Origin: an uncultured Deferribacteres bacterium
GTDB lineage: Bacteria > Zhuqueibacterota > Zhuqueibacteria > Zhuqueibacterales > Geothermadaptataceae
Direction: 5' to 3'
Assembly (NCBI GenBank): GCA_964014485.1
Contig: CAXHAT010000146.1
Location: 1-20,583, forward strand
DNA: 20,583 nucleotides
The position numbers and the translations under genes are program-made. The notes below the pieces were generated by a model. It was given only the letters and a program-made list of their open reading frames with translations. It searched no databases and was not told the DNA's origin. This document shows, piece by piece, positions 1 through 20,583 of this stretch; position 1 is the stretch's first letter, and every line of letters starts with the position of its first letter.

Positions 1-54
1 ACAGCTCACAGCTCACAGCTCACAGCTCACAGCTCACAGCTCACAGCTCACAGC
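1..54. repeat. Heptamer tandem repeat (ACAGCTC)n, truncated by window start
   Basis: Seven perfect ACAGCTC units (1-49) plus a partial ACAGC (50-54). Confidence 0.97.
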
Positions 55-274
55 CTTTAACATGGCAAAGCCTAAACAAAAAGCGGCAAACCGCAACAAT
101 AAATGATCGGAAAAGTGACGGCTAAACTTTCGCCACATCACGCCCTGCGGTCATTTTCAGATAAATTGTCGGTTGAGATTTGCGACAGTCCGGGCGTTGG
201 GCGCCAAGCTTCTTGCGCTTTTGCCGAATTGGACTTAAAGTTTTAACGAACATTACGCGGTTGATGTAAAAAAT

Positions 275-381
275 GGAGTGCAAGGCTTGCCTTGCCATTC
301 CACTGCGGGTTTTCTCAAACTTTGTTGTTAAACATTCTGAACTTGCTGGCAGATCAAAAGGCAAAGCAAGCTTTGCACTCC
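275..381. repeat. REPIN-like inverted pair of GGAGTGC-tagged hairpin repeats
   Basis: GGAGTGCAAGGCTTGCCTTGCC (275-296) matches the reverse complement of GGCAAAGCAAGCTTTGCACTCC (360-381) at 20/22. Each arm has its own small hairpin. The right arm recurs exactly at 12542-12564. Confidence 0.8.
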
Positions 382-451
382 TTAATTTTTCCGGTGGCGC
401 GTAACATCAGGTTTTAGAATCGATAATTTGCAGTGACGGAGCGTCGCTTCC

Positions 452-1288
452 ATGAAATTGTACAACACGCGAAACGGGCCTATCATAAAATCAAACCGCA
501 GTTTCTATAACTGCGGCAATGCAGACTGGGACGTCTTTGTCAATGACGATGATTTGTTTCGCAAAATGACCCGCATTGTCCAGGAAAATGTGCGGGCGCG
601 GAATGGGAGTGAAACGCTCGATTCCGTCTTGAAATCGCCGATCCAATCACAGGAGCTGTGGGGCGCTGGCGTGACGTATTTTCGCAGCAAGGAGGGGCGA
701 GAAGAAGAATCGAAAGACGCCGGCGGCGGCAAATTTTATCTGCACGTTTACGAAGCTGAACGCCCGGAGATATTTTTGAAAGCCACTCCGCATCGTGTTG
801 TCGGGCCGCACGAAAAGGTCAGGATTCGTCGAGATTCAACCTGGAATTGTCCGGAACCTGAACTCACACTGATGATCACCTCAAACGGAAAAATTGTTGG
901 CTATACCATCGGCAACGACATGAGTTCAAGGAGTATTGAAGGCGAAAATCCGCTCTATTTGCCGCAAGCCAAGACATACGATAAATGCGCCGCTCTTGGA
1001 CCGTGCATTTACGTGACCGAGTCGCCTTTGCCGAAAAACACCGTAATTGAAATGAAAATATTGCGGGCAGGAAAGCTTGTTTTTGAAGGTCGAACGCGAG
1101 TCGGTCAAATCAAGAGAACGTTTGATGAGTTGGTCGATTATCTTTACAGAGAATGCTCATTTCCGCACGGCAGCCTGTTGATGACGGGAACCGGCATTGT
1201 GCCGCCGAGCGACTTTACGCTGCAAAGCGGCGATAGAATCAAAATCACCATTGATCCGATTGGAACATTGGAAAATTCAGTAGAATAA
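452..1288 (+). CDS. Fumarylacetoacetate hydrolase family protein, probably 2-keto-3-deoxy-pentonate dehydratase-like (XylX/KdaD type)
   Basis: FAH motifs WGAGVTY, RPEIFLKA, PEPEL, GYTIGNDMSSRSIEGENPLYLPQAK and LMTGTGIVP. The sugar-catabolism neighbourhood supports the substrate guess. Confidence 0.85.
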   Translation: MKLYNTRNGPIIKSNRSFYNCGNADWDVFVNDDDLFRKMTRIVQENVRARNGSETLDSVLKSPIQSQELWGAGVTYFRSKEGREEESKDAGGGKFYLHVYEAERPEIFLKATPHRVVGPHEKVRIRRDSTWNCPEPELTLMITSNGKIVGYTIGNDMSSRSIEGENPLYLPQAKTYDKCAALGPCIYVTESPLPKNTVIEMKILRAGKLVFEGRTRVGQIKRTFDELVDYLYRECSFPHGSLLMTGTGIVPPSDFTLQSGDRIKITIDPIGTLENSVE

Positions 1289-1300
1289 GGAGCCCGCAAA

Positions 1301-2149
1301 TTGAAAGAGAATCCGGACAACGCCGGGAAGTATTTAAGTTCGCTTTTTTGCGTTGAAGACAAGGTAGCGGTTGTCACCGGCGGCAGCGGCGTTCTTTGCG
1401 GCGAGATTGCTAGGGGCTTGTTGAAAGCCAATGCGAAAGTTGCGCTGATCGGTCGCACGCGAGAAAAAATTGAGCGCAAGGTCGACGATTTCCGCATGAT
1501 CGGCGGCGATGTTCTTGGTCTTCAATGCAACGTTCTGAACGAGATTCAATTGCAAGAAGCCCGTGATCAAATTCTGGACAAATTCGGGCGAATCGACGTC
1601 TTGATCAACGGCGCGGGCGGGCAAGTGCCTGAAGCGGTCATAGGCCTCGACCAAAGCGTTTTCGACATGAAAATCGAGAATTTCGCGAAAGCGGCGGACT
1701 TGAACTTGAACGGCACCGTTTTGCCGACACTGGTCTTTGGCAAATCGATTGCCGAACAGAAGAGCGGCTCAATTATTAATATTTCTTCGATGGCGGCGCA
1801 GCGAGCAATTACGCGCGGCGTCGGTTATTCGACCGCAAAGGCGGCGATTGACATTTTTACCAAATGGATGGCCGTGGAAATGTGCCAAAAGTTTGGCGAA
1901 GGCGTTCGGGTCAACGCAATCGCTCCAGGATTTTTTATCGCGGATCAAAACAGGGCGCTGCTGACCAACAACGACGGATCGTTGACTGAGCGGGGAAAGG
2001 ATATCGTCAGGATGACGCCCTTCAAAAGATTCGGGGAGCCGGGGGAGCTTATCGGCGCCGCGCTCTGGCTCGCCAGCGACGCTTCAAAGTTTGTCACCGG
2101 GACGATCATTCCAGTCGACGGCGGCTTTAGCGCGTTCAGCGGGGTGTGA
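1301..2149 (+). CDS. SDR family oxidoreductase, D-mannonate oxidoreductase (Bacillus UxuB/YjmF)-like
   Basis: TGGSGVLC Rossmann motif, LINGAGG, catalytic YSTAK, VNAIAPGFF and C-terminal VDGGFSAFSGV. TTG start preceded by AAGGAG; 12 bp downstream of the FAH gene. Confidence 0.88.
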   Translation: MKENPDNAGKYLSSLFCVEDKVAVVTGGSGVLCGEIARGLLKANAKVALIGRTREKIERKVDDFRMIGGDVLGLQCNVLNEIQLQEARDQILDKFGRIDVLINGAGGQVPEAVIGLDQSVFDMKIENFAKAADLNLNGTVLPTLVFGKSIAEQKSGSIINISSMAAQRAITRGVGYSTAKAAIDIFTKWMAVEMCQKFGEGVRVNAIAPGFFIADQNRALLTNNDGSLTERGKDIVRMTPFKRFGEPGELIGAALWLASDASKFVTGTIIPVDGGFSAFSGV

Positions 2150-2171
2150 TTATAAGGCCAAGAGCTTTGCT

Positions 2172-3758
2172 CTAATCACCGGTTCTTTCCGAATATTCAA
2201 ACCAATCAAAATCGGCGTGTTTTCCATGCCCGCTCAGGTCTTGGGCGCACAAGCCGACAAAAGCCCCGGTAAAGGTGAGTTCGCCGTAGTCGTCTGAGAG
2301 CTTGGTTGCGTCCAACGCCGGACCAACCTTTTGCCATTGTTCATCATTGGGCGCATACCAAAATTGCAGGATTTCTTTCGAAAAAACGACTTTGAGCGAA
2401 ATTGGACCTTCATCCAGCTCGACCGGTTCTTTTAAACAAAAGCGCATTTCGTTTTGATCCATCTCAAACAGGTTCAAAACTTTCCCAAGACGCTCATCGT
2501 GGCTGATGAAAAGATAGTAGTGGCAAGTCGTGTCGTAGAAAGCGGTGAGTCCGGCCATGTGCTGGAAAGTTTCGGGATTAAATTCCAGGCGCGTCGACGC
2601 CTCGCAATAAAAATGCTGCACGCGGCGTGTCACCAGGCTCTGGCGATGCCGCGAACTCAGCGTTTCTTGCCCTCTAAGTCTGAGCCAGCCGGGACGCTCA
2701 ACAAGCGACAGCCACGAATCATCCGCGGGGATGCGCAAGGTTTGATAAATCAGATCAAGTTCACTGCGATCAAAATCGTCGCGTGCGAGAGGCTGAGCAA
2801 AGGGCACTGCAGGCAGGTCTGGATGTTCAACTGAAGCGCGGGGTTCGTTCCCGCCGCCCGTTAGACGCAGCCAGCCGTCATCGTTCCAATAACATTTTTG
2901 AATCGCCGTTTCTCGGCCAAGTATGCAGCGGCGTTCTGCACCGACAGGGCGACCGCAAAGGTGCGCCAGGTACCACTCGCCGGTTTGCGTTTCGACCAGC
3001 GAGGCGTGCCCTGCTTTCTGCAGGACCAATTCCGGGTTATTCGCCGAGGTCAGCATCGGCGTTTGCGGATCGATTTCGTAAGGCCCGTCAATGGATTTTG
3101 AGCGCGCCATGGTGACGGCGTGTTCGTATTCGGTGCCGCCCTCTGCGGTCATCAAATAATAAAACCCGTTTCGTTTGTAAATATGCGGCCCTTCAGTCAG
3201 CCCGATTGGCGTGCCCTTGAAAATCGTTTTGACCGGCCCGGTCAGCCGCTTTTCTCCCGGATCGTATTCCTGCAGAATAATGCCGCCAAAGTATTCCTTA
3301 ATATCCCGCCCGCGATAATCCCAAATGATGTTCGAAAACCATTTTCGTCCGTCATCATCATGGAATAATGACGGGTCGAAGCCGCCGGAATTCATGTGAA
3401 TCGGCTCCGACCACGGCCCGGTGATCTCCGGGGCCGTGACGAGGTAATTGTGCGCGTCTTTGTAATTGAAAACGTCGCGCCAATTCTTCATGTCGGTATA
3501 GCAGAGATAAAAAAGGCCGTCATCCCAGGTCAGGCACGGCGCCCAAATCCCGCCGGAGTCGGCATTGCCGCGCATGTCAAGTTGCGAAACGCGATTTAGC
3601 GGCCGAGCGATGAGGCGCCAATTAACCAAATCTTTGGAATGATAGATCATGACCCCGGGAAACCATTCGAAGGTGGAGGTAGCGAGGTAATAATCTTCAT
3701 TCACACGCAGAATCGACGGGTCGGGATGGAAACCGGGAAGAATGGGGTTTTGAATCAT
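2172..3758 (-). CDS. xynB: GH43 beta-xylosidase/alpha-L-arabinofuranosidase with C-terminal beta-sandwich
   Basis: NPILPGFHPDPSI, STFEWFPG, GIWAP, GFDPSLF, TEGPHIY, KAGHASL, LGRET and FTGAFVG. No signal peptide, so probably cytoplasmic. Confidence 0.93.
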   Translation of the reverse strand: MIQNPILPGFHPDPSILRVNEDYYLATSTFEWFPGVMIYHSKDLVNWRLIARPLNRVSQLDMRGNADSGGIWAPCLTWDDGLFYLCYTDMKNWRDVFNYKDAHNYLVTAPEITGPWSEPIHMNSGGFDPSLFHDDDGRKWFSNIIWDYRGRDIKEYFGGIILQEYDPGEKRLTGPVKTIFKGTPIGLTEGPHIYKRNGFYYLMTAEGGTEYEHAVTMARSKSIDGPYEIDPQTPMLTSANNPELVLQKAGHASLVETQTGEWYLAHLCGRPVGAERRCILGRETAIQKCYWNDDGWLRLTGGGNEPRASVEHPDLPAVPFAQPLARDDFDRSELDLIYQTLRIPADDSWLSLVERPGWLRLRGQETLSSRHRQSLVTRRVQHFYCEASTRLEFNPETFQHMAGLTAFYDTTCHYYLFISHDERLGKVLNLFEMDQNEMRFCLKEPVELDEGPISLKVVFSKEILQFWYAPNDEQWQKVGPALDATKLSDDYGELTFTGAFVGLCAQDLSGHGKHADFDWFEYSERTGD

Positions 3759-3801
3759 GTGTGTCGTCTAATCAAGTTATTCGATGATAAATTCAGCGTC
3801 G

Positions 3802-5166
3802 TTACGCTGACGCGGCTTGTTTGCGGGCTTCAAGCTCAACCTGGATTTCGTTACAACGATCTCTGGTCAATTTATAGCGAGAAACGATGCCAAAAACAAG
3901 CAGGTGACCAATTGCCGGTATGACGGTAAATAAAAGAACAATCCCTTGAATCGTAATCGGCGATTGCGTCGTCGCCTCGCTTTGATAGCCGTAATAAGCC
4001 AAAACCCATCCAACCATCGCACCGCCGAGCGCCATGCCCAATTTGAGGGTAAACAATGCGCCGGAAAATACCAGCCCGGTAATGCGCCGCCCGGTTTTGT
4101 ACTCGCCATAGTCGACCGTATCTGCCATCATGCCCCAGAGAATCGGGCTCGCCATTTGCCCAAAAAACTGAACGATGATATAAAAACCAAAAATAAGCGC
4201 GACGTCGGTGCTGCCTAAAAAATACAAGCCAACGGACAACACCGTGATAATGCCTTGAATCAGCATGTACGCCTTAACGTTCGACATGCGCTTCGTCATC
4301 GAGCTCGCGAATCCGGCTCCAATCATCGCCGCAATCGTGCCGGTGGTCAAAAACGCGGGAATCAGGTCTTCGCGCACCATGAACCACTTCAGGTAGTAAA
4401 TCGCCGTGCTGCCGCGAATGACCAATGGCATCAGCAAAACAAAATTCAATACGGCGACGACGCGCCACTGGTCGTTTGCAAAAAGCCCTTTAAGATCCTG
4501 CCAAAAGTTGGTGGACGTTTCTGCAACCTGCGTTACGCGCTCTTTGGTCATAAAAAAACAAGCGACAAACAGCACCACGGCGAATGCGCCGAAAACGCCC
4601 ATCGCCAAGGGGAAGCCTCTTTGTTGGTTGCCGTCGCCCAAATAATCGACAAGCGGCAGCATCGCTGAAGCGATCAGTACGCCCGCGGAAGTGGCGAGAA
4701 AAAACCGGTAGCTGTTAAGCGAAACGCGCTCTTGCGAGTCCGACGTAATCACCCCGCCCAGCGCGCAGTAAGGAATATTGATCGCGGTGTAAATGATCAT
4801 CAAAAGAGAGTACGTGATGTATGCGTAAATCAGTTTGCCGTCGGGCGAGTAATCCGGCGTGACGAACGCCAGTGCGGTGATGACGGCGTATGGAATGGCA
4901 AGCCAGAGCAAGTAGGGTCGGAACTTGCCCCATCTCGTGTTCGTGCGGTCGCAAAGCGCGCCCATAACCGGGTCGGTGACGGCGTCAATAATGCGCACGA
5001 GCAGGAAAAGCGTGCCCATCGCCGCAGCGCTGATGCCGAAAATGTCTGTGTAAAAAAACGCCAGATACATCATCACTGACTGAAAAACGATGTTGCTGGC
5101 CGTATCTCCGAGTCCGTAACCGATTTTTTCCTTCGGGCTGATCCGTTCAGTCGCCTTCTCCGTCAT
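3802..5166 (-). CDS. Glycoside-pentoside-hexuronide (GPH):cation symporter, MFS; likely xyloside/xylo-oligosaccharide transporter
   Basis: EKIGYGLGD, DAVTDPVMG..DRT.TRWGKFRPY, NIPYCALG and ADTVDYGEYKTGRR, with about 12 hydrophobic segments. Start moved from 5253 to ATG 5166 (MTEKATERIS), which has AAAAGGCG upstream. Confidence 0.92.
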   Translation of the reverse strand: MTEKATERISPKEKIGYGLGDTASNIVFQSVMMYLAFFYTDIFGISAAAMGTLFLLVRIIDAVTDPVMGALCDRTNTRWGKFRPYLLWLAIPYAVITALAFVTPDYSPDGKLIYAYITYSLLMIIYTAINIPYCALGGVITSDSQERVSLNSYRFFLATSAGVLIASAMLPLVDYLGDGNQQRGFPLAMGVFGAFAVVLFVACFFMTKERVTQVAETSTNFWQDLKGLFANDQWRVVAVLNFVLLMPLVIRGSTAIYYLKWFMVREDLIPAFLTTGTIAAMIGAGFASSMTKRMSNVKAYMLIQGIITVLSVGLYFLGSTDVALIFGFYIIVQFFGQMASPILWGMMADTVDYGEYKTGRRITGLVFSGALFTLKLGMALGGAMVGWVLAYYGYQSEATTQSPITIQGIVLLFTVIPAIGHLLVFGIVSRYKLTRDRCNEIQVELEARKQAASA

Positions 5167-5410
5167 CTGTTCGCCTTTTTGATGAATGTTCGAATTTCTC
5201 GGTCCAATGCTTTTTATTGCATTGCAAGAAAAACGTGTGGGCGTGAATTCCAAGTCATTTCATCTCGAACAGCTAGAATGAACGCGTCATACGGGGCGGA
5301 AGCGGGAATTGGAGAAAAAAGGTGGGGAAAATTCTGCTTAGGATTTTGGCTGCACGGCTCACCTGGAATGTTCGTGACTCCGCGCACCTGGTCGCTGAAA
5401 TATGGCGAGA

Positions 5411-6187
5411 TTATTCTCTGACGTATCGAGGGTAGGTGCGCTTGGCGTTTTCTGCAACTTTCAGATCGATCTCAACCGTGAGAAAAGGCTGTTCTTGCGA
5501 GGTCACGCCGAGAACCTCGCCTTCTTCCGGCTCGATGATCCAGCCTGCTCCGGCCCAGTTAAGGCCGTGCTTATCCATACCGCCGAAATTGGAAGAAAGA
5601 CAAAACGCGCCGGACACGACGGCGGCTGTGCGACCGCCCGCAATCCATTTATCTACGGTGGCGCCAAGCGTGGCGCGCGGGCTGAGGAGAAGATGAACGC
5701 CTTGTTTCATGTATTCGCGGCCATGCTCGCCGAACCACATTTCCGTGCAAATTTGAAAACCCGCCTTAACACCGTTCCGCAGAGCTTCAACGCCAAATTC
5801 TTTCGCGCCGCGTTCGTACCAACTTGCTTCCCAAAAATATTCTTCGTTCGGCAGGTAATGTTTGTGATGAGCGGCACGATAACCGAAATCCGCGCCCCGA
5901 AGAAAGCCCTCGTTCAATCGTTTGCCGTTTTGCACAACAGGACGCGTCCCGGAGATGACGGCGGGGGCCAATTCGTTTAACCGTTGCATCCATTCATCAT
6001 GCCGTGCAACGGATTCTTGCCAAGCCGAAGCATCAACGTTTTTCGAGCGCGCCAGCCAGGGCGAAAAAGGCATTTCGGGCAGGAGCACAAAATCGCTTTC
6101 GTTTGACTTGACATGCTCAACCAACCCCGCCCAATCTCTTTCCAGTCGATCACTGTCATTGCTAAGTTCACAAACGGTGATTTTCAT
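5411..6187 (-). CDS. Carbon-nitrogen hydrolase (nitrilase superfamily) protein
   Basis: Glu-Lys-Cys triad in LLPEM, HHKHYLP and QICTEMWF; C-terminal AKRTYPRYV. Confidence 0.9.
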   Translation of the reverse strand: MKITVCELSNDSDRLERDWAGLVEHVKSNESDFVLLPEMPFSPWLARSKNVDASAWQESVARHDEWMQRLNELAPAVISGTRPVVQNGKRLNEGFLRGADFGYRAAHHKHYLPNEEYFWEASWYERGAKEFGVEALRNGVKAGFQICTEMWFGEHGREYMKQGVHLLLSPRATLGATVDKWIAGGRTAAVVSGAFCLSSNFGGMDKHGLNWAGAGWIIEPEEGEVLGVTSQEQPFLTVEIDLKVAENAKRTYPRYVRE

Positions 6188-6218
6188 ATTCTGTTTTCAG
6201 GTTTACAGTATGGCAATG

Positions 6219-6246
6219 GTAGAGACGCGATGCATCGCGTCTCTAC
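6219..6246. repeat. GTAG-type REP-like perfect palindrome, copy 1
   Basis: GTAGAGACGCGATGCATCGCGTCTCTAC is a 28-bp perfect palindrome; identical copy at 12461-12488. Confidence 0.9.
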
Positions 6247-6314
6247 TGCATGCAATTGAACGCTTAAGTGCTTAAGTGAACAGCTCAAAAATTGTACGTG
6301 CGCCGTCCAATAAC

Positions 6315-7037
6315 TCAAGCCCTTTGCGACGTTTCCAGCGGCTGGATTGCGTCTGAGTTTTTCGATTTGTCGGACTCCACTTTCCCGCCTTTTAGCCGAA
6401 TAACCCGCTGCGTTTTTGCCGCCAGATCGAGATCATGCGTGACCAAAACAAGGGCCGTTTCCGATTCTTCATTCAGTTCAAAAAGAAGCTGGATAATTTT
6501 TTCGCTCGTCTCGGCGTCAAGGTTTCCCGTCGGCTCGTCGGCGAAGAGGATTTTAGGTTTATTGATGAAGGCGCGCGCAAACGCAACGCGTTGTTGCTCG
6601 CCGCCGGAAAGTTGCACCGGGTAATGATCGAGCCTGTCGCCAAGCCCGACGCGTTCCAACAATTTCGCCGCACGCTCACTGACATTTGCGGCGCCGCGCA
6701 ATTCCGCCGGAACCATGATGTTTTCGAGCGCGGTCAGTGTTGGAATCAATTGAAAATTTTGAAATACAAAGCCGACGGCTTCATTGCGGAGTCGCGCCAA
6801 GCCGTCTTCGCTCAGTTGCGTAATATCTTCCCCAGCCAAGCGGACTTTTCCATCGCTGGGACGATCAAGTCCGGCGCACAATCCGAGCAGCGTGGTTTTG
6901 CCGCTGCCGGAAGGCCCAACGATGGCCAAGGTTGAAGCTATGGGTAAATTGAAAGAAACGCTCTGCAGAACAGTGAGCCGCTTTAGGCCGCTCTGGTAGG
7001 ATTTTGTCAGATCCTCGACTTCTAAAATATGCGTCAT
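6315..7037 (-). CDS. ABC transporter ATP-binding protein, YbbA/LolD-like
   Basis: Walker A GPSGSGKT, GFVFQNFQL, signature LSGGEQQRV, Walker B ILFADEPTGNLD and LVTHD. Start reassigned to ATG 7037 (MTHILEVEDL). Divergent from a tesA-like gene, as ybbA is in E. coli. Confidence 0.92.
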   Translation of the reverse strand: MTHILEVEDLTKSYQSGLKRLTVLQSVSFNLPIASTLAIVGPSGSGKTTLLGLCAGLDRPSDGKVRLAGEDITQLSEDGLARLRNEAVGFVFQNFQLIPTLTALENIMVPAELRGAANVSERAAKLLERVGLGDRLDHYPVQLSGGEQQRVAFARAFINKPKILFADEPTGNLDAETSEKIIQLLFELNEESETALVLVTHDLDLAAKTQRVIRLKGGKVESDKSKNSDAIQPLETSQRA

Positions 7038-7070
7038 ATTCCGATTAAGCTGAGTGTAGTCAAAAACGTT

Positions 7071-7099
7071 TTGAAGTTCGTGTGCGAAAAGTCTATAAT
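7071..7099 (+). promoter_or_regulatory. Putative sigma70 promoter for the tesA-like gene
   Basis: TTGAAG (7071-7076), 17-bp spacer, TATAAT (7094-7099). Inverted repeat GTTAAAC-N4-GTTTAAC at 7119-7136 downstream. Confidence 0.55.
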
Positions 7100-7153
7100 A
7101 AAGCAAATTATTTGAGAAGTTAAACCAAAGTTTAACCGCACGGTTCTTCATCT

Positions 7154-7819
7154 ATGCACAGGCAAAGACCAAGACCAATTTTCATTGTATTTTCAATCAT
7201 CATTTTATTCTTCGGTTTGACCGCATTTTACGCAAAGCGTGCAAACAACGACGCTAAAAATATTTTGTTTTTTGGCGACAGTTTAACCGCCGGCTACGGT
7301 CTCGATCCTTCCGAAGCGTTCCCGGCTCTGGTTCAGAAAAAGCTCGATTCTTTGAAGCTCAATTTCAAAGTCATCAACGCCGGGTTGAGCGGCGAAACGA
7401 GTGCGGGCGGCTTGCGGCGCATCAACTGGGTTCTACAAAATAAAGTCGATATTCTCGTGCTTGAACTTGGCGCCAACGACGGTTTGCGCGGCATCTCGCT
7501 TGACGACACCGAGCAAAATCTGCAAAAAATCATCAACGCCGCACGGAAAAAATATCCATCCGTTCGCCTTGTGGTTGCCGGAATGAAAGTGCCGCCAAAC
7601 CTTGGGCCGGAGTATTCGAAACAGTTTGAGACGATTTTTCAGGAACTCGCTCAAAAAAACGAAGCTGCGCTCATTCCGTTTTTATTGGAAGGCGTCGGCG
7701 GCGTGCCCGAACTTAATCTCCGAGATCGCATTCATCCAAACACCGAAGGCCACAAGCGCGTTGCGGAAAACGTGTGGCAAGTCTTGCAAGCACTGGTGAA
7801 AAATGACAAAGTTGAATAG
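7154..7819 (+). CDS. tesA: SGNH/GDSL arylesterase (acyl-CoA thioesterase I / TesA-like), exported
   Basis: FGDSLTAGYG, NAGLSGETS, ELGANDGLRG and DRIHPN, plus a hydrophobic N-terminal signal or anchor. Confidence 0.9.
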   Translation: MHRQRPRPIFIVFSIIILFFGLTAFYAKRANNDAKNILFFGDSLTAGYGLDPSEAFPALVQKKLDSLKLNFKVINAGLSGETSAGGLRRINWVLQNKVDILVLELGANDGLRGISLDDTEQNLQKIINAARKKYPSVRLVVAGMKVPPNLGPEYSKQFETIFQELAQKNEAALIPFLLEGVGGVPELNLRDRIHPNTEGHKRVAENVWQVLQALVKNDKVE

Positions 7820-7847
7820 GTTTTCTGATAATATCATCGGCCCCGAC

Positions 7848-7916
7848 GGCATTTCAGCGCACGCGGGAATCCGGAACCAACGAAGCGCTATAGATTCCCG
7901 TCTGCGCGGTAATGAC
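7848..7916. repeat. Degenerate GTCATTCCCGC...GCGGGAATGAC-type palindromic repeat (CGTC/dRS3-like)
   Basis: GGCATTTCAGCGCACGCGGGAATCC (7848-7872) matches the reverse complement of AGATTCCCGTCTGCGCGGTAATGAC (7892-7916) at 19/25. Translates to DSRLRGND, a peptide I recognise from this repeat type. Confidence 0.75.
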
Positions 7917-7971
7917 CGAAAGCAAGAGTTCTCTATTTGTCAAGACTTCCGGAAATGCTTCGATCGCGTTT

Positions 7972-8081
7972 GGAAAGTCCCTGCCTTGCCATTCCGCAGG
8001 AATTTTTTTAGGCCACCAGGAATGAACGTTCCCGCAATTTTTGCGGAAAAGGTTAAAAAAGATGCTTCCAGCATGACAAAT
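7972..8081 (+). repeat. ~110-bp palindromic element (TTGTCATTCC...AGATGCTTCCAGCATGACAA family), copy 1
   Basis: Imperfect inverted arms starting at 7986 and ending at 8079 (17/24). Gap-free 85/110 match to the reverse complement of 13311-13420 (hand count). Confidence 0.88.
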
Positions 8082-8114
8082 CCGGCCTTTTTCGCCAGCT
8101 TTAGAAGCCTATAC

Positions 8115-8134
8115 AAAAAGTGTCAGGTAGTGAA
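8115..8134 (+). repeat. Solo copy of the MITE-like terminal inverted repeat
   Basis: AAAAAGTGTCAGGTAGTGAA is identical (20/20) to 16651-16670. Confidence 0.85.
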
Positions 8135-8141
8135 TTCCAGC

Positions 8142-9842
8142 ATGACAATTCGGGGTTTTGCAAATACACGCTTACAACTTGCCGCCGGATTATTTTTAAA
8201 AATCGCACTATTGATCTTGCTGGCCGGCTGCAGCAGTTCTCGTAATAGCGCGCTCCCGGAAACGCCCGTCTTTCCTGCTCAGCCTGATGATCCAGGCGTT
8301 GGAAAAATGCCGGTAATTCGTGTAAGTCTTATCGAAAACGTCAACAAAATCCGTTTTGAGATCGACCACGATTTCGCCGTCTACGACGCGCAAGGGAAGC
8401 CGATCATCCAAAACGCGTCCGGCAGATATTGGGAGGCGACCGTCGCTTCCGCCGCTCCGGTGAATCCCGAATATCGCCTGAGATACGCAACGGTTACAAG
8501 CAGACGCGAGGCGCAGCGCAAACGCATCGAATTGACGGGGAAAAACATTTTTCCTGACATCATCGAGAGAAAATCGAAACTGGACGATGTGACCCGCAAA
8601 ACCTACCACATCGTTTTGCGTCAAAAATTTGACAACGAAGCTGCCGCACAAGCAAAGCGCAGCGAAATGGCGCAAAAAGCGTCTTTCGAAGTGATCGATT
8701 TGCACGCTGACGTTATTTCGGGGGAAATTGAAGTGCGCAACCGAGAAACCGGCGTTTCTTACACTTTCCCTTCCGGGGCGCTCTTTCGATCAAAGCGATT
8801 CACGCTGCACGATGTTCCTGTTGGACAAGGTTTTCATTGGGAGAAAAAAGAAACGCGCAAATTCCGGGAAACCTTCACGCTGCGCGTCAACAGCGGCGGC
8901 AAACTGACCATCATCAATTCTGTCCCGCTGGAAAACTATCTGCTCGGCGTGGTGCCTTCGGAAATGCATGGAAAATTTCCGCTCGAAGCGTTAAAAGCGC
9001 AAGCCATTGCAGCCCGCACAAAAGCGATGCTTGCGTTGGCAAGCGAAGAAAACGAGCACAAGGAAAAGGGGTTCGACTTGTGCGCCACCGTGCATTGCCA
9101 AGTCTATTCCGGCTCCGATCGCGAAACGTCCGCTACGAATGAAGCAGTCGCGCAGACATTTGGCAGCGTACTTCAAAATCGCGGCGCTTTGGTGCAGACG
9201 ACGTACATGGCCGTTTGCGGGGGACATACGGAAAACAATGAAAACGCATGGGACGGCCCCGCCCGCTCCCACTTGCGCGGCGTTTTTGATGGTCAAGGGG
9301 CTCCGGGGCTTCTGGGCGATTTTCTGACAAATGAATCGTACGTCGAAAAGTGGGTTTCCCAAAACAGTCCGGCAAACTGCAATCTGGTCACAGTCGATGC
9401 GCCCGAATCGATGAATTACGCGAAGAAATATTTCCGCTGGCGCGTCAAGGAGCGCAGGGCAAAAATAGAAAAAGCGCTTCGTGAGGCTACCAAGGAAGAC
9501 TTTGGGCAACTCCGTGATATTCTGCCGATTCTTCGCGGCGTTTCAGGGCGCATCAAAAGGGTCAAAATTATCGGCACGAAGAAAAGCTTTTCCATCGACA
9601 AGGAATTGAACATTCGCCGTGCGCTGCATCCGCAAACATTGTACAGCTCATGTTTTATTGTCAAAAAAAGCTTTCAAGACGGGGCCGGGCTGCCGGAAAC
9701 GTTCACTTTTATCGGCGCTGGCTGGGGGCACGGCGTCGGCATGTGCCAAATCGGGGCGGCGGGCATGGCGAGAAAAGGGGCTGATTTTGAGACGATTCTA
9801 ACGCGTTATTACAACGGCGTTGAAATCGCGTCGGCGTATTGA
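8142..9842 (+). CDS. SpoIID/LytB domain lipoprotein (peptidoglycan lytic transglycosylase-like)
   Basis: LENYLLGVVPSEM, EALKAQAIAART, DLCATVHCQVY and GAGWGHGVGMCQIGA..MA, with lipobox LLAGC. The ORF extension 7803-8141 is largely repeat DNA, so the start is placed at ATG 8142, giving a 29-aa signal peptide. Start position uncertain. Confidence 0.88.
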   Translation: MTIRGFANTRLQLAAGLFLKIALLILLAGCSSSRNSALPETPVFPAQPDDPGVGKMPVIRVSLIENVNKIRFEIDHDFAVYDAQGKPIIQNASGRYWEATVASAAPVNPEYRLRYATVTSRREAQRKRIELTGKNIFPDIIERKSKLDDVTRKTYHIVLRQKFDNEAAAQAKRSEMAQKASFEVIDLHADVISGEIEVRNRETGVSYTFPSGALFRSKRFTLHDVPVGQGFHWEKKETRKFRETFTLRVNSGGKLTIINSVPLENYLLGVVPSEMHGKFPLEALKAQAIAARTKAMLALASEENEHKEKGFDLCATVHCQVYSGSDRETSATNEAVAQTFGSVLQNRGALVQTTYMAVCGGHTENNENAWDGPARSHLRGVFDGQGAPGLLGDFLTNESYVEKWVSQNSPANCNLVTVDAPESMNYAKKYFRWRVKERRAKIEKALREATKEDFGQLRDILPILRGVSGRIKRVKIIGTKKSFSIDKELNIRRALHPQTLYSSCFIVKKSFQDGAGLPETFTFIGAGWGHGVGMCQIGAAGMARKGADFETILTRYYNGVEIASAY

Positions 9843-10002
9843 TTGTTGTTTCGCCAAAAAAATGCAAACGCGACTAAATTATATCAATGCTGTTTCGGGC
9901 GCCGGGATCAAGGCGTTTAACGCTAAAAGCGCCGCATCGTAATTACATAATAATATTAGACTTTGCCCAGCAGAAACAGTCGGTTTGGAGAAATATTTCT
10001 TC

Positions 10003-10031
10003 TTGACTGTTGGTAAAATAATATTTATCAT
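10003..10031 (+). promoter_or_regulatory. Putative sigma70 promoter for the DUF151 gene
   Basis: TTGACT (10003-10008), 17-bp spacer, TATCAT (10026-10031), in an AT-rich intergenic region. Confidence 0.6.
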
Positions 10032-10123
10032 AACCACGCAAAAATTGTCTCCTCAGCCCCAAAACTCAATGATACAAAGAGCTTCCCAAATGATTCGCCT
10101 GATACGCCCTACGGGAGTCGTCA

Positions 10124-10696
10124 ATGTTAGTAGAAGTTAAAATTGACCGTGTTACCCTCGACACCGCATCGAATCGATTTGTCGTTATTTTGAGAGACGA
10201 AATTAAGCATCGCTGGCTCCCAATCGTCGTCGGCTCCACTGAAGCGCAGGCCATCGCGTTAGAGTTGGAAAATATCACCCCGCCAAGACCTTTAACTCAC
10301 GATCTGATCAAAAATCTTCTCGATTCCATCGAAGCTCGCGTTTCGCGCATTGTTGTCAGCGATTTGCGCGAAAACACCTATTTTGCCATGATCGGCCTCA
10401 AGTTCAACAGCTCGCACGCCGAAATTGACGCGCGTCCAAGCGACGCCATCGCCGTGGCGCTCAGAACTGCGTCTCCCATTTTTGTGGATGAAGACGTCAT
10501 GCAGAAAGCGGCGGTTTCCGAACGCGACACGTCCTTGGTTGAACGCCCGGACGATTTCAAGCCGATGAACCGCCTCGACAGACTGAAGCACGACATGCAA
10601 AAAGCGGTCACGGAAGAAAGGTACGAAGACGCCGCAAAGATTCGTGACGAAATAAATACGCTGATGACGGAAGATCGAAAATTGGATAAAGAATAG
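10124..10696 (+). CDS. Bifunctional nuclease family (DUF151) protein with C-terminal UVR coiled-coil motif
   Basis: LPIVVG..EAQAIA, RPLTHDL and IDARPSDAIAVALR, with UVR-like MQKAVTEERYEDAAKIRDEI. RBS GGGAG. Confidence 0.92.
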   Translation: MLVEVKIDRVTLDTASNRFVVILRDEIKHRWLPIVVGSTEAQAIALELENITPPRPLTHDLIKNLLDSIEARVSRIVVSDLRENTYFAMIGLKFNSSHAEIDARPSDAIAVALRTASPIFVDEDVMQKAAVSERDTSLVERPDDFKPMNRLDRLKHDMQKAVTEERYEDAAKIRDEINTLMTEDRKLDKE

Positions 10697-10783
10697 CCCA
10701 TTTATAAGAAGATGTTTTTTTAAGAACATGAAGCACAGTTCCAGAAGTTCGGGATTGTGCTTTTTTCGTGAAAGGAGGGAAAG

Positions 10784-12451
10784 ATGAAGAAGACGTTATT
10801 GTTTTTAACGCTTGGCGCTCTGCTCCTCGCAGGGTGCGAGGCCGCCAAACACCCTGAGCTGGCTATCAAAGACGACCTCGACGCACGCATGAGCAAGGCC
10901 GTCGATGTTGAGATTACCGCCGACATTTCCTACCTGCCGGAAAACGAACAGAAAGCGCTCAAAAAAATCATCGAAGCCAGCAAGTACATGGACGCGATTT
11001 TCTTACGCCAGGTCTCTGCTGAAAATCCGGCCATGCTCGCGGCGCTCGAAGCTCGGAACGACGAGGTCGGCAAAAAGGCGCTCAAGTTCTTCAAAATCAA
11101 CGTTGGCCCGTGGGATCGTTTTGATGAAGACGCGCCTTTCATGGGGCTGCAAAACGCCGGCTATGTCGAAAAACCCGCCGGGGCAGGCTACTATCCCGCT
11201 GACATGACGAAAGAAAAGTTTGAAGCCGCCATCGCTTCAAACGGCGCAGACGCCGACGCATTGAAGGGGCTTTTCACGGTGGTCGAGCGGGCGGGCGACG
11301 GCTTTAAGGCAACGCCCTATTCTCAGGCTTACGCAAAATTGTTGGAGCCTGCGGCGAAGTTGCTCAAAGAAGCCGCCGAACTCACCGAAAACGAATCACT
11401 GAAAAGCTTTTTGATCAAGCGCGCCGATGCATTTTTCAGCGACGATTACTACGAAAGCGACATCGCCTGGATGGAATTGGACAGCCCGGTTGAAGTGACC
11501 ATCGGCCCGTACGAAGTTTACGAAGACGCTCTTTTCTCCTACAAAGCGGCGTTCACTTCATTCGTCACCGTCAGTGATCCTGAAGCCAGTAAAAAGTTGG
11601 CGGTTTACAAAGCCGAGCTTCCGGCGATGGAAGAGAATCTGCCCATTCCCGATCATATGAAAAACCGCAATCGCGGCACGGAATCGCCGATTCGCGTGGT
11701 GGACGTGGTTTTTACCGGCGGCGACACCAAGGCGGGCGTGCAAACCATCGCGTTCAATCTGCCGAACGACGAGCGCGTGCGGGAAGAAAAAGGCAGCAAA
11801 AAAGTGCTGCTGCGTAATGTCATCACGGCGAAATACGATGAGATTTTGAATCCCATCGCCCAGCGCATGGTCGATGCTTCGCAATTGGAGTTTCTTGCTG
11901 CGGAAGCGTTCTCGAACAACGTGCTTTTCCACGAGCTTTCGCACGGTCTTGGGCCTGGAAAAATTAAGGTGGACGGCAGGGAGACGGAAGTGCGGCTGGA
12001 ATTGAAGGATTTGTACTCCGCCGCCGAAGAAGCCAAAGCCGACGTGATGGGCATTCACAATGTATTTCTGATAATCGATAAAGGCATTTTACCGGCGGAC
12101 ATGTTTAAGAAAACGGCGGTGACTTACTTGGCGGGACTGTTCCGCAGCGTACGTTTCGGCGCGAACTCGGCGCACGGAAAGGGCGTGGCGGTGCAGCTCA
12201 ACTACATGCTGGAAAAAGGCGCAATTTCGCAGGACGATGAAGGCGTTTTCACGATGAATTTCGACAAGTTCGAAAGCGTGATCAGCGACTTGACCCGTGA
12301 TCTCTGCGTCCTGCAAGCCAACGGCGACTATGCCGGAACCAAAGCCTTGTTCGACAAATACGCCACACTGCCGCAAAATATCGCAGATCGTCTCGCTTCT
12401 CTCGACGACATCCCCATTGACCTCTCCCCGCAGTTTCCACTGGCGGAATAA
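10784..12451 (+). CDS. Peptidase family M49 (dipeptidyl-peptidase III-like) lipoprotein
   Basis: Lipobox LLAGC, IGPYEVYED, AFNLPNDERV, Zn motif HELSHGLGP and EEAKAD. Strong RBS AAGGAGG. Confidence 0.9.
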   Translation: MKKTLLFLTLGALLLAGCEAAKHPELAIKDDLDARMSKAVDVEITADISYLPENEQKALKKIIEASKYMDAIFLRQVSAENPAMLAALEARNDEVGKKALKFFKINVGPWDRFDEDAPFMGLQNAGYVEKPAGAGYYPADMTKEKFEAAIASNGADADALKGLFTVVERAGDGFKATPYSQAYAKLLEPAAKLLKEAAELTENESLKSFLIKRADAFFSDDYYESDIAWMELDSPVEVTIGPYEVYEDALFSYKAAFTSFVTVSDPEASKKLAVYKAELPAMEENLPIPDHMKNRNRGTESPIRVVDVVFTGGDTKAGVQTIAFNLPNDERVREEKGSKKVLLRNVITAKYDEILNPIAQRMVDASQLEFLAAEAFSNNVLFHELSHGLGPGKIKVDGRETEVRLELKDLYSAAEEAKADVMGIHNVFLIIDKGILPADMFKKTAVTYLAGLFRSVRFGANSAHGKGVAVQLNYMLEKGAISQDDEGVFTMNFDKFESVISDLTRDLCVLQANGDYAGTKALFDKYATLPQNIADRLASLDDIPIDLSPQFPLAE

Positions 12452-12460
12452 AACGACTTC

Positions 12461-12488
12461 GTAGAGACGCGATGCATCGCGTCTCTAC
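12461..12488. repeat. GTAG-type REP-like perfect palindrome, copy 2
   Basis: Identical to 6219-6246; lies between convergent genes. Confidence 0.9.
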
Positions 12489-12541
12489 AATTCGACTCTT
12501 GAGTCAAATGCAAAAAGCTTAATTTTTGAATAGAACTGTTC

Positions 12542-12564
12542 GCAAAGCAAGCTTTGCACTCCTT
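12542..12564. repeat. Solo arm of the GGAGTGC-tagged repeat
   Basis: GCAAAGCAAGCTTTGCACTCCTT is identical (23/23) to 361-383 and abuts the oxidoreductase stop codon. Confidence 0.85.
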
Positions 12565-15500
12565 TAAATCAGCGCTTCGTTTAGAATTTCAATCGGGTGC
12601 TTGGCGCGGCGGCCGCTGCCGTGTTCGATTTGGCAGCGACAGCTAAAACCGCTGGCGGCAATGATTGTGTCGTCCGCTTGCTCGCGCACTTTTGGCAAAA
12701 GACGGCGCTCGGCCATTTTTATCGACACATCGTAGTGCTCGGCTTCGTAGCCAAACGATCCAGCCATGCCGCAGCAGCCCGAGTCGACTTCTTCCACCTC
12801 ACACTCAGGCAATAAATTCAGCATGTTTTTCACCTGCCCAGTTCCGACAAGCGATTTCTGGTGACAGTGACCGTGCAGTAAAATTTTGCATGCACCCTGC
12901 GAGAATTTCAGCGCCGCCTCTCCGTTTTCCGCGGCGTCCGTCAGGAATTCTTCTATCAAAAATGACTGTTTTGCCACGCGCTTCGCCGCCTCGCGATCCG
13001 AGGTCATGTACAAATACTCGTCGCGCAAGGTCAAAATGCAGCTCGGTTCCAGTCCGACTATGGCAAGGCCTTGCCTGGCGTAGACGTCAAGAACGCGCAC
13101 GGTTTCATCCGCCAGTTTCTTCGCTTGCTCGGCGAGTCCTTTTGAAATCATCGGTCGTCCGCAGCAGCGATGGCCGGGCAAAATCACTTCGTAGCCCGCT
13201 TTTTCCAGCAAATTCACCGCTGCACGCGCAATGTGTGGTTCATTGCACGAACTGAACGTATCATTGAAAAACACAACACGCTTCTTTGACGCCAGGTTTT
13301 GAGCACCTTGAATTATCATGCTGGAAGCATCTTTTTTATAATTTTCCTTTGAAGCTGCGAGAACGTTCTTACCTGGCGGGTTAAAAAGATTCCTCCGGAA
13401 TGACAATAGAGGGGCTTTCTGAGCATCCTTTACTGAACCGTTTCTCGTGTGCGCTTCAAACCATTTTTCAAAAGGCTGTTTTGCAAAGGGCGGCAAGGTT
13501 CGTTCAGCGCTCACGCCAAGCAGGGATTGCGCAATTTTCCTGGCAAGACCTGTTTTCATCGCCGAATTGATCAAAGGCGCCAAACGCCCGGCTCCGAACC
13601 GGCTGATACGCGCGATGTTGCCAAAAACTTTTGACCGCAGCGGCGTTTTGTTCTTGTCATAATATTGCGCCAAAAACTCGAACTTGACCTTCGCCATGTC
13701 CACGGATGACGGACACTCCGCCTTGCACGCCTTGCACTCAACGCACAAATCCATCACGTCGAACATACGCTTGCCTGTTAATTCGTTCGTGGGCAACTTG
13801 CCGGACATGGCGGCGCGCAGAGCGTTGGCGCGACCACGCGTGCTGTGCTCCTCTTCCTGCGTGGCCATAAAACTCGGACACATCGTGCCCGTCGTGGTTT
13901 TGCGGCAAATCCCGGCGCCGTTGCACATTTCTACCGCGCGGTCAAAGCCTTCGTCGGCGCTAAAATCGTATTTCGTCTGGAGCTGAACGGCGGAATATTT
14001 TTCGCCGTAGCGCAGATTTTCGGTAATGTCCTGCGGATTGACCACGACACCGGGATTGAAAATATTGTGCGGGTCAAAAGCTTGCTTGACTTCCTTGTAC
14101 AAATTGTACAACGCTTCGCCATAAAAATACGGATTCAGCCAACTGCGGCAGCGCCCGTCGCCGTGCTCGCTGGCCAGGGAGCCGCCGTATCCGCCAAGCA
14201 GTTCCGCCGAAAATCGCCCGATCTTCGGCAGTTTTTCAACGTCACGTGCGTCTTTAGCGTTAATCAGCGGACGAATGTGGATGCATCCAGCGCTAGCGTG
14301 AGCGTAATAAGCCACATTCGTGCCCAAGTCGTTACAAAATTTTTCAATGCGCGTCACGTACTCCGCCAGATACTCGGTCGGCACGGCGGCGTCTTCGATG
14401 AACGGTATCGGCTTGTGGTCGCCCTTGATGCTCATCATCAGGCCGAGGCCGACCTTGCGAACCGTCCAGACATTGTCCTGTCGCCATTTTTCCAGCGCAG
14501 GAACAAGTTCGGCGCGCACTTTTTCTCGGCGTAAATGTTGTTCAAGCTGTTCGACTTTTTGTTTTAACTCCTTGTCAGACTCGCCGTAAAACTCGGTAAT
14601 CAAAATGCAGTTTGGCTGGCCGCTCAGGAAAGTTTTGAGCAGGCGGGCGTATTGCGGCACTTCACGGCAGAGCGTCAAGCCCAGATTATCCATCATTTCC
14701 ACGGCGGAAGGCTGCACTTCCAAAATTGTCGGGACAGCGGAGAGCGCTTCAAACAAGCTCTCGAATTGAATGATCGCCAGCGCCGTCTTTTTCGGACGAG
14801 GCACGAGGTTGAGTTTAATTTCCGTGATGACGCCAAGCGATCCCTCTGCCCCGCTCAAAAGTTTGGCCAGATTAAAACCGGGCTGCTGCGGTCCGCGGAA
14901 GTTCGCGCCTTCGATGAACCGGTCGAGATTGTAGCCGCCGCAGCGCCGCCAATGTTTGGGCGTACCTCGCAAAATCGTTTCTCGGTTTTCCGCCGCGATC
15001 TCAGAGATTTTTTGGTAAAGCGCCCTTTCCAACCCGCCGCTTTTCTTTTTTTGCGCCAACAAGTCATCATCAAGAGCGCGAAAATGAGCTTGCGAACCAT
15101 CACTCAACAAAGCCTTGATTTCGAGCACGTGATCGGCGGTCATTCCGTACATGATCGAATGACTGCCGGTGGAGTTGTTCGAGACTATGCCGCCCATCGC
15201 TGCGCGGTTGCTGCTGGCGGGGTCAGGGCCGAACTGCAGACCATATTTTTGCAGATGCAAATTGAGCACGTCGAGCACCACGCCGGGCTGGACGCGCACC
15301 CATTTTTCTTCCCGATTGACCTCAATGATTTCGTTTAGGTGACGAGAGAAATCGATAACCAAAGCTTCGTTGACGGCTTGCCCGGCAAGGCTGCTGCCTC
15401 CAGTGCGCGCCAACAGCGGAATCTTGAATTTTGCCGCTTCTTCAACCGCCGCCTGCACGTCGCCGCGAGATTTTGGCAGCAGCACGCCGTGCGGCGTCAT

Positions 15501-15620
15501 CTGGTAAATACTGGCGTCCGTGCTATAGAAAATCTTTGAGTATTCGTCGGTTCGAAGCTCGCCGTCAACACGTTTTTTTAGAGAATTCAAAAAATCAGGT
15601 AGCGCCGTTTTTGTCTGCAT
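12564..15620 (-). CDS. FAD-binding and (Fe-S)-binding oxidoreductase (GlcD/GlcF fusion, YdiJ-like 2-hydroxyacid dehydrogenase)
   Basis: YSTDASIY, GGSSLAGQA, GPDPAS, GAEGSLG, HASAGCIHIRP and EHGDG; Cys clusters CNGAGIC and CVECKACKAECP; CCG domains CCGRP, HGHCHQK and CCGMAGSFG. Carries a 40-aa repeat-derived insert. Confidence 0.93.
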   Translation of the reverse strand: MQTKTALPDFLNSLKKRVDGELRTDEYSKIFYSTDASIYQMTPHGVLLPKSRGDVQAAVEEAAKFKIPLLARTGGSSLAGQAVNEALVIDFSRHLNEIIEVNREEKWVRVQPGVVLDVLNLHLQKYGLQFGPDPASSNRAAMGGIVSNNSTGSHSIMYGMTADHVLEIKALLSDGSQAHFRALDDDLLAQKKKSGGLERALYQKISEIAAENRETILRGTPKHWRRCGGYNLDRFIEGANFRGPQQPGFNLAKLLSGAEGSLGVITEIKLNLVPRPKKTALAIIQFESLFEALSAVPTILEVQPSAVEMMDNLGLTLCREVPQYARLLKTFLSGQPNCILITEFYGESDKELKQKVEQLEQHLRREKVRAELVPALEKWRQDNVWTVRKVGLGLMMSIKGDHKPIPFIEDAAVPTEYLAEYVTRIEKFCNDLGTNVAYYAHASAGCIHIRPLINAKDARDVEKLPKIGRFSAELLGGYGGSLASEHGDGRCRSWLNPYFYGEALYNLYKEVKQAFDPHNIFNPGVVVNPQDITENLRYGEKYSAVQLQTKYDFSADEGFDRAVEMCNGAGICRKTTTGTMCPSFMATQEEEHSTRGRANALRAAMSGKLPTNELTGKRMFDVMDLCVECKACKAECPSSVDMAKVKFEFLAQYYDKNKTPLRSKVFGNIARISRFGAGRLAPLINSAMKTGLARKIAQSLLGVSAERTLPPFAKQPFEKWFEAHTRNGSVKDAQKAPLLSFRRNLFNPPGKNVLAASKENYKKDASSMIIQGAQNLASKKRVVFFNDTFSSCNEPHIARAAVNLLEKAGYEVILPGHRCCGRPMISKGLAEQAKKLADETVRVLDVYARQGLAIVGLEPSCILTLRDEYLYMTSDREAAKRVAKQSFLIEEFLTDAAENGEAALKFSQGACKILLHGHCHQKSLVGTGQVKNMLNLLPECEVEEVDSGCCGMAGSFGYEAEHYDVSIKMAERRLLPKVREQADDTIIAASGFSCRCQIEHGSGRRAKHPIEILNEALI
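13311..13420 (-). repeat. ~110-bp palindromic element, copy 2, inserted in frame within the oxidoreductase CDS
   Basis: Inverted arms 13406-13383 and 13313-13336 (19/24). 85/110 identical to 7972-8081. Flanked by TGAGCA at 13300-13305 and 13420-13425, 120 bp apart. Confidence 0.88.
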
Positions 15621-15890
15621 GGTCGGGAACGTCTTTCATAAATCGCGGTTTTTGAATCAGTTTAATTGCTCAAAAGTGGCGTTTCATGCAGTTTGAATCA
15701 ACAGAATCAACGCGAATGTAATCGGCGGCGGCAAGGCCCGACGTCCCGCAACGCTGCTATTTTTTCTGAGCCTGCATCGACGTTTTCGAGACTATCGGGG
15801 TTGACATTTTCGCTTGGTTTTAGTACGACAATTGACCGGGTTTCAACAGACGATTTTTAACTTTCGAGCATGATAACATGGAGAAATAAA

Positions 15891-16397
15891 ATGAGCATAA
15901 GCGCATCTTTGCTGCCTGAATTCGACCACGAAATGGCGCATACTAAAAAATTTCTCGAGCGGTTGCCGGACGATAAACTCGATTTCAAGCCGCACGAAAA
16001 ATCGTGGACGATGGGAGAGTTGGCGACGCATCTGGCCAATCTGCCAAGCTGGGCCGTCCAAACATTTGAGCAAGAATCTCTGGATTTCGCACCGCCCGGC
16101 GGAGACCCGATTCCGCCTTTGAAGGCCGCCGCTTCTTGTGCGGAAATCTTGGAAATGTTTGAAAAAAACGTTGCGGCTGCGCGATCGCTGCTTGAAAGCG
16201 CCGACGACGAAAAAATGATGGGAATCTGGACGCTTTTATCCGGCGGTCAAGAAATCTTTTCCATGCCCCGAGTCGCTGTTTTTCGCAGCTTCATTTTGAG
16301 CCATATGATTCACCATCGCGCGCAACTTGGCGTTTATTTGCGCATGAACGACGTACCGGTTCCTGGGCCTTACGGGCCTTCGGCGGACGAAGCGTAA
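15891..16397 (+). CDS. DinB/YfiT-like four-helix-bundle metalloprotein (not DNA polymerase IV)
   Basis: FKPHEKSWTMGELATHLA and HMIHHRAQLGVYLR..DVPVPG.YGPSADE. ATG 15891 has GGAG upstream. Confidence 0.9.
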   Translation: MSISASLLPEFDHEMAHTKKFLERLPDDKLDFKPHEKSWTMGELATHLANLPSWAVQTFEQESLDFAPPGGDPIPPLKAAASCAEILEMFEKNVAAARSLLESADDEKMMGIWTLLSGGQEIFSMPRVAVFRSFILSHMIHHRAQLGVYLRMNDVPVPGPYGPSADEA

Positions 16398-16455
16398 CGG
16401 CATTTGAGAATTTGGCGACGAAAGAACTTTGAAGGCTCGTTTTTCGTCAACCGAA

Positions 16456-16670
16456 CTCACTACCTGACACTTTTTATCATGTCACCCCTGTCGGGGTTTG
16501 GCGGGCGTGATTTTATTCAAATTCTCTATAATCATGTCATCCCTCCGGGATTTTCGCCTCAAAACAACCCCGGAGGGGTGGAAAGATTATAGAAAATGAA
16601 CGAAAAAACCTCTCCAAAAACCCCGCAGGGGTGAAATAAAAGCATCTCGTAAAAAGTGTCAGGTAGTGAA
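16456..16670. mobile_element. 215-bp MITE-like element carrying four nested REP-like hairpins
   Basis: Perfect 20-bp inverted repeats TCACTACCTGACACTTTTTA (16457-16476) and TAAAAAGTGTCAGGTAGTGA (16650-16669). AACCGAA on both flanks (16449-16455, 16671-16677). No transposase. Confidence 0.8.
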
Positions 16671-16965
16671 AACCGAAAGGGATAACCCAAATCAAAAAGC
16701 GCAATTTTCAGGCAGAAAATATTCGTTAGAAATCAGTTTATCTCATACCATAATTTGCGCCAAATTTCGCGCCCGAATTACTCGGAATTTACAAGAGAAA
16801 CAACGTTTTCAACGCAAATCAAATCAATGAAGGTATATTTGTCATACACGTTTCCGACTTTTAACGGAAACTATGGGGAACGGCGGCTCTTCCAAAAAAT
16901 TGATGTTGTTTCGCTCAGGATGTGCGATCAGATCGTTTGCAGAGGCGCTTTTAAGAGACAAATTC

Positions 16966-18036
16966 ATGGATGAATATAACGACATTGCCGTCTCCGAAGT
17001 CCCAATAATTGCCACGTTGCGCATCGAGGCAAATCTGGGCAGCGGAGAAATCATAACGCCGGATCTGGGGGCGACGCTTTTAAGCAGTCAGCAAGGAGAG
17101 TCGACCGTTTTGGAAGACGGCGTCGCTCTGTACGACAAAATGCTGCTGCGCGTCGGTAGAGCCCGCAATAACGACCTCATCCTCGACATCGCCAACGTCT
17201 CTCGTTTCCACGCTGTGTTTACCACCTCCCACAACGGCATTGTTTTAAGCGATCTCTCAAGCAAAAACGGCACTTTTGTCAACGGCAAACGCATTTCAAC
17301 GCCGGTTGGCCTGATGAACGGCGATGCGATTGACATTGGCCCGGCGCGCATTCGCGTCAAGCTCAATTTTGGCGATCCCCTGGAAACGGAAACGCGCTTG
17401 CAAGCGACGCAGGTGGATCACATGGAGCAAGGCATCGTGACCGTTTTCGTCGCCGATATTCGCAATTACACCACGCTTTCCGAAGCGCTTCCCGCCGTGG
17501 AAATCGCCGAAATGCTCAACATTTGGTTCGACAGCGCGACTGAGATTATCCAGCATTACGGGGGCGAGGTCGACAAATATATCGGCGATTGCGTGATGGC
17601 GATTTGGCACAGCACGGATGAAGAGGAAGCCGCTGAAAGGGCGTGTAACGCGGTAAAAGCCGCGCTTGAAATTCGAGAAGCGACGGACGAGCTTTCCGGG
17701 AGCAGCCATTGGGCCTATCGTGACAAATTTCCTTGGCAATGCCGAGCGACCCTGAGCACGGGGAATGCGCTTGTCGGCGCTGTGAGCGGACGCGGCGTTC
17801 GAGATTTCACCGTATTGGGCGACGCCGTCAATGTCGCCTTCCGATTAGACAAAGTCGGGAGCCAACTGGGCAAGAATTTCGTCTTTAATGAAGAAACGGC
17901 TCGCTACATTAAAGACGAGTATGAACTTGAAGATCTTGGGGAAGTGGAAGTCAAAGGCAAGGTGGAAAAAGTCGGCGTTTTTACCTTAAAATCCGATGAC
18001 GCGGAGGAAGAAACGCGCAGTTCGTCATCGCCGTAA
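16966..18036 (+). CDS. FHA domain-containing class III adenylate/guanylate cyclase
   Basis: FHA motifs RVGR...ND, VSRFHA and DLSSKNGTFVNG. Cyclase motifs VADIRNYT, KYIGDCVMA and FTVLGDAVNVAFRL. Start placed at ATG 16966; 16873 is an alternative. Confidence 0.92.
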   Translation: MDEYNDIAVSEVPIIATLRIEANLGSGEIITPDLGATLLSSQQGESTVLEDGVALYDKMLLRVGRARNNDLILDIANVSRFHAVFTTSHNGIVLSDLSSKNGTFVNGKRISTPVGLMNGDAIDIGPARIRVKLNFGDPLETETRLQATQVDHMEQGIVTVFVADIRNYTTLSEALPAVEIAEMLNIWFDSATEIIQHYGGEVDKYIGDCVMAIWHSTDEEEAAERACNAVKAALEIREATDELSGSSHWAYRDKFPWQCRATLSTGNALVGAVSGRGVRDFTVLGDAVNVAFRLDKVGSQLGKNFVFNEETARYIKDEYELEDLGEVEVKGKVEKVGVFTLKSDDAEEETRSSSSP

Positions 18037-18139
18037 ACCACCGTTTCCCTCAAAGTTTCTCGCCTGTCGCCATGTGATGATTTGTAATCATGACCTCCTG
18101 ATTCAAACTTACCGCTACATTTTCTCGGCAACATTTTCT

Positions 18140-18167
18140 TTGACCCGCCGCTCCATTTCAATATCTT
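18140..18167 (+). promoter_or_regulatory. Possible sigma70 promoter for the three-gene hypothetical operon
   Basis: TTGACC (18140-18145), 16-bp spacer, TATCTT (18162-18167). Confidence 0.35.
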
Positions 18168-18220
18168 TTGAATAATTCTCTTCCGCAGTTTTGGTTCAAC
18201 TCGAAAAATCGTACCCCTAA

Positions 18221-18430
18221 ATGTTAAATTTCGATTGGCTGTCCGGAATTTCTCTCTCAGCAGCGAAGGGCGTCATCATTGGGCTGTTTGTTTTGATCGG
18301 CGTACTCGTTTTTCTCTTGAAGAATGACTATATCGTTCGTGGCGTCGAGCGCCCGACATGGCGGCATAATTTAAAATTGTGGGCAATTGGCGTTCTCGGG
18401 ATCATCGCACTCACCTATCTTGCGTTTTAG
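18221..18430 (+). CDS. Small hypothetical membrane protein (2 TM)
   Basis: 69 aa with two hydrophobic helices separated by DYIVRGVERPTWRHNLKLW; 1 bp from the next ATG. Confidence 0.75.
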   Translation: MLNFDWLSGISLSAAKGVIIGLFVLIGVLVFLLKNDYIVRGVERPTWRHNLKLWAIGVLGIIALTYLAF

Positions 18431-18431
18431 C

Positions 18432-18635
18432 ATGGCAGAACAACAAATCAATATTTCAGCGCAAATCAATCGCGCCCTCGGCGTTTTCCTGTTCTTTTTT
18501 GGAATCGTTGTCGTCATCGCAACATTTTTCACCGCGACTTTTGCGGGCAAGATGACCAACCTTGTTTCGGGGCTTCTGTTCGTTATCATCGGCGGGCTTA
18601 TGATTTGGCGTAATCGCCGTCAAATGAGCGCTTAG
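18432..18635 (+). CDS. Small hypothetical membrane protein (2 TM)
   Basis: ATG 18432 immediately follows the upstream TAG. 67 aa with two hydrophobic helices and a basic C-terminal tail. Confidence 0.75.
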   Translation: MAEQQINISAQINRALGVFLFFFGIVVVIATFFTATFAGKMTNLVSGLLFVIIGGLMIWRNRRQMSA

Positions 18636-18643
18636 CAAAATCC

Positions 18644-19177
18644 GTGTTCATTCAGCCCCTCATTTCGCGTCCGAGAGCGCGCACCGAACTCACGGTAAAA
18701 CGCACATTTCGCAAACTGCTCGTTCCATCCAAAATTGAGCTCATTTACGCACCCTACCTCCTTTTTGAAGCCGTCGGGCAGGACTCCGACGCGAACAATG
18801 AACTTTTTGCCCTTGACCTTTTGGACGGCGACATAGCTTATTTTTCCGAGAATGCGCCTAACGCCGCTTCTCCTGAAAGCGCAATCGCCCTGCCGCCGCT
18901 GCTTGATGAAAACGAAGTCATTGAAAAAGCGCGAAAAGCATTTTCGAGAATCACGCATCAGGCCAGCCTTCGAAGAGGCGCGGATATCGGCTTCCGCAGC
19001 CTTCAAAAAAGAGAGCGATTTTTCTATCCTTACTGGGCGGGATATTTTGAGGTGAAGAAAAATGTCGAAATCAGGTGCATCGACGCGATAAACGGAGCGC
19101 GCGTAGGCCCGCAAATGAAAGCTGCTATTGTCCGCGCATTGGTCGTCATGGACAAACGCAAAGACGCTTCCGGTTAG
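18644..19177 (+). CDS. Hypothetical soluble protein
   Basis: 177-aa ORF with GTG start, 8 bp after the previous stop. Repeated aromatic motifs ELIYAPYLLF and RFFYPYWAGYF, each followed by (L/I)D..nG. Confidence 0.7.
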   Translation: MFIQPLISRPRARTELTVKRTFRKLLVPSKIELIYAPYLLFEAVGQDSDANNELFALDLLDGDIAYFSENAPNAASPESAIALPPLLDENEVIEKARKAFSRITHQASLRRGADIGFRSLQKRERFFYPYWAGYFEVKKNVEIRCIDAINGARVGPQMKAAIVRALVVMDKRKDASG

Positions 19178-19196
19178 TTTTGCGCAGTTCCCAATT

Positions 19197-20393
19197 TTAA
19201 CGGTTCAGAAAACGCGCTTCTTCTTCTTGTTGGGTTTCATCGGTTAAACGCCGCCAGCGAAAGCGCGCCAGCCATTTATCGTCGCCGCCCTCAGCCGCCG
19301 TTGCGATGAGTTTGCCGATCTCCGGGCCCATTTTCAGACCGTGCCCGCTCCCCCCGGCCCCGATGGTCAGGTTTTTAATATCAGGATGGCTGTCAATCCA
19401 AAAGTGCCCGTCCAGCGTGTCCGCGTAAACACAGCGGCGTGTAAAAACGATAGGATCATTCGCTAGCGCAGGGATGGTCTCGCGCAAGAAGGCGCGGAAT
19501 TTCTGCGTGTCTTCCTCCGTGACAACGCGTTCGTCCTTCTCTGGATGAAGCCGGAGTCCGACGCCGTGATTCGCAATTTTGACCACGCCTTCGCGCGGGT
19601 GCAACGGAAAGCCGTACCACCCCGACCTTGAAATATCTCCAGCAAAAACGGCAAAGTTCGGCGGCGTAAAAAGTTCAGGCTGCGACGGTTTGACATGAAA
19701 GACAGGATGTCCGCTGGCTTGAAAATAAGGTTTTAACTCTGGCACAAGATAAGGCGTGTATGGTCCCGCACAGACAACAAAATTTCCCGCTTCAAAGCGT
19801 TCACCCTCACGGGTTTTTACACAACTGATTTTGCCGTTTTCGCGCACCAATTCATCGGCCGTTTGCCGCTCATAAACTTCGACGCCGAGTTGCCGGGCGT
19901 AATTGACCAGCGCCGTGACGGACCGCGACGCTTCTGTAAAACCGGCGCGAGCATGGTAAAAGCCGTCGACGTAATCAGCGTCTTTGAAGGCGGGAAATCG
20001 CTTCTGAATTGTTTCTGCGTCCAGTCTCTCAGGCTTGAAGCTGCGCTTCAGCAAGTTTCTGTAACTTGCCCCTTCGTACGATTCTTCGTCTGCGTCCAAC
20101 GGCTGCTTACAAACCAGCAAGTAGCCGATCTCATGGTAGAGCGTGTCATTAAACAATTCATTCCATGCCTTCCACCCGTCAATGCATTTGTTGGCCATCT
20201 CCATGTAAAATGTGTCCGTGCCATATTCCATGCGCACGACCTTGCTGATGTCGGTCGAAGCCGCGAGCGGGTGCGGAATTTGGTCTGGATTGATGATCAT
20301 AACGGTATGTTGACGTTTGCGGAGTTCAATCGCCGTTGCCACGCCAAAAATCCCCGCGCCAATAATCAGAAAATCCGGTTTTCGTGTTTGCAA
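19197..20393 (-). CDS. FAD-dependent oxidoreductase, monomeric sarcosine oxidase / fructosyl-amine oxidase family
   Basis: IIGAGIFG, ASTDISKVVRMEYG, GWYGFP, RCVYADTLDGHFWID and SGHGLKMGP. TTG start at 20393 chosen for the upstream GAGAGG; 20423 is an alternative. Confidence 0.9.
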   Translation of the reverse strand: MQTRKPDFLIIGAGIFGVATAIELRKRQHTVMIINPDQIPHPLAASTDISKVVRMEYGTDTFYMEMANKCIDGWKAWNELFNDTLYHEIGYLLVCKQPLDADEESYEGASYRNLLKRSFKPERLDAETIQKRFPAFKDADYVDGFYHARAGFTEASRSVTALVNYARQLGVEVYERQTADELVRENGKISCVKTREGERFEAGNFVVCAGPYTPYLVPELKPYFQASGHPVFHVKPSQPELFTPPNFAVFAGDISRSGWYGFPLHPREGVVKIANHGVGLRLHPEKDERVVTEEDTQKFRAFLRETIPALANDPIVFTRRCVYADTLDGHFWIDSHPDIKNLTIGAGGSGHGLKMGPEIGKLIATAAEGGDDKWLARFRWRRLTDETQQEEEARFLNR

Positions 20394-20479
20394 GTCTCGC
20401 CTCTCTTCTAATTGATTATTCAACTGATGTTACGCACGCCGATGCATAGCCTGTTGCTCAGACTTGAACATGGTTTCAT

Positions 20480-20558
20480 TAGCACCGGGCTTGAGCCTGG
20501 TGACGCGCAAGGCGTTCATTTGCATCCCTTCCGCCGCGCTGGCGCGGCGGAAGGGATG
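20480..20558. repeat. REP-like hairpin plus 17-bp perfect GC-rich stem (possible REPIN, truncated at window end)
   Basis: TAGCACCGGGCTTGAGCCTGGTG (20480-20502) and CATCCCTTCCGCCGCGC-TG-GCGCGGCGGAAGGGATG (20523-20558). Confidence 0.65.
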
Positions 20559-20583
20559 GGCGTCTTCAAAAATCTCCGCTCTG

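Follow-up and report, generated by a model that had tools for sequence, protein, structure and literature searches.

Rickettsia palindromic elements (RPEs; Ogata et al. 2000, 2002) are palindromic repeats of about 100-150 nt that lie in frame in housekeeping genes, add an extra peptide to the encoded protein and leave the host genes intact, as described in the available parts of PMC10969869 and PMC3733652. RPE-4 and RPE-6 have been assigned to the CGTC-REP superfamily (Di Nocera et al. 2013, PMC3733652). Repeats of this CGTC-tagged class carry a terminal CGTC or TGTC tag, stems of 8-9 bp that begin with AT, loops of 4-5 nt and CCA-like tails, and mostly form inverted dimers. Some copies lie within genes, and in the available part of that account no dedicated tyrosine transposase is known for them (Di Nocera, De Gregorio and Rocco 2013, PMC3733652). 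A related kind of repeat, the NTS and Ssn-related motifs, consists of oriented hairpins framed by GTCAT...ATC, whose stems show compensatory changes. These repeats stand on both sides of small single-domain GIY-YIG genes, and genes and repeats co-occur across genomes, according to the part of the report available to us (Chenal et al. 2025, PMC11893778). Concerning mobile elements, the available part of PMC12016507 describes the IS1031 group of the IS5 family as preferring TNA targets and generating 3-bp repeats.

In this study, we analyse a palindromic repeat that lies in frame in an oxidoreductase gene. The window, that is the whole stretch of DNA analysed, comprises 20,583 nt. The insert is probably a decayed 141-nt MITE that entered the linker of a YdiJ-like protein in frame, most likely by means of an IS1031-type transposase acting in trans, that is now read as a loop predicted to be disordered and that carries hairpins of the kind linked to Ssn nucleases. 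The repeat family, the empty sites of homologues, the frame arithmetic, the target duplication of the family, the association of genes with hairpins and the low confidence of the loop are direct results, while we infer the transposase family and the nuclease activity in this scheme. In-frame insertion of a mobile element is a known kind of event, met here in a new bacterial lineage, and the gain is therefore incremental. A first-pass annotation of the window had called the element possibly undescribed, a description that goes too far, as publications already cover MITEs, the insertion of MITEs and REPs in frame, and hairpin repeats of the Ssn type (PMC10969869; PMC3733652; PMC11893778). The locus is a clear example, from outside Rickettsia, of an intact enzyme in which a palindromic mobile element has been preserved as a fossil. 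The tolerant site is mapped, the sum 141 + 3 = 144 nt accounts exactly for the frame, and the loop is predicted to be disordered. Moreover, it joins three literatures, those on MITEs, on CGTC-tagged REPs and RPEs, and on Ssn-nuclease hairpins.

Results and discussion

An extra segment in the linker of an intact oxidoreductase

The gene and the inserted copy with its parts are located as follows.

12564..15620, minus strand: intact host gene; its 1018-aa product is a YdiJ-like FAD-linked oxidase in fusion with a 4Fe-4S dicluster and CCG domains
13290..13430, minus strand: decayed MITE-A copy of exactly 47 codons, residues 731-777 (KDAQ...QNLA), placed by subfamily HMM and codon phase
13383..13406, minus strand: 5' arm in gene orientation, TTGTCATTCCGGAGGAATCTTTTT, an intact hairpin with TGTC tag, 5-bp stem ATTCC/GGAAT and 3-nt loop
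13313..13336, minus strand: 3' arm, AAAAAGATGCTTCCAGCATGATAA, with the ATGCT/AGCAT hairpin kept and the tag mutated (ATGATAA versus ATGACAA in the family)
13297-13305 and 13417..13425, no strand: TT[T/C]TGAGCA direct repeats, 8/9 matching and 120 nt apart, inside the family's terminal inverted repeat region
13287..13289, minus strand: TCA adjoining the element on its 3' side; together with the TCA at 13434-13436 it is a candidate for the TNA target duplication, a speculative reading

The host ORF contains FAD_binding_4, FAD-oxidase_C, Fer4 and CCG domains, and its conserved Cys and His columns are invariant over 29 sequences, the host protein among them. The frame is open over all 1018 aa and the gene is intact. 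We infer that the oxidoreductase is still expressed and active with its insert.

The insertion site lies in a linker of variable length that joins the Fe-S/helical part to the first CCG domain. From W to VV this linker measures 61 aa in the host protein versus 7-28 aa in 54 full-length metagenomic homologues, 43 of which have 16 aa. The insert is absent from all of these homologues (54/54) and from every usable orthologue locus in relatives (18/18). Thus the alignment gap that had been predicted for this site is found in all usable homologues, and the proposal of a mobile palindromic repeat inserted in frame stands. A same-species empty-site allele was also sought in metagenomes; the best relatives are 63-69% identical, so none of them belongs to the same species. 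No empty-site joint across the insert was seen in contigs, which have a depth of only 2-5 here and drop rare variants.

The insert belongs to a genome-wide family of MITEs

Used alone as an nhmmer query, the inserted stretch gave 215 matches in the 8.4-Mb genome, a repeat-rich draft of 465 contigs, a number far above chance expectation. After iteration about 319 non-overlapping copies were obtained, of which 226 reach 100 nt or more, and in-frame copies turned up in three further real genes. The subfamily of the insert, MITE-A, is 141 nt long; its ends are GAGCGTATTTGGAAAG, and it duplicates 3-bp TNA targets. Among 32 unique full-length loci, 22 measure exactly 141 nt, 21 have TNA on both sides, and 20 have identical 3-nt flanks, as compared to 0, 0, 0 and 3 of 32 at four control offsets. 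Intact copies end in terminal inverted repeats of about 19 nt, with GAGCGTATTTGGAAAGTCC and its complement at both ends. The ends are also given as GAGCGTATTTGG, which a cognate IS1031-group element would carry. Between the ends lie two short hairpins, inverted relative to each other, of the form TGTCAT-NNN-loop-NNN'-ATC with a T run behind it.

Terminal inverted repeats, a target duplication, small size, high copy number and the lack of a transposase gene mark the family as MITEs. The 'GAG' ends of MITE-A presumably fit the IS1031 group. Its 3-bp TNA duplication is shared with this group and with IS-derived MITEs, as far as the available part of the source describes them (PMC12016507), and terminal inverted repeats, small size, non-coding character and many copies are further features in common with IS-derived MITEs. 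It differs from the IS1031 group in that searches revealed no cognate transposase gene flanked by matching ends. A genome search for end pairs with the 16-nt terminus (up to 3 mismatches) returned mostly random solo matches and no autonomous IS. None of the 10 PF01609 and 2 PF13586 loci has matching ends in the draft genome, which may hide one that does, and searches of the genome with PF13359 and PF13340 gave no match. Likewise, 40 relatives yielded no obvious candidate for an autonomous partner with MITE-A ends. The 19-nt terminus itself has 62 matches in the genome studied, 0-7 in each of the 40 relatives and none in 9 genomes of the same family. No Rfam family reached the gathering score in the window, and six loci gave only two chance-level matches.

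A subfamily HMM built with the inserted copy left out aligns positions 9-126 of 141 to 13422-13305, with an envelope of 13430-13293; the outer ~10 nt on each side are not recognisable as family termini. The median identity of the inserted copy to the 32 full-length copies is 68%, versus 85% among those copies, and it is the most diverged member of the subfamily. Its DNA fold energy is -17.1 kcal/mol (z -1.29), compared to -33.8 kcal/mol (z -7.35) for an intergenic copy; the local hairpin of the 5' arm is present in the MFE fold. The inserted copy is old and now probably unable to move.

The first-pass annotation had read residues 735-774 correctly and had estimated the insert at 40 aa. The family boundaries give 141 nt, or 47 codons (residues 731-777), and since 141 + 3 = 144 nt, the insert amounts to about 47-48 aa. 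The same annotation had noted the TGAGCA repeats, whose 8/9 match and spacing of 120 nt we find as described, and had taken them to flank the insertion. Both copies lie inside the terminal inverted repeat region of the family, whose duplication is the 3-bp TNA, so it is improbable that these repeats arose by duplication of the target of the inserted copy. Under the 141-nt model the flanking triplets of this copy differ (GTA versus TCA). Reading the two TCA triplets as the duplication requires 3 extra bases at the 5' end of the element.

The repeats could instead mean that a core of 120 nt moved, duplicating a target of 6-9 bp (TT[T/C]TGAGCA) and adding 40 aa, which we regard as unlikely. In favour of such a core, the 8/9 direct repeat has a spacing of exactly 120 nt and brackets the family-alignable part, and removal of 40 aa would leave a linker of ~21 aa, within the range of the homologues. 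Another MITE family in the genome does make longer duplications, of ~7-9 bp as judged by eye in 3 copies, but its outer ends, TCACTACCTGACAC..., are absent from the inserted copy. The closest relatives of the inserted copy, moreover, all extend to GAGCG...CGCTC ends with TNA duplications, and the HMM envelope reaches beyond both TGAGCA copies. On our reading of the alignment, comparing the terminal repeats as direct repeats already gives about 6/8 identity, so that a match of this kind becomes more likely. The 141-nt model, for its part, offers no explanation for an 8/9 repeat placed where the alignable part ends, unless that repeat arose by chance aided by the self-similar TTTGGAAA/TTTCCAAA terminal repeats.

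Frame and fate of the inserted segment

Under the 141-nt model the history of the locus may be reconstructed as follows. A MITE of 141 nt would have inserted, most likely through a transposase of the IS1031-group (IS5-family) type supplied in trans, into the tolerant linker before the first CCG domain of the YdiJ-like oxidoreductase. With its 3-bp duplication it would have added 144 nt and so kept the frame; as the downstream frame was kept and the frame used held no stop codon, the gene would have survived. The segment would then have become a translated loop, and decay of the copy would subsequently have removed its terminal repeats, its capacity to form the long hairpin and one of the hairpin tags.

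An AlphaFold2 model of the host protein has a mean pLDDT of 85.5. Values below 50 occur only at residues 1-3, 569-579 and 729-776, the last being the insert, and the 10-residue blocks on either side of it score 94-96. The inserted segment is thus predicted to be a translated, disordered loop of ~47-48 residues.

Copies deep in genes are rare: only 4 of the 226 long copies lie at least 100 codons inside an ORF, and the frame used in the host is stop-free in only 6 of the 32 full-length MITE-A copies. The repeat family is not coding-adapted, and the term 'coding-compatible' that had been applied to it is not supported as a family trait. Besides the oxidoreductase, in-frame copies lie in genes for a GH38 mannosidase, an Amidase_3 protein and an FAD monooxygenase, the last of which has no close orthologue among 20 relatives. 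The comparison with RPEs made in the first-pass annotation is sound, even more than that annotation could show, in that four genes carry in-frame insertions and the arms have a TGTC tag and an AT-first stem, as in the superfamily of RPE-4 and RPE-6; this TGTC/AT-stem signature is what the arms share with these two elements in the available description of the CGTC-tagged class (PMC3733652). RPEs differ in the large share that lies in ORFs and in their conserved peptide. The element described here has, in contrast, clear terminal repeats and TNA duplications, stems of 5 bp instead of 8-9 bp, and a host from a phylum other than that of Rickettsia.

Could the host have put the insert to use, for instance with the loop giving the linker a useful length, or with the in-gene hairpins offering a nuclease site? 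The copy is old, as its median identity indicates, yet open in frame in a gene whose cofactor residues are all conserved, and four genes carry such copies. Nevertheless, disorder is predicted for the loop, the repeat family is strongly depleted within genes, and codon changes relative to the intergenic copy are mostly non-synonymous (12 vs 3, the count of the earlier annotation only). Co-option is accordingly a doubtful reading, to which we give little credence.

The inner hairpins and small GIY-YIG genes

The hairpin arms claimed for the insert are present at 13383-13406 and 13313-13336. In the family they read TTGTCAT..., with a TGTC tag, an AT-first stem of 5 bp, a loop of 3 (sometimes 4) nt and a CTTTTT tail. 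Genome-wide there are 271 hairpins of the form GTCAT-NNN-NNN-NNN'-ATC, 76 of which are GTCATGCTGGAAGCATC. An inverted pair of small hairpins is also the layout of a REPIN, and the genome has 8 Y1_Tnp loci. That the insert is a REP doublet moved by a RAYT tyrosine transposase, and not a MITE, is nonetheless very improbable: within 1.5 kb of the 8 loci there is neither a hairpin of this type nor a copy of the family, the tag is TGTC and not GTAG, and MITE-A makes target duplications. REPINs are not known to make any. A link of the hairpins themselves to RAYT was rejected for the same lack of hairpins within 1.5 kb of these loci.

The hairpins are instead associated with genes for small GIY-YIG proteins. 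The genome has four such genes, each beside its own hairpin type (C86 and C156 among the loci). Over 11 genomes, short hairpins stand beside the gene in 11 of 12 loci, the one of this genome included (10 of 11 from related genomes); control loci contain only 3 hairpins in a total of 93 kb. Of 40 relatives, 15 have a close orthologue (E <= 1e-29), and each of these has at least 6 matches to the arm motif; of the 25 relatives without one, 24 have at most 8 matches, the related genomes being non-independent samples. The exception (G013, 100% complete) has 13 arm matches and no close GIY-YIG orthologue. In this order of bacteria the genes encode proteins of ~100 aa, form one clade and are flanked by hairpins. 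The protein has a Pfam GIY-YIG match and matches the PDB entry 1ZG2 (UPF0213, E 1.8e-7); NCBIfam has no family for the C86- and C156-type proteins. It is 44% identical to a paralogue whose gene lies beside the canonical NTS core, GTCATTCCCGCGCAGGCGGGAATC, of which the genome holds 153 copies.

Since short-stem TGTC hairpins flank small GIY-YIG genes, they can be linked to the CGTC-REP, NTS and SRM repeats, and by their sequence they class as a short-stem variant of this group. With CGTC-tagged REPs they share the terminal tag, the AT-first stem and the mostly inverted pairing, along with the occurrence of some copies in genes and the lack of a known tyrosine transposase dedicated to them; the published stems and loops are longer, and a CCA-like tail takes the place of the T run found here (Di Nocera, De Gregorio and Rocco 2013, PMC3733652, in the part available). 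With the NTS and Ssn-related motifs they share the oriented hairpin in a GTCAT...ATC frame, the compensatory stem changes, the repeats on both sides of the GIY-YIG gene and the co-occurrence of both. They differ, relative to what the available part of that report describes, by the 5-bp stem, the 3-nt loop and their carriage inside MITEs, and 0 of 4 arm strings match the motif (PMC11893778). The published degenerate SRM motif, which gave this result, finds 251 other sites in the same genome. This suggests that the motif is too narrow, since hairpins with short stems, which flank a separate clade of small GIY-YIG genes, escape it.

The hairpins are likely to be recognition sites of an Ssn-like ssDNA nuclease that hitchhike in at least two unrelated MITE shells. 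Going further, and only tentatively, the TGTC hairpins with 5-bp stems might mark a separate specificity class of Ssn-like GIY-YIG nucleases missed by the SRM motif, whose sites would have spread to hundreds by riding in two unrelated MITE shells, one with TNA and one with longer duplications, some now being permanent parts of proteins. The same pair of TCC-type and GCT-type arms also recurs in Flavobacterium, Taibaiella and Calditrichia records, which points to either cross-phylum exchange of the hairpin module or a shared functional constraint.

Assembly and the second copy in the window

Contigs from two public runs of one study, which may be the very sample from which the window was assembled, span both junctions of the insert with 0 differences (13279-13665 and 13223-13608), so that the junctions are not an artefact of this single assembly. 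An assembly or binning error, with a repeat collapsed into the gene, could be imagined in so fragmented and repeat-rich a draft but is hardly credible given these contigs, a frame exactly kept and a copy that is the most diverged of its subfamily, the opposite of a collapsed repeat.

The other copy in the window and the arm next to it are located as follows.

7962..8090, plus strand: second copy, MITE-A type, HMM positions 2-129, E 2.9e-34
8135..8159, plus strand: isolated arm fragment, TTCCAGCATGACAATTCGGGGTTTT, containing an ATG at 8142, ahead of the lipoprotein-type signal sequence of a SpoIID-like protein

The ungapped match of about 110 nt reported between the two copies is real: 7973-8082 and 13310-13419 are 78% complementary over 110 nt without gaps. 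An origin of the insert by local duplication from 7973-8082 was rejected, as the repeat family is genome-wide. At its right end the second copy continues into the terminus of a different MITE family (to ~8134). The copy had been read in the frame of the SpoIID-like ORF, and the frame is indeed open. It does not lie inside the conserved protein: homology to orthologues of this 679-aa ORF begins at residue 130-169, and the copy is upstream of the conserved coding sequence. Inserts of this kind matter for annotation, as they make proteins longer and, as the SpoIID-like ORF shows, give rise to spurious N-terminal extensions.

An insertion in the linker of the oxidoreductase

The oxidoreductase gene contains an in-frame insert, and its main features are as follows.

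Features of the host gene and the insert copy
12564-15620, minus strand: host ORF, 1018 aa, open, with FAD_binding_4, FAD-oxidase_C, 4Fe-4S dicluster and CCG domain
13406-13383, minus strand: 5' arm, on the gene strand TTGTCATTCCGGAGGAATCTTTTT, imperfect inverted repeat with the 3' arm
13336-13313, minus strand: 3' arm, on the gene strand AAAAAGATGCTTCCAGCATGATAA, imperfect inverted repeat with the 5' arm
13297-13305 and 13417-13425: TT[T/C]TGAGCA repeats, read directly from the sequence

The arms, these short repeats and the open host ORF are as the first-pass annotation had described them, and so is the pairing with a second copy: a repeat search of the window aligned 7973-8082 with 13310-13419 over 110 nt, ungapped, at 78% identity. 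A gap of about 40 aa had been expected in homologues and was found. Nineteen orthologous loci were fetched from 30 relatives and 18 were usable, one (L049) being dropped because its longest ORF is another gene; about 44-45 residues are absent at the insert site in all 18. Among 74 metagenomic loci, 54 carry ORFs of at least 850 aa; in these the linker from a conserved W to the VV of VVLFNDTF measures 7-28 aa (16 aa in 43), compared with 61 aa in the host protein. The closest relatives reach at most 63-69% identity, hence there is no same-species allele among them. Both insert junctions were crossed with no differences by contigs that had been rebuilt from two public runs of a single study; a joint skipping the insert was not found in these contigs, which are of low depth and may derive from the source sample.

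An AlphaFold2 model from a 29-sequence alignment (mean pLDDT 85.5, pTM 0.84) falls below pLDDT 50 solely at residues 1-3, 569-579 and 729-776, the adjoining blocks scoring 94-96. In keeping with the surmised loop, the insert thus appears as a low-confidence loop between well-predicted flanks, and it is predicted to be probably disordered; the length of the surrounding linker varies naturally. The Fe-S and CCG cysteines do not vary in the alignment, host protein included, and there is no sign of a pseudogene.

The insert as a diverged MITE copy

With the insert stretch as sole query, nhmmer gave 215 matches in the source genome (8.4 Mb, 465 contigs). Three iterations yielded 319 non-overlapping copies, 226 of them at least 100 nt long, and the insert is therefore not a one-off duplication. 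The copies closest to it form a subfamily, MITE-A. An HMM built without either window copy found 32 unique full-length loci, of 141 nt (22), 142 nt (6), 140 nt (3) and 113 nt (1), with GAGCGTATTTGGAAAGTCC or its complement at both ends. Flanking triplets are identical in 20 of the 32, versus 0, 0, 0 and 3 at control offsets, and TNA stands on both sides in 21. A 3-bp TNA duplication is the signature described for the IS5-family IS1031 group (PMC12016507), the same as seen in the MITE-A flanks. The majority subfamily, of about 205 nt, has the MITE-A core but other ends (TCTCTACCTGACAC...), and its duplications, judged by eye in three copies, are longer (about 7-9 bp). Perfect inverted ends of 20 nt (TCACTACCTGACACTTTTTA...) delimit a 217-nt element at 16453-16669; they are identical to those enclosing the majority subfamily, but the interior, with GC-rich hairpins, is different. 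One such end also lies at 8115-8134, adjoining the second window copy.

HMM positions 9-126 of 141 align to 13422-13305 (envelope 13430-13293). Projected to full length, the insert copy occupies 13290-13430, exactly 47 codons (residues 731-777, KDAQ...QNLA); the in-frame insertion thus stands, and its size of 40 aa is to be revised. An intact MITE-A with its duplication adds 141 + 3 = 144 nt, so that the downstream frame is always kept; beyond this arithmetic, insertion into a gene needs only a stop-free reading.

The insert had been taken for a 120-nt unit flanked by a 6-9-bp target duplication, TT[T/C]TGAGCA. The repeats are present. They lie, however, within the part equivalent to the terminal repeats and are therefore probably not a target duplication, and MITE-A is flanked by TNA; we consider the 120-nt anatomy improbable. 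For the MITE-A copy itself, the flanking triplets under the 141-nt model are GTA and TCA, and a TCA...TCA duplication would require a 5' end longer by 3 nt. Within its subfamily the insert copy shows the greatest divergence (median identity 68% versus 85% among the others). Its outermost bases are unlike the family ends and the GTC tag is gone from the 3' arm. A typical intergenic copy forms a long DNA hairpin (-33.8 kcal/mol, z -7.35); in the insert copy this hairpin is gone (-17.1 kcal/mol, z -1.29), and 18 of 200 shuffles fold equally well.

In-gene copies beyond the host gene, and the window's second copy

Only four of the 226 long copies, the host-gene copy included, are flanked on each side by 100 or more open codons. 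The other three are listed here.

In-gene copies outside the host gene
GH38 alpha-mannosidase: residues 662-697, opposite orientation; gap of about 18-20 aa in orthologues
Amidase_3 protein: residues 410-449; gap of about 28 aa in orthologues
FAD_binding_3 monooxygenase: residues 232-268; no close orthologue in 20 relatives

The frame used in the host gene is stop-free in 6 of the 32 full-length MITE-A copies, and open frames overall amount to 8.9% versus 5.6% in shuffles. Open reading in the host frame is not general to the family, and the proposal of a coding-compatible family is not borne out. A fifth in-gene case may be the copy at 8420-8534 of contig C251 (L035): in the ORF of a HisKA_3/HATPase_c histidine kinase it occupies residues 89-127, in frame, and follows a signal-like N-terminus.

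The second window copy, previously read as part of the SpoIID-like protein, lies inside the open frame 7803-9842. The orthologues (open frames of 546-569 aa, against 680 here) align only from residue 130-169 on, which places this copy upstream of the real coding sequence. The likely start codon of the SpoIID-like lipoprotein, ATG 8142 (MTIRGF..., then a lipobox-type signal), falls inside an isolated arm fragment (8135-8159); the repeat may thus have furnished the start codon.

Hairpin arms and GIY-YIG genes

Each arm contains a small hairpin, GTCAT-NNN-loop-NNN'-ATC, with compensatory stem changes across copies and genomes (GCT/AGC, TCT/AGA, TCC/GGA, GCC/GGC). Hairpins termed SRM, related to the NTS (CGTCATTCCCGCGMAVGCGGGAATCYRG), are reported to flank genes of small GIY-YIG nucleases (Ssn), which cleave single-stranded DNA (Chenal et al. 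2025, PMC11893778). The source genome has four paralogous GIY-YIG genes of about 100 aa each, every one adjoining a different hairpin type.

GIY-YIG genes and neighbouring hairpins
C343:150-446: canonical core GTCATTCCCGCGCAGGCGGGAATC, the exact Neisseria-type NTS core
C229:3596-4048: three GTCATACCTGCGCAGGCAGGTATC
C86:29769-30068: short GTCATTCTGTAAGAATC-type hairpins in inverted pairs, both sides
C156:9783-10145: GTCATTCAGGAGGAATC-type hairpins, both sides

Downstream of the C86 gene, seven hairpins in 218-nt tandem hairpin-pair units run to the contig end. Short hairpins adjoin the C86-type gene in 11 of 12 loci (11 genomes), with 3 in 93 kb of controls. Among 40 relatives, which are non-independent samples, 15 have a close C86-type orthologue, all with at least 6 arm-motif matches; 24 of the 25 without it have at most 8, the exception being G013 with 13. 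None of four short-arm sequences fits the published SRM motif, which occurs at 251 other sites in the source genome (153 of them canonical core). C86-type orthologues with in-frame TGA stops occur in two relatives, G020 (2 stops) and G024 (1 stop), and may be decaying nuclease genes; arm-motif matches persist there (9 and 22).

Relation to known repeats and distribution

CGTC-tagged REPs are described as having a tag that is often TGTC, AT-first stems of 8-9 bp, mostly inverted dimers and, according to that source, no known transposase; dRS3, RPE-4 and RPE-6 are placed among them, and REPs inside genes are on record (Di Nocera et al. 2013, PMC3733652). The arms agree with them in the tag and the AT-first stem, not in stem length. 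No RAYT association of the repeat hairpins was found in the source genome, and no Rfam match for the repeat. For intragenic MITEs, in-frame fusions are called 'not unusual', with RPEs as the extreme case (PMC10969869). In-frame insertion of MITEs and REPs is already in print (PMC10969869, PMC3733652); the earlier suggestion of a possibly undescribed family goes too far, and the novelty is modest. New are the lineage, the IS1031-like MITE shell with a hairpin pair inside, the short-stem hairpin variant, which the published motif misses and which has a GIY-YIG clade of its own, and, in the linker of an enzyme, a well-documented fossil copy.

With 3 or fewer mismatches (reversed-pattern control 0 everywhere), the arm motif gave 233 matches in the source genome. 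It was present in 19 of 19 sister-family genomes (1-125 matches each), 3 of 9 same-family genomes and 1 of 12 from the remaining families of its class. With 62 matches there and 0-7 elsewhere, the MITE-A terminus is essentially limited to the source genome. Across species genomes the arm occurs in at least 63 loci; the matches listed include KSB1, Calditrichota and 'Gemmatimonadota' MAGs as well as Flavobacterium, Chryseobacterium, Taibaiella and Runella, and among them the same TCC-type and GCT-type arm pair often recurs. In Bacteroidota, GTCATTCCGTAGGAATC is paired with GATGCTTACAGCATGAC in L116 (a Flavobacterium MAG contig), L106, L110 and L143, in L116 as four head-to-tail units of 93 nt. 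The hairpin module recurs across phyla.

Other repeats in the window

An exact 23-nt repeat with a small palindrome inside (GCAAAGCAAGCTTTGCACTCCTT) lies at 361-383 and 12542-12564, the second copy abutting the oxidoreductase stop codon. A 28-nt perfect palindrome starting GTAG (GTAGAGACGCGATGCATCGCGTCTCTAC) has two identical copies, at 6215-6246 and, about 70 nt past the oxidoreductase gene on its 3' side, at 12461-12492; it resembles either a terminator-like hairpin or a GTAG-tagged REP. A 7-nt tandem repeat, (ACAGCTC)n, opens the contig (1-54).
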